Source: Pecten maximus
Lineage: Eukaryota
NCBI RefSeq assembly: GCF_902652985.1
Contig: NC_047015.1
Location: forward strand, 36,766,001-36,830,000
DNA length: 64,000 nucleotides
Direction: 5' to 3'
In this document: positions 1 through 64,000 of the stretch, one piece after another
How the letters are laid out: the number at the start of each line of letters is the position of its first letter
Position numbering within the stretch: the first letter of the stretch is position 1
Made by a program: the position numbers and the translations under genes
The notes under the pieces: generated by a model
What the model was told of the DNA's origin: nothing
Seen by the model: only the letters and a program-made list of their open reading frames with translations
Databases searched by the model: none

Positions 1-40
1 ATAGCTGGATCATATTATGTACATGTTTGGATCACTCTTT

Positions 41-1163
41 ATAGGTATGACAGGAAAAGGGTAACCCTTAATATGTAGGTATGTCAGAAAAATGATAACC
101 CTTATCTAGGTATGTCAGATAAATGGTAACCCTTATGTAAGTATGACAGGAAAAGAGTAACCCTTATGTAGGTATGACAGGAAAAGGTAACTCTTATCTA
201 GGTATGTCAGAAAAATGGTAACCCTTATGTAAGTATGACAGGAAAAGAGTAACCTTTATGTAGGTATGACAGGAAAAGGGTAACCCTTATGTAGGTATGA
301 CAGGAAAAGAGTAACCCTTATGTAGGTATGACAGGAAAAGGGTAACCCTTATGTAGGTATGACAGGAAAATGGTTACCCTTATGTAGGTATGACAGGAAA
401 AGGGTAACCCTTATGTATATATAGGTATGACAGGAAAATGGTAACCCTTATGTATATATAGGTATATGACAGGAAAAGGGTAACCCTTATGTAGGTATGA
501 CAGGAAAATGGTAACCCTTATGTAGGTATGACAGGAAAAGGGTAACCCTTATGTATATATAGGTATGACAGGAAAAGGGTAACCCTTATATAGGTATGAC
601 AGGAAAATGGTTACCCTTATGTAGGTATGACAGGAAAAGGGTAACCCTTATGTAGGTATGACAGGAAAAGGGTAACCCTTATGTAGGTATGACAGGAAAA
701 GAGTAACCCTTATTTAGGTATGACAGGAAAAGGGTAACCCTTATGTAGGTATGACAGGAAAAGGGTAACCCTTATGTATATATAGGTATGACAGGAAAAT
801 GATAACTTTTATGTATATATAGGTATGACAGGAAAAGGGTAACCCTTATGTAGGTATGACAGGAAAAGGGTAACCCTTATGTAGGTATGACAGGAAAAGG
901 GTAACCCTTATGTATATATAGGTATGACAGGAAAAGGGTAACCCTTATGTAGGTATGACAAGAAAATGGTTACCCTTATGTATATATAGGTATGACAGGA
1001 AAAAGGTAACCCTTATGTAGGTATGACAGGAAAAGGGTAACCCTTATGTATATATAGGTATGACAGGAAAAGGGTAACCCTTATGTAGGTATGACAGGAA
1101 AAGGGTAACCCTTATGTATATATAGGTACATGTATGACAGGGAAAGGGTAACCCTTATGTAGG
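41..1163. repeat. 31-bp minisatellite TAGGTATGACAGGAAAAGGGTAACCCTTATG (39-bp TA-expanded variants)
   Basis: direct reading; internal palindrome AAGGGTAACCCTT. Confidence 0.95.
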
Positions 1164-1922
1164 TTGAGCAGAAAATGTCAGCAGAATTATCATATTAAGA
1201 TTAATATACAGGATTTACAATGTTTCATATCAATTCATAAAAGACTTCATCATTTGGTTTTGACAAGCCATATTGTCTGTGTTGGAATTGGTTGTCTACA
1301 ATTTAAGGAACATTCCGGGGGTATATTGGAATTGTTGGTCTAACTGAACAAAATCAATGTGAGGCTGGCAGGGATTTCTACAGTAGTGATACAGAGGTTC
1401 TGACTCACCCTTCCAATCAGCTCCCTGTCCACAGATGTCTCTGCCTGGCTACACCCTTGGAATGCATGACAAATAGTTCTGCACAACAACTTTGACAAAA
1501 ATAAATTCAGAACTTTATTATGGCATTTTCATTTTTTCTTCTTCAATTTCAATTTCAACCAATTTCATTGCAAATGCAAAAGGATGGGGCATCAGGCAAA
1601 GTCTATCTAAGCCTTCTCAGTAATAACATGGACAGTTATGATTGTTACAAAATGTTAAAGTAGAGAGTACAAGCCCACCTTACTAGCTCAGACTAGTGGG
1701 AATTTCCCCTTAGCCTAGTGGTAAGGTGTTTGCCTTGAGAGTGATAGGTGGTTAGTTAGAGCCCCAGCACAGACAGGGTATCCTACACATATACTGATGG
1801 TCATAAGAGCAGGTTCGACCATTGCTGTTTATTTTTAAAAGTTTTCCATTCTGTTTGATAACTTGCACATGTACTGAATGTGATATGATATTATACATAT
1901 AAATATATATATTTATGTGCAA

Positions 1923-2108
1923 GGGGCTGCGATGGCCAAGTGGATAAGGTGTCACGACCAGTTCGAAACCTTCATGGGGCAGTTGCCAGGTACTGACCAT
2001 AGGCCGGTGGTTTTTCTCCGGATACTGCGGCTTTCCTCCACCTCTAAAACCTGGCACATCTTTAAATGACCCTGGCTGTTAATAGGACGTTAAACAAAAA
2101 CAAACCAA
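1923..2108 (+). mobile_element. tRNA-derived SINE with V-SINE-like core (bivalve type)
   Basis: A box TGGCCAAGTGG, B box GTTCGAAACC, core GGTGGTTTTTCTCCGGATACTGCGGCTTTCCTCCACC, tail GGACGTTAAAC plus A-rich end. Confidence 0.8.
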
Positions 2109-2321
2109 TACAACCATATACACTGTATGTGCAAAAATCAAGTGACTTTTGGTGTTCAAAATCAGCTGGTTGGTATGATAATCTTGTAACCTGTCTATAG
2201 TGACTGTCTTCAGACAGGTTTGACTGTATCCTGGGTTATAATACAGAGTTACTATAGCTTTGTACCTCTTAACTCTGATTGAATGTATTATTCCTCCAGT
2301 GGGTTGATTTCCCCCAATGAC

Positions 2322-2920
2322 CTACCCACCTAGAATTTAGTTGTAAATGAGCCAGTTTGAGGTGACCTGTCCTGGTTTCAGCTGAACCTGTCCACCTATA
2401 ATTTAGTTATAAATGAGCCAGTTTGAGGTGACCTGTCCTGGTTTCAGCTGAACCTACCCACCTATAATCTAGTTGTACATGAGCCAGTTTGAGGTGACCT
2501 GCCCTGGTTTCAGCTGAACCTACCCACCTATAATTTAGTTGTAAATGAGCCAGTTTGAGGTGACCTGTCCTGGTTTCAGCTGAACCTGTCCACCTATAAT
2601 TTAGTTATAAATGAGCCAGTTTGAGGTGACCTGTCCTGGTTTCAGCTGAACCTACCCACCTATAATCTAGTTGTACATGAGCCAGTTTGAGGTGACCTGC
2701 CCTGGTTTCAGCTGAACCTGTCCACCTATAATTTAGTTGTAAATGAGCCAGTTTGAGGTGACCTGTCCTGGTTTCAGCTGAACTTGTCCACCTATAATTT
2801 AGTTATAAATGAGCCAGTTTGAGGTGACCTGTCCTGGTTTCAGCTGAACCTACCCACCTATAATCTAGTTGTACATGAGCCAGTTTGAGGTGACCTGCCC
2901 TGGTTTCAGCTGAACCTGCC
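2322..2920. repeat. 66-bp minisatellite, 9 copies arranged as a 3x198-bp higher-order repeat
   Basis: variants GTAAAT/ATAAAT/GTACAT cycle three times. Confidence 0.95.
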
Positions 2921-3819
2921 CTTGGTCAGAGTGTATAAACTTGGCCCTTTATTGTGATCATAGTGTCCTGTGCTGAATTGCTACCTCCCAGCATCATGGT
3001 TTAAATTGGTAGCCCACCATAGTTATAGAATGTGCAACAAAAACAGGGAGTGTACTGGAATTATGTGTCTGTCAGTCTGTTGGTTGACACAGCTTTGTAC
3101 TGACTATACTCCTCCCAGGATTATGCATGGATTTCAACAACACTTTCCACACACATGTTCCTGTGTCTCCCTGAATGCCATCCATTTTTACTGGAGTTAT
3201 GGCCATAACATGCTATGGTCCTTGATGCCATTAAGTGAAACAGTCCTTATGGTAATAGTTATCTTGGAAACAGTTAGTATTTTGTATAGTACATTGGAGT
3301 ATTATTGTAGGCATGGATGTAACTCACATTTCTGACAAACTTCAGAGGTCATAGGGTCAAAGATTAATGGTCATGGATGCATTACACTACTAGCTACTAG
3401 GTGAAACAGACATTGTTCAAAACTAATCAATTGATGCCTATCATTTTAGACATCAGAGCCATTGCTATGGAAACATAATGGAGCCTTCTGATTGGCCAAC
3501 ATTGACATATTATCCAATTAAGCTTAAAATTTGTATACAATGTGTATAAGAGTTTTGAAGGATAGTAAATACAATGGTTCTATTTTCCAAAACATTATAT
3601 AGATGTCATTTGGCTGTCATGGTAACCAAAAGCATCCCTCTGATGAGACATATATTGTCTGGACTACCAAACATGTGTTAAGTCAGGTGCTACATGTATA
3701 TTCCAAAACAATAGGTGCCATTTATATTGTATTAATTAATTGTCATGGTTAAATGATGGGTAATGGGAGTAGTAGTTATCCATTATAAGTCTAAATTGAT
3801 TTAACCACCTTATTGGTTT

Positions 3820-5060
3820 AAATTGGTACCCCCACAAAGGATTGAATTGGTACCCCCACAAAGGATTGAATTGGTACCCCCACAAAGGATTGAATTGGTA
3901 CCCCCACAAAGGATTGAATTGGTACCCCCACAAAGGATTGAATTGGTACCCCCACAAAGGATTGAATTGGTACCCCCACAAAGGATTGAATTGGTACCCC
4001 CACAAAGGATTGAATTGGTACCCCCACCAAGGATTAAATTGGTACCCCCACAAAGGATTGAATTGGTACCCCCACAAAGGATTGAATTGGTACCCCCACA
4101 AAGGATTGAATTGGTACCCCCACCAAGGATTAAATTGGTACCCCCACAAAGGATTGAATTGGTACCCCCACCAAGGATTGAATTGGTACCCCCACCAAGG
4201 ATTAAATTGGTACCCCCACAAAGGATTGAATTGGTACCCCCACCAAGGATTGAATTGGTATCCCTAGCATAATTTGAATTTTTATCCCCACCCCACCAAG
4301 GATTGAATTGGTATCTCTACCATAGTTTGAATTGGTACCCCCACAAAGGATTGAATTGGTACCCCCACCAAGGATTAAATTGGTACCCCCACAAAGGATT
4401 GAATTGGTACCCCCACAAAGGATTGAATTGGTACCCCCACCAAGGATTAAATTGGTACCCCCACAAAGGATTGAATTGGTACCCCAACAAAGGATTGAAT
4501 TGGTACCCCCACCAAGGATTAAATTGGTACCCCCACAAAGGATTGAATTGGTACCCCCACCAAGGATTGAATTGGTATCCCTAGCATAATTTGAATTTTT
4601 ATCCCCCACCCCACCAAGGATTGAATTGGTATCTCTACCATAGTTTGAATTGGTACCCCCACAAAGGATTGAATTGGTACCCCCACAAAGGATTGAATTG
4701 GTACCCCCACAAAGGATTGAATTGGTACCCCCACCAAGGATTAAATTGGTACCCCCACAAAGGATTGAATTGGTACCCCCACCAAGGATTGAATTGGTAT
4801 CCCTAGCATAATTTGAATTTTTATCCCCACCCCACCAAGGATTGAATTGGTATCTCTACCATAGTTTGAATTGGTACCCCAACCAAGGTTTGAATTGGTA
4901 CCCCTACCAAGGTTTGAATTAGTACCCAAACCAAGGTTTTTCATTTGTATCCCCACTTAGGCTTGAATTTGTATCCCCACTAAGGTTTGAATCGGTACCC
5001 CTACCAAAGTTTGAATTGGTGTCCCTACCAAGGATTGAATTGGTACCCCTTCCAAGGATT
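3820..5060. repeat. 24-bp minisatellite AAGGATTGAATTGGTACCCCCACA with a variant block repeated three times
   Basis: direct reading; block TATCCCTAGCATAATTTGAATTTTTATCCCC at ~4259, ~4576, ~4798. Confidence 0.95.
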
Positions 5061-5565
5061 GACTTGGGTGTCTCCCTACAGTAGTTTAGATTGGTACCTA
5101 TCTTTGAGATTGGTATAAATAAACACTGGATGGAATTGTGTCAATTTATTCTGAATGCTGGACAAAAATCAATGACACGGGGACTTATTGATTGTTGGAG
5201 ACCCCAGTGGTCCCAAGCAAACCTAACCATATCCCTACTCTGTCTGCATTATTCATCCCTACAAAAACCAATAGTGACAAAGTCTGATAATGTTATCACA
5301 CAAGTAGTCCTCTTCTGCCTAATCCTGTTGCCTTACTCTGTGATGTTTAATACCAAATATAGACATCTAACAAATATGATGTGCATTTTCTGAAAAATGA
5401 TGACATATTTTTATTGGTGATGTTTTTGTTTGTTTCGGAGGCTGTTTTGTGTGTACTGAGAATGAGTATTGATCAGCTTTACCCTACAACACAGCAGTTT
5501 CCTTTCCTATTGATTTTTAATGTATGAACACTTGCTGCTGCAGCAGTAGACATTCTCTCATCAGT

Positions 5566-5697
5566 AACCAATCAGAGCCTTGGACACAGTATCTGCAGAG
5601 TGGCTTTGTATTCTGTTCGTCATAATGCCGACATAAGTCTTTAAAAGGATTTTTTGGGAATGAGCGCTGTTTGTGCGCAGGAAGCAGAATGGTAAGT
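5566..5697 (+). promoter_or_regulatory. candidate alternative promoter/first exon ending ATG|GTAAGT
   Basis: AACCAATCAG (CCAAT box) at 5566; ATG 5689-5691 directly before a consensus donor; phase 0 fits exon 18778. Confidence 0.4.
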
Positions 5698-7240
5698 CTC
5701 TATCTGTTTTCTGATGATGTTTTTCCTCGTTTTGACAGTAAAATGGTCGTCATGAAGCGACCTGGAACATGAAATTGTGGAACACAACCAACACTTGTTG
5801 TACGGATGTCAGGAAGAGTTGACCTGATGTCTGCTCATTACATATGCAGGTGGAGATGGTCCTTGCACAAGACCGGACTTTTTCTCCAAGTTAAATATTG
5901 CTTTTGTACAGAAAATAATCAAACATTGAGCAATTTTTTCTAACCAAATTGACTGTTAGAATTAATCTGGGGATATTTTTTCAGTAACAGCTTTTGCATG
6001 GTAGTCTTTCTACATTTCCGTACATATTTCGAAAAATCAATATCAGTTAGTATGCTTGCATACCAAATGTGAACTGAGGGTTAGCTGGAGGAATAAAGGC
6101 ACACGGTCTGTAGTTGTATGACTGTTTGGTTGGTGTTATTGTTGTTTAGTAAATACAATGACATTTAACTACAACAGCTGGGGACAGACAGCTTTAAATG
6201 CCCATGTATACATAGGATGAGAGGCCATTTTGATAGTTCTTGTGAAGAGATCACCAACCAATCATGTTTATTATCATGTTCTGTGATACATATCGTGTTC
6301 TGTGATACATATCATGTTCTGTGATACATATCGTTTGCCCCAGGTCAGACATTTGATGTATCTACAATGTAATGTGAGATATTTAAAATGGAAGGGTTTT
6401 TATAGATAAAGTGGAAGAAAAAGAAATCAATAAATATTTACTATCAAGCAATTATTAGTTTGATGGAAGAAAGAACAATTTGAATTTCAGGTGAAGGATA
6501 ATCTGGTATGTGAACATAGTATATCTGTGTTGTGGTACATACATTCACCTTGAGTTTGATGTAACCTTGACCTTGATATGAAATCAAAATTGACAAAATA
6601 CATAAATATCTCATTGTTCGACCCTGAAAATATAAGGCTTTTTAAAATAAAAATAGTTAGTCTTAAAATAATTTCTTAATGTAACATAGCTTGATTCTGA
6701 ATTATCTGTGTAGATATCATCAGAATGAATAATTTATTGTCAATTTTGTTTCATTGCTCTAGAATAGATAAACCAACATAGATCGGCTATGCATGATTTT
6801 GCTTTTTAACACAAAATTTTCCGTAATGCAGTGGCGTTCTTTAGAAATTTTTTAATGGTCCATCCATAATACTTACTTCCAGTCTCCATTCTGTAGGTCA
6901 GGGAAAAGTGTCTCAATATGTTAAGGCTGCATGTACATGTAGTTAACATTTAGCTAGTATGATCGATACCGGGCAATTAATGAGCTTTGTGTCTTACCAT
7001 TAGATATCTGGCAATCAAGATATGTGAAGCTGTCCCTTGACATTATCTGGTTTGTGAAGGCTGATAGCAATAGTAACTGGTATATTACCCATAGTCCCAA
7101 TCCAACTACCCTATCATACAACCATCTATCACATATTTGAACTCTACATTATGTTAGACTGTCAAACTTCCCATCTTATATGTGAATCATACTGCCATGA
7201 GAAAGTCTCAACTGTTGGTGTTTGTGTTACATCCAGTTAT

Positions 7241-7490
7241 GATATGTGAAATATTTAGTTTCCATCTGATATGTGAAGCATTTAAAGCTAATTCCCATAT
7301 GATATGTGAAGCATTCAGCTCCCATCTGGTATGTGAAGCATTTAGTTATTTAATTCCCATCTAACATGTGAAGCATTCAGCTCCCACCTGATATGTGAAG
7401 CATTAATTTTCCATTTGGTATGTGGAGCATTTATTTAATTCCCATCTGACATGTGAAGCATTCAGTTACGGTCTGATATGTGAAGCATTT
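7241..7490. repeat. degenerate ~28-33-bp tandem repeat (ATGTGAAGCATT...CCCATCTG)
   Basis: direct reading. Confidence 0.85.
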
Positions 7491-8082
7491 TGTATGTACA
7501 CAGAAGTCTGACTCATGGCAGGATAAGACAATATTGTGTAACAAAGATCAAATACTGCTTGTGCCAATTCTAATTTACTAGCATATCGACAACTTGTATT
7601 TTGTAACCCTCTTCTCCCTCCCTCTCTTCCCCACAGTAAAATCCGGTAAATACGGATGTTTGTGACTAATGTGTGTACTGTACAAGGTCCCTACAGTGCT
7701 GTCTTGATGTAATCACTCAGCATTGATCTGGCCGAAGGATGAATCACCACTAGTGTTGACTATCACTAGTGAATGCAGATTTCCAATATGCCATGTAAAT
7801 CTCATTTCATAGGCGTCAAAACTCAATTAAAGAATTCTGATTAATTTCTTTTCAATCTTTCATAATATTTGTTCATTGGTGTGAATGATTTCATTGATCT
7901 GAACATGTGACACGTCTGGAAAAGCTGTGATGAGACTGACAAGACTTTACATCTCTTAATTAATCTGGGGGGAAGTTTAAGGCGAAGAAAAAAATAACGA
8001 TTATTGTCAAGGGTGTAACCATGAGAAATTTGATATCCTTACTACTGATGTGTATTCCCTGATCCTTGATTCATTCTTTAGT

Positions 8083-8085
8083 TGG

Positions 8086-8121
<36 letters not shown>

Positions 8122-8126
8122 GGGGG
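8083..8126. repeat. poly-G tract (~30 G)
   Basis: direct reading. Confidence 0.9.
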
Positions 8127-9034
8127 TTGTCACCTAAAGATATTGGTATATCAGTGAGAGGGGAATTCCCACAACCAAACCTGGTGACCTGTTATCAGTA
8201 TATAGTTCTGTTACAATACTATAGACATTTTCCTGTGTGTGGTAATCACTGTTGACAGTGTACAGTATCTTGCCATTTACATGTATGTGTCTATATTGAT
8301 CCCCAACATCAGGCTCCATGAGTGTGAACTCTTCATTATGTTTGTGTACATTGCACCTGACCCCCTCTTCCCTCTCTCCTCCCCTCACACTGATGAGAAT
8401 TATTGATGGTGACTCACCTGTCTGGACTTATTACCTGGGGAGACCTGCCATCTGACTTATTACCTGGGGAGACCTGCCATCTGTCGTCAAACAAAGAGCT
8501 AGTAAACCAAGTCATTCATGTCTGTGAAACTGGTATTGATCCTCTAGTAATGAGTAGCAGGTAAAGTGGTGTTGTTATGACTCGCTCCATAAAATAAATG
8601 CTTTTCTATACAGGTCAATATAACCCATCTTGATCCATCAAGGACTATTCGTTCTTATGATGAAAAAGATAGAGTTGCATTTAATTTTTCCATGAATGTT
8701 TTAATTTTAGAATAACTTTAACCAGTTTTTATCAACAAATTGAATTAAATTAAATTAATTAGCCTGTCATCATATTTGAATTAAAAAAGGAAAATTACTA
8801 GTTGTTACTTGTTGATAAAAATTAATATCTTCAATGAAAAAATAAAGAAAATTTCATTGTAATTTTACCAATCTTAGATGACTCTTATATCAAATGAATT
8901 GTTGTGCTGTTGTTAAATTTGATCAATTTTCATAATATTAACTCTCCGGTAGCTTTAATCAATTTCTGCCAACATATGATGGTGTAACATCCTGCTAATT
9001 ATATTTTATTAAACCATGCAAGCTGTCAACATCG

Positions 9035-9260
9035 TTTAGTAGAAATGTAAGTCATCAACAGCATTTAGTAGAAATGTAATGTAAGTCATCAACAGCATTT
9101 AGTAGAAATGTAAGTCATCAACAGCATTTAGTAGAAATGTAATGTAAGTCATCGACAGCATTTAGTAGAAATGTAAGTCATCGACAGCATTTAGTAGAAA
9201 TGTAAGTCGTCAACAGCATTAAGTAGAAATGTAATGTAAATCGTATACAGCATTTAGTAG
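9035..9260. repeat. 29/34-bp tandem repeat TTTAGTAGAAATGTAA(TGTAA)GTCATCAACAGCA
   Basis: direct reading. Confidence 0.9.
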
Positions 9261-9376
9261 ATCAAATATGTAGCTAATTAGCAAAACATAGAATATAGGA
9301 TACAGATTGTGACCTGAATTTCCAGATCTGGCCCACAGATACAGATTATTGCCTGGATTTCCAGCTCTGGCCCACA

Positions 9377-9981
9377 AGTTCAAGTTCAAGTTCTTTATTA
9401 CTTTAAACCACATGGTTTATCAGTATATAAATTACATGTACAACAAGTCCTCACAATCCTCACAAATTCTCACAACACCCACACTGATCCACACATACCC
9501 ACCCACTCACATTGATCCACATACAAACTCACACACACACACCAATCCACACATGTACACTACAGCACATACACACCTATACCCACACACTCACACTGAT
9601 CCACACACATGAACACCGGTCGGTTACATCTAGAATAGTGTAGAGGAATATCTCTCACACTTCAATAATTAAGTACATTGTTTTCACAAATTACAAATTC
9701 TGCCATGGAAATTACAGAAGTACATAGGGGATTACAAACATGTTGTAGTTATATATTCTAGACATTTATATATTAATTACATATATATTAGGAAATTTCT
9801 CAATTCTAAGTGATTTCGAAAATACATACAACACTATTCAATATTCAGCCTAACATTGTAACAGGCGGTCTCGTTTCTTATTACTTAAGGAAATGAATTT
9901 CGCCAAATTGGCCATATCTTTTATGTTATCAGTGCACAATAGTTTTATAAATTTATACATGTTTGGTCTGGTAAAATAATA
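9377..9981 (-). mobile_element. 5'-truncated CR1/L2-type LINE (ORF2 C-terminus, 3'UTR and (GAACTT)n tail)
   Basis: - strand 9981-9850 encodes YYFTRPNMYKFIKLLCTDNIKDMANLAKFISLSNKKRDRLLQC*; ends AATAAA(GAACTT)3; interrupts a ~38-bp tandem repeat. Confidence 0.75.
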
Positions 9982-10229
9982 ACAGATAAAGGTTATTGCC
10001 TGGATTTCCAGATCTGGCCCACAGAATTATAACTGGACTTGACAGCAGATAAAGCAAAACAAAACTCATCCGTTGGAAGGAATCAATCAAATTACTGTAC
10101 ACTTGAAATTACGGATTGTAAATTTCTAAAGCAAAGTAACATTATAGATTATTTTGCATAGTGAAACTTTTCCAGTTCCAGATCGTCCATTAAAAGGTCA
10201 TTATGAGATACATTGAAAATTATGCGTCT

Positions 10230-10830
10230 CATTTTATAACGAAAACTTACCCAAAATCAGACAAATAGCATGCTAGAATGAATGGCTTCGGGTTAGTTCA
10301 AATGAATGACCTTGACCTACTATCAAAATGACAGGGGTTTAATGTGTCCTAAACATTGAAATAACTTCTCAATATCCAAGAGGCGACCAAGGGTAATGAC
10401 ATTTGGCCAGTTTGTACAAATTAATGACCTTGACTAACTTTCAATGTCAAAAGCTTTTCAAATGTTTTAAAATATTTAAATGTCTTCTAAATCGGTATGC
10501 TGGGATGAATGTAGACTAGCATGGCCACCAGACCTTAAGTTTTTTTTTAAGAATTCCAAGCCAAATTCTAGAACTAGATTGTCTGCCCCTAGTTTGAAAC
10601 TTAGGAATCAGGCATATTCTAAGGGACCAAAATCATAAAGCTCAATTATTTCTATAATTTTAATATTCTAGAGACAAAGGGCCAGTTTAAGATGAATGAC
10701 TACATAGTTTGCTCAAATGAATCTAATTTCAAGGTCACCTTGGTTAGATGTGTTGAATCTTAGTTAAAACATCATCTGTCTGTATACTTCAGAACTCAGA
10801 TGACTGATAAGGCTCATGGGCCTCTGTTTA
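10230..10830. mobile_element. degenerate non-autonomous repeat of bivalve MITE/HINE type, with internal ~150-bp subrepeats
   Basis: recurring GTTCAAATGAATGACCTTGAC motifs; end AAGGCTCATGGGCCTCTGTT; related sequence at 62200-62450. Confidence 0.45.
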
Positions 10831-12220
10831 TGTAAGCTAATGACAGAGTTTAGAAATTAAGTTTGTAAAGTGAAATTTTTCTTTTGGAAATAACATTGTT
10901 TTATGAATATCATATTATTATGATTTGGCAGAGTTTAATAAACAATGTAAAAAACCTGAAATCATTACGTACTAGATTTTAAGACCTTCACAGATTTGTA
11001 TTAAGATATCTGCAATAAAGTTGTTTAATAAGTGTGCTGAAATCGAAGATGCATGTACTGTATAACATGAATCGTTAGTGCATCATATATATATCTTGTT
11101 GGTACAAACTTTAGTGGTAAGCCCATGGCCATGCAGCACTAGCAGTAATTTAGCAATAATGCATACAATGATATGTGTTGTGTTTGTATCTATGGTTCCA
11201 TAGCAACCACGAAAACAATGAAAGTTTATACACAAAGAATATGATATACAGTATCTTAGTTTTCAACAAAATCCTTCACATATATTTGATAGGTCTAGCT
11301 AGTCCCTGTGGTAGTTGTATAAGATTTGGTCATTTAACCTATGTCCCATTGTTAAGGATGACACTTTCATTGTAATTGGGATGAACCTAATGTCAAGCCC
11401 CTGTGTTTCTGGTATTTTCCCTTGGAATTCCGACATCCTCTACAATATTTGTACCCAGGTCCCTGCGGGTACTACAGAGAATGACACTTGAGTCTGGCAT
11501 CCTGCCCCACCCTGGCTATCTGCCCATCAGATAGCCCAGCAATACAATACATAGGGGACACAGATGGTGCCATTATGGGATTTAGGGGAGGTGTAAGGTT
11601 TAGAGCATCACAGTAGGCAGATCCTTCATCTGATTTCTGAGTCTCCTTGATGTGCTTTGGATGGGTTGGAGGGGGGTAAGGAAGGGGGAGGAGTTAACGG
11701 TAGGGAGGGGGTGAAGGGGAAATGCCTGATGCTATTTTTATGGGTACATTCTAGCACATACAAGATTACTCACTACACATATGTAGTAGCATGGCTGCCT
11801 AAGAACACAAACACTACAGCTCACAAGCATTTTCGTATACATGGTACAGTAGTACAGAAGCTCAATTACCTAGGCGACCCATCTTTTTATTCTGTCAGGG
11901 AGCCAGCCATCTTGTCCAAAGAAGTCACCCACAGGCATATTTATTACCTCAGGGGCCTGTACTATTTATTTATTCCTGAGCTGTTTTGTAAATGGTGTGT
12001 GCTGTAAAAACACCAGGGAGGCCAAGAAGCATCTGGGTGTGAACTGTCCACCCCAAATTCTGTACTAGTATTACTCTGAATAGTACACTAGTAATAGACC
12101 AGCCAAATGGTGCCTGTATTGGAATTTACGGCAACATTTTACTGAACTTACATTAGATTTATATTGTTGGATTTTATCAACACCAAAAGCTTGTGATTGC
12201 CCCCAGCTGGTACTAACACG

Positions 12221-12247
12221 ATGCTCAAGAAATGGAGAATGTCCTGG
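12221..12247 (+). CDS. ank2: candidate alternative first coding exon MLKKWRMSW
   Basis: acgATG...TGG|gtaagt; phase 0 fits exon 18778. Confidence 0.45.
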
Positions 12248-15200
12248 GTAAGTTTTCTTGGCACCTGGGATGGTCTTAGCAGGTTAATAGCTAATTTACC
12301 TTCCATCCCTCTCCCCAGTTCAGAGTGGCCTTCATTTTCTTCACACTGTTTTCCCTTTGCTTATTAGTGAGAGAAGATGAGAGAACTAATGTTTTCCCTC
12401 ACCTTAATTTACACAAATACAGTAGCAGACCACGATTGGTTGTAATATAGTATACAGACTGAAAATCTATTGGAATACCATGATCTCAAACCTGTTTAGT
12501 GAATATTCTTGCACTTATCTTTTGATTTTACCCCCAAATATCCACATCCGTATCATTGGGGACTCAGATTGGAAATGCACAAAATCTACTATAATGTGAT
12601 TCAGCGAATTATTTTTGGCGTCAACTTTTTTGCAAATTGTTAAATAGATTCATGCAAAAATCATCAAGTGCTTGAGATAGATAAGTGTACACAAATCGCC
12701 TGTGTGTATTCAGTAAGGTATCGTCTTGGTTTTTTGTAAGTCTTCAAAAATCCACACTAGAATCATCAGGGATTTTTGTTTTTGGCACGTCGTCCGTGAG
12801 TAATATCCCGGAGGCCCCATAGGCACTTTCTCCGGGAATCTATATCTTTCCTCAACGTCTCTGAGATCTGAACGTCTTGGAAAGTTTTGTATGAAGATAT
12901 GAAATAAGAAGAGGAATTGAATGTTTGTGACTTTCGTAGTGTTTATTAAGCGAAATCTCCATACAGGAAAGTTGTTATGTCTCGTCAACAAAACAAATGC
13001 AAGAGGATGTTTATACATGTAAATTCAAATGGCCTATGAAATGTGCACTAACAACCGTTTACCGGGAAACGTCTGTTCTACAAGAGTTTGATGAAATCCT
13101 TGAATATACAAGAATACCTGCCAGTATAAATGATGCTTAAATCAACTTTTATTAAACAACATAGGAGAAGCATCCATAATGGCGTATCTTTGATAAAATT
13201 CTACCTATGTAGTCGACAAACAGTGTATGAAACAATCTGTATATGTTTTTGAGCGACTATAATCACGCATGAAGAGGAAATGTTTAAATATTCTAATAAT
13301 TATGATGTTACATCAACGCTGCTTGTATATTATACTGTAGTTATACAGTTCATAAACTGGAATTGTAGTTTTATATAGTTTTGTACTGTACATATTTTTA
13401 GACATTTGCTTGCTTCTACCAGAGACACCTGGCTCGTGTGAGGTGTGCATCTTTCAGTGGTCCAGAAACATTGGAGACCACTTAATATGATGGACAACTG
13501 CTGTGTTTGATAAACTGCCCCTGCTGGTTTTCAACCTCAAGAGTGATACAAGAAAAAAACCATACCACTATATACTGGTTATTGTGTATCGGCATTGAAC
13601 ATTCTTACACAAATTAACACACTGGTACTTGTATTATCGCTGTTGGCATTGATACGAACACCTACCTATGTGGAATGGAATCTAAACTTGAGAAGATTTT
13701 TAAATGTTGATGAAAGTGAAATACTGTTAATATTGAAGAAGTGATTCAGAGGATTCTTAGATATTCGTCGTCTATATTAAAGAAATATTGTGTGTTGGGA
13801 AAATTTTTCTGTGGGATATACATCTATATCTGCAGTGTGAGACTGATATAAATCTCTGTTGAATGGAGCGGAAATGCCAAATCTTGATGTTCTTGATCAG
13901 GATTGTCAGGTGTTTAGGAAACCTAGAGCTGTAGACAAGTTTTCTGTATATCATTTTGTATGTCTGGGTTAGGAGTCCAGATCTAACAGAATTTCTGTCA
14001 GATATTTGATATTGAAAATGGTAATAGATTGAGGACCCCAGGAGTGAATTATTGTGAATCCCTGCGTTGATATGACTTTGTAAGACTGGTATGATATGAT
14101 GAAGTACATTGTTACCATGGTAATAGGATGCAGCACATGGAAGCTGATTAGTCGGCCCTATCAGATAAGGGAGCTGATAGTGACCCCTAAACTGGAATAT
14201 AAAAGGGATTAATATCCTTGGGGATTAATTGGAGTGGACACAGGCTGCTGACCAGGACCACAGTGGTTTGACCTTGAAAACAGATGTGATATGTATATAT
14301 ATGGTTCCATGTGTCCTATCTGATGAAGTGTAGACTGCCTTAGGGGTCTAGATAAACATTTGAAAGTCCTGCTACATGGTGACCATGTTTTACATGTGGT
14401 CCAGATCTAGGCCTAGACTTAAAGTTATCTCATTATAATATCAAATCACCATCGAAGATGGAACAAATAGTTTCATACTGAATACAATAATTCTTTGAAG
14501 CAAACAGCTTTGAAAAACAAAACCTTTTGAAGATGTTAAGTCAGAAACTCTTATCAGATAGAAGAATTATCTTCCCATGAAACTGACTAAAAAAACTTTT
14601 ATAGAGGATTTCACACACTGGAATGCCGTGATGGAGAGGGTAGCGGTTGGTGCACACTTGTCTTAGTGATGTCTAATGTCCAGTTATTACCTGGCTAATT
14701 GACCAGTATGACCACAGACCAGTAACTGTTGTTGATTTGTTTACACAGAAAATTGACCAAGTAGACAGATAGGATAATAACATCCTGTACTGTTATTGCG
14801 GAATGGGTAATCTCCTTGGCAACAAGGAGAACTCTTCGGTAATTACTGTATAACAATATGGCTTCCTTAGTAACCATGTATGGATTTTATTGATGCTCTG
14901 AAAATGTCAAATTAATTAAATGGGACATTATGATGACATTGATCATTCTCTAGTAATGTCTGTAGGGCAAATTTAGAAAGAATTCATGTTTAATTTGTTA
15001 TCAAGTTGGAGTATGAATGTCTGAGAGTTGAAAACTAGAAAATGCTCTTATGCTAGGATTTTTTTAATGATAATTTAATACTAATGTATGAAAAGTAATA
15101 ACTGTTTTTATTCAGACATTATCCATCTTTATCAGCTGAAATATCAATATTTGGATCCTTTGTCTATGCCCAGGGAGAGCCGAGGTTTAAACGTTGATTT

Positions 15201-15666
15201 TAAATGAGTGATGGGTATAATTATCATAGTAGAATTTGTAAGCATTGTCGCTGGACTGCAATAAACATGGGTGGGTTTATTACCAGACATGTGCTGATTG
15301 TGGGATAAATACGGCATCAGTACTAAATTTGACATTTTAATTTGGATACCATTCTAGTTGACCAACATCATCTATACTTGCTTGTGTATTCTATTGTGTA
15401 TATGTGTGAGGTAGTTCTTTAAACCATTATCATATGCTCAAACATGAAATCTGTGCTTACCCACAGTTTCCTTTAAACTCACCAAACTCATAAAATAGCT
15501 GTTGAAGAGAAAAACTAAAACCTTAAGAAATAATTCATCACTAGAAGTCTTTCCAAAGTTCATTCAAACCATTGAAAAAATATTAATTCTTATATCAGAT
15601 TTATTACTAAATTACCTCATTACAAAATGTGTATTTGAGCATATGATTACGGTATCGTATAATATG

Positions 15667-18389
15667 GGCCGTATTGTGACAGGTGTCCCTGGTCCTATTG
15701 TGACAGGTATATCTGGCCCTATTGTGACAGGTATATTTGGCCCTATTGTGACAGGTATATCTGGCCCTATTGTGACAGGTATATCTGGCCCTATTGTGAC
15801 AGGTGTCCCTGGTCCTATTGTGACAGGTATATCTGGCCCTATTGTGACAGGTATATCTGGCCCTATTGTGACAGGTATCCCCAGTCCTATTGTGACAGGT
15901 ATACCTGACCTTATTGTGACAGGTATATTTGGCCCTATTGTGACAGGTATATCTGGCCCTATTGTGACAGGTATACCTGGCCCTATTGTGACAGGTATAC
16001 CTGGCCCTATTGTGACAGGTATCCCTGGTCCTATTGTGACAGGTATACCTGGCCCTATTGTGACAGGTATCCCTGGTCCTATTGTGACAGGTATACCTGG
16101 CCCTATTGTGACAGGTATAACTGGTCCTATTGTGACAGGTATACCTGGTCCTATTGTGACAGGTATCCCTGGTCCTATTGTGACAGGTATCCCTGGCCCT
16201 ATTGTGACAGGTATACCTGGCCCTATTGTGACAGGTATCTCTGACCCTATTGTGACAGGTATCTCTGGTCCTATTGTGACAGGTATCCCTGGCCCTATTG
16301 TGACAGGTATACCTGGCCCTATTGTGACAGGTATGCCTGGCCCTATTGTGACAGGTATACCTGACCCTATTGTGACAGGTATACCTGACCCTATTGTGAC
16401 AGGTATCCCTGGCCCTATTGTGACAGGTATACCTGGCCCTATTGTGACAGGTATATCTGGCCCTATTGTGACAGGTATACCTGACCCTATTGTGACAGGT
16501 ATACCTGACCCTATTGTGACAGGTATATCTGGCCCTATTGTGACAGGTATACCTGGCCCTATTGTGACAGGTATACCTGGCCCTATTGTGACAGGTATCC
16601 CTGGTCCTATTGTGACAGGTATACCTGGCCCTATTGTGACAGGTATCTCTGGCCCTATTGTGACAGGTATACCTGACCCTATTGTGACAGGTATACCTGA
16701 CCCTATTGTGACAGGTATACCTGGCCCTATTGTGACAGGTATACCTGGCCCTATTGTGACAGGTATACCTGACCCTATTGTGACAGGTATACCTGACCCT
16801 ATTGTGACAGGTATCCCTGGCCCTATTGTGACAGGTATACCTGGCCCTATTGTGACAGGTATCTCTGACCCTATTGTGACAGGTATCTCTGGCCCTGTTG
16901 TGACAAGTATCTCTGGCCCTATTGTGACCGGTATATCTGGCCCTATTGTGACAGGTATCTCTGGCCCTATTGTGACAGGTATCTCTGGCCCTGTTGTGAC
17001 AGGTATCTCTGGCCCTATTGTGACAGGTATCTCTGGCCCTGTTGTGACAGGTATCTCTGGCCCTATTGTGACAGGTATACCTGGCCCTATTGTGACAGGT
17101 ATCTCTGGTCCTATTGTGACAGTTATATCTGGCCCTGTTGTGACAGTTATATCTGGCCCTATTGTGACAGGTATCTCTGGCCGTATTGTGACAGGTATAT
17201 CTGGTCCTATTGTGACAGGTATACCTGGCCCTATTGTGACAGGTATCTCTGGCCCTATTGTGACAGGTATCTCTGGCCCTATTGTGACAGGTATCTCTGG
17301 CCCTGTTGTGACAGGTATATCTGGCCCTATTGTGACAGGTATCTCTGGCCCTATTGTGACAGGTATCTCTGGCCCTATTGTGACAGGTATCTCTGGCCCT
17401 ATTGTGACAGGTATATCTGGCCCTATTGTGACAGGTATCTCTGGCCCTATTGTGACAGGTATATCTGGCCCTATTGTGACAGGTATATCTGGTCCTATTG
17501 TGACAGGTATCTCTGGCCCTATTGTGACAGGTATCTCTGGCCCTATTGTGACAGGTATCTCTGGCCCTATTGTGACAGGTATATCTGGTCCTATTGTGAC
17601 AGTTATATCTGGCCCTGTTGTGACAGTTATATCTGGCCCTATTGTGACAGGTATCTCTAGCCCTATTATGACAGGTATACCTGGCCCTATTGTGACAGGT
17701 ATACCTGGCCCTATTGTGACAGGTATACCTGGCCCTATTGTGACAGGTATCTCTGGTCCTATTGTGACAGTTATATCTGGCCCTGTTGTGACAGTTATAT
17801 CTGGCCCTATTGTGACAGGTATCTCTGGCCCTATTATGACAGGTATACCTGGCCCTATTGTGACAGGTATACATGGCCCTATTGTGACAGGTATCTCTGG
17901 CCCTATTGTGACAGGTATACCTGGCCCTATTGTGACAGGTATACATGGCCCTATTGTGACAGGTATCTCTGGCCCTATTGTGACAGGTATACCTGGCCCT
18001 ATTGTGACAGGTATCTCTGGCCCTATTGTGACAGGTATACCTGGCCCTATTGTGACCGGTATCTCTGGCCCTATTGTGACAGGTATCTCTGGCCCTATTG
18101 TGACAGGTATCTATGTCCCTACTGTGACAGGTATCTATGTCCCTACTGTGACAGGTATCTCTGGTCCTATTGTGACAGGTATATCTGGCCCTATTGTGAC
18201 AGGTATACCTGTTCCTATTGTGACAGGTATATCTGGCCCTATTGTGACAGGTATCCCTGGTCCTATTGTGACAGGTATATCTGGCCCTATTGTGACAGGT
18301 ATACCTGTTCCTATTGTGACAGGTATATCTGGCCCTATTGTGACAGGTATCTCTGGCCCTATTGTGACAGGTATCCCTGGTCCTATTGT
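15667..18389. repeat. 24-bp minisatellite ATTGTGACAGGTATATCTGGCCCT, ~113 copies
   Basis: direct reading; source of the 964-aa and 779-aa pseudo-ORFs. Confidence 0.97.
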
Positions 18390-18777
18390 GTTGTGATTTG
18401 GTTCATATCCTAAATATGGTATAATACCAATTTGGATAGGAGATATTTTCTAGTTCCAGAACATCATCACCTATAACTGCCATCATATTTCAGGATGGCA
18501 CAGTGTCTTATCATTAAAATCTCAGTCTCAACTCAATAGTTATTATTCCATATCATTCTCAAACTTTCCTTATAGAAAGCAGAGTGTTGTATATAAATTA
18601 TGTGCCACCCCACTATATAGAGTTATAGCCCTTTGTCGAAATTGTCATGATAAATTTCTAACTTTTTTCTCAGTGTAATAATGTAATTTCCTCAGAGAAA
18701 ACATAAATGTCATAGTTTGATTGTTCAGAAATCTTGAGCAGTATATTTGTATTTAATGATTATCATTTTAATTACAG

Positions 18778-18879
18778 AGCGACGGAAACACAGTTTTTCT
18801 GCGTGCAGCAAGGGACGGGAACCTTCAGGATGTCCTAGAATACCTGAAGGGCAGCACCGACATCAACACCAGTAACCCG
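18778..18879 (+). CDS. ank2: ankyrin exon, ANK1: [34 protein letters not shown]
   Basis: ttacag|AGC...CCG|gtaggt, 102 nt, phase 0-0; resembles ANK2 [31 protein letters not shown]. Confidence 0.95.
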
Positions 18880-21800
18880 GTAGGTCAAAACAGTGACACT
18901 GTTTACATAGCAGGATAGTGAAAAAGCAGAAATACATTTATATATCTCAAGTCAGAGTTTGAATATTAACACAATCAAATGACAGAGTAATGCTCATGAA
19001 AATAGATGCTAGGTATAAACATTTGCTATACATCCATCACCGGGGGAAATTCCCTAATTAACACAGCAAAGGGGTCAGACCCTTGGATTAAATGTTTCAT
19101 TCTGGGTCATAGGAACAAGTCAAGCCCCTGTGAGTACAACTAAAAAATCCCTAAAGAAACATCAAATTACCTGAATTCTGTATGACACACAGTGATGTAG
19201 GTACAACCAATAACCTAGTATAACCCATTGATGTAGGTACAACCAATACCCAGCTATTATAAATACACAACCAATAATCTAATATACCCATTGATGTAGG
19301 TACAACTAATTACCCTAGTTATAAACATGAAACTAATAACCTGATACAACAATTGAGAGTAGGTATAGTCAACTAGCCATAAAGATTTAACTAAGATTGG
19401 AAACCATACCATTCCTATACCATTGACAGTGTGCTCTGTCATTCATCAGAATAGTTATACCATTGACAGTGTGGCCCATCGTTCCCCAGAATAGTTATAC
19501 CATTGTCAGTGTTCCCTGTCATTCCTCAGAATAGTTATACCATTGACAGTGTGGCCTGTCATTCCCCAGAATAGTTATTCCATTGACAGTGTGCCCTGTC
19601 ATTCCCCAGAATAGTTATACCATTGACAGTGTGGCCTGTCATTCCCCAGAATAGTTATACCATTGAAAGTGTGGCCTGTCATTCCTCAGAATAGTTATAC
19701 CATTGACAGTGTGGCCTGTCATTCCTCAGAATAGTTATACCATTGACAGTGTGCCCTGTCATTCCTCAGAATAGTTATACCATTGACAGTGTGGCCTGTC
19801 ATTCCTCAGAATAGTTATACCATTGACAGTGTGGCCTGTTATTCCTCAGAATAGTTATACCATTGACAGTGTGGCCTGTCATTCCTCAGAATAGTTATAC
19901 CATTGACAGTGTGTCCTGTTATTCCCCAGAATAGTTATACCATTGACAGTGTGGCCTGTCATTCCCCAGAATAGTTATACCATTGACAGTGTGGCCTGTC
20001 ATTCCCCAGAATAGTTATACCATTGACAGTGTGGCCTGTCATTCCCCAGAATAGTTATACCACTGACAGTGTGGCCTGTCATTCCCCAGAATAGTTATAC
20101 CATTGACAGTGTGGCCTGTTATTCCTCAGAATAGTTATACCATTGACAGTGTGCCCTGTCATTCCTCAGAATAGTTATACCATTGACAGTGTGCCCTGTT
20201 ATTCCTCAGAATAGTTATACCATTGACAGTGTGGCCTGTCATTCCCCAGAATAGTTATACCATTGACAGTGTGCCCTGTTATTCCTCAGAATAGTTATAC
20301 CATTGACAGTGTGGCCTGTCATTCCCCAGAATAGTTATACCATTGACAGTGTGGCCTGTCATTCCCCAGAATAGTTATACCATTGACAGTGTGCCCTGTC
20401 ATTCTCCAGAATAGTTATACCATTGACAGTGTGGCCTGTCATTCCACAGAATAGTTATTACCATTGACAGTGTGGCCTGTCATTCCTCAGAATAGTTATA
20501 CCATTGACAGTGTGTCCTGTCATTCCCCAGAATAGTTATATCATTGACAGTGTGGCCTGTCATTCTCCAGAATAGTTATACCATTGACAGTGTGGCCTGT
20601 CATTCCTCAGAATAGTTATACCATTGACAGTGTGCCCTGTCATTCCCCAGAATAGTTATACCATTGACAGTGTGGCCTGTCATTCCCCAGAATAGTTATA
20701 CCATTGACAGTGTGCCCTGTCACTCCTCAGAATAGTTATACCATTGACAGTGTGGCCTGTTATTCCTCAGAATAGTTATACCATTGACAGTGTGGCCTGT
20801 CATTCCCCAGAATAGTTTTACCATTGACAGTGTGCCCTGTGTCGATGGAGAGGAGATAATTTGTGTGATACATAGCTATATTTATTTAATTTACCTCAGA
20901 ACTGTCTTTCTCAAATTTGAAAATAAAAATTGGTTAGATTGTTTTATTATTTCTATGACCCGTGTTTTCAGTTTACAGCAGTATGCTAAGTCTACCTCTG
21001 TAAAAATCTGAAACAAATATGATTCGGAAATATGTTCATTTGTACCTGCAAGCATGCACTTTGCCTGTATATTATACTCATGACTATATGTCAAAACATC
21101 ACAAACATAAGCTGCCAAATATTTTCTGGAATTGGAGGAAATTATTGATGTGCATTATACTGTGTGTGTAGTTGTTGGTTTCTGTGTGTTATGATGGAGT
21201 TATACATAACGGAATGTTGTTCTCCTTAGATTTATTGTGTAATACTTGTGTTGGTGTTTGATCTTGGAGGCAGGAATCTGATTGTCTGGGTACTATTGAG
21301 GGGATGGGAATCTTGATTCTGCCCACAGCTCTAGATCTTGTTGTTTGTGTAAGATACTCATACATGTGATCACAACACATTCACCGCTTTGTGTACTTAA
21401 CAGAACATAACTTCATTTCAAGTTGGATAAAAAAATATTAAGGTAAACATATTTCAGAATCTGTCTTCAAATTTTTATTTTGAGTCGCTAAATATGCAAA
21501 TTGAAGCCAGAGTTTGGGGTAAAAAAATCATGCTAACTTGCTTATTTAAACATTACTGTCCTGTTTCTTTGATTAGAGTTTTTTTGTCACATCTATACTA
21601 TACATTTGTGATAAAGACTAAAGAACACAAAATAATTCTCATCCAAAATGCAAAACAAGGTCTAATGATGAAAAATTTCAATAGTTACCTAAATATCTAT
21701 TATATTATGAGAAGAAGAATACTTTTGAAAATTCGTTTTGGTCTGGTGAAGCTGACTGTACTTTTGAGAACTTTGTCGTGAGTTTGTGATGGGAACATTT

Positions 21801-24800
21801 AGGATTGTTAGCAGACTTTCACCACTGTTCCTATCTATAACTCACAAAACTGTAAGAGGAGTTTTTTCCCTGTTGGTGTAGGTATAAATAGAAAGCTACA
21901 ACATCTGCCATCTATAAGTACTGTCGAGTTATGTTCAACATCAGATGTGGAAAATCTTGTCTAATTAACGATCAGCTTGCTCATTCCAAATACATTCTAA
22001 CTGAATGTTGTTTAATGAAAGTTATGACAGGTACTGACAATTTTAAAATAATCCAGATATCTTAGTTTCCTGGATGTTTATTACAAGGCATCAAAAATAC
22101 CATGACAGTGTTTATTGGAATAAATTCTTCTGTCTCCCAAAAATTGTAAGAGGTTATAATACTCTAATGTAATATAGACATTTCCCATCTAGTCGCTAAT
22201 GGTCGTGGCTTCTGCAGCTTGTGTATTTGTCTAGTGAAGGCAAGAAAAAGTCCTATAGCTTTTGTAAAGCTGGCATTTACTCTCAACAGTTGCTTTAGCC
22301 TGTATGTGTATTTGTGTATTAGCGAAGATAAAATACCAGCATAGAGTCGGTCAACCACACTAAACACACCCCTACATTATTCCGCTAGTGATTTGGTTGC
22401 CAGCTCGTTGCCTGTGTCTAGAATCAATATATTGATCCTGTTCATGTTGGAAGACTTCTGGATCGCTTGAGTGTTTGATGATTGTGTGCCCCACAACATA
22501 TTGGGAAATGGATTACATCAGGGCAAACCAATCAATATCATGCAGAATGAAATTAACATGATCAGTGTCACTAATGAGCTTTGTAATATGCAAATCAGCA
22601 GTAATAAAAATGTATGCCAAAATGAGATCACATTTGTTGTAGTAAAGCGTTGCATGAATAAATAATGAGAGAAATGTACTTCCTCCCTGCATGTCATTTA
22701 ACAGATCAATGAATCCCTTTGGGATGGATGTGTAATGAATTATGTAAATAAGGAAAGGTCATCGGATCAATATAACATTACGTCATGGCTGGGATAGGTA
22801 CATTTAAGCAAATATCAAATGATTTATTGTGTGGCATAAGTAAAAACAGGAAACATATAGAAGTTAAACCAAAGCCATTATTTTTTTCTGAATTTATTGA
22901 GGAATGTTACATTTTGTTTATGTTTAGTTTTCTAACACAGTAGTAGTTTTTTTAACATGGACAATATATTGAGTGATTGGCCTTTCAAGTATTAGTGGTA
23001 CATGTATGGTAAATCTTCGGTCAGGTCAAACAAAATTAAATAAATTTTGATGAACCTGTTCGATTTATCAAAATAATGCTTTAGGAAATAAGCATGAGTT
23101 TGAACTATCCGAGTCGACATCGTATATGATTGTCAAGTTAAGTACAGGTATATCCATAATCCGAATTTCCTCGTAACTTTTTAAGACTATTTCGGCACAA
23201 AGGAAAGGAGATTTTGTACCGTGTAGTATGTTTGGCTGAGTAAAAATGATAAGAAGAATTCAAATTCAATATAAAATGGATAAAAAGAATGTTCCTGGAA
23301 TGATAATTATGATAACTGCACTAAAAGTGAGAAATTGTTGAAGTGGAATTCATAAAAGCATTTCCACTGTAGAATATATTCAATACAAAATTTATAATTA
23401 AAAAAAATATCCAAGGCAAGGTTTATTTTCTTAATGTGTCATATTCTTCAGCAAACATTTTTTTGAAATGAAAATATTATCAAAAATGAAGTAAATTTTG
23501 TCTGACAAGTTAATTTGACTGATTGTACTTTTCCCTTACAGAATGGGTTGAATGCATTACATCTGGCTTCGAAAGAGGGACACATAAACATCGTAACTGA
23601 GCTCCTGAAACGCGGAGCCAATGTTGAAGCAGCTACAAAGGTAATACACTGCACCTATAAGAGAACTTTAAAAATCAAGCAATATGATCTGTTCTAGATA
23701 AAACATTCTTAAAATTGAAGAATATCTCCTGCTTTTCATAAATAACTGTCAGCTAGCAATAAGCACATGTCTAGTAATAAGCCCACAGTTATATATATAG
23801 CTCATTGCCACAGATCACATTTATTGTCATGTAATAACTATTATAACTGTAGATCTGGATGCTTGACAAAAATTGTATTCATTGAAAATTAAACCATTCA
23901 ACTTTCAGTACAAGATTATATTTAAATATGATTGCATTTGATTCCACTGCAAAATATTCATTTATTATTTAAAGTGGATCATTTTTTAAAATTCTATGAT
24001 GTGTTAAAATTTGATAACATATTTTTTTTTGTCAGGCTTCAATTTCTAAATTGAATATGACTCATCTTGAAATTGTATTTTGTATACAGAAAGGAAATAC
24101 AGCTCTCCACATCTCATCCTTGGCAGGCCATGAGGAAATCGTCAAGCTTCTCGTTGAAAATGGGGCCAAAGTCAACGTTCAAGCTCAGGTATAAATTATC
24201 ATTTTTTTAGGTCAGTGGTCCAGCATTAGTCCTAAATACAAGTTAATATGAGAGTTGAAGGGATCATTAATTCTTGGCTGTCCATATATGCCTGACAGTG
24301 ACACTGCAGCCTTTGGTACAGGGAAAACTTTCTTTACAATATAGCATTCAATAGTTTGTTGGTCTTATCACAGTCAGTGTTAAATTTTCAACACAAAAAA
24401 TGACCATTTGTTAGCCACACATGATCTTTGTCCTAAGCTGACCTCTGATAGAATATACTAGCATGACCTTTGACCTAATTTGACCTCTGATAGTAGTAAC
24501 ATACATGACTTTTTCCTGCTAATTTTTTTCTTCAACATTTGTTACAGTCTTACTTTATTATAACACCTGTCATTTAACCTTCGTGTTTAAGTCTCTTGAC
24601 AATTGATATTGTATCTTCAATACATTTCCACACCTATGACCTTTACCTTTGTCATTCAGCCTCTAAATTTTGATTATATTGTTTCTATAGATGACCTTTA
24701 ACCTTTGTCTTTCTGCCTCTAACCTAATCGTGATGGCATTTACATAACACACTCCTCTTTCCACGTGTATCCTATTTGTGCACGAATGACCTTTAACCTT

Positions 24801-27800
24801 TTCCCTATAATCTCACCTGTAATAATAATATCTGATTTTTGTTTTTGTCCACAGATGGGTTTCACTCCTCTGTACATGGCAGCACAAGAGGGTCACTCAG
24901 AAGTGGTCAAGTTTCTGCTGGCTAGTGGAGCAAACCAGAGTCTGGCCACAGCTGTAAGTTTGCCAATCTAACCAATGATTAATGGCTGGCTGTTTGACAG
25001 TGATGTCAAGCTGTCATACTCATTTGGTCCATTAAACCGTGATTTGACAGTGATGTCAAGCTGTCATACTCATTTGGTCCATTAAACCGTGATTTGACAG
25101 TGACGTCAAGCTGTCATACTCATTTGGTCCATTAAACCGTGATTTGACAGTGATGTCAAGCTGTCATACTCATTTGGCCCATTAAACCATAATTTGATAT
25201 CTCATTGTCATTTAAATCACATCTTCAAAAAGCCTTCATTACAGACAGTTCAAGAGTGATTGTATTGATTCAGAGAAAATGTATAGAGTGTTCTAGCTCT
25301 GATTCTTACTTTTTCATCCTCAATATTATGAAGAAATATTTATACACATTTTTCATAATCACATTTTGTTTCAAGTATGTTTGTGAAAATATGTAAACGT
25401 TCATGGAAAGATGTAATATTTTCCTCTTGTATCAGATCATATTCCAGCTTTTTAACAAACATTTTTTCAGGATGGATTCACTCCTTTGGCTGTAGCTCTT
25501 CAGCAGGGACATGAACGGGTTGTAAGCTGCCTTCTAGAGCATGACACAAAAGGGCGTGTCCGTCTGCCAGCATTGCACATCGCAGCAAAGAAGGATGACA
25601 TAAAATCGGCAGCCCTTCTCCTTCAGAATGAACAGAACAACGTAGACTCCCAAACTAAGGTAAAACTTCTATGTTCATGGTTACCCCACTGTTTTATATT
25701 TAGACATAGACACGGCTGTGGCTGACCATTCCCGCTGGCATATCTATATTCATTATGTGTTAACAAAGTTGTCTTTTAAGATGCATGTTTCGTATTTTCG
25801 ACAATCGTATTGTGTTCTTACCTTTGATCAATAAATCTGTTAGTGTGTGGTAAAATTGACAGAAACTCAGCAATCACTATTCTTCTCTTCTGTCGTTAAT
25901 TAAACATCTTTTCAAAATTAAAAAACTACATGTATAATTTCCAGGCATTATTCAAAGATAACATTTTATTTCGAAGTATTAAAATTTGTATATGAATTTT
26001 CTTGCTTTATTTTAAGCATCAAGCAAAAAATTGGAGTTTGTTTCAAAGATCATAAAAATATGTCAGTATTGAGATAGAAACAAATTTAATTGACTCCTCA
26101 ATTAACAATAATATTGTGATAGTATTATATTGTCTGAAGCATATTGAAACATTGTCCATATTCTTATAACCATGCTAAACAGAGCGGCAGTTTGGTTAAC
26201 GACACCACCAAGGTTTGTATCCATGGCAACTGTCTCAATTTGTCTTTGTTAGTCTGAAGTTTGAGTTCGCTGTGGAATTTCTCCGTCACAGGAAACTTTT
26301 TGCTGAATCTTTTTATCTTTCCTCACTTTTCCAAGTTATCGTGTGTTAATTTCAGTTTTTGTGGTTTCATACATTATACATTTATTTATTTTTCAAATTT
26401 GTTATGCTTTTAATTTTTCTTTGAATTTTATTTTAGAGATAACTTTATATGTTCAACTTTTAATTTTCTCTCATATCTCTATGATCTCTATGTATTGTAA
26501 ATTTCTAATGTAAAGTTATACTGTTTTTTGTCTCCAAAGCATTATTCAGATGTATTTATTTAATGTTTTTTATCTGCTTTATGTAGATTATGTAATTCAT
26601 AAGTTGCAACTGTCCATTTCCTATTTTGACTATTTTACCAAAAGATCCGAGTGTTATTTGTTATTTTTGTACCAGTGATTCAGATACCAGTATGTATAAT
26701 TGTAGGGATATAATTAAGATATCAGTGTTTTCAGTTAATTGTGTTTTCCATTGTAAGAGTTTCATGGAATGTTCACCTATCTACCTAGATATGAAAGCCT
26801 TCATGTATATCAGTCAGCCTTATTATCCCTGAAACTTACACAAATTCCTTGCATAGAACTGTACATTATCTTAATCAAATCTTATATAGAAAGGAAAATT
26901 CAACCTCTCAAAACATATGCAATTTTCTTTGAATTAAAAAAGAAGAAAAGATTTTACCTCAATTTTTCATTTTTAAGAAATACATTTTTTTAAGCCAACA
27001 GTTTTGTTTTTTGTTATGGTTTGAGCTTGAGATTTTGAGATTGAAATATTGATGGGTATTAATAAATGATGATTTTTACAAGTTTTGTGGTATGGGTGAA
27101 GTGTGATTATGTTGAGGGTCATTTCTAACGAGAAAGTATTGTATAATGTTTAGTTATAAATCTACCTGTTGGTTGATTTTCATGTCATTTTGTCTGTAAA
27201 TGTTCTCTCTGTTTATATTTTCTTTTCTACTGAATTTAAACTGATGTAGAATCTATTCTTCTGATTTTTTTAAAATTTCTTTATAGAATTTCATCTGCAG
27301 AAACTAAAGTTCTCTTCTGAATTAAAATTCATAACATAGGCTAGACTAACAATGCTGAAAACATTATTTTATTTTAAGAAATAAAAAAGAATGTGATGAG
27401 GGAAAGACAAGGTCTAGCATCACTGTGTATAGTGGTGTGAGGATAGGGTATTGAATATTTGGTGGAATCTCAAGCTTGGGAAAATGTGAAATGCTTATTG
27501 CAGCTGCTGCAGATAAGAGGGGATAATTGTCTTGGATATGTAGTAGCTGAGAAACTGGATGTTTCTGTAACAACAGTCACAGATAACAATAGGTATACAC
27601 CTGTATCTCATGTATGGCAGGATCTGTGAGGGACTTATACATGTTATACATATACAGGGCCTGTCAGGCGTTTACATGTTATACATGTACAGGGCCTGTC
27701 ATGGTCTTACATTTTATACATGTATAGGGCCTCTCTGGGAATTGTATCTTATACAATTTGTGGGGCCTGTTGGGGACTTCTATTTGATACATGTGTGGGG

Positions 27801-30800
27801 CCTGTCAGGGATTCAAATCTTATACATGCAGATGGCTAATAAAAGATTAAATCATAAACATGTAAAGGGCCTGTCAGGGACTTACTGGTTTATCTTACAC
27901 ATGGATGGGGCCTGTCAGGCCTCGCACTTACCGGTTTATCTTACACATGGATGGGGCCTGCCAGGGACTTACTGGTTTATCTTACACATGGATGGGGCCT
28001 GTCAGGGACTTACTGGTTTATCTTACACATGGCTGGGGCCTGCCAGGGACTTACTGGTTTATCTTACACATGGATGGGGCCTGCCAGGGACTTACTGGTT
28101 TATCTTACACATGGATGGGGCCTGTCAGGGACTTACTGGTTTATCTTACACATGGATGGGGCCTGACAGGGACTTACTGGTTTATCTTACACATGGATGG
28201 GGCCTGACAGGGACTTACTGGTTTATCTTACACATGGATGGGGCCTGTCAGGGACTTACTGGTTTATCTTACACATGGATGGGGCCTGCCAAGGACTTAC
28301 TGGTTTATCTTACACATGGATGGGGCCTGCCAGGGACTTACTGGTTTATCTTACACATGGATGGGGCCTGTCAGGGACTTACTGGTTTATCTTACACATG
28401 GATGGGGCCTGTCAGGGACTTACTGGTTTATCTTACACATGGATGGGGCCTGTCAGGGACTTACTGGTTTATCTTACACATGGATGGGGCCTGCCAGGGA
28501 CTTAACGGTTTATCTTACACATGGATGGGGCCTGTCAGGCCTCACACTTACCGGTTTATCTTACACATGGATGGGGCCTGTCAGGGACTTACTGGTTTAT
28601 CTTACACATGGATGGGGCCTGTCAGGGACTTGCTAGTTTATCTTACACATGAATGGGGCCTGTCAGGGACTTAACGGTTTATCTTACACATGTCTGTCAG
28701 AGATTAATATATGATGTCAAATCTGCTATAGTGACAACCTGTTAATTAAGACCAACTGTCTATAAAGACCACTTTGAACATGTGATTGATATAGTCATAA
28801 TATTTCAACCTGGCTTTAAAGATTATCTGCCTACAAAGACTTGGTCCATTGAGAGGTCTTTTTAGACAGATTTTACTGTACATGTGCAGGGCCTATCAAG
28901 GACTTATGTCTTACACATGTTTTGGCTTCTGTCAGAGATTCACATCTTAATATATGTATAGGGCCTGTCAGTGAATTATATCCTATACATGCACAGGCTC
29001 TATGAGAGACTCATATCTTATACATGTACTGGGCTTGTCAGGGACTTGAATCTTATACATGTACTAGACTTGTCAGGACTTAAATCTTATACATGTACAG
29101 GGCCTGTCAGAGATTCACATGCATAGGGCCTCTCAGAGATTCACATCTTGTACATGCACTGGGCCTGTCAGTGGTCTTACCAGTACAAGCACAGGGTGTA
29201 TGAGACTCAATTAAGGGGCTTCTCATGTGATATATGTAGGGTTGATCACATATAGCACAGCAGTAACAACGTGCTGTATTAACCTAGTAATGAATGGTCA
29301 TTCACAGGAACATACTGGACCTATAATTGGTAACAGTGTTTCAGAATTATTTACAGACATATATTTTAGGCATCACAAAATAAATGGTGATGCATTTTGT
29401 AATTTGTAATATCACATGAAAGATGTTTTCTGGATATTTACAGCTAAGAGGTCCTGGTGAACAGTGTTAATCACACTCTACATACCTTACACATTATAAT
29501 ATAGATAGTGTCACGCCTGCAAAATACACATAGATTTTTAACTTGAACAACAAATGGCCAGATTTTTATTATATTTTGGGACAGATACAGGTATAAGTAT
29601 TCTATCTGTGTGAACTGTAAGCAACAGCGGGATGTTGTAGCTACAGATTAGGCTGGTTATACGGCTGTAATAGGTCTCTGATAGTTGATGGTGTTGTAAT
29701 GTTTTACTAAGTGATTCCTATCTACTAAGACAAGTCAGCTTGTTTGAAAAGGATGTTGTAATATACTGTAAACGGTTGTTTACTGCAGACATTTAACAAT
29801 TTCTAGATTAGCACTATGTTTATCAACTCACATTAGTATCAGTTTTTAAAACTGCAATTTTTTTTCTTCAAAAAATACCTCTGATTTCAAAAGTGATAAC
29901 ATAACACCCTATGCTTTGGAAGCATTTTGTTTTAGACATGTAACATGTTGTTATATATAGTACCAGGAGTATGCAAACTTTAATAGCCCAAATTTTTACA
30001 TGGATTTTTCTTTAGGCTGTTGAAGTTTATAGCCAGTATTTGTATTAAAGCAGAGATAGGAAGTGGGTTTTTTTTGTTGTGGGAAGGGGGTTTATATATA
30101 GCATACATGTATTCTCTATTGTCAGGCTATTTATATATATATATATATATAAAACAAAATTTTAAATAATACATTGTATTAAACGAATGAAATGTATAGA
30201 TTAATAAATTAAGAAGTAACCATTTGATGAAAAGTCAAATTCCATGAAGTGACAAAACCCTTTAGAAATTGATTTTAAGGAAATGAAGAAGTTTGTATAT
30301 AAAGAACAGTGAAGAATCTAAATCCAAGTTACACCTGAGTGAATCCCTGTGTTGGTTTAAATGTGTGAAATATTTTTCTGTATTTGATTGATATTCAACA
30401 TTCTGGATCTCTTTTGATTCTTTTTCCATTTTATTTGATGGAATTTTCTTATAGATAATTGAATGGAAGATAAATTATTTTGAATTAATTGTAATTAAAT
30501 GGAATTCATTTCTTTTTGTTAACTGGTCCTTAATTTTTTGTGAAATTTTGAATAATGTAATAAGTATTATGGTGATGGCAAATCAACACTTTATGAAGAT
30601 GTGTCTCCTTTTAGACACATGATATTTGAATTAAAACTGGGAAGCTGCTTATTACAATATATCACATTTAAAACATATTCATAATTAAAAGGACTAATTG
30701 GAGAGGCATAATTTAAATTTGATTTTGGAAAATAAGATGGATGAAAAAATAAAGGGAAAAAAAAAATTTAAAGAATAAATGATTATGATTTATTTTCAGA

Positions 30801-33800
30801 GTGGATTCACTCCCTTGCACATTGCTGCTCACTATGGCAACATAAATGTGGGCTCACTTCTCATCTCCAAAGGAGCAGACGTCAACTACAAGGCCAAGGT
30901 CAGTGATTATCACAGTTTGACTTTGAAAAACAAACATGACAATAACTTTATTATACATGTTTTGTTTTACCTACACAATTATTATAGAGATTTGAGAATA
31001 CAAATACTAGATTTAAGTACACATGTAATGTCATAACAGTACACATGTAATGTCATAACAGTACACATGTAGTGTCATAACAGTACACATGTAGTGTCAT
31101 AACAGTACACATATAATGTCATAACAGTACACATGTAGTGTCATAACAGTAAGGTATTATACCCACCAGTACACATGTAATGTCATAACAGTGCACATGT
31201 AGTGTCATAACAGTAAGGTATAATACCCACCAGTACACATGTAATGTCATAACAGTGAGGTATTATACCCACCAGTACACATGTAATGTCATATAACAGT
31301 GAGGTATGATACCCACCAGTACACATGTAATGTCATAACAGTACACATGTAATGTCATAACAGTACACATGTAATGTCATAACAGTGAGGTATTATACCT
31401 ACCAGTACACATGTAATGTCATAACAGTGAGGTATAATACCTACCAGTACACATGTAATGTCATAACAGTACACATGTAATGTCATAACAGTGAGGTATT
31501 ATACCTACCAGTACACATGTAATGTCATAACAGTGAGGTATAATACCTACCAGTACACATGTAATGTCATAACAATACACATGTAATGTCATAACAGTGA
31601 GGTATAATACCCACCAGTACACATGTAATGTCATAACAGTAAGGTATTATACCCACCAGTACACATGTAATGTCATAACAGTAAGGTATAATACCCACCA
31701 GTACACATGTAATGTCATAACAGTACACATGTAATGTCATAACAGTAAGGTATAATACCCACCAGTACACCTGTAATGTCATAACAGTACACATGTAATG
31801 TCATAACAGTAAGGTATAATACCCACCAGTACACATGTAATGTCATAACAGTACACATGTAATGTCATAGCAGTACACATGTAATGTCATAACAGTAAGG
31901 TATAATACCCACCAGTACACATGTAATGTCATAACAGTACACATGTAATGTCATAACAGTAAGGTATTATACCCATCAGTACACCTGTAATGTCATAACA
32001 GTACAGATGTAATGTCATAACAGTAAGGTATAATACCCACCAGTACACATGTAATGTCATAACAGTACACATGTAATGTCATAACAGTACACATGTAATG
32101 TCATAACAGTGAGGTATTATACCCACCAGTACACATGTAATGTCATAACAGTACACATATAATGTAATAACAGTAAGGTGTTATACCCACCAGTACACAT
32201 GTAATGTCATAACAGTAAGGTGTTATACCCACCAGTACACATGTAATGTCATAACAGTAAGGTATAATACCCACCAATACACATGTAATGTCATAACAGT
32301 AAGTTATAATACCCACCAGTACACATGTAATGTCATAACAGTAAGGTATAATACCCACCAGTACACATGTAATGTCATAACAGTAAGTTATAATACCCAC
32401 CAGTACACATGTAATGTCATATAGCAGTGAGGTATGATACCCACCAGTACACATGTAATGTCATATAACAGTGAGGTATAATACCCACCAGTACACATGT
32501 AATGTCATAACAGTAAGGTATAATACCCACCAGTACACATGTAATGTCATAACAGTACACATGTAATGTCATATAACAGTGAGGTATAATACCCACCAGT
32601 ACACATGTAATGTCATAACAGTACACATGTAATGTCATAACAGTGAGGTATAATACCCACCAGTACACATGTAATGTCATAACAGTACACATGTAATGTC
32701 ATAACAGTGAGGTATAATACCCACCAGTACACATGTAATGTCATAACAGTAAGGTATTATACCCACCAGTACACATGTAATGTCATAACAGTAAGGTATT
32801 ATACCCACCAGTACACATGTAATGTCATAACAGTACACATGTAATGTCATAACAGTGAGGTATTATACCCACCAGTACACATGTAATGTCATAACAGTGA
32901 GGTATTATACCCACCAGTACACATGTAATGTCATAACAGTACACATGTAATGTCATAACAGTACACATGTAGTGTCATAACAGTGAGGTATTATACCCAC
33001 CAGTACACATGTAATGTCATAACAGTGAGGTATTATACCCACCAGTACACATGTAATGTCATAACAGTACACATGTAATGTCATAACAGTACACATGTAA
33101 TGTCATAACAGTGAGGTATTATACCCACCAGTACACATGTAATGTCATAACAGTGAGGTATAATACCCACCAGTACACATGTAATGTCATAACAGTACAC
33201 ATGTAATGTCATAACAGTACACATGTAATGTCATAACAGTGAGGTATAATACCCACCAGTACTCATGTAATGTCATAACAGTGAGGTATAATACCCACCA
33301 GTACACATGTAATGTCATATAGCATTGAGGTATGATACCCACCAGTACACATGTAATGTCATATAACAGTGAGGTATAATACCCACCAGTACACATGTAA
33401 TGTCATAACAGTGAGGTATAATACCCACCAGTACACATGTAATGTCATAACAGTACACATGTAATGTCATAACAGTAAGGTATAATACCCACCAGTACAC
33501 ATGTAATGTCAAAACAGTAAGTTATAATACCCACCAGTACACATGTAATGTCATATAACAGTGAGGTATAATACCCACCAGTACACATGTAATGTCATAA
33601 CAGTACACATGTTATGTCATAACAGTAAGGTATAATACCCACCAGTACACATGTAATGTCAAAACAGTAAGTTATAATACCCACCAGTACACATGTAATG
33701 TCATAACAGTGAGGTATAATACCCACCAGTACACATGTAATGTCATAACAGTAAGGTATAATACCCACCAGTACACATGTAATGTCATAACAGTAAGTTA

Positions 33801-36800
33801 TAGTAAGTTATGATACCCACCAGTACACATGTAATGTCATAACAGTAAGTTATAATACCCACCAGTACACATGTAATGTCATAGCAGTGAGATATTATAC
33901 CCACCAGTACACATGTAATGTCATAACAGTAAGGTATAATACCCACCAGTACACATGTAATGTCATAACAGTGAGGTGTTATACCCACCAATACACATGT
34001 AATGTCATAACAGTAAGGTATAATACCCACCAGTACACATGTAATGTCATAACAGTACACATGTAATGTCATAACAGTAAGGTATAATACCCACCAGTAC
34101 ACGTGTAATGTCATAACAGTGAGGTATTATACCCACCAGTACACATGTAATGTCATAACAGTAAGGTATTATACCCACCAGTACACATGTAATGTCATAA
34201 CAGTACACATGTAATGTCATAACAGTGAGGTATAATACCCACCAGTACACATGTAATGTCATAAGAGTGAGGTATAATACCCACCAGTACACATGTAATG
34301 TCATAACAGTGAGGTATTATACCCACCAGTACACATGTAATGTCATAACAGTACACATGTAATGTCATAACAGTGAGGTATTATACCCACCAGTACACAT
34401 GTAATGTCATAACAGTAAGGTATTATACCCACCAGTACACATGTAATGTCATAACAGTGAGGTATAATACCCACCAGTACACATGTAATGTCATAACAGT
34501 AAGTTATTATACCCACCAGTACACATGTAATGTCATAACAGTAAGGTATAATACCCACCAATACACATGTAATGTCATAACAGTAAGTTATAATACCCAC
34601 CAGTACACATGTAATGTCATAACAGTAAGGTATAATACCCACCAGTACACATGTAATGTCATAACAGTGAGGTATTATACCCACCAGTACACATGTAATG
34701 TCATAACAGTGAGGTATAATACCCACCAGTACACATGTAATGTCATAACAGTACACATGTAATGTCATAACAGTGAGGTATAATACCTACCAGTACACAT
34801 GTAATGTCATAACAGTACACATGTAATGTCATAACAGTGAGGTATAATACCCACCAGTACACATGTAATGTCATAACAGTAAGGTATAATACCCACCAGT
34901 ACATATGTAATGTCATAACAGTGAGGTATTATACCCACCAGTACACATGTAATGTCATAACAGTACACATGTAATGTCATAACAGTACACATGTAATGTC
35001 ATAACAGTAAGGTATAATACCCACCAGTACACATGTAATGTCATAACAGTGAGGTATTATACCCACCAGTACACATGTAATGTCATAACAGTGAGGTATT
35101 ATACCCACCAGTACACATGTAATGTCATAACAGTAAGTTATAATACCCACCAGTACACATGTAATGTCATAACAGTAAGGTGTTATACCCACCAGTACAC
35201 ATGTAATGTCATAACAGTAAGTTATAATACCCACCAGTACACATGTAATGTCATAACAGTAAGGTATAATACCCACCAGTACACATGTAATGTCATAACA
35301 GTAAGGTATTATACCCACCAGTACACATGTAATGTCATAACAGTACATATGTAATGTCATAACAGTAAGGTGTTATACCCACCAGTACACATGTAATGTC
35401 ATAACAGTAAGGTATAATACCCACCAGTACACATGTAATGTCATAACAGTAAGGTATTATACCCACCAGTACACATGTAATGTCATAACAGTACACATGT
35501 AATGTCATAACAGTAAGTTATAATACCCACCAGTACACATGTAATGTCATAACAGTAAGGTATTATACCCACCAGTACACATGTAATGTCATAACAGTAA
35601 GGTGTTATACCCACCAGTACACATGTAATGTCATAACAGTAAGGTATAATACCCACCAGTACACATGTAATGTCATAACAGTAAGGTATAATACCCACCA
35701 GTACACATGTAATGTCATAACAGTAAGTTATAATACCCACCAGTACACATGTAATGTCATAACAGTAAGGTATAATACCCACCAGTACATATGTAATGTC
35801 ATAACAGTAAGGTATTATACACACCAGTACACATGTAATGTCATAACAGTAAGTTATAATACCCACCAGTACACATGTAATGTCATAACAGTACACATGT
35901 AATGTCATAACAGTGAGGTATAATACCCACCAGTACACATGTAATGTCATAACAGTACACATGTAATGTCATAACAGTAAGGTATAATACCCACCAGTAC
36001 ACATGTAATGTCATGTAATGTGAACTGAATGTTTCAGAACAACATCACACCCCTCCATGTGTCATCACGATGGGGCAAGGACAAGATGGTTATCTTACTG
36101 CTGGACAACAAAGCTTCCATTGACGAACGGACAAGGGTGAGTTGTCTTACGATTGAATGTGTATTTCTCTTAACAGACCAATGTGTTTACATGCCAAAAC
36201 AGATATTTACTAAAGCAATTCTGAACCTTATACATGTGAATTATAATGTGTTTTAAAAGATGTTGATGCTACTTTGAGCCCCTGATATCAGAGCTCTATT
36301 TCCTTCCCCAGGATGGACTGACTCCACTCCACTGTGCGGCCAGAAGTGGGCATGAGAATGTGGTGGACCTTCTCCTAGAGAGGGGAGCGCCCTTCTCAAG
36401 TAAAACTAAGGTCAGTATATGCTATCTTATCTGATGCCTGATTTCTTTTCACAGTGGATCTTAATCAAAACATTTCTCGATCATCAAATAAACAATGATT
36501 GATGTGAGATGATGTTGACGAGCAAACTTATTAACTTAAGGACAAATAATCATGTACATCTAATGTTAATGGTAAATTGGTCAATATAGATGTTTGTTCT
36601 AAAAAAGAACTGAATTAAAATTTATTATTATGTAAATAAATACTGTTTTTTCCATAGAATGGCCTGACCCCTCTACACATGGCTGCCCAGGGTGACCATA
36701 TGGACTGTGCTCGCCTTCTTCTCTACCACAGGGCACCAGTCGATGATGTCACAGTAGTTAGTATATATGTATATATATACTCTTTTTGACTTTGTGGTCC

Positions 36801-39800
36801 ATACCTTGTGTGCTGGTAGCCGACTACTTTTTCAACAAAATCTGTCATGCTGAAAGGTTTTGGACATTATTGTCCTCCATTTTTTGTGCCCTGGATTCTG
36901 TCTGATGAACTTTGTATAATATATATTTTAATGCAATTTTGACATAATGATATTTTGTCTGGCATCCAAGATTTATAATTGGATGTAAAATGTGATAGAT
37001 AAAGTCTAATTGATTTTGTGATCAAAATCTTTCATTAAAATGAACACTATGTATGTGTATGATTAAACCTCGTCTGGAAATGTTGATTGTAGCTAATAAT
37101 ACAAAATATTTTCTGTGTCTCTTACACGACCTGATGTATACAGTAATCTGTACTTAACTTGTATATTAGTCCGGTATTGTGCTCTGTGTTATCAGGACTA
37201 TCTGACTCCACTACATGTGGCAGCTCACTGTGGAAATGTGAAGACAGCTAAACTTCTACTGGACAGGAAGTGCGATCCTAACACTAGGGCTTTGGTGAGT
37301 CAGCCATATTGAATTTTAATCTGTCATACCTTTTCCCCTTTGTGGATGGACAATAGATTAAAGTGTAATTTATTATTGAATAAACTTAGTAACCATTATT
37401 GTAAAAATTGGTTAAACTGGGATGAAAATGTTTATTGATTTCTCTGAAGATCATAATTCAGGGTATGAGATTTATTTTTGTTTAAAACCTTGTCAGTAAT
37501 TTAAAAAACTGTATGAATGTTTAATGCATTGTTACAGAATGGATTTACACCACTCCATATTGCCTGTAAGAAGAACAGGATTAAGGTTGTGGAGCTCCTT
37601 CTAAAGTTTGGTGCCAACATAGAGGCAACTACAGAGGTAAATATCTACTAAAATCTAAAGTGAGGATTTCCCTGGATTGTACAGATCCTAAGTGAGGGAT
37701 TCCCTGGATTGTACAGATCCTAAGTGAGGGATTCCCTGGATTGTACAGGTCCTAAGGAAGGGATTCCCTGGATTGTACAGGTCCTAAGTGAGGGATTCCC
37801 TGGATTGTACAGATCCTAAGTGAGGGATTCCCTGGATTGTACAGGTCCTGAGTGAGGGATTCCCTGGATTGTACAGATCCTTAGTTAGGAATTCCCTGGA
37901 TTATACAGGTTGTGATTGAGAGATTCCCTTAATTATACAAGTCCTGAGTGAGGGATTCCCTCGATTGTACAGGTCCTGAGTGAGAGATTCAACTCGATTG
38001 TACAGGTCCTGTGTGATGGATTCCCTAGATTGTACAGGTCCTATGTGAGGTATTCCCTCTAGTTTACAGGTCCTGTGTGAGTGATTCCCTCTAGTTTACA
38101 GGTCCTGTGTGAGGGATTCCCTATATTGTACAGGTCCTGAGTGAGGGATTCCCTAGATTGTACAGGTCCTGTGTGATGGATTCCCTAGATTGTACAGGTC
38201 CTATGTGAGGTATTCCCTCTAGTTTACAGGTCCTGTGTGAGGGATTCCCTAGATTGTACAGGTCCTATGTGAGGTATTCCCTCTAGTTTACAGGTCCTGT
38301 GTGAGGGATTCCCTAGATTGTACAGGTCCTGTGTGAGGGATTCCCTATATTGTACAGGTCCTGTGTGAGGGATTCCCTAGATTGTACAGGTCCTGTGTGA
38401 GGGATTCCCTAGATTGTACATGTCCTGAGTGAGGGATTCCCTAGATTGTACAGGTCCTAAGTGAGGGATTCCCTAGATTGTACAGGTCCTATGTGAGGTA
38501 TTCCCTAGATTCTACAGGTCCTGTGTGAGGGATTCCCTAGATTGTACATGTCCTAAGTGAGGGATTCCCTAGATTGTACAGGTCCTTAGTGAGGTATTCC
38601 CTAGATTGTACAGGTCCTGTGTGAGGGATTCCCTAGATTGTTCAGGTCCTAAGTGAGGGATTCCCTAGATTGTACAGGTCCTATGTGAGGTATTCCCTAG
38701 ATTCTACAGGTCCTGTGTGAGGGATTCCCTCTAGTTTACAGGTCCTGTGTGAGGGATTCCCTCTAGTCTACAGGTCCTGTGTGAGGGATTCCCTCTAGTT
38801 TACAGGTCCTGTGTGAGGGATTCCCTCTAGTTTACAGGTCCTGTGTGAGTGATTCCCTCTAGTTTACAGGTCCTATGTGAGGGATTCCCTCTAGTTTACA
38901 GGTCCTGTGTGAGGGATTCCCTCTAGTTTACAGGTCCTGTGTGAGGGATTCCCTCTAGTTTACAGGTCCTGTGTGAGGGATTCCCTCTAGTTTACAGGTC
39001 CTGTGTGAGGTATTCCATCAGCTGTGTGTTCACATTCATAGGAATTCTATGTGCTTTGTGTTTAAATCCATTAAGGATTTCCTTGACTAAATATTGAATA
39101 TTTCTTAAACTTATAAAACTTTGAATTCTGAAATGTCTTCAATGAAACTTTCATGTCGAATTCTTTAACATATTAGAGGAGCCATATTGTCATCTGTTAT
39201 CTGACCAGGGCTGTATAAATCCTGATAATTTGATTGGTCAGTAAATAATGTTGTTGTTCTTTTCCAGTCTGGCCTTACTCCTCTTCACGTGGCTTCATTT
39301 ATGGGTCACATGAACATTGTGATCTACCTGATCCAGAACAATGCCAACCCAGACTTCACCACTGTACGAGGGGAGACTGCACTTCATCTGGCCGCTCGCG
39401 CAAATCAGACAGATATCATACGGATCCTCCTGCGTAATGGCGCCAGCGTTGACGCACGTGCTAGGGTAGGTAGACAAAACTGCAGTATCATGTTTAATTC
39501 ACATTGTATCCACATGACTTCAGAAATGATCTCTGAAAAAATTGGCTTAAGTCTATCTTCAGATTTCTGCAGCAACAAACAAAATTGATTGTCTGGATAA
39601 TGTCAACGTTGCACCCTGACCTGTGTTGTGGTCATGTGACACCCTTGCCCTTGTTTAAGGTCATGTGATACCCTGTCATTGGTTGTGGTCATGTGCCCCC
39701 CTGTCCAAGTTCATGATCATATGACCTCTCCCGGCTGGTGGAGAATTTCTCCTGTTGTACTTGTGATTCCATTGGGCTGCCAGGCCTATCCAGAGGTTAT

Positions 39801-42800
39801 ATAGCACCTCTGAGTCAGTGTGTGGCGCAGCACTTGATATTGATCCTTTGTGCCAGTGACTGGTGCAGGCCAGTTCTATTGATTTTGTTTGTGTGTAGTG
39901 TTAGACACATTCTGTGGAAATCCTTCTGCTGTATATACACCATGTATATCATGAATACTGTCTGTCCAAAATACAAACCTATTCTCAATATGGCATCATA
40001 TGGTATCAGTAATGTAAATGCTACATTTCAAGTTTTCATGGGAATTGACTTACATCGGACACAATATTTGTGGGATAAACATATTGTTTCAGCATTATAA
40101 TTTTGCTGACTCTAGCCATTTTCAATACTACATACAGCAGACGGAACCCGGCTCAGTACAATATAGATAAATAAATTGTTTGCAGTGGTGGACCTACAGC
40201 TTGGATGAATGTTTTACTCCCACATACTGTAAACTTATTAGAGAGAAACCGTAATTCTGTTCTTTTAAATATCTGTAGTAAAGGGAAACATTTGACTAAG
40301 TAAGATGAAATGTTTGAACTATTTTTTGAACCGAAAAAAACCCACCTTATCTCTTCAAATAATTGTGGTGAATAGCAAACCTGTTTTATAATATTTCATT
40401 TGTAATGAATAAAATTACACTGTGATAATATTACATATATAATATAGATATATGTATATAATAAAGCAGAGGGGGGATAGTCATCACTGGGTTAACATCT
40501 TAGGTGGATTATGGGTTCCTCGGCCCCTCATCTGGATACCTTGAGGTATGCAGGTTGATTGAAGGATGAGTTAAATGTCCTGAAGAAACCCAAGAGGGCG
40601 AAACCAGTCAACAGAATAAATTGATGAACCAGGCCTCTCCTCCTGTGGTGATTGACTTCTACTCACTCATATATTTGATATTGCAGTAAATGGAAACCTT
40701 CCTCTGTTAAAATTTTATGATATGAATTCTTAACATTCTGTGAATTTTTGATAAATTTTGTTATTTCTGAAAAAGTGGTTTAAATGTTTGTAGTGGATAG
40801 ACAGCTGACAGTTTAATGAAGTTCCTATGTACTGCTATATCACTACAATATTGCTGTCTCAAAGCGGTTCACAAATTATCATCCTGGTTGTCAGGCCTTC
40901 TCAGTGGAATGTTTGTTGTCCTACTCAGTAAAATGTTTGTTGTCCTACTCAGTAAAATGTTTGTTGTCCTACTCAGTGGAATGTTTGTTGTCCTACTCAG
41001 TAAAATGTTTGTTGTCCTACTCAGTAAAATGTTTGTTGTCCTACTCAGTGGAATGTTTGTTGTCCTACTCAGTAAAATGTTTGTTGTCCTACTCAGTGAT
41101 ATGTTTGTTGTCCTACTCAGTGGAATGTTTGTTGTCCTACTCAGTGAAATGTTTGTTGTCCTACTCAGTAAAATGTTTGTTGTCCTACTCAGTGGAATGT
41201 TTGTTATCCTACTCAACAAAATGTTTGTTATCCTACTCAGTGAAATGTTTGTTGTCCTACTCAGTGGAATGTTTGTTGTCCTACTCAGTAAAATGTTTGT
41301 TGTCCTACTCAGTGGAATGTTTGTTATCCTACTCAACAAAATGTTTGTTGTCCTACTCAGTGAAATGTTTGTTGTCCTACTCAGTAAAATGTTTGTTGTC
41401 CTACTCAGTAAAATGTTTGTTGTCCTACTCAGTGAAATGTTTGTTGTCCTACTCAGTAGAATGTTTGTTGTCCTACTCAGTAGAATGTTTGTTGTCCTAC
41501 TCAGTAAAATGTTTGTTGTCCTACTCAGTAGAATGTTTGTTGTCCTACTCAATAGAATGTTTGTTGTCCTACTCAGTAGAATGTTTGTTGTCCTACTCAG
41601 TAAAATGTTTGTTGTCCTACTCAGTGGAATGTTTGTTGTCCTACTCAGTAAAATGTTTGTTGTCCTACTCAGTAGAATGTTTGTTGTCCTACTCAACAAA
41701 ATGTTTGTTGTCCTACTCAGTGGAATGTTTGTTGTCCTACTCAGTAAAATGTTTGTTGTCCTACTCAGTGGAATGTTTGTTATCCTACTCAGTAAAATGT
41801 TTGTTGTCCTACTCAGTGAAATGTTTGTTGTCCTACTCAGTGGAATGTTTGTTGTCCTACTCAGTAAGATGTTTGTTATTCTACTCAGTAAAATGTTTGT
41901 TATTCTACTCAACAAAATGTTTGTTGTCCTACTCAACAAAATGTTTGTTGTCCTCGTCAGTGAAATGTTTGTTGTCCTACTCAGTAAAATATTTGTTGTT
42001 CTGCCTGGTAAAATGTTTGAAGTAGACAAGCTGTACTGGGGAGTTGCAGACATACTGAGTAATTAATAGGTTGATGTCCCTAGCTCCTCTGCCTGCTGTT
42101 GTTGTGTTTTATGTCTACCTGCCAATTTGTGTGTGATGTACTCTGTCAAGTGTTATGGCGGCCGGTTGCATGGCAGCAAAAATATAGCAGTGCTTGCTGT
42201 CTTATAAATGACATGGAATTAGACCCAGAAGACTGGACAGAAATCTACATGAATGTCTGTATAATGCTTCCCAATAATGAGCGACTTGAGTCACTGTGTA
42301 TGTAATTTATTCAAGGATGTGAGAGAGCATTCATCAACCACACCCCAATACACAAAGTAAACTTCAAATATAGCCTGGAGAGGAGAACAAGTACTGAGAC
42401 ATTGTTATCTTGAAATAAACCAACACACATGTACTGTTAAATGTACAGTTTAGTGCTGTTCTCCTTAACATATCCTTTCCATCAGGCTCCCAACCCCTGA
42501 TAAGGTCGACTTATCGAGGTGTCATTTACAGCAGGTGTGTTATAAAGCAGATATGTACATAGTGAAGACAGGAGACAGAACAGAGAGGGGTGGGGGTTCC
42601 CTTACCCTATAACCCCAGGAGACAGAACAGAGAGGGGTGGGGGTTCCCTTACCCTATAACCCTAGGAGACAGAACAGAGAGGGGTTGGGGTTCCCTTACC
42701 CTATAACCCTAGGAGACAGAACAGAGAGAGGGGGGGGGGGGGGTCCCTTACCCTTTAACCCTAGGAGACAGAACAGAGAGGGGTTGGGGTTCCTTTACCC

Positions 42801-45800
42801 TATAACCCTAATTGTAATGTAATATTATGATGACATTATACTGTATTTAAAAGGTTACCACCAGAGTGTAAGGGGTGGTACTAGGGTATATATTGTATTG
42901 TTGTACAGTCCATCGACAATTTGAGTTATTTGGGGCCAGTGGTATTGGGGTATTCTAGAGGTTTGATATTTTGTGTATTTATGGTAAGAGTTATAAAAGC
43001 TCAACAGTTGTACCATGGGTGGCATTTAGTGTATTTACGGTCTGGTACTGACCTCTAGTTGTTTTTGGAAGTTAACAGAGGGTGTGAGGTGGTGTTTAGG
43101 ATATTTGTGGTATATACCTATTTTGACCCTCTTCTTGTACTTTGAGGTTACAGATACAGATAAGAGTAAAACTCAGTGTTTTATTATGATCTGATATCCA
43201 GTCCTCAAGTGTCTGGTCTTACCTTGGTCTTGAATGTCAGACATATATATTTGGCTCCTTATCTGGAGGATTGCCTACTACCTAAAAAAAGTCTCTATAA
43301 ATGGATTTAATTGTGTTTAATAATTTCAATGGATACATATTGGGATGAGGTATATAAACTTTTATCATCTAGTCATTTACAAAAGAAACTATACTTGTTC
43401 GATAATGCAGCATTTCCTGCATTCTCATTGGATGAATCATGATCATGTGGTAGTTGGGGATTTGTGGTATTGACTCAGTGTTTCCATTATAAAAACATCA
43501 GATTAATGCACCTGAATTTTCTTTGTGACATCATTTAGTTTTGTTAATGCTCTGGTTAATACATGTGTTTCTTTTTTGAGTTCATATAACCACATATTCA
43601 CCTCAAGAGAAGTCCATAATTGATAAATATTAGATTACCAGTACCTTGAGTGTTAATAACATGGCTCCGTATTGTATGTTTACTAAATCTAGGTGTTTTT
43701 GTATTACAGGAACAGCAGACACCTTTACATATTGCGGCCAGACTTGGGAACGTTGACAATGTGACACTACTCCTCCAGCACGGTGCATCACCGGATGCTG
43801 TCACCAAGGATCTGTACACACCACTCCACATCGCCTCCAAAGAGGGGCACGAAGAGGTCGCATCTGTTCTTTTGGAGCAAGGAGCTACACATAGTCTCAC
43901 CACCAAGGTAGGTATCCCATTGGGAGCCCCACTATTTCTTACTGAAATAAGGGTAAGAAACCTCAATATTTTCATATTAGGAAAAATAATTTACACAAAA
44001 TTGTTTTATATGGACGATATTTATATTAGACTTCTTTTAACAACATATAGCATACAGATCAGACAGTCAACCCATGCCTATTTATAAGTCCACCCCTTAC
44101 TTTGAGCCAGAGTATATGTGCTGATGCCCTGCTTGGTACATGATTAAAAACATTGCCTATTCATTGTTTTACAGAAAGGGTTCACACCTCTGCACATTGC
44201 CTCCAAGTATGGCAATATCAAAGTGGCACGCCTGTTGCTGCAGAAGGATGCCAACCCTGATGTCCAAGGCAAGAATGGCTTGACACCCCTGCATGTGGCT
44301 ACTCACTACAACCACGTCAGTGTGGCACTTCTACTACTTGACAACAAGGCGTCACCACACAGCAGTGCCAAGGTAAGGTGTAACAATAACACTCTATCAG
44401 AGACTATCAACAACGGCATTGTAAACATTAGGCCTTCACAACACAGAGAACCTAAGGATATCAAGTCTAAAAGTAAGGTCATCAGAATAGATACCATAGA
44501 GAATATCACATGTTGGGACACATTAGATAGACATATCGACAATACCAGTGGACAGTCTTCACCAGACTGACTGTCAGGTGATCTTACGTGAGAATCCCTC
44601 CAAGAGTCTCCAGTGGTCAAGACATGAAATTCCTCATCAATGCTTAATTAACAGAGTTGTCTCCCTTCAGTCTGTGGACAAAAGAGCTTTAATAGATTTT
44701 ACTTAATTTTTAACCACAGATTAAAATGTTGTTTTAGTGTGGGAGCATTTCTTGTGATGTTAATATTGTTGAATACAGTGTCGTGAATGTCGTTACATGT
44801 GTTATAGAATGGATACACGCCACTACACATTGCTGCCAAGAAGAACCAGATGGACATTGCCACGACACTATTGGAGTTCAGTGCCAACCCTGATGCAGAA
44901 TCTAAGGTAGACAATGCCAGTCTAATCTCATACATGTGGATTATAAATGTTTATCAAGTGTTACTAGAAGTGTAACATCACATTAAAGTGTTGTCAAAAG
45001 TTTACCAGAGTTTACCAAAGCTTACACAAGTTTACCAGAATTTACCAAAGTTTACCAGATCTAATGTTTACCCCTATGTTTTACAACATATAGGTAACAG
45101 TTATTAAAAAAAATGCCAATTGGTACCAAATATTTACCAGATATTATCAGGTAATTACAAAGTGTTTTAAACAAAAAAGTCTGGTATATATTAATCACTG
45201 AAAATTCAGCAGATGGTCTGGATCATCTTTAAAACACTAAAGAGTTCTTCTTGCTGGTGGGATCCAGGTGGAAGAAATAAAAGCACATCTGTATAGCATT
45301 GCATTAAAGAGATAAATTGTATATTAAACAAGATAGAACACATAAAAATAGATTCTGATTGGTGTTTGTCAATAATGATGATGATTGCCTTTCAGAATGG
45401 GTTCACACCTCTTCACCTGGCAGCCCAGGAAGGTCACACAGATATGGTCTCTCTACTACTGGAACAGAAGGCCAAGGTCAACTCCAAGGCCCATGTAAGT
45501 TATAAGGAATGTCACTGTTAAGTAATGTACAGGAGGTGGGGGAGGGGGTTAATATAGACATCTGATACAACTTCATCATTTACCAGTGGAAAATAAAGGG
45601 GTTGAGGGGAGGGGGTCTTTACCAGAGGAAAAGAAAGGGTTTCAGGGGAGGGGGTGTTTACCAGAAGGAAATAAAGGGGTTGATGGGTGGGGGTGTTTAC
45701 CAGAAGGAAATAAAGGGGTTGATAGGAGGGGGTCTTTACCAGAGGAAAAGAAAGGGTTTCAGGGGAGGGGGTCTTTACCAGAAGGAAATAAAGGGGTTGA

Positions 45801-48800
45801 TGGGAGGTGGTCTTTACCAGAAGGAAATAAAGGGGTTGAGGGAAAGAGGTTCTCTGCCAGAATGAAACACTGGGTAGGGTGGGGGAGGGAGCTTAAGTGC
45901 AGTGGATTAGGGAGTGGGGATCTTTACCAAAGGGAAATATAGGGATAGATGAGATGGTGGTCTTTGGATTTTGTTATTGATATGTTTACATTCAGTATGC
46001 TTGAATAAAAGTAATATCTGTTAGAATTGATTCAAAAGACAAAAATTATTTTTAACGAGAGATTTACTGATATCTAACATTTACTATTTACCTCTGAACA
46101 ACTTGGACAATATCTGTGACAAATGCAATCTGTTCATCAACTTACCTGTTCCATATTACAGAATGGTTTGACCCCCATGCACTTGGCTGCACAAGAAGAC
46201 AAGGTCAACATTGCTGAAGTGCTGGTCAAGTATGGGTCAAACACTGACCCCCAGACAAAGGTGATGCTCACTGTTTAGAAAATACTGTGTTCTTCATATT
46301 TCAAAATAAAAGTTCAAATTCAAGTGTTTTGAGAATTTGAAATACATGTATATATATTATTACTATCAGAAGGATGATGCATAAAACAATTGAAAATGAT
46401 TGATTTTACTTGATAAGCAATATGTGGGAATTGATAAGGTGATGGAAATAAAAAAATTCCTTTGATTGAGAAGTGTATAGTTACTTCTTACCGATGTTTA
46501 TATGACCTTTGACCCTTCAGTTCTTGAGGATATAATATGACTTTTTACTTTTGACCTCGTTTCTTCTAGGCCGGCTATACTCCTTTACACACAGCCTGCC
46601 ATTTTGGACAAATCAACATGGTTCGCTTCCTGTTAGACCAAGGTGCATCAGTGAGCGCAACCACTAAGGTAGGTAACTCTTGACATTCCTTACAATTACT
46701 AGCTTTGTATAGGAATACCCCCAGATGTTACTGAGGTGTAATTAAGAGACATTTTCATTAAAATGAGATTAAGCTAATATTTTTTTTTAGAATTTATTAA
46801 AATGCTGTCAATATGAAACTGTAGGCAGAACCCTGTTACAGTGGAAACAGTTGGTATAGAAACAGCTTTAGGTATTCACTCTGGATATCACTCGACGAGG
46901 CCAACATTCACTTCAGCTCACTTGGTGAGGCGTACAACAAGTGTGATTTGATTGGCTAGCTAGCCAAATTCACTGATGTGAGTGGCTGTTTGAGTTTTCA
47001 TCAAACCTCATTTCACAGATTTCATTGGCTACTCTAGTCAGCTTGTCAATGCAATTTTTGTTGCCAGATTTTGTCAGAAATTCCAACATCCATTATTTAG
47101 TAAAAAAAAAAAAAAGCCCAGTTGAATACATTTGATAAAAAAAATTACCAATGTGATATCATTTCAGCATACATGTATGTGTATAAGTGAAAAATCATGG
47201 AATTCAATCATCAGTCAAAAAACATTTTATAATTTAGTTAAAAATGATTATTTCAATGATTTGATGTAACAACAAACAACTTAAATGACATTTAATGAAT
47301 TCCTGTAATGTGAAGTATTATATTGTCATCTGCTGATCAAGAGGAAGGTTACATCACTGTGGCTATTATGTGACCTACTTTGTTCCCTGTCTATTATGTG
47401 ACCTACTTTGTTCCTGTCTATTATGTGACCTATTTTGTTCCTGTCTATTATGTGACCTACTTTGTTTCTGTCTATTATGTGACCTACTTTGTTTCTGTCT
47501 GTTATGGGACCTACTTTGTTTCTGTCTATTATGTGACCTATTTTGTTCCTGTCTATTATGTGACCTACTTTGTTTCTGTCTATTATGTGACCTACTTTGT
47601 TTCTGTCTATTATGTGACCTACTTTGTTCCTGTCTATTATGTGACCTACTTTGTTTGTCTATTATGTGACCTACTTTGTTTCTGTCTATTATGTGACCTA
47701 TTTTGTTCCTGTCTATTATGTGACCTACTTTGTTCCTGTCTATTATGTGACCTACTTTGTTTCTGTCTATTATGTGATCTACTTTGTTTCTGTCTATTAT
47801 GTGACCTACTTTGTTTCTGTCTATTATGTGACCTACTTTGTTTCTGTCTACTATGTGACCTATTTTGTTCCTGTCTATTATGTGACCTACTTTGTTTCTG
47901 TCTATTATGTGACCTACTTTGTTTCTGTCTATTATGTGACCTATTTTGTTCCTGTCTATTATGTGACCTACTTTGTTCCTGTCTACATTGTGACCCTTTT
48001 TTGTTCCTGTCTGTTATGTGACCTACTTTGTTCCTGTCTATTATGTGACCTACTTTGTTCCTGTCTATTATGTGACCTACTTTGTTCCTGTCTATTATGT
48101 GACCTACTTTGTTCCTGTCTACATTGTGACCCTTTTTTGTTCCTAGCTCGGATACACTCCACTTCACCAGGCAGCCCAACAAGGGCATGTACAGGTCGTA
48201 AACCTTCTCCTGAAAAACAAGGCCTCACCAAACGCTGTTACCAATGTAAGTGATATTCTACTTTCCTATTTCAGCATCAGCTACAGATACTTGTTTGTTT
48301 ACATGTTTACCTGTATAGCTATTTCATTTGATGGGGTGTAACTTTCATGATTATTTCTCTGGGGAAAAAGTACATAATGTACATAATGACAGTTTTATAC
48401 CACACTATTCATCAAACCTTTAAGAGTGTATTAACTGTTGTACAGTAGAGAATTAGTTACCTGTTATCTTATATAGATCAATTTTGTTGAATATGACCTT
48501 AACATTGGCCTGTCCTCAAAATATGTTGTGTTCATTAAATCAGTATCAATCAACTACTGAAATAGCGCTGTGTAATTTACAAGATAATGAAAATGTCGCT
48601 TCTTTGAGAGCAGAAAATGATATTGTTTGATGATCTCCAGTAATTTAGAGTTTTTCCTTGTTTATGTGACTGACATAGGGATTCCTGTTGTTATACCTTT
48701 ATTGGGATTTCTATGTAGCATGTCTGTGGCTATTTTACACATTTCATGTCTACTGGATTTACTGTTTAACCATTTTACACTGTGAACTTACAATGTTGAT

Positions 48801-51800
48801 AGACCATTGATAATACTTAAGATTGCATTACAATAAACAATTAAAATTATTTATCAATGTGTTATTTTTTTTTCTTTTCTGTAGAATCACCAAACGGCTT
48901 TGTCCATTGCCCAACGACTAGGATACCTGTCTGTTGTTGACACACTGAGCACTGTCACTGAGGTGACAGAAACTGTGCCTGCTTCAGAGGACAAGTACAA
49001 GGTCGTGTCCCCGGAAACCATGCAAGATACCTTGTTATCAGACTCAGAAGATGAAGGAGGTATGTAAAAATACATATTTAATTTATATTGGATTGATTTT
49101 ATGGTATTATTTGTAGATAAATCCAACATGTAGATCTATCTGTTTAGAAAACAACCAAGTTTTGTACCGCATGTGTGTTAAGTTGATATGGTGATGTCAT
49201 CAAAACATGTGCACAATAATGATGATATTGTTACAAAATACCTTGGTAGTTATTTGTTGTAAATATGATCCCTAATGAGATAGAAAATACTAAAAAAAAT
49301 AGTTTGCTGCCAAAACAGGTTTTGTACGGATTGACATGGTAATGATGTATTGATGATGTTTATTGTTTGTTTACGTTAATAGTTATTTTTCTATCCGCCA
49401 TTATCAGAAGACAATATACAACAATAGAATGATAGAATGAAGACAATATATGACAATAGAATGATAGAATGAAGACAATATATGACAATAGAATGATAGA
49501 ATGAAGACAATATATGACGATAGAATGATAGAATGAAGACAAAATACAGATGTTTAGATCGTTTTTGTATAACAAAAAAATATTTAGACCACCAATAGAA
49601 AAATTTACTTGTATATTTTCTTCTGGATAGATGTTTATTAAATTATTTTGTTAAAAATTTTTCGTTTGACTTAATTATCTGAAGAATATTGAGAAGAATT
49701 AATAAATGCTATCAATATGAAACTGTAGGCACAACCCGTTACAGTGGAAACAGTTGGTATAGTAACAGCTTTAGGTATTCACGCTGGATATCACTCGACG
49801 AGGCTAACATTCGCTTCAGCTCACTTGGTGAGGCGTTAAATAAGAAGTGCCGTGCCTAGTGTGATGTGATTGGCTAGGTAGCCAACTTCACTGATCTGAG
49901 TGGCTGTTTGAGTTTTCATCACAATTCAATTCACTGATTTCATTGGCTAGTCAGCTTGTCATTGCATTGGTGTCAGAAAAAGGTCAAATTCCATTTTTTT
50001 TTTTTTTTAAATATTCATCAATTAGATCATTCCTTTTGCTATTTATTCTGTTTGAGTCATTTGTTACATTTAATGAGACTCTGGAGTTTGATAATACTTT
50101 TTTTTCAAAAGTCTACTGTGCAAATGTTTTCTATTTCTTGATTTCAACTGATCTTAATGATTTTCACTTAAGAAAATAGTCTTGAAATGATGTGGGTTTT
50201 TTTTTCTATAAGCTAACCATTTCATTCTCAGTTTGATAAGGGTAGCTTACAACCAAATTACAGTAATGATTTTTTCAGTAAAATTGAACTTCATGAATAA
50301 AAATTTACTGAAGACAACTATAACCTAAATATTTTTTTAAAGTCTTTTAAAATTTTTGAAATTTTTATTTAAACTTTTATTCCTAAACATTTACAAAAGA
50401 AATATTTGTGTTTTGGTGGGACATTGTCCGAAAATACCAATCTATGATATAAAGATTACAAAGTCAACTTAGGTAGTGGATAAGACAGTCAAATAGAAAG
50501 TCAGGTTTTGTATGGTGTGAGGATCTAATCTGTGACTGAATTAATTACTAACTTTTGTGAATCCCAGTTTGTTTCACAAATTGGGCTCTGCACTTATAAG
50601 TGTGCCGTGATACAGTGTGTAAGGGGAGACAACTAAGAATAGTTTATGTAAATATATAAGATTTTTTATGCTAATAATACAGATATACTTGGCTCTGATG
50701 GTGAGTTAAGGTTTGTAAATAAAAACTATTATACAATATTGGTGTATCAAACAGAATTTTAGAATACCTGGTAATATTATTACATGGATAATATTTATTA
50801 ATGATTTATTTTAATTGATATTTATCTGGAACTGATATATCTTTGATTTTTATTTCAGTCCTTAAAACCTTAATTTAAACTAACACTTTATATTGTAATT
50901 CATTAATACTTAATAGATTTGTATTTATCAGTGCAATATATCTACATTATATACACTGCATTAAAAACATCAAAATTACATTGATCATTGCCACAGACGT
51001 TTAATGTACACGGAAACTATATATTTATATTATATTTATCATGCAACAACATTATTTGATAATAAAAGAACATTCCCCACATGTTTATTTAATAATAGGT
51101 GTTTTTTTTTTATAAACCTGGTTGTTAATGGTACCATGGTATGCGAGTTATGCAGCACAAATCTTCACTCACTCGGTAGCTGCCTGGGCTGTGTTAGACA
51201 ACATACATAATCCCAATGAAGGCTCTTAATTTGGAGCATGTGGCAAAAGACGGAGTCTACAACACACCATAGTATATATGTTTCTAACGAGAGCACTTCG
51301 TGTGTTCATTGATTATAATGTTAATTACCTGGCCTAACGTATACTTGTATCATATTTGTCTGTTTTTTTCCCCACTAATACCCTCAGTTTGCCTAGGTTT
51401 AAGTCTTGGTCTATGTAAGGGCACTAAATATTGTAAAAGGGGAACAATTTTTATCATAAATGTAATCAATTTTGTTCTCAGATTTTGAACTGGTTAGTTG
51501 TATGCCTAGAGATGCCTTATCAACAGGGCAAACTAATAAGTAAACCAGATAATGTCTTGATGACATGTGTCAAATAATCAGTAAAATCTTGTTCAGGTGG
51601 TTAAGATTTAGTCCAGGTAAAAAATGTTTTCATTGCAGCAACATCATTGTTTAAATGTCTCCTCAATGTTTTCTGGAATGCTAGGCTGCAGGTTAACAGT
51701 TGTATTGTATCTGTGGTTTGACTGTAAAATCAGAGAGAAAATCAAAACCTGATGTTATATCATATTTCAGTCCACATTGAATGTCATATTTCAGATTCAC

Positions 51801-54800
51801 TCAAAGAAATCCCTCGGTATAAAGAACTATACTCTAAAGGTACTCTGGGAATCGGTGTCCCCTAAAAACATGTTGATCGCAACATAGTGCTTTTCTTTCC
51901 ATAATATGTGATACAACATTGGAAAGTATGAACTTCTAGTTAATGCTGATTTTTAAACTGAAATTAGCAGTTAATTTATGATATTGTGTCTTAATTTTCA
52001 TCCAAAATCATATATCTGTAATATATCAACATGATGTGTTGGACAATTTTGTTGTTAGTTCCAAAGCTGGAAAATAAAGCACTATAGATAAATATATGAA
52101 TCCTTTACTATCCTGGGGAGTTAATTGTTTAAGAATCCTGCCTTATAGCTTGGATATCTGGATTATATCTCAGATATCTTGTTTAATATATCTTGGATAT
52201 CTGGGCTTATTGTTTATATAGGCATTATTAAGTGTAGCCTGTCAGCTGGACAAGGGCTGAAGACATTCCTTTTAGCTTATACTCCTCCACCCTGTATAAG
52301 GAATATAGCATCATAATGGCTTCCTCCCTACTTAGATATCCCACTTTCTGTAAAATTTGTTTTACCTTTTTTAACCACTATTTAAAATTTTTATTACCTA
52401 TTTATTTTTGTATATGAAATCATTCCTCAGTTAAATGCTCTCCTGTATTTAAGATAAAATATAACTAATATGCTTGTTTAGCTCTTTGCCTGCTCTTGGT
52501 GGGAAATCCTGCCTGAGCTAGTTGTGTCGGATGTTACTGATTTTTGAGGCGATATTATGCTATTCATCCACTTTAAGAGTTATTATGTGTTGAAGTTTTC
52601 CAGGTTTAATGATTTTACATGGCAAGCAAAGAGTTTAAAACCAAATTTTTGTTTTCTGTTTAAAGTGAAAATTTTTTTAAAAATTTTTGTGAAATTTTGT
52701 TCTTGTTTTTACTAAAGTTCAAGGCTGAATGTTTTCAAAGGATAAGGACAGAGTCAAGGTCAAGTTTGATTGACCTTGGAATAATCGGTACCACACACGC
52801 TGCATATCTAATCCACACTGTCTACTACAAAATGAGACTTTATTTCAATGGATTGGAAAGTTTACTTGGGTTTTTCTTCAGTGAAGAACATATGTTACAA
52901 TTATTTTCATGAATATGCGTTTTGAATTTTTCTTATCGCTGCATACCGGAACAGGAGATGACTTTTTGCCACAATCACCCTTGTTTGGAAAGCCTCTCTC
53001 TGAAACTCACGTCTATCTTCCATACTATGAAGGAAGCAAAATACGTTCTCGTAAGTTTGGCAGCATCAGGTCGTTTACTAAGTGTCCTCGCCAATGGATT
53101 TGCCTGATGATACAACTGTAACACATTTAATCGCATGATCGGTTCCCATTTTGTTTCCGTAACTACCTCGTCTGATTTTCACATTTAGATGGTAATCTTT
53201 TTTTTGTGTCATATCACTTGTGTTTATTTTTTTTTCATTTTTTGTGATCACTTTGGTTTTGATTTTTTGCCACTTTATTTTCATCACCATGGTTTCTGTT
53301 TCAATAGCCACGCTTTACTTACAGATATGACGATGATTAGGTGTATGGCTTGGTAGATTGAGAATGTTGTTGATAAAAAACAGGAATCAAAGAAAATTAG
53401 ATGTCATGATAGATAGTTAAGGTCAAGGCCAAACAGTGAACAGAAAAGAGATGAAGTAAAGCTTGATTAATATTAATATTTGGGATTGTGGTAATAGAAG
53501 AAAAATAGAAAAAACGATAAATAAATGAAATGACTGATATAACCTTGAATCGAAAAATTAAATTCTGTCAATAAACAAAACTTTATCAAAAATAAATTCT
53601 TTCCTATATCTTTTCTTTTTCAATTAAGTTGTTGGAATGTCATATAGATTTATAAAACTCTAGAGATGTCACCATACTGGACATCCAGATGTCAGGTCAG
53701 GGATGTCACCAGATAAGGAGACATCAGATATATTACATAGATACATGGACAGAAATATTCAATATACCAATAACTGATCCAGGTGAGAACTCCACCATCA
53801 GATGACACGTGCCTCCTCACACCTGTTAGTAGATCCTGGACTATCGTCTGTATCTTGTGTCTTGGCAGTTGTTATGCTGTGTTTATTTTCAGTGTTGATG
53901 ACTCACAATGCGTTTTTATTTCCATCATGTTTATTTCATATTCTGTTGATTCTGATGTAGCTGTATGTGTTGATGTGGACTATTTTTAACACCCTATGTT
54001 TGCGGGTAATCGCCGGAATGAGCTAGGCTAGCTTTGAGGCGTTCACGATGTTGTGTTGTAAATCCCTTGTAATCGTTTTCTTTTAGGAAACCACAGTTTC
54101 ATGTCAGGTAAAAACTTGTGCTACCTGTGCTCTATTGACTGGTGTGTGGCCAGTTTGACCACTGTGTGGTTGGTCATTTTGAAAACTGGTCAATACGGTC
54201 TGCCAATTTGCATGTTCCCTTCAATCTAACATAAACCCCACCTTATATTATGCCTAGCACTGACCATTTCAGTCTACAAAATGGCAATCTTTATTCAAAT
54301 ATTTTTGATAAATATATTAACATTAAATCAATTATAGAGGAAAAACTAAATTTTTAGAAAATCTATGAACATTTTTTGGTCCAATTTAGTTCGCACAAAG
54401 CTTCGATCCTAAACCTCAATATAAGCTTATTTTGCTTATTAATCAATTTTGGAATGTTTTTCCCTTTTAGATCTATATAATCGGTATATTTGACAACAGA
54501 ACACCAACATTGGTTTGTTTGAAATAAGTTTTCATTGGCAGAATAAAAATACGCAGAAAATATTGATGAAAAGAGTAAGATGGTGATTTTAGCTAATGAA
54601 ACTGCTGCCAGTATATTTGGCACCAGGGATATTTTTTCAGATGGTCAGTTAAGATAAAAAAGTTTAACCTGCAGAGCATGTACACACATTTATATCTATA
54701 TATCTGCTTAACCCTCCATCATAGAATGAACTAACAGCATGGAGCTACACTGCAGGGGTTAGGACTGTGTTAGAGGTAGAATGAGGCAGTGTAGGGATCG

Positions 54801-57800
54801 GGATACATTAGAGGTAGAATGAGGCAGTAAAGGAAGCGGGCTACATCAGAGGTAGAATGAGGCAGTATAGGGATCGGGATACATCAGAGGTAGAATGAGG
54901 CATTAAAGGAAGCGGGCTACATCAAAGGTAGAATGAGGCAGTATAGGAATCGGGGCTACATCAGAGGTAGAATGAGGCAGTGTAGGGATCGGGACTGCAT
55001 TAGAGGGAGAATGAGGCAGTATAGGGATCGGGGATACATCAGAGGTAGAATGAGGCAGTATAGGGATCGGGATACATCAGAGGTAGAATGAGGCAGTATA
55101 GGGATCGGGGCTACATCAGAGGTAGAATGAGGCAGTATAGGGATCGGGATACATCAGAGGTAGAATGAGGCAGTGTAGGGATCGGGACTGCATTAGAGGG
55201 AGAATGAGGCAGTATAGGGATCGGGGCTACATCAGAGGTAGAATGAGGCAGTATAGGGATCGGGATACATCAGAGGTAGAATGAGGCAGTATAGGGATCG
55301 GGGCTACATCAGAGGTAGAATGAGGCAGTATAGGGATCGGGATACATCAGAGGTAGAATGAGGCAGTAAAGGGGTCAGGGCTGCTTTAGAGGCAGAATGA
55401 AGCGATAAAGGTGTTGAGGCGTCATTAGAGGCAGAATGAGGCAATGTGGAAGTGGGGGCTGTGTTAGGGTAGAATGAGGCAATAGTGGTTGAGATAAGGT
55501 TAGGGTTGTGTAAGGGTTACAGGGACAAGGGTAAGAGTAAAAAGAGGGACTTTGAGGGTAGGTGAGGGGTTAGATGGTGGAGATAAGGGTTTAAGGGTAG
55601 GTGAGGGGTTAGATGTTGGAGATAAGGGTTTGAGGGTAGGTGAGGGGTTAGATGGTGGAGATAAAGATTTGAGGGTAGGTGAGGGTTAGATGGTGGAGAT
55701 AAGGGTTTGAGGGTAGGTGAGGGGTTAGATGGTGATGATAAGGGTTTGAGGGTAGGTGAGGGGTTAGATGGTGATGATAAGGGTTTGAGGGTAAAAGAGG
55801 GCTTAGATGTTGGAGATAGGGATTTGAGGTTAGCTGAGGGGTTAGATGTTGGAGAGAAGGGTTTGAGAGTAGGTGAGGGGCTAGATGGTGGAGATAAGGG
55901 TTTGAGGTTGGGTGAGGGGCTAGATGGTGGAGATAAGGGTTTAAGGGTAGGTGAGGGGCTAGATGGTGGAGATAAGGGTTTAAGGGTAGGTGAGGGGCTA
56001 GATGTTGGAGATAAGGGTTTAAGGGTAGGTGAGGGGCTAGATGGTGGAGATAAGGGTTTAAGGGTAGGTGAGGGGCTAGATGTTGGAGATAAGGGTTTAA
56101 GGGTAGGTGAGGGGCTAGATGGTGGAGATAAGGGTTTAAGGGTAGGTGAGGGGCTAGATGGTGGAGATAAGGGTTTAAGGGTAGGTGAGGGGCTAGATGG
56201 TGGAGATAAGGGTTTAAGGGTAGGTGAGGGGCTAGATGTTGGAGATAAGGGTTTAAGGGTAGGTGAGGGGCTAGATGGTGGAGATAAGGGTTTAAGGGTA
56301 GGTGAGGGGCTAGATGTTGGAGATAAGGGTTTAAGGGTAGGTGAGGGGCTAGATGGTGGAGATAAGGGTTTGAGGGTAGGTGAGGGGTTAGATGGTGATG
56401 ATAAGGGTTTGAGGGTAAAAGAGGGCTTAGATGTTGGAGATAGGGATTTGAGGTTAGCTGAGGGGTTAGATGTTGGAGAGAAGGGTTTGAGAGTAGGTGA
56501 GGGGCTAGATGGTGGAGATAAGGGTTTGAGGGTGGAGGGGCTAGATGGTGGAGATAAGGGTTTAAGGGTAGGTGAGGGGCTAGATGGTGGAGATAAGGGT
56601 TTAAGGGTAGGTGAGGGGCTAGATGTTGGAGATAAGGGTTTAAGGGTAGGTGAGGGGCTAGATGGTGGAGATAAGGGTTTAAGGGTAGGTGAGGGGCTAG
56701 ATGTTGGAGATAAGGGTTTAAGGGTAGGTGAGGGGCTAGATGGTGGAGATAAGGGTTTAAGGGTAGGTGAGGGGCTAGATGGTGGAGATAAGGGTTTAAG
56801 GGTAGGTGAGGGGCTAGATGGTGGAGATAAGGGTTTAAGGGTAGGTGAGGGGCTAGATGTTGGAGATAAGGGTTTAAGGGTAGGTGAGGGGCTAGATGGT
56901 GGAGATAAGGGTTTAAGGGTAGGTGAGGGGCTAGATGTTGGAGATAAGGGTTTAAGGGTAGGTGAGGGGCTAGATGGTGGAGATAAGGGTTTAAGGGTAG
57001 GTGAGGGGCTAGATGTTGGAGATAAGAGTTTAGGGTAGATGAGGGGTTAGATGTTGGAGATAAGGGTTTAAGGGTAGGTGAGGGGTTAGATGTTGGAGAT
57101 AAGGGTTTGAGAGTAGGTGAGGGGCTAGATGTTGGAGATAAGGGTTTAAGGGTAGATGACCAGTTTAAAGTCATGGGGAACATTATCAATTTCAAATTAA
57201 ATTTGTTAATTTTAAGACTAAGTTTGTACCTGAGATCTTATTTTCTACAAATATATGATATCTTTTATTACATTGATTCTTTGTTGTCTACAAAACTAAG
57301 ATACGGGAAGCATTTACAAGAACACCACTTTTGTATGAAACTTGTAAAGATAATTCAAACTGACTTTCATAGACAGAAAGATATTTTTTGTTTATACAGT
57401 AATGAACTTTTTAAACTTGGGTCTTATACAAAGATGTGTATTTACGTTTCTATATATATATATTTATACATTTGCGGCTCCCTTTTTAATCTAGATCGCC
57501 AATGCTGAAACAAATTATCCTTGTAGATTATCACAGATATCAACTTAAAGACGGTAAAGATAAGATAAAAAAACTTCACCTTCTCATCCATCCTAGCTTG
57601 AGCTAGATCCCTGGTGCTGTTATGTGCTACATACTCCTACCAATTCAGCTGCTTCAGAAAGTCTCTGCAAGAAATACTATTATACCATCAAATTCCTTAT
57701 CATTCATGGGTTTTTTTTTGAGAACATTTTAAAAAATGTGTGTCATCATTTCAACTCATTGCATGGAGTTTCCTCCCCTTGTTGGTTATTACTGATCTAC

Positions 57801-60514
57801 TGATCTGATCTGCCAAAAAAAATTTACTGATTAAACTTTTGATATATAATGAAAATGGTGACATTTACCAATGTTTATTTTCAATATTGTATTATTACGT
57901 CTCTTGAAACACATATTTTGTAATCTGTTTCATTTAGGACTATTAAACTCATCAAAAGTTTTACATATGTTACATGGACAGCCGTCAATTGTTGAAATAA
58001 ATCTGAAAGCAAAAAAATGTTTAACAGTCTGCTAAAACCGCCATGTTGTTTTTATTGACCACATTAAGGTCATTGGTTTGTGGACTATATTAAATTTTAT
58101 CTTGATATTTTTGGATTTTGTTTGTTTTCAAACTTCTGAAACTGTAATTTACATAATGATTTTTGCAGTTAGAATTAAAAAAAGTTTTTAATCTGGAGAT
58201 TTTTAGTAACAAGAATGCAAGTATCAAAACAAATAAAAAAAAAACAAAAAACATGACAAAAATAAATTTCATAAATTAAAAAAATTCTTTAAAGAGATTC
58301 TGATGAATGTTTGTAATCAGGCAGTGTGCCAGTGAAAATTTAATGCATCAAGATGTCTTCATTTATATATAAAGTTTTTGCAATAGACACGCACAAAACA
58401 TACTTATCAACATGTAAACAAGCTGAAAGATTTACGTCATAACAAGGGAGGAAGCAGCTCATGAAAGTCAGGAGTTTGTAGGAGAGAAGACTGGTAGGTT
58501 GTTTGGGGGATTCTATAGTGGTAGTAATACAGGTAGTATAGGCCTAAACAATAACTATTACAGATAGCTAGCCCACAGAAGATGACGCTACATCCTGAAA
58601 ATAAATATGGAAAACATGAAATGAGTTGTACAGACCAGTTAGCACTGGACTGTAGGAATCGTCTAATCATAAAACTGCTTGTTGCTACTTGGGCTTCACT
58701 GAACCGCAGGTAGTGAGGTGGTGTGTAGTGGTGAGGGGAGGGACGACAGCTCCACTTAAGATATATTTACCTGAATACTTTACCAGAAGTGCAACATAAT
58801 TTTTTTCGATATTTTTACAATTAAGTAAATGTATATGCCTAAAATAGGGCTTGTGTACTCTCGGCTGTATATATGTACACATGTGGAGAACCTGTGAACG
58901 ATTCCATGGAGGGATTTAATGCATTCTGTGGGATGTGCAAACTTAAAAGTTAAATAAAACCTGGGAAGTTTTCTAGGAATTTACTATTCCATCATGATTT
59001 GTTGGTCCTGTACAGGAAAGAGTAAATTAGCCCATGAACAACAAAAAGGTAATGGTATATTCTATCTATCTCTAAAGCACATTGATAATTAATGTTACTT
59101 TTAAAATGATACATTAACAGGGGGAAATCAGGGTCTAATATTGATATTAGTCTTTTTCTTGATGTTTGGGAAGGTTTTTTTTGTTTTGTTTTGAAATTTT
59201 GATAATTTTTCTTTTTGGTAGAGGTATACTTTTGAAAAGTGCCTTGAATTATTAATTGCATAAAACATGGGGCTGAGACACGAGGACCTCAGCCTGAAGT
59301 ATAGCCAGTTCATGTTGTATAGATGGATCATTGTATTGATATATAGCAACTCTAGTACACTAGTATACTGTACATCTCAGTATTTTGTGAATACTTATTT
59401 TCCAGAGTTATATTCTTTAAAGAGCTTTATGAAAAAAAGTCGAAATAATTTTGCTTCAATTTTTCTTTTTTTGGACTAAGTTTTGAAAAGTTCTGTTTTA
59501 CAAAACACTTTGGATTTTAATTCGAGAAATGAACAATAATATTCATAAGATGTGAAATATGCATGATAGAAATATTCTGGAGAGTTTCACAAAAATTTAT
59601 ATCTCACAAAAATATATATGATTTACAGTATTCCTCATGTCCTCTGTTGAGATATATAGTTCATATTCATTGTAAGTTCACTTTTTCATTTCAGGTATTG
59701 TATAATGTATATTATATTTTTACATTTGACTGACAATAATCATTCTTCATTAATTTAAGGGAAATCATATTTAAAAGTCTTTTATACAAATAATATTGGA
59801 TTTTTGTTACACGATCAAAGGAATTTGTTTTCTTCAACATGTAAATCTGCTTTTATCTTCATAAGGAAGGAATTAATTGTTAATGATATTTGATTTAAGT
59901 TGTTTCATGCACTAATCTAAGGAGTTCAATCTCACATTAATAGACAATTCAAGGTATTCTATATTAACCTTGCTTGAAGGTCAAGGTCATATATATATAT
60001 ATGTATATATAACTAAGATCATTCAGAAAGATGTTGCAATGATGAACCTATGATTGATCACGATAAGCAAAATGTAGAGTGTAGAATGATCACTGATGAT
60101 AGTTAGAGGTATATTATTATATTTTACAGATATAGATAAACAATACTCTAAAGTTGAAATTTTATTGAATGTATATATTAGGTGGAGCATTTTAGAATGA
60201 CAAATGTTCAGTTTTTAAAAGTTTTTTTTTTTTTCCTACAGGTGAAGATAGCATCTCCCTGGAGCGAGGAGAAAGCACTTCACCATTGGACACTTCTTAT
60301 GAAAAGGTAAGTCACTCGATGTATAGCCTGTCTATGTTGCAGCAAGACTGGCCATTATGTTTTTAGGGGATCCATCGTTATTTATAGATTGTGGTTATCT
60401 CCCCTTTCATCAGTGTGGGAGAGAGTCATCTGTCATACTAATGTAGCTCAGCTGTCTCCATTGTCTTTGACCTAGGACAAGAGAAAAGCCATATTTGCTA
60501 CTCCTGAATCTGAG
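18778..60514 (+). CDS. ank2: Canonical ankyrin (ANK1/2/3 pro-ortholog, unc-44/Ank2-like), multi-exon and partial: 24-ANK-repeat membrane-binding domain plus start of linker; continues beyond window
   Basis: 20 exons with AG/GT boundaries splice in frame into 24 ANK repeats with ankyrin-specific peptides ([71 protein letters not shown]). Confidence 0.97.
19416..20839. repeat. 40-bp minisatellite CATTGACAGTGTGGCCTGTCATTCCCCAGAATAGTTATAC, ~35 copies
   Basis: direct reading; internal inverted repeat TGACAG..CTGTCA. Confidence 0.97.
23542..23640 (+). CDS. ank2: ankyrin exon, ANK2: [33 protein letters not shown]
   Basis: ttacag|...|gtaata, 99 nt. Confidence 0.97.
24090..24188 (+). CDS. ank2: ankyrin exon, ANK3: [33 protein letters not shown]
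   Basis: atacag|...|gtataa, 99 nt. Confidence 0.97.
24855..24953 (+). CDS. ank2: ankyrin exon, ANK4: [33 protein letters not shown]
   Basis: ccacag|...|gtaagt, 99 nt. Confidence 0.97.
24993..25190. repeat. 50-bp tandem repeat, 4 copies
   Basis: TTTGACAGTGATGTCAAGCTGTCATACTCATTTGGTCCATTAAACCGTGA. Confidence 0.95.
25471..25659 (+). CDS. ank2: ankyrin exon, ANK5-6: [63 protein letters not shown]
   Basis: tttcag|...|gtaaaa, 189 nt; includes the ankyrin-diagnostic short repeat 5. Confidence 0.97.
26183..26212 (+). CDS. ank2: candidate 30-nt microexon [10 protein letters not shown] between ANK6 and ANK7
   Basis: catgctaaacag|AGCGGCAGTTTGGTTAACGACACCACCAAG|gtttgt; phase 0-0; same position as, and similar to, vertebrate ANK2 insert MMVNRTTE. 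Confidence 0.8.
27610..29175. repeat. 41-bp minisatellite GGGCCTGTCAGGGACTTACTGGTTTATCTTACACATGGATG (core 27867-28700) with degenerate ~36-bp flanks
   Basis: direct reading. Confidence 0.93.
28716..28880. mobile_element. MITE-like element with Tc1/pogo-type ends, inserted in the 41-bp satellite flank
   Basis: imperfect TIRs GTCAAATCTGCTA ... TAGACAGATTTTACTGTA; related remnant AACCTGTCTA..AGACAGGTTTGACTGTA at 2188-2228. Confidence 0.55.
30800..30898 (+). CDS. ank2: ankyrin exon, ANK7: [33 protein letters not shown]
   Basis: tttcag|...|gtcagt, 99 nt. Confidence 0.97.
31016..36014. repeat. ~5-kb composite satellite of intermixed 22-bp (ACAGTACACATGTAATGTCATA) and 42-bp (adds ARGGTATAATACCCACCAGT-type module) units
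   Basis: direct reading; fills ~97% of the ANK7-ANK8 intron. Confidence 0.97.
36038..36136 (+). CDS. ank2: ankyrin exon, ANK8: [33 protein letters not shown]
   Basis: tttcag|...|gtgagt, 99 nt. Confidence 0.97.
36312..36410 (+). CDS. ank2: ankyrin exon, ANK9: [33 protein letters not shown]
   Basis: ccccag|...|gtcagt, 99 nt. Confidence 0.97.
36658..36756 (+). CDS. ank2: ankyrin exon, ANK10: [33 protein letters not shown]
   Basis: ccatag|...|gttagt, 99 nt. Confidence 0.97.
37196..37294 (+). CDS. ank2: ankyrin exon, ANK11: [33 protein letters not shown]
   Basis: tatcag|...|gtgagt, 99 nt. Confidence 0.97.
37538..37636 (+). CDS. ank2: ankyrin exon, ANK12: [33 protein letters not shown]
   Basis: ttacag|...|gtaaat, 99 nt. 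Confidence 0.97.
37658..39017. repeat. 32-bp minisatellite GTGAGGGATTCCCTAGATTGTACAGGTCCTGT, ~42 copies
   Basis: direct reading; palindrome AGGGATTCCCT. Confidence 0.96.
39268..39465 (+). CDS. ank2: ankyrin exon, ANK13-14: [18 protein letters not shown]...[11 protein letters not shown]
   Basis: ttccag|...|gtaggt, 198 nt. Confidence 0.97.
40576..40613 (+). ncRNA. degenerate minimal hammerhead ribozyme motif (retrozyme/Penelope-type remnant)
   Basis: tgtc-CTGAAGA-aaCCCaagaGGGc-GAAA-CCAG-TC-aaca. Confidence 0.4.
40901..42018. repeat. 24-bp minisatellite ATGTTTGTTGTCCTACTCAGTAAA, ~46 copies
   Basis: direct reading. Confidence 0.97.
42571..42810. repeat. 47-bp tandem repeat, 5 copies
   Basis: GGAGACAGAACAGAGAGGGGTKGGGGTTCCCTTACCCTATAACCCTA. 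Confidence 0.93.
43710..43907 (+). CDS. ank2: ankyrin exon, ANK15-16: [14 protein letters not shown]...GATHSLTTK
   Basis: ttacag|...|gtaggt, 198 nt. Confidence 0.97.
44175..44372 (+). CDS. ank2: ankyrin exon, ANK17-18: [14 protein letters not shown]...KASPHSSAK
   Basis: ttacag|...|gtaagg, 198 nt. Confidence 0.97.
44808..44906 (+). CDS. ank2: ankyrin exon, ANK19: [33 protein letters not shown]
   Basis: ttatag|...|gtagac, 99 nt. Confidence 0.97.
45396..45494 (+). CDS. ank2: ankyrin exon, ANK20: [33 protein letters not shown]
   Basis: tttcag|...|gtaagt, 99 nt. Confidence 0.97.
45580..45860. repeat. G-rich 39-bp tandem repeat
   Basis: TTTACCAGAAGGAAATAAAGGGGTTGATGGGAGGGGGTC-like units. Confidence 0.88.
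46162..46260 (+). CDS. ank2: ankyrin exon, ANK21: [33 protein letters not shown]
   Basis: ttacag|...|gtgatg, 99 nt. Confidence 0.97.
46570..46668 (+). CDS. ank2: ankyrin exon, ANK22: [33 protein letters not shown]
   Basis: ttctag|...|gtaggt, 99 nt. Confidence 0.97.
46799..47070 (+). repeat. dispersed ~270-bp element, copy 1
   Basis: closely similar to 49704-49978 (CAATATGAAACTGTAGGCA...GGATATCACTCGACGAGGC...CAGCTCACTTGGTGAGGCG). Confidence 0.85.
47363..48146. repeat. 27-bp minisatellite TGTGACCTACTTTGTTCCTGTCTATTA, ~29 copies, ending at the exon acceptor
   Basis: direct reading. Confidence 0.96.
48147..48245 (+). CDS. ank2: ankyrin exon, ANK23: [33 protein letters not shown]
   Basis: tcctag|...|gtaagt, 99 nt. 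Confidence 0.97.
48885..49059 (+). CDS. ank2: ankyrin exon, ANK24 plus linker start: [21 protein letters not shown]...[22 protein letters not shown]
   Basis: ctgtag|...GGAG|gtatgt, 175 nt, ends in phase 1. Confidence 0.96.
49407..49541. repeat. 32-bp tandem repeat GAAGACAATATATGACAATAGAATGATAGAAT, ~4 copies
   Basis: direct reading. Confidence 0.9.
49704..49978 (+). repeat. dispersed ~270-bp element, copy 2 (direct orientation)
   Basis: matches 46799-47070. Confidence 0.85.
50683..50700 (+). CDS. ank2: candidate 18-nt linker microexon (D)ILGSD
   Basis: atgctaataatacag|ATATACTTGGCTCTGATG|gtgagt; phase 1-1; UGC and CTAAT branch-like motif upstream; strong donor. Confidence 0.65.
51795..51839 (+). 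CDS. ank2: candidate 45-nt linker exon (D)[14 protein letters not shown]
   Basis: atttcag|...AAG|gtactc; open in phase 1-1; weak donor. Confidence 0.35.
52955..53050 (+). CDS. ank2: candidate 96-nt linker exon (G)[31 protein letters not shown]
   Basis: gaacag|GAGATGAC...TCTC|gtaagt; phase 1-1; resembles ANK2 GDDSLP...YLRYSLEG. Confidence 0.65.
54087..54107 (+). CDS. ank2: candidate 21-nt linker microexon (G/R)NHSFMS
   Basis: ttttcttttag|GAAACCACAGTTTCATGTCAG|gtaaaa; phase 1-1; TGCATG at 54209 downstream. Confidence 0.6.
54770..55482. repeat. 38/39-bp minisatellite AGAGGTAGAATGAGGCAGTATAGGGATCGGGATACATC
   Basis: direct reading. Confidence 0.95.
55551..57157. repeat. G-rich 39-bp minisatellite GGGTAGGTGAGGGGCTAGATGGTGGAGATAAGGGTTTAA, ~41 copies
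   Basis: direct reading; source of the 443-aa and 515-aa pseudo-ORFs. Confidence 0.97.
57527..57553 (+). CDS. ank2: candidate 27-nt linker microexon (D)YHRYQLKD
   Basis: tccttgtag|ATTATCACAGATATCAACTTAAAGACG|gtaaag; phase 1-1; joined to the next exon gives [14 protein letters not shown], similar to ANK2 EYLRPEDLKELGDDSL. Confidence 0.55.
60242..60306 (+). CDS. ank2: linker exon (G)[21 protein letters not shown]
   Basis: long poly-T + cctacag|...AAG|gtaagt; phase 1 to 0; strong splice sites. Confidence 0.85.
60476..60514 (+). CDS. ank2: 39-nt linker exon [13 protein letters not shown]
   Basis: gacctag|...GAG|gtaaga; phase 0-0, in frame with the previous exon. Confidence 0.7.
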
Positions 60515-61301
60515 GTAAGAGGTAGTTATCTCCCTTCCCATTACCTCTTCCCCAGAAATGCTGCAGCATATTCAGTGTTAATCTTTGTTTGAAAGCTGAA
60601 ACTGTCCATGTCCTGTTTTGTTTATGTGTGTGTGTGCAATTGAGCAAGCGAGTTATCATTTTTCAGCATCATGAACTGTGCTCTTCATCCTTTATGAGAA
60701 AGCATACAGTTCTTTTTAGGTAACTCATCCAATGTATTATCGACTTATGTAATCCATCTCTCATTTCCTGAAATGGTGACCCCCTTTTTCCTGATCCTTT
60801 TGATACGCTGGTACCTCAGATAAGTCTGCCACAAACAGAACCCCATGGGCAAACCTTGTCGACCCTTTAGAGGGATCAGTTATGTTAGAGCAGATGTCAT
60901 GCAACTTATCTTATTTTTCATTTTCCTTTAAAGCTTAAAAGTGCACCCTTCATATTGTGATTGCATGGATGTAGATAATTCCCTATGGAGGTAGGAAGGC
61001 GTCGTTGATGTCTCAATTGTAAAAGTGTTGTATATCCAATAGTTTCTAACAGACCAAGTAGAGTAGAATTCGACAAAAAATAACTTATTGAGTATAAATT
61101 AATATATATAATTAATATATAATAGAGCTACATTCTGAATCAGTAGACCTAATTTTTAAAAGGAATATGAATTCTACAGGTAAGATTTAAAGCAATTATC
61201 AGTTATAGGCAATTGAAATAAATTTTTTCTCTCTATATTTCAAAACTTCAAACCCGTTTCAAAATAGAATTTTCTGTAGACATAAGGTGTGTTCCCAGTA
61301 T

Positions 61302-61486
61302 TATAAAAGGCACTGTAATTTTCAGGGTTAACATATCCACCATGTATGTCCTGTTGTCATGGTAACACATCAGCCTTGACTGTTTTTATACGTTGCCATG
61401 GTAATAAGAATACAAACCGTGACATCTTGGCTGGTTGTCATGGTTATATAGGTATGACGGCCACGTTTGTGTTGACCACCGTAAGC
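61302..61486 (+). promoter_or_regulatory. TATA box, three RFX X-box-like motifs and a donor: candidate internal promoter/first exon (MTATFVLTT)
   Basis: TATAAAAG 61302; GTTGTCATGGTAAC 61353, GTTGCCATGGTAAT 61392, GTTGTCATGGTTAT 61434; ATG 61454..ACC|gtaagc. Confidence 0.35.
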
Positions 61487-62199
61487 TCATGTTGTGGGTG
61501 TTGTATACATGGAGTGGCAAGTGTTTTCCTTCCGAAAGTATTTGTATGATATTTGCTTGAAGTGCTGAAAGTGTTACAAGACTTTTATTGTTTGTATGAA
61601 ATTTGTTTTTGAAAAAAAAACCTGCTTTGTATTGTTATTTGCTTTTCAACATAGGCTTAACACAAAGGCATTTGGAATGTTACAAAACTTATTCTCACCA
61701 GGCTGAAAAAACCCATTATGAATCTTGAGAAAAAGATGATAGACACATTATAATAAGGAAATATACCAGATCAAAGGAATAAAGGAAAGTATGAGAAAGC
61801 ATTTTTTCTTGCAATGTGAGGCTGTATCAGTGTATGAATAAGAGCCAATTTCTGTTGAGAGAGAAAAGATACAATTCAGATATCACTATGCTTCTTCAAA
61901 GTAGCGTAGCATTTCTATAGGAATTTGCTGAAACTGATTCGTTAATAAACCAAAGAATGGCACTTAATTATACAGACATGCCTCGCACAGGCAGAAATAG
62001 TAATATGGTTTACTATCTCTAGGCTTCATAATTAGGTGTTTGTGTACTGTGTTCAAAAAGAGAGTATCTCACAGCCTACGCATAATTGTAAGTTAAAGAG
62101 AAGTAGCTACCTCGTAAACAACTTTGTTATAGTTTAGGTATGTAATAGTTCACCACTGAAAGACATGGCCGACATTACTCCTCTCTCCAGCATAAAATA

Positions 62200-62450
62200 T
62201 TCCTTAAAAGCAACTTCTCCATGGTTATAAAATGGTCTATAGTTTGGATATATCGACAGTAGAATACCGAGATGAAACAGCTATACAGTTTGTTCAAATA
62301 AATTACATTGACCTACTTTCGGGTCACAGGTGTCAAATCTGATTAAATCTTTAACCCTGCTTCTTCTGAATAACAAGAGGCCTATAGTGGCCTGATGTTG
62401 GTCCAGTAGAATGCTGGAATGATTACCAAGTTTGTTCAAATGAATGACTG
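62200..62450. mobile_element. second degenerate copy of the same repeat family
   Basis: GTTTGTTCAAAT..TGACCTACTTT..GTCACAGG and AACAAGAGGCC motifs shared with 10230-10830. Confidence 0.4.
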
Positions 62451-62459
62451 CTATTTCCA

Positions 62460-62675
62460 TATGTTATCAATAAGTGACTTATTCTCCTGTTCATGTGTTA
62501 TCAATAAGTGAGCTACGATCCTGTTCATGTGTTATCAATAAGTGACCTATTCTCCTGTTCATGTGTTATCAATAAGTGAGCTACGATCCTGTTCGCATGT
62601 TATCAATAAGTGACCTATTCTCCTGTTCGTGTGCTATCAATAAGTGAGCTACGATCCTGTTCATGTGTTATCAAT
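62460..62675. repeat. 34-bp tandem repeat with alternating A/B variants (68-bp dimer)
   Basis: TGTTATCAATAAGTGA(CCTATTCT|GCTACGAT)CCTGTTCATG. Confidence 0.92.
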
Positions 62676-64000
62676 CTATCATCTTTCCTCAGGTTATGTT
62701 TATGAATTGTAACATTTTAAATGCCTTTGTATTCAGAAGAGATTGTATGGCAGTAACTCTTCATTGTTTAGAAATGTTATTTTCATGAAATTGCTAACAA
62801 ATGTTTAGAATGTCATTATGATATATATTATATATTACATTTAATATTTGTTGTTTTTTTATTCTTTTTCGTAAATAATTTATCTTTAACGTTATATATA
62901 TTCTGTTGACAAATATAATTGTCACAAAGTATGTATTATATGCACACTGACTTTCCAACCAAAGGCCGTTTTATTTTCTTAATCACATTTTAATGTAAGT
63001 AGCTCAGCTAATTGATAGATATATTTAGGTTTGGTTTTATTTGTCTATTGGTTTTTTATTGTTTTTTTTTATTATTATTTTATTTTTTATTTTTTTCATT
63101 GTGTTGCTGCACTGTTGTGTTGACAACTCTGTTGCAAAAAATAATTCATTGTCTTGTTGAATTGTCTTTGTCGTATTTTGCCGGTGTCGTCTGCAGTTTT
63201 GTTGCACGGGACGGAGAATGTGTGCATGTGTAACTGTATTACTCTAGTGAAAAATCACATACTCGGAAAATTAACCCCAGTAAATTACATATCTCTATTG
63301 TAAAACTTGCATCATCCAAACATCACTTATGCCATTTTTTTTAATAGTCAGGATTTCAGATTATAAAAGAAATAAATTAATATCAAATATACCACAAAAT
63401 TAAGATTTCAGTTTACTCAAATTTATGTTGAAAGCTAAGAGAACATGTGAATGCTATACCAAGCGATGTATATAAGATCCAGTTTACACAAGTAAATTCT
63501 GTAAGTTTCTTGATAAGTCAAGGTTCAGGGTATGGGGTAAACTAGGAAATATATATGTTTTGCACTAGATGTTTATGTCACTTAGGCTTCAGTTATAGGC
63601 TAATAATCAAAGTATGATCTAAGCAAGGAAAGCAGAAAGTATGTTTTGCACAAGATTTTGGGTTACTGAGGGTTTGTTTTGGACAAATAACGAGCGGGTG
63701 TTTATATTAGAGTAAAACGCGAAATAAAGATATGTCTGGATTATTGAGGGTTTGGTTTATGCAGGTCAAACTGTGATGATTAAATGCAATATTGGAAAAT
63801 AAAATGTGGACAGAATAATTAACAGAAGAGGAATGGGGAGAATATTTAAATGAAAAAAAGTATCATCAGAAAAACTTATATTGTTGATGAAATTAGACAA
63901 TCCTTTCCGAAGTAGTGATTTTTCCTAGCCAGTGCCCTTTTTGATTTCTGATTTTCTGTGTCAATGTGTTTGGTTGATCCTCTTGTTATGCTCGTCTTTG

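What the first reader, a model, noticed from the sequence alone, without database searches (positions are those of the whole stretch)
26160..26230. 30-nt microexon between ANK6 and ANK7, apparently homologous to the vertebrate ANK2 'MMVNRTTE' microexon
Seen: ...catgctaaacAG|AGCGGCAGTTTGGTTAACGACACCACCAAG|GTttgt, frame-preserving, encoding [10 protein letters not shown], with UGC at 26173 and U-rich sequence downstream. Known (from memory): human ankyrin-B has an alternatively spliced insert MMVNRTTE at this junction ([20 protein letters not shown]), and neural microexons are activated by SRRM3/4 (eMIC) via upstream UGC. Inference: LVNDTTK versus MVNRTTE at the same intron position suggests an ancestral bilaterian neural microexon that remodels the ANK groove. 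It is too short for the ORF track and easily missed in annotation.
Basis: partly seen in the sequence, partly recalled or inferred. Interest (0 to 1): 0.8.

Follow-up and report, generated by a model that had tools for sequence, protein, structure and literature searches.

The report
Conserved optional 30-base ankyrin exon
A 30-base optional exon in a scallop ankyrin gene adds ten amino acids between ankyrin repeats 6 and 7; other molluscs and a ribbon worm carry the same insert, and chordate ankyrins have a similar eight-residue insert at the same spot, though shared ancestry is unproven.

Summary
Window 26183-26212 (+) is an open 30-nt segment between AG and GT, inside the 5,140-nt intron between the exons for ankyrin repeats 5-6 and repeat 7.

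It is almost certainly a real exon of this gene lineage.
- The identical peptide [10 protein letters not shown] sits at exactly this junction in annotated ankyrins of two other scallop genera and a nemertean.
- xGGLVNDTTK variants occur in oysters, mussels, clams, gastropods and octopus.
- Skipped isoforms are also annotated in Octopus and Mya.

In this species I saw only skipping. Contigs of three runs from three studies join 25659 directly to 30800, but contigs drop minor isoforms.

Human AnkB (PDB 4rlv) has 8 extra residues at the same junction. Fetched vertebrate, tunicate and amphioxus proteins show MMVNRTTE or WAVNAATE there.

Homology of the two inserts is plausible but not shown.
- Echinoderm, arthropod, nematode and flatworm isoforms lack any insert.
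- The peptide resembles an ordinary ankyrin-repeat tail, so convergence is a live rival.

Neural specificity and eMIC control are untested. The UGC and the "U-rich" flank are within chance.

The parts
25471..25659 (+). Upstream constitutive exon (189 nt) encoding ankyrin repeats 5 and 6, ending ...NNVDSQTK in phase 0
   Evidence: 100% identical over 63 aa to Ylistrum balloti P0170 residues 148-210. RNA contigs of X2, X3 and X10 cover it. It matches human AnkB 4rlv_A 204-259.
25660..30799 (+). Intron removed as one piece (GT..AG, 5140 nt) in the skipped isoform; it contains the microexon and a tandem repeat at about 27610-28674
   Evidence: joint 25657>30798 (cut +2), one contig in each of X2, X3 and X10. 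One search shows the repeat ORFs.
26173..26175 (+). TGC 7 nt upstream of the acceptor AG, the only candidate SRRM-type motif; not above chance
   Evidence: 11.7% of all AGs in the window have a TGC in the preceding 20 nt.
26163..26182 (+). Weak 3' splice site: pyrimidine fraction 0.60, purine-rich ...gctaaacAG
   Evidence: the 10 constitutive ANK exons range from 0.55 to 0.90.
26183..26212 (+). 30-nt cassette microexon encoding [10 protein letters not shown]
   Evidence: The identical peptide sits at this junction in P0170 (Ylistrum balloti), P0181 (Mizuhopecten yessoensis) and P0183 (Tubulanus polymorphus). Near-identical peptides occur in about 20 further mollusc species.
26213..26218 (+). 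5' splice site AAG|GTTTGT, atypical (T at +3 and +4) compared with the gene's other donors
   Evidence: the other donors are GTAAxx, GTCAGT, GTAGGT, GTATGT, and one GTTAGT.
30800..30898 (+). Downstream constitutive exon (99 nt) encoding ankyrin repeat 7, [14 protein letters not shown]...
   Evidence: It matches 4rlv_A 269-300 and ANK1 7tw3_G 205-235.

Best explanation
Window 26183-26212 is a genuine, evolutionarily conserved, alternatively spliced 30-nt cassette exon of the scallop's canonical (giant) ankyrin gene. When included, it inserts ten residues ([10 protein letters not shown]) exactly between ankyrin repeats 6 and 7, in the hairpin 'finger' loop that joins two repeats and lines the target-binding inner groove. 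The inserted peptide has the pattern of an ordinary repeat tail (xGxxVNxxTK). Inclusion therefore gives repeat 6 a second, canonical-looking tail and lengthens that finger, which lies between the groove's binding site 1 (Phe131/Phe164 in R4-R5) and site 2 (Ile267/Leu300 in R8-R9). It probably tunes which membrane partners bind. Both splice sites are weak, so inclusion should need an activator. In the transcript assemblies I could see, the exon is skipped. Shown: the sequence, conservation in annotated proteins of other molluscs and a nemertean, annotated inclusion and skipping in relatives, and skipping in this species. Inferred: inclusion in this species, the effect on the groove, and dependence on a tissue-specific activator.
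For: Sequence and frame. Cross-species: the identical [10 protein letters not shown] lies between ...TK and SGFTPLH in Ylistrum balloti P0170, Mizuhopecten yessoensis P0181 and Tubulanus polymorphus P0183; all 15 Tubulanus isoforms read have it. Variants: TGGLVNDTTK in 5 oyster species, 11 of 11 proteins read. DGGLVNDTTK in Mytilus trossulus and M. californianus; VGGLVNDTTK in Potamilus; a 9-aa GGLVNDTTK in Biomphalaria. GGGLVNDTTK or GAGLVNDTTK in Dreissena, Mya, Ruditapes and Mercenaria; SGGLVNDTTK in Babylonia, Nucella, Octopus bimaculoides and O. vulgaris. Alternative use in relatives: Octopus bimaculoides has both forms; Mya arenaria has 14 isoforms with the insert and 1 without; Arion vulgaris (6 of 6) and Sinanodonta (2 of 2) are annotated without it. 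P0170 maps collinearly on the window, residues 148-210 to 25471-25659 and 221-253 to 30800-30898, which leaves residues 211-220 for the candidate. The site is unique in the genome. Splice sites are weak relative to the gene's other exons. Finger loops plus alphaA helices form the target groove (PMC4358367, passages read).
Against: No RNA evidence of inclusion in this species. The only contigs that cross the junction (one each in runs X2, X3 and X10, three studies) join 25659 to 30800, and no contig of the 4 runs covers 26056-26244. No protein of this species appeared in either of the two mollusc-query protein searches, so I cannot say whether its own annotation includes the exon. Public gene models are predictions, and I could not see the RNA support behind them. 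The structural effect is inferred and was not modelled.
Confidence: 0.87

Rival explanations
1. The lophotrochozoan 10-residue exon and the chordate 8-residue exon (MMVNRTTE) descend from one exon already present in the bilaterian ancestor, later lost in ecdysozoans, echinoderms and flatworms.
For: Same junction and phase: 4rlv_A has 8 extra residues between chain residues 260 and 269, while ANK1 7tw3_G has none. Isoforms with and without the insert differ exactly between K and S in both lineages. Lengths are similar (24 against 27-30 nt). The core [LM]VN[DR]TT[KE] is shared. The mollusc peptide scores 18-20 against MMVNRTTE, above all 62 ordinary repeat tails in four ankyrins (maximum 15), and the match is rare among random candidates. 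The insert is present in all three chordate subphyla: Clavelina has MMVNRTTE and Branchiostoma has WAVNAATE in 6 of 6.
Against: The distribution is patchy. There is no insert in 76 echinoderm cluster members of 5 species, nor in the further echinoderm rows (8 species in all). None appears in 13 of 13 crab isoforms or 15 of 15 spider isoforms, in the many insects, in Trichuris or in two trematodes. Two gains are as parsimonious as one gain plus three or more losses. Scored the other way, [10 protein letters not shown] matches ordinary ANK tails (up to 23) as well as it matches the vertebrate exon (22) and better than amphioxus (12). A recent preprint (10.64898/2026.09.05.749416, passages read) reports that neural exons often arise repeatedly at equivalent positions, and infers only two bilaterian-ancestral ones (APBB1/2/3 and MADD).
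Confidence: 0.45
2. The two inserts arose independently, once in stem chordates and once within Lophotrochozoa. In each case a tail-like segment was recruited into the same intron, and both were shaped towards the ANK-tail pattern by the fold.
For: The patchy distribution. The tail-like pattern of the peptide. The exon's last 24 nt plus donor match the ends of other ANK exons of this gene as well as or better than they match the upstream exon: R22 18 of 30, R7 17 of 30, upstream exon 13 of 30. Recurrent exon gain at equivalent positions is described in print (passages; PMC8797185).
Against: The mollusc exon is the single best match to MMVNRTTE among all tails and all window candidates. The junction, phase and size class are identical. 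No donor sequence for an independent origin was identified.
Confidence: 0.42
3. It is a neuron-specific microexon switched on by the eMIC domain of Srrm234 through the upstream UGC, as in vertebrate SRRM3/4 targets.
For: Size, frame preservation and weak splice sites fit. A UGC lies 7 nt before the AG, inside the 2-20 nt range quoted for SRRM4 (PMC12148930 passage). The exon is skipped in the three runs seen, which would fit non-neural or mixed tissue. eMIC-type regulation is reported as ancestral to bilaterians (PMC8797185 passages).
Against: The UGC is within chance (11.7% of AGs, 2 of 10 constitutive exons). There is no GCATG within 250 nt, and the downstream flank is not U-rich. The tissues of the runs are unknown. 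In Mya (14 of 15) and Tubulanus (15 of 15) most annotated isoforms include the exon, which does not look like a rare neural form. The SRRM4/MBNL-dependent Ank2 microexon characterised in PMC12148930 is a different 12-nt exon near S901. I found nothing in print on regulation of the R6/R7 exon.
Confidence: 0.3
4. In this species the segment is never spliced in: either a chance open frame or a silent relic.
For: Only skipped contigs were seen, and no contig lies over the segment. The donor GTTTGT and the purine-rich acceptor are weak.
Against: All 10 codons are identical at protein level to two other scallop genera, and both splice dinucleotides are intact inside a 5-kb intron. Contigs cannot show absence (text).
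Confidence: 0.08

Closest known systems
Chordate ANK2/ANK3 optional 8-residue insert (MMVNRTTE and variants) between ankyrin repeats 6 and 7
   Same: Same junction (after ...SK/TK, before SGFTPLH) and same phase, both frame-preserving. It is optional in both lineages. The hVNxTT[EK] core is shared. The insert is present in the crystallised human AnkB construct 4rlv_A (8 extra residues) and in fish, frog, shark, tunicate and amphioxus proteins.
   Different: It is 24 nt against 30 nt (27 in Biomphalaria). The mollusc form has an extra N-terminal xG(G/S) and ends in K rather than E. Common descent is unproven. Vertebrates also have longer variants ([20 protein letters not shown]).
Annotated ankyrin isoforms of other molluscs and a nemertean (public RefSeq/GenBank gene models, e.g. 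Ylistrum balloti, Mizuhopecten yessoensis, Magallana gigas, Mytilus, Octopus bimaculoides, Tubulanus polymorphus)
   Same: The same exon, with an identical or near-identical peptide at the same junction.
   Different: Those are gene models of other species. Here the exon is read from the genome, and its inclusion in this species has not been seen.
Neural microexons controlled by SRRM3/4 (the eMIC domain of Srrm234)
   Same: Short, frame-preserving, with weak splice sites, in a neuronal scaffold gene, and with a UGC near the 3' splice site.
   Different: Tissue specificity and eMIC dependence are untested, and the UGC is within chance. The Ank2 microexon shown to depend on SRRM4/MBNL is a different 12-nt exon (PMC12148930). 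None of the four exons shared by the fly and mouse programmes is in ankyrin (PMC8797185).
Bilaterian-ancestral microexons in APBB1/2/3 (6 nt) and MADD (9 nt)
   Same: Candidate for an optional microexon kept since before the protostome-deuterostome split.
   Different: Those two were inferred with tissue-resolved RNA-seq across 20 species (preprint 10.64898/2026.09.05.749416, passages). The ankyrin exon is not named in the passages I read, is missing from insects and echinoderms, and has no tissue data here. That preprint's supplementary tables were not open to me.

Membership tests
Alternative cassette microexon | Very short (about 3-30 nt), a multiple of three, open in the frame of the flanking exons | tested here: met
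   30 nt, phase 0 on both sides, no stop.
Alternative cassette microexon | Canonical AG and GT at its borders | tested here: met
   AG at 26181-82 and GT at 26213-14. Both sites are weak compared with the gene's other exons.
Alternative cassette microexon | Transcripts that skip it | tested here: met
   Joint 25659>30800 in one contig each of X2, X3 and X10. Skipped isoforms are annotated in Octopus, Mya, Arion and Sinanodonta.
Alternative cassette microexon | Transcripts of this species that include it | tested here: inconclusive
   No contig of the 4 runs lies on 26056-26244.
Alternative cassette microexon | Orthologous exon in relatives | tested here: met
   Identical peptide in two scallop genera and a nemertean. 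Near-identical peptide in oysters, mussels, clams, gastropods and octopuses.
Orthologue of the chordate ANK2/ANK3 R6/R7 insert | Same intron position and phase | tested here: met
   (4rlv_A residues 260 to 269) and isoform pairs.
Orthologue of the chordate ANK2/ANK3 R6/R7 insert | Sequence similarity beyond what the protein context gives | tested here: inconclusive
   The mollusc peptide scores above random candidates (36 of 2000 shuffles; 1 of 4130) and above all ordinary tails when MMVNRTTE is the probe (18-20 against a maximum of 15). With [10 protein letters not shown] as the probe, ordinary tails score up to 23 against 22 for the vertebrate exon.
Orthologue of the chordate ANK2/ANK3 R6/R7 insert | Presence in the lineages between chordates and lophotrochozoans | tested here: not met
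   No insert in the listed isoforms of 8 echinoderm species, the arthropods listed, Trichuris and two trematodes. Annotation only: their introns were not searched.
eMIC (SRRM3/4, Srrm234)-dependent neural microexon | UGC within about 20 nt upstream of the 3' splice site | tested here: inconclusive
   Present at 26173-75, but so it is before 11.7% of all AGs and before 2 of 10 constitutive exons.
eMIC (SRRM3/4, Srrm234)-dependent neural microexon | Inclusion restricted to neurons | not testable with these tools
   Run tissues are coded, only contigs were available, and the one reads call is used.
eMIC (SRRM3/4, Srrm234)-dependent neural microexon | Loss of inclusion when the eMIC domain is removed | not testable with these tools
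   Needs an experiment.

The most novel reading that the evidence does not exclude
The ankyrin repeat-6/7 microexon is a single exon older than the protostome-deuterostome split. On this reading it was kept optional for more than 600 million years in chordates, molluscs and nemerteans and lost in ecdysozoans, echinoderms and flatworms. It would be switched on in neurons by the ancestral eMIC programme to retune the ankyrin target groove. It would join APBB1/2/3 and MADD, the only two exons that a recent preprint infers to be bilaterian-ancestral neural exons, and it lies in the master organiser of excitable membrane domains.
Probability: 0.18. Interest if true: 0.7.

Novelty: new member of a known kind. 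Interest (0 to 1): 0.45.

Why it matters
Ankyrins tether ion channels and adhesion molecules to the spectrin skeleton through the inner groove of their 24 repeats. [quoted passage not shown] An optional insert in one finger of that groove, present in chordates, molluscs and a nemertean, is a rare way for the "invariant" domain to vary.

If the two inserts share an ancestor, this would add a structurally interpretable case to the very short list of microexons older than Bilateria. It would also point to an ancient isoform-specific partner. If they arose twice, it is a clean example of convergent exon gain at one structural hot spot.

For annotation, it shows that the scallop gene should carry an inclusion isoform like its relatives.

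Tried and rejected
- **RNA reads.** The look-up of sequencing runs offered only Logan contigs, with no tissue labels. Read laying showed only the skipped joint. X1 gave only short intronic contigs at depth 2-7 and none on the exons, so it says nothing about splicing.
- **Origin by duplication of the upstream exon's end.** Rejected as specific evidence. Nucleotide identity is 13 of 30, no better than to other ANK exon ends of the gene (6-18 of 30).
- **UGC and U-rich flank as regulatory evidence.** Both are within background. There is no GCATG or CTAAC within 250 nt.
- **Paralogous copy in the genome.** None; the pattern hits once.
- **Literature.**
  - Peptide strings gave 0 papers.
  - 'ankyrin' + 'microexon' gave 67 papers. 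In the 25 listed titles and abstract starts, none concerns this junction.
  - The unc-44 paper listed there has no 'microexon' in the text held.
  - The Ank3 E35a paper and the Ank2 12-nt microexon papers concern other exons.
  - The AnkB structure paper does not contain the word 'insertion', and its one splicing passage is general.
  - I did not see Torres-Mendez et al. 2019 (recalled only; not found).
- **This species' own proteins.** None appeared, so its annotation stayed unchecked.
- **Cross-species intron alignment.** Not possible, because no relative genomes are held (text).
- **Structure prediction.** Not run, because no natural mollusc protein of 1200 aa or fewer with the insert was in hand.
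- **Regex failure.** One search's regular expression matched nothing. It was redone.
Full report
**What is in the sequence**

- The window carries, on the + strand, the 5' part of a canonical ankyrin gene.
I did not test the species name. The closest proteins I found are from other scallops.
- Mapping the Ylistrum balloti ankyrin P0170 on the window gives collinear exons for repeats 1 to 24.
- Repeats 5 and 6 share one exon, 25471-25659, which ends ...NNVDSQTK in phase 0.
- Repeat 7 is exon 30800-30898 and starts SGFTPLH.
- Inside the 5,140-nt intron between them lies catgctaaacAG|AGCGGCAGTTTGGTTAACGACACCACCAAG|GTttgt. The exon is 26183-26212 and reads [10 protein letters not shown] in frame.

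**Is it more than chance?**

- The intron holds 165 AG..GT-bounded open segments of 9-60 nt whose length is a multiple of three.
- The candidate is the best of these against MMVNRTTE, with BLOSUM62 score 20 against 14 for the next.
- 36 of 2000 dinucleotide-preserving shuffles of the intron reach 20. Of 4130 such segments on both strands of the whole window, only this one reaches 18.
- A degenerate pattern for LVNDTTK followed by GT occurs once in the 918-Mb genome, at this site. The reversed control gives 0 hits.

**Relatives decide the matter**

I searched the exons apart and made no joined model. The exon for repeats 5-6 was run against 1.84 billion representative proteins.

The identical ten residues lie between ...TK and SGFTPLH in three species:
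- the scallop Ylistrum balloti (P0170);
- the scallop Mizuhopecten yessoensis (P0181);
- the nemertean Tubulanus polymorphus (P0183, and all 15 of its isoforms read).

Variants at the same junction:

| Insert | Species |
|---|---|
| TGGLVNDTTK | Saccostrea cucullata, S. echinata, Magallana gigas, Crassostrea angulata, C. virginica, Ostrea edulis |
| DGGLVNDTTK | Mytilus trossulus, M. californianus |
| GGGLVNDTTK | Dreissena, Mya |
| GAGLVNDTTK | Ruditapes, Mercenaria |
| VGGLVNDTTK | Potamilus |
| SGGLVNDTTK | Babylonia, Nucella, Octopus bimaculoides, O. vulgaris |
| GGLVNDTTK (9 aa) | Biomphalaria |

The exon is optional in relatives:
- Octopus bimaculoides has both forms.
- Mya arenaria has 14 isoforms with the insert and 1 without.
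- Arion vulgaris (6 of 6) and Sinanodonta woodiana (2 of 2) are annotated without it.

A ten-codon stretch with intact splice dinucleotides, kept identical among three scallop genera inside a long intron, is not a chance open frame.

**RNA of this species**

- The run search returned 24 runs, all kept as contigs, with coded samples.
- I laid four runs from four studies on 25300-30950.
- X2, X3 and X10 each have one long contig (1948, 2627 and 2757 nt) that joins 25659 to 30800 (GT..AG, 5140 nt skipped), with 101 nt on the shorter side.
- No contig of any run lies on 26056-26244.
- X1 has only short intron contigs at depth 2-7 and none on the exons.
- So the skipped form is the assembled, presumably major, form in three studies.
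- Inclusion was not seen. The tool states that contigs drop rare variants and show presence, not absence.
- The tissues are unknown to me.

**Splice signals**

- Constitutive ANK exons of the gene have pyrimidine-rich acceptors and GTAAxx, GTCAGT or GTAGGT donors.
- The candidate has a purine-interrupted acceptor (pyrimidine fraction 0.60 over 20 nt) and the unusual donor GTTTGT. This fits an exon that needs help to be included.
  - A TGC lies within 20 nt before 11.7% of all 3824 AGs on the + strand, and before 2 of 10 constitutive ANK exons.
  - The 60 nt downstream are 40% T against an intron mean of 36%, and 30% of intron windows are as rich or richer.
  - No GCATG lies within 250 nt.

**The vertebrate parallel**

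- In the crystallised human AnkB construct 4rlv_A, the upstream exon aligns to chain residues 204-259 and the downstream exon to 269-300. That leaves 8 extra residues.
- ANK1 (7tw3_G) has none: 148-198 upstream, then 205 onward.
- Fetched proteins show what the 8 residues are:
  - MMVNRTTE in ANK2 and ANK3 of fishes, a shark, frogs and mammals, with VMVNRTTE and LVVNRTTE in frogs;
  - MMVNRTTE in the tunicate Clavelina;
  - WAVNAATE in three Branchiostoma records.
- Isoforms without it are also present: of the non-echinoderm proteins tallied, 26 end ...ADVQSK and 52 carry ...[14 protein letters not shown].

**Is it one exon or two?**

For one origin:
- The junction, phase and size class are the same.
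- The core [LM]VN[DR]TT[KE] is shared.
- With MMVNRTTE as probe, the mollusc exon scores 18-20. That is above every one of the 62 ordinary repeat tails of a scallop, an octopus, an amphioxus and a vertebrate ankyrin (maximum 15).

Against one origin:
- The insert is missing from every listed isoform of these groups:

| Group | Isoforms without the insert |
|---|---|
| Anneissia | 15 of 15 |
| Antedon | 15 of 15 |
| Lytechinus pictus | 15 of 15 |
| Diadema antillarum | 15 of 15 |
| Acanthaster | 16 of 16 |
| L. variegatus, D. setosum, Apostichopus | all rows read |
| Crabs | 13 of 13 |
| A spider | 15 of 15 |
| Insects | all rows read |
| Trichuris, two trematodes | all rows read |

- With [10 protein letters not shown] as probe, ordinary tails score as high as the vertebrate exon: [10 protein letters not shown] 23, NGAGVNTKTK 22, RGSSVDASTK 21, against 22 for the vertebrate exon and 12 for amphioxus.
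- The peptide simply has the pattern of an ANK tail, xGxxVNxxTK.
- At nucleotide level, its last 24 nt plus donor match the ends of the R22 and R7 exons (18 and 17 of 30) better than the upstream exon (13 of 30).
- Selection for a foldable extension of a finger loop could therefore produce similar peptides twice.
- Print supports that such repeats happen.
  - PMC8797185 found only four exons at equivalent positions in the fly and mouse eMIC programmes, none in ankyrin, and favoured convergence for three of them.
  - A 2026 preprint reports frequent recurrent gain at equivalent positions and only two confidently bilaterian-ancestral neural exons, in APBB1/2/3 and MADD (passages only, supplements closed).
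- I put one origin at about 0.45 and two origins at about 0.42.
- Absence here means absence from annotation. The introns of those phyla could not be searched with the tools at hand.

**How it most likely works**

- Shown: the insert falls between the last residue of repeat 6 and the first of repeat 7.
- Established (PMC4358367, passages): a hairpin finger loop joins consecutive repeats. The fingers plus the alphaA helices form the inner groove that binds targets. The mutants used there place site 1 at Phe131/Phe164 in R4-R5 and site 2 at Ile267/Leu300 in R8-R9.
- Inferred: inclusion lengthens the R6-R7 finger by ten residues with a second tail-like unit. That would change the groove between sites 1 and 2, and so partner choice or autoinhibition.
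- Inferred: the weak sites make inclusion depend on a trans-acting activator. An eMIC-type factor is a reasonable candidate but is untested.

**What is known and what is new**

- The exon is already present in many public mollusc gene models, so it is not missed by annotation in general.
- I found nothing in print on it.
  - Peptide strings gave 0 papers.
  - None of the 25 listed of 67 'ankyrin' + 'microexon' papers deals with this junction.
- The Ank2 microexon characterised as SRRM4/MBNL-dependent in PMC12148930 is a different 12-nt exon near S901. The Ank3 E35a microexon lies elsewhere.
- The link between the lophotrochozoan and chordate inserts appears undescribed in what I could search.

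**Verdict**

- A real, conserved, optional exon: about 0.87.
- Interest is moderate.

Noticed in passing
Proteins P0189 and P0190 (Ostrea edulis isoforms X16, X15); vertebrate proteins: A second variable piece follows the insert at the same junction. Two oyster isoforms have six extra residues (DNHSVG) after TGGLVNDTTK. Some vertebrate ANK2 forms read [11 protein letters not shown] (3, 6) and one reads MMVNRTTEQ. The junction seems to be a hot spot for small additions in both lineages.
   Followed up: partly
window 26183-26212, compared with the ends of other ANK exons: The microexon peptide has the pattern of an ordinary ankyrin-repeat tail (xGxxVNxxTK). It scores 23 against the R22 tail [10 protein letters not shown]. 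Its last 24 nt plus donor match the R22 and R7 exon ends at 18 and 17 of 30. It looks like an extra repeat tail, not a foreign sequence.
   Followed up: partly
Proteins P0147 and P0164 (ENA contigs of 6.4 and 7.1 kb, unnamed organism): An 825-residue ORF has a 40-residue insert at the same junction that ends KLMINQTTE before SGFTALHIAA. Among the named proteins read, the ANK7 start SGFTALHIAA is otherwise seen in the tunicate Clavelina and in unnamed flatworm-type representatives. The organism was not identified and its sample was not sought.
   Followed up: no
window 25584: The run X3 contig reads G where the genome has A, at depth 45, in the third position of an alanine codon (GCA to GCG, synonymous). 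X2 and X10 read A. This is probably a polymorphism.
   Followed up: no
window 15502-18396, 27610-28674, about 31000-36000, 40816-42066: Four long tandem-repeat blocks lie inside introns of the ankyrin gene and show up as long repetitive ORFs in all frames. One of them sits in the same intron as the microexon.
   Followed up: no
window 25673-25866: Run X2 has a 194-nt contig at depth 13 that starts 14 nt into the intron just after the upstream exon, separate from the spliced contig. This may be retained intron or pre-mRNA.
   Followed up: no
Protein P0140 (Logan, 94 aa, seen on 20 contigs): An oyster-like fragment reads through the donor after ...NVDGQTK into VLKKRQGCLVY. It is therefore an unspliced copy of the same junction in another bivalve.
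   Followed up: no

What the first reader, a model, noticed from the sequence alone, without database searches (positions are those of the whole stretch)
49060..60514. Cluster of frame-preserving phase-1 micro/mini-exons fragmenting the ankyrin ANK-ZU5 linker
Seen: between the phase-1 donor at 49059 and the phase-1 acceptor at 60242 are at least five AG..GT segments, all open in phase 1-1 and all multiples of 3: 18 nt (50683), 45 (51795), 96 (52955), 21 (54087) and 27 (57527). Three have UGC just upstream (50669, 52940, 57503) and two have RBFOX TGCATG downstream (54209, 57760). Joined, [20 protein letters not shown] aligns with ANK2 DDTMTGD..EYLRPEDLKELGDDSL. Known: this linker folds back on the ANK repeats and autoinhibits target binding in ankyrin-B/G. 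Inference: a combinatorial cassette (up to 32 isoforms) that tunes autoinhibition by tissue.
Basis: partly seen in the sequence, partly recalled or inferred. Interest (0 to 1): 0.8.

Follow-up and report, generated by a model that had tools for sequence, protein, structure and literature searches.

The report
Alternative mini-exons in scallop ankyrin linker
In the king scallop's giant ankyrin gene, the long intron after the last ankyrin-repeat exon holds at least two real optional exons (96 and 21 bases); the other three proposed ones are unproven, and other bivalves have similar optional exons annotated at this site.

Summary
The window is part of the Pecten maximus giant ankyrin ("ankyrin-2-like") gene. 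But the bare pattern (AG..GT, open, multiple of 3) is not above chance: 1,100 such segments lie in this intron.

Independent evidence splits the five segments.
- 96 nt (52955-53050): a real exon. It is conserved across molluscs and arthropods and used with exactly these borders in two scallop orthologue models. RefSeq lists isoforms with and without it in octopus, oysters and clams.
- 21 nt (54087-54107): a real microexon. One spliced RNA contig joins 49059>54087 and 54107>60242.
- 18, 45 and 27 nt: no RNA support. Splice-site scores and peptide similarities do not exceed chance.

In three other runs the main contig joins 49059 directly to 60242. So a cassette cluster exists, but only two members are shown, and "five exons, 32 isoforms" is not.

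The insertion point lies directly after the homologue of the vertebrate AI-c fold-back segment. That makes an effect on ANK-groove autoinhibition plausible, but it is inferred only. Optional exons at this junction are already known in vertebrate ANK2/ANK3 and annotated in many bivalves, so this is a new member of a known kind.

The parts
48885..49059 (+). Constitutive exon: end of the last ANK repeat plus the homologue of the vertebrate AI-c fold-back segment. Phase-1 donor (GAG|gtatgt).
   Evidence: 98% identical to the scallop orthologues P0169 and P0170. Aligns to PDB 5y4f_A, Ankyrin-2 repeats 13-24 plus linker, at E 3e-11. Covered by spliced contigs in X1, X4 and X5.
50683..50700 (+). Candidate 18-nt cassette (D-ILGSD-G). 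Unverified.
   Evidence: Good splice sites, rank 4 of 1,100 at 13.0 bits, but about 0.6 such sites are expected by chance. No contig covers it. Single copy in the genome. Ruditapes has an 18-nt cassette and Mya and Crassostrea virginica 24-nt cassettes at the same position, without significant similarity.
51795..51839 (+). Candidate 45-nt cassette ([16 protein letters not shown]). Unverified.
   Evidence: Weak sites, rank 73. Covered only by unspliced low-depth pieces, X1 51605-51862 and X2 51677-51863. Similarity to the Mya mini-exon peptide GSLKSGVSYRRYFSK scores 26, against 29-33 for the null. Single copy.
52955..53050 (+). Real 96-nt cassette exon ([33 protein letters not shown]), conserved across molluscs and arthropods.
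   Evidence: tblastn E 5e-16 to scallop orthologues that use exactly these borders. The motif [13 protein letters not shown] is found in molluscs and arthropods. Isoforms with and without it are annotated in Octopus, Ostrea, Saccostrea, Crassostrea and Mya. The main contigs of X1, X4 and X5 skip it. Only one copy in the genome.
54087..54107 (+). Real 21-nt microexon (G-NHSFMS-G).
   Evidence: An X2 contig shows the joint 49059>54087 (GT..AG), then runs from 54107 into the first letters of exon 60242. Best splice-site score of all 1,100 candidates.
54209..54214 (+). TGCATG 102 nt downstream of the 21-nt microexon; possible RBFOX site.
   Evidence: The motif is not enriched in the intron as a whole, so this is a lead only.
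54772..57159 (+). Two G-rich minisatellites inside the intron: 54772-55443 (unit 38/77 nt) and 55551-57159 (39 nt, 41 copies, with GGTAGGTGAGG donor-like motifs).
   Evidence: GC skew is 0.5-0.6. They inflate the count of chance AG..GT segments.
57527..57553 (+). Candidate 27-nt cassette ([10 protein letters not shown]). Unverified.
   Evidence: Weak acceptor, rank 43. Outside the stretch where reads were laid; the X2 contig skips it. Resembles mini-exons just before the G-E-D-S exon in Saccostrea echinata, Potamilus and Dreissena, but the scores equal the null. Single copy.
60242..60306 (+). Constitutive exon ([22 protein letters not shown]), phase 1 in and phase 0 out.
   Evidence: 100% identical to P0170. 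It is the target of the loose ends of all spliced contigs.

Best explanation
This 11.2-kb intron lies in the Pecten maximus giant ankyrin gene. It follows the exon that ends the 24th ANK repeat and encodes the AI-c-like fold-back segment.

**Shown**
- The default splice joins 49059 directly to 60242.
- Two optional phase-1 exons can be inserted. One is an ancient 96-nt exon (52955-53050, motif [13 protein letters not shown]). The other is a 21-nt microexon (54087-54107).

**Not shown**
- The 18-, 45- and 27-nt segments are candidates that no evidence separates from the many chance AG..GT frames in the intron.

**Inferred**
- Each inserted exon adds 7 or 32 residues to the disordered linker.
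- By analogy with vertebrate ankyrin-B/G, this would change how the linker occupies the ANK-repeat groove, and so how easily membrane partners bind.
- GCATG lies 83 and 102 nt downstream of the two real exons. This hints at control by RBFOX-type factors.
For: **Species.** The assembly size of 918,306,378 b in 3,983 scaffolds equals the published P. maximus assembly (PMC7191990).

**Splicing.**
- X1, X4 and X5 contigs (depth 83, 45 and 17) cover 48885-49059 and continue with the first letters of exon 60242.
- The X2 contig joins 49059>54087 (GT..AG) and 54107>60242.

**96-nt exon.**
- Exact borders are used by the Mizuhopecten and Ylistrum proteins.
- It is conserved in molluscs and arthropods.
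- It is annotated as present or absent in different isoforms in Octopus, Ostrea, Saccostrea, Crassostrea and Mya.

**Cassette clusters in relatives.** Ostrea edulis shows 6 linker variants and Mya arenaria 5. All start with a residue whose codon begins with G.

**Link to autoinhibition.**
- AI-c homology: PDB 5y4f_A, E 3e-11.
- Vertebrate linker autoinhibition and alternative exons 5' of the linker exon are described in PMC3663501 and PMC5779224.
Against: - Inclusion of the 96-nt exon was not seen in any of the four runs laid. Only unspliced low-depth pieces cross its acceptor and donor. Its use in this species therefore rests on conservation and on orthologue gene models.
- The 21-nt inclusion rests on one contig of depth 2.1 in one run.
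- Contigs drop rare variants, so the three unverified segments are not excluded.
- No binding or structural test of the autoinhibition idea was possible.
- The similarity of G-E-D-S-I-S-L to the vertebrate AI-b start is weak.
Confidence: 0.75

Rival explanations
1. One reading: all five segments are real, independently used cassettes, giving up to 32 isoforms. They would probably be neural or muscle specific, and so missing from the runs examined.
For: - Two of the five are real.
- The 18-nt segment has strong splice sites.
- Other bivalves have cassettes of 18-27 nt at the same positions. Examples are Ruditapes D-VDNWL-G, and Saccostrea echinata and Potamilus peptides ending ..LK. just before G-E-D-S.
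- All three unverified segments are single copy, so they are not transposon debris.
- TGC lies upstream of the 18- and 27-nt segments, and TGCATG lies downstream of the 27-nt segment.
Against: - No spliced contig uses them.
- The 45-nt segment is crossed only by unspliced pieces.
- The 27- and 45-nt splice-site scores rank 43rd and 73rd among chance segments.
- Peptide similarities equal the nulls from the minus strand and from reversed queries.
Confidence: 0.12
2. Only the 96-nt exon has a function. The 21-nt inclusion is splicing noise at a strong decoy exon, and the other three segments are chance frames.
For: - The 21-nt form is a single contig at depth 2.1 in one run.
- No homologue of its peptide was found at significance in other bivalves.
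- Strong decoy sites occur at about 0.6 per intron by chance.
Against: - It has the best splice-site pair of all 1,100 candidates and keeps the frame.
- TGCATG lies 102 nt downstream of it.
- In X2 it is the only junction form reported for this exon.
- Mytilus and gastropod isoforms carry mini-exons with a loosely similar N-S-S-F-V-G-S type peptide.
Confidence: 0.13

Closest known systems
Alternative small exons 5' of the linker exon in vertebrate ANK2 and ANK3 (Cunha et al. 2008 and Peters et al. 1995, as cited in He, Tseng and Bennett 2013, PMC3663501)
   Same: [quoted passage not shown]
- Proposed to shift the linker relative to the ANK repeats.
   Different: - In the scallop the main optional exon is a 96-nt exon shared by molluscs and arthropods, with no detectable vertebrate counterpart. 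It gave no ankyrin hit in the PDB sequence search.
- Orthology between the vertebrate and scallop mini-exons is not shown.
Ankyrin-B/G linker autoinhibitory segments AI-c and AI-b (Chen et al. 2017, PMC5779224; PDB 5y4f, 5y4e)
   Same: - The exon before the cassette site aligns with AI-c at E 3e-11.
- The arthropod linker aligns weakly with the start of the AI-b chain..LGDDSLP...
- The cassettes therefore sit between the two segments.
   Different: - In vertebrates AI-b and AI-c are reported to be retained in all known isoforms.
- Here the inserted peptides are extra sequence between them.
- Binding of any scallop segment to the ANK groove is untested.
RefSeq isoform sets of bivalve ankyrin-2-like genes (Ostrea edulis, Mya arenaria, Mytilus trossulus, Crassostrea virginica, Ruditapes philippinarum, Saccostrea, Dreissena)
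   Same: - Same junction after ..SDSEDEG, with several phase-1 mini-exons.
- The 96-nt exon is used in different combinations, including a skip-all form.
   Different: - The mini-exon peptides differ between lineages and are not demonstrably homologous to the scallop candidates.
Neuronal microexon programme (Srrm234/eMIC; for example the Ank3 E35a 27-nt microexon, PMC12713133; PMC8797185)
   Same: - Very short frame-preserving exons in disordered regions of a neuronal scaffold protein.
- UGC lies upstream of two candidates.
   Different: - E35a lies between the UPA and death domains, not in the ANK-ZU5 linker.
- The confirmed 21-nt exon has no UGC upstream.
- Tissue specificity and dependence on the eMIC domain are untested.

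Membership tests
Canonical giant ankyrin (24 ANK repeats, ZU5-ZU5-UPA, death domain) | A run of ANK-repeat exons orthologous to ankyrin-2/3-type proteins | tested here: met
   Scallop orthologues P0169 and P0170 carry Pfam ANK, ZU5 (PF00791), UPA (PF17809) and death (PF00531) domains. They align exon by exon to 18775-49061 at about 92% identity.
Canonical giant ankyrin (24 ANK repeats, ZU5-ZU5-UPA, death domain) | ZU5/UPA/death module downstream | not tested
   It lies beyond the end of the window. No ZU5 exon was found in 60300-64000.
Cassette (skipped or included) exon | Transcripts with the exon spliced in at AG/GT borders | tested here: met
   - 21 nt: the X2 contig joins 49059>54087 and 54107>60242.
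- 96 nt: these borders are used in orthologue proteins, but it was not seen spliced in the four runs.
- 18, 45 and 27 nt: not seen.
Cassette (skipped or included) exon | Transcripts that skip the exon | tested here: met
   X1, X4 and X5 contigs run from 49059 straight into exon 60242.
Cassette (skipped or included) exon | Reading frame kept in both forms | tested here: met
   All segments are multiples of 3 and open in phase 1-1.
Cassette (skipped or included) exon | Conservation of the exon above the flanking intron | tested here: inconclusive
   - 96 nt: strongly conserved at protein level.
- The four short segments could not be tested.
Srrm234/eMIC-type neuronal microexon | Length of about 3-27 nt with a UGC motif close upstream of the 3' splice site | tested here: inconclusive
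   - The 18-, 21- and 27-nt segments meet the length criterion.
- UGC lies upstream of the 18- and 27-nt segments but not of the confirmed 21-nt exon.
- The background rate is 13-22%.
Srrm234/eMIC-type neuronal microexon | Neuron-specific inclusion that depends on the eMIC domain | not testable with these tools
   The runs are coded and their tissues unknown. There is no perturbation data.
RBFOX-enhanced exon | (U)GCAUG within about 300 nt downstream | tested here: inconclusive
   - GCATG lies 83 nt after the 96-nt exon.
- TGCATG lies 102 nt after the 21-nt exon and 207 nt after the 27-nt segment.
- The intron as a whole shows no enrichment.
Ankyrin linker autoinhibitory segments (AI-c, AI-b) | Sequence homology to AI-c directly after ANK repeat 24 | tested here: met
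   Exon 48885-49059 against PDB 5y4f_A residues 364-420, E 3e-11.
Ankyrin linker autoinhibitory segments (AI-c, AI-b) | Sequence homology of the cassette peptides, or of exon 60242, to AI-b | tested here: not met
   - The 96-nt exon peptide gave no ankyrin hit in the PDB sequence search.
- The 27-nt peptide scores at null level against the arthropod counterpart of the AI-b start.
- Only the arthropod linker hits the AI-b chain, weakly, at E 0.21.
Ankyrin linker autoinhibitory segments (AI-c, AI-b) | Binding of the segment to the ANK-repeat groove | not testable with these tools
This needs ITC, pull-down or a structure.

The most novel reading that the evidence does not exclude
The 96-nt exon shared by molluscs and arthropods ([13 protein letters not shown]) would be the functional counterpart of vertebrate AI-b: an aromatic-rich peptide that plugs the middle of the ANK groove. 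In molluscs it would be switched on and off by splicing. The surrounding lineage-specific microexons, including some or all of the scallop 18-, 21-, 27- and 45-nt segments, would fine-tune spacing in a tissue-specific way. Autoinhibition of ankyrin, fixed in all vertebrate isoforms, would then be a regulated splicing choice in protostomes.
Probability: 0.15. Interest if true: 0.6.

Novelty: new member of a known kind. Interest (0 to 1): 0.3.

Why it matters
Ankyrins tie ion channels and adhesion molecules to the membrane skeleton, and the linker after the ANK repeats controls whether the binding groove is open.

If splicing inserts or removes peptides exactly between the two linker autoinhibitory segments, invertebrates could set ankyrin activity tissue by tissue. 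In vertebrates both segments are reported as constant.

The practical gains are modest:
- Two exons are placed correctly on the king scallop gene.
- A conserved 32-residue motif, found in molluscs and arthropods, is flagged for binding tests.
- Short in-frame AG..GT segments cannot be called exons from sequence alone.

Tried and rejected
**Searches that gave nothing**
1. Isoforms of the window's own species: three word-index protein searches found no Pecten maximus ankyrin. They used the P0004 region, the P0012 region and the 58-aa exon. They found only other species and short genomic fragments that read into the intron.
DNA-level conservation of the short segments could therefore not be tested.
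3. A paralogue search in the scallop's own genome with the 96-nt exon peptide found only the gene itself, so no internal comparison was possible.

**Tests that did not discriminate**
4. I aligned mini-exon peptides from 30 mollusc linker variants, by Smith-Waterman, to all frames of the intron. Their scores (22-27) equal the minus-strand and reversed-query nulls (18-37), so they cannot count as evidence of homology.
5. The same test with the arthropod Y-R-Y-L-T..M-K-S-L stretch against the 27-nt segment gave score 17, rank 12-70 among the 574 plus-strand frames. One beetle query was the exception (score 25, third best frame).
6. Splice-site scoring does not discriminate: the proven 96-nt exon ranks only 76th.
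7. The PDB sequence search with the 96-nt exon peptide gave no ankyrin hit.

**Checked and excluded**
8. A repeat origin for the three unverified segments is excluded: each is single copy.

**Left out**
Structure prediction of ANK repeats plus linker isoforms was therefore not done.

Full report
**Identity of the locus**

The window is G000:C1:36766001-36830000 of an assembly of 918,306,378 bases in 3,983 scaffolds. These are exactly the figures published for the king scallop Pecten maximus (PMC7191990).

Exons of a canonical giant ankyrin run from about 18.8 kb to 49.06 kb. They are about 92% identical overall, and 98% in the last ANK exon, to the "Ankyrin-2" proteins of Mizuhopecten yessoensis (P0169) and Ylistrum balloti (P0170). 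Both proteins carry ANK, ZU5, UPA and death-domain Pfam hits.

**Check of the observation**

- The donor at 49059 is in phase 1.
- The acceptor at 60242 is in phase 1.
- There are five AG..GT segments of 18, 45, 96, 21 and 27 nt, all open in phase 1-1.

The TGC and TGCATG positions are also right.

The pattern itself carries no weight.
- The intron has 1,100 such segments of 15-120 nt. Shuffles give about 536, and part of the excess comes from two G-rich minisatellites at 54772-57159.
- I trained a splice-site matrix on 18 sure exons of this window. The 21-nt segment ranks first and the 18-nt segment fourth. The 27-, 45- and 96-nt segments rank 43rd, 73rd and 76th.
- The 96-nt segment turns out to be a real exon, so a low rank refutes nothing.
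- A score as good as the 18-nt segment's is expected about 0.6 times per intron of this size, so a high rank proves nothing either.

**RNA evidence**

One run search and one read-laying run were allowed. Logan contigs of four runs from four studies were laid on 48700-54600.
- In X1, X4 and X5 the well-covered contig (depth 83, 45 and 17) covers exon 48885-49059. It then continues with the first letters of exon 60242. The direct 49059>60242 splice is therefore the main form there.
- In X2 one contig (depth 2.1) shows a GT..AG joint from 49059 to 54087. After 54107 it continues for 113 letters that begin with exon 60242.
- The 21-nt microexon is therefore spliced in, and that transcript skips the 27-nt segment.
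- The 45-nt segment, and the acceptor and donor of the 96-nt exon, are crossed only by low-depth unspliced pieces.
- The 18-nt segment is not covered.

Contigs show presence, not absence. Rare isoforms could be missed.

**Evidence from relatives**

A full HMMER search with the 58-residue exon and two word-index searches returned orthologues from molluscs and arthropods.

The 96-nt exon:
- The peptide [33 protein letters not shown] is identical in Ylistrum and Mizuhopecten, with exactly these borders.
- The motif [13 protein letters not shown] recurs in gastropods, cephalopods, other bivalves, chelicerates, crustaceans and insects.
- The exon is optional in annotated isoform sets of Octopus bimaculoides, Ostrea edulis, Saccostrea cucullata, Crassostrea virginica and Mya arenaria.

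The wider cluster:
- RefSeq models show clusters of further mini-exons at the same junction. Ostrea edulis has six linker variants built from three cassettes, Mya arenaria has five, and Mytilus trossulus and Ruditapes have three each.
- Every variant begins with G, D, V, A or E. This fits a split G|NN codon, that is phase 1.

The specific 18-, 45- and 27-nt candidates cannot be tied to any of those mini-exons.
- Some resemblances are tempting. Examples are Saccostrea echinata ..YKKLK, Potamilus ..KRFKQLKY and Dreissena ..SYHRH.. before the G-E/D-D exon, and Mya GSLKSGVSYRRYFSK against the 45-nt peptide.
- They score no better than matches to the minus strand or to reversed queries.
- All three candidates are single copy in the genome.

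**Position relative to known functional segments**

The constitutive exon before the cassette site aligns to PDB 5y4f_A at E 3e-11. That entry is ankyrin-B repeats 13-24 with the fold-back AI-c segment.

Chen et al. 2017 map AI-c to residues 828-852 and AI-b to 865-896 of ankyrin-B. They report that both are retained in all known vertebrate isoforms.

The horseshoe-crab linker aligns weakly with the start of the AI-b chain 5y4e_A, around ..LGDDSLP... The cassettes therefore sit directly after AI-c and before the region that corresponds, loosely, to the start of AI-b.

He et al. 2013 already note alternative exons just 5' of the linker exon in ANK2 and ANK3. They suggest these could shift the linker relative to the ANK repeats.

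An effect on autoinhibition in the scallop is a fair inference, but it is not tested. The 96-nt peptide has no detectable sequence relative among solved ankyrin structures.

**Regulatory motifs**
- TGCATG is not enriched in the intron (3, against 16 in the whole window).
- Both confirmed exons do have GCATG within about 100 nt downstream, at 53133 and 54210. This is a post hoc lead for RBFOX-type control.
- UGC close upstream occurs at three of the five segments, against a 13-22% background. It is absent from the confirmed microexon.

**Verdict**
- Two of the five segments are real optional exons.
- The direct splice is the main form in three of the four runs.
- The remaining three segments are unproven, and as sequence patterns they cannot be told from chance.
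- The claim of 32 combinatorial isoforms is not supported.
- The feature is a new member of a known kind. Cassette exons at the ANK-linker junction are known in vertebrates and annotated by pipeline in many bivalves.

**Limits**

Noticed in passing
window 55551-57159 and 54772-55443: Two G-rich minisatellites lie inside the same intron: 39 nt in 41 copies, and 38/77 nt in about 8-16 copies. The 39-nt unit carries GGTAGGTGAGG, a donor-like motif repeated about 41 times between the 21-nt microexon and the 27-nt candidate. This recalls earlier notes on splice-site-like minisatellites elsewhere in this gene.
   Followed up: partly
window 60476-60514: A 39-nt AG..GT segment is open in phase 0-0 ([13 protein letters not shown]), just after exon 60242-60306. 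It loosely resembles the octopus peptide D-L-R-K-V-R-A-T-S-Q-E at the same position. The next orthologous exon (D-I-L-R-H-P..) is not in the window. No RNA or homology evidence was obtained.
   Followed up: partly
window 50643-50684: A local 22-nt near-duplication (TTTATG.AAATA.TA.AGATTT, 1.9 copies) forms the acceptor region of the 18-nt candidate.
   Followed up: no
window 52347-52380, 52645-52677 and 50290-50356: Short intronic stretches match internal parts of long, well-covered contigs that otherwise lie elsewhere (X4 and X5, depths up to 209). They are probably fragments of expressed repeats, not part of this gene's transcripts.
   Followed up: no
window 51862/51863: Unspliced low-depth contigs from two different studies (X1 and X2) both end at this position, 23-24 nt after the donor of the 45-nt candidate. 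The cause is unknown; it may be a polymorphism or a coverage edge.
   Followed up: no
orthologue proteins: Gastropod ankyrins (Babylonia, Nucella, Biomphalaria, Pomacea, Arion) carry a further optional peptide of about 22 residues (G-S-F/S-Y/F-V-G-S-Y/F-R-S..) before the 96-nt exon, and extra peptides after it. No counterpart was detectable in the scallop intron.
   Followed up: partly
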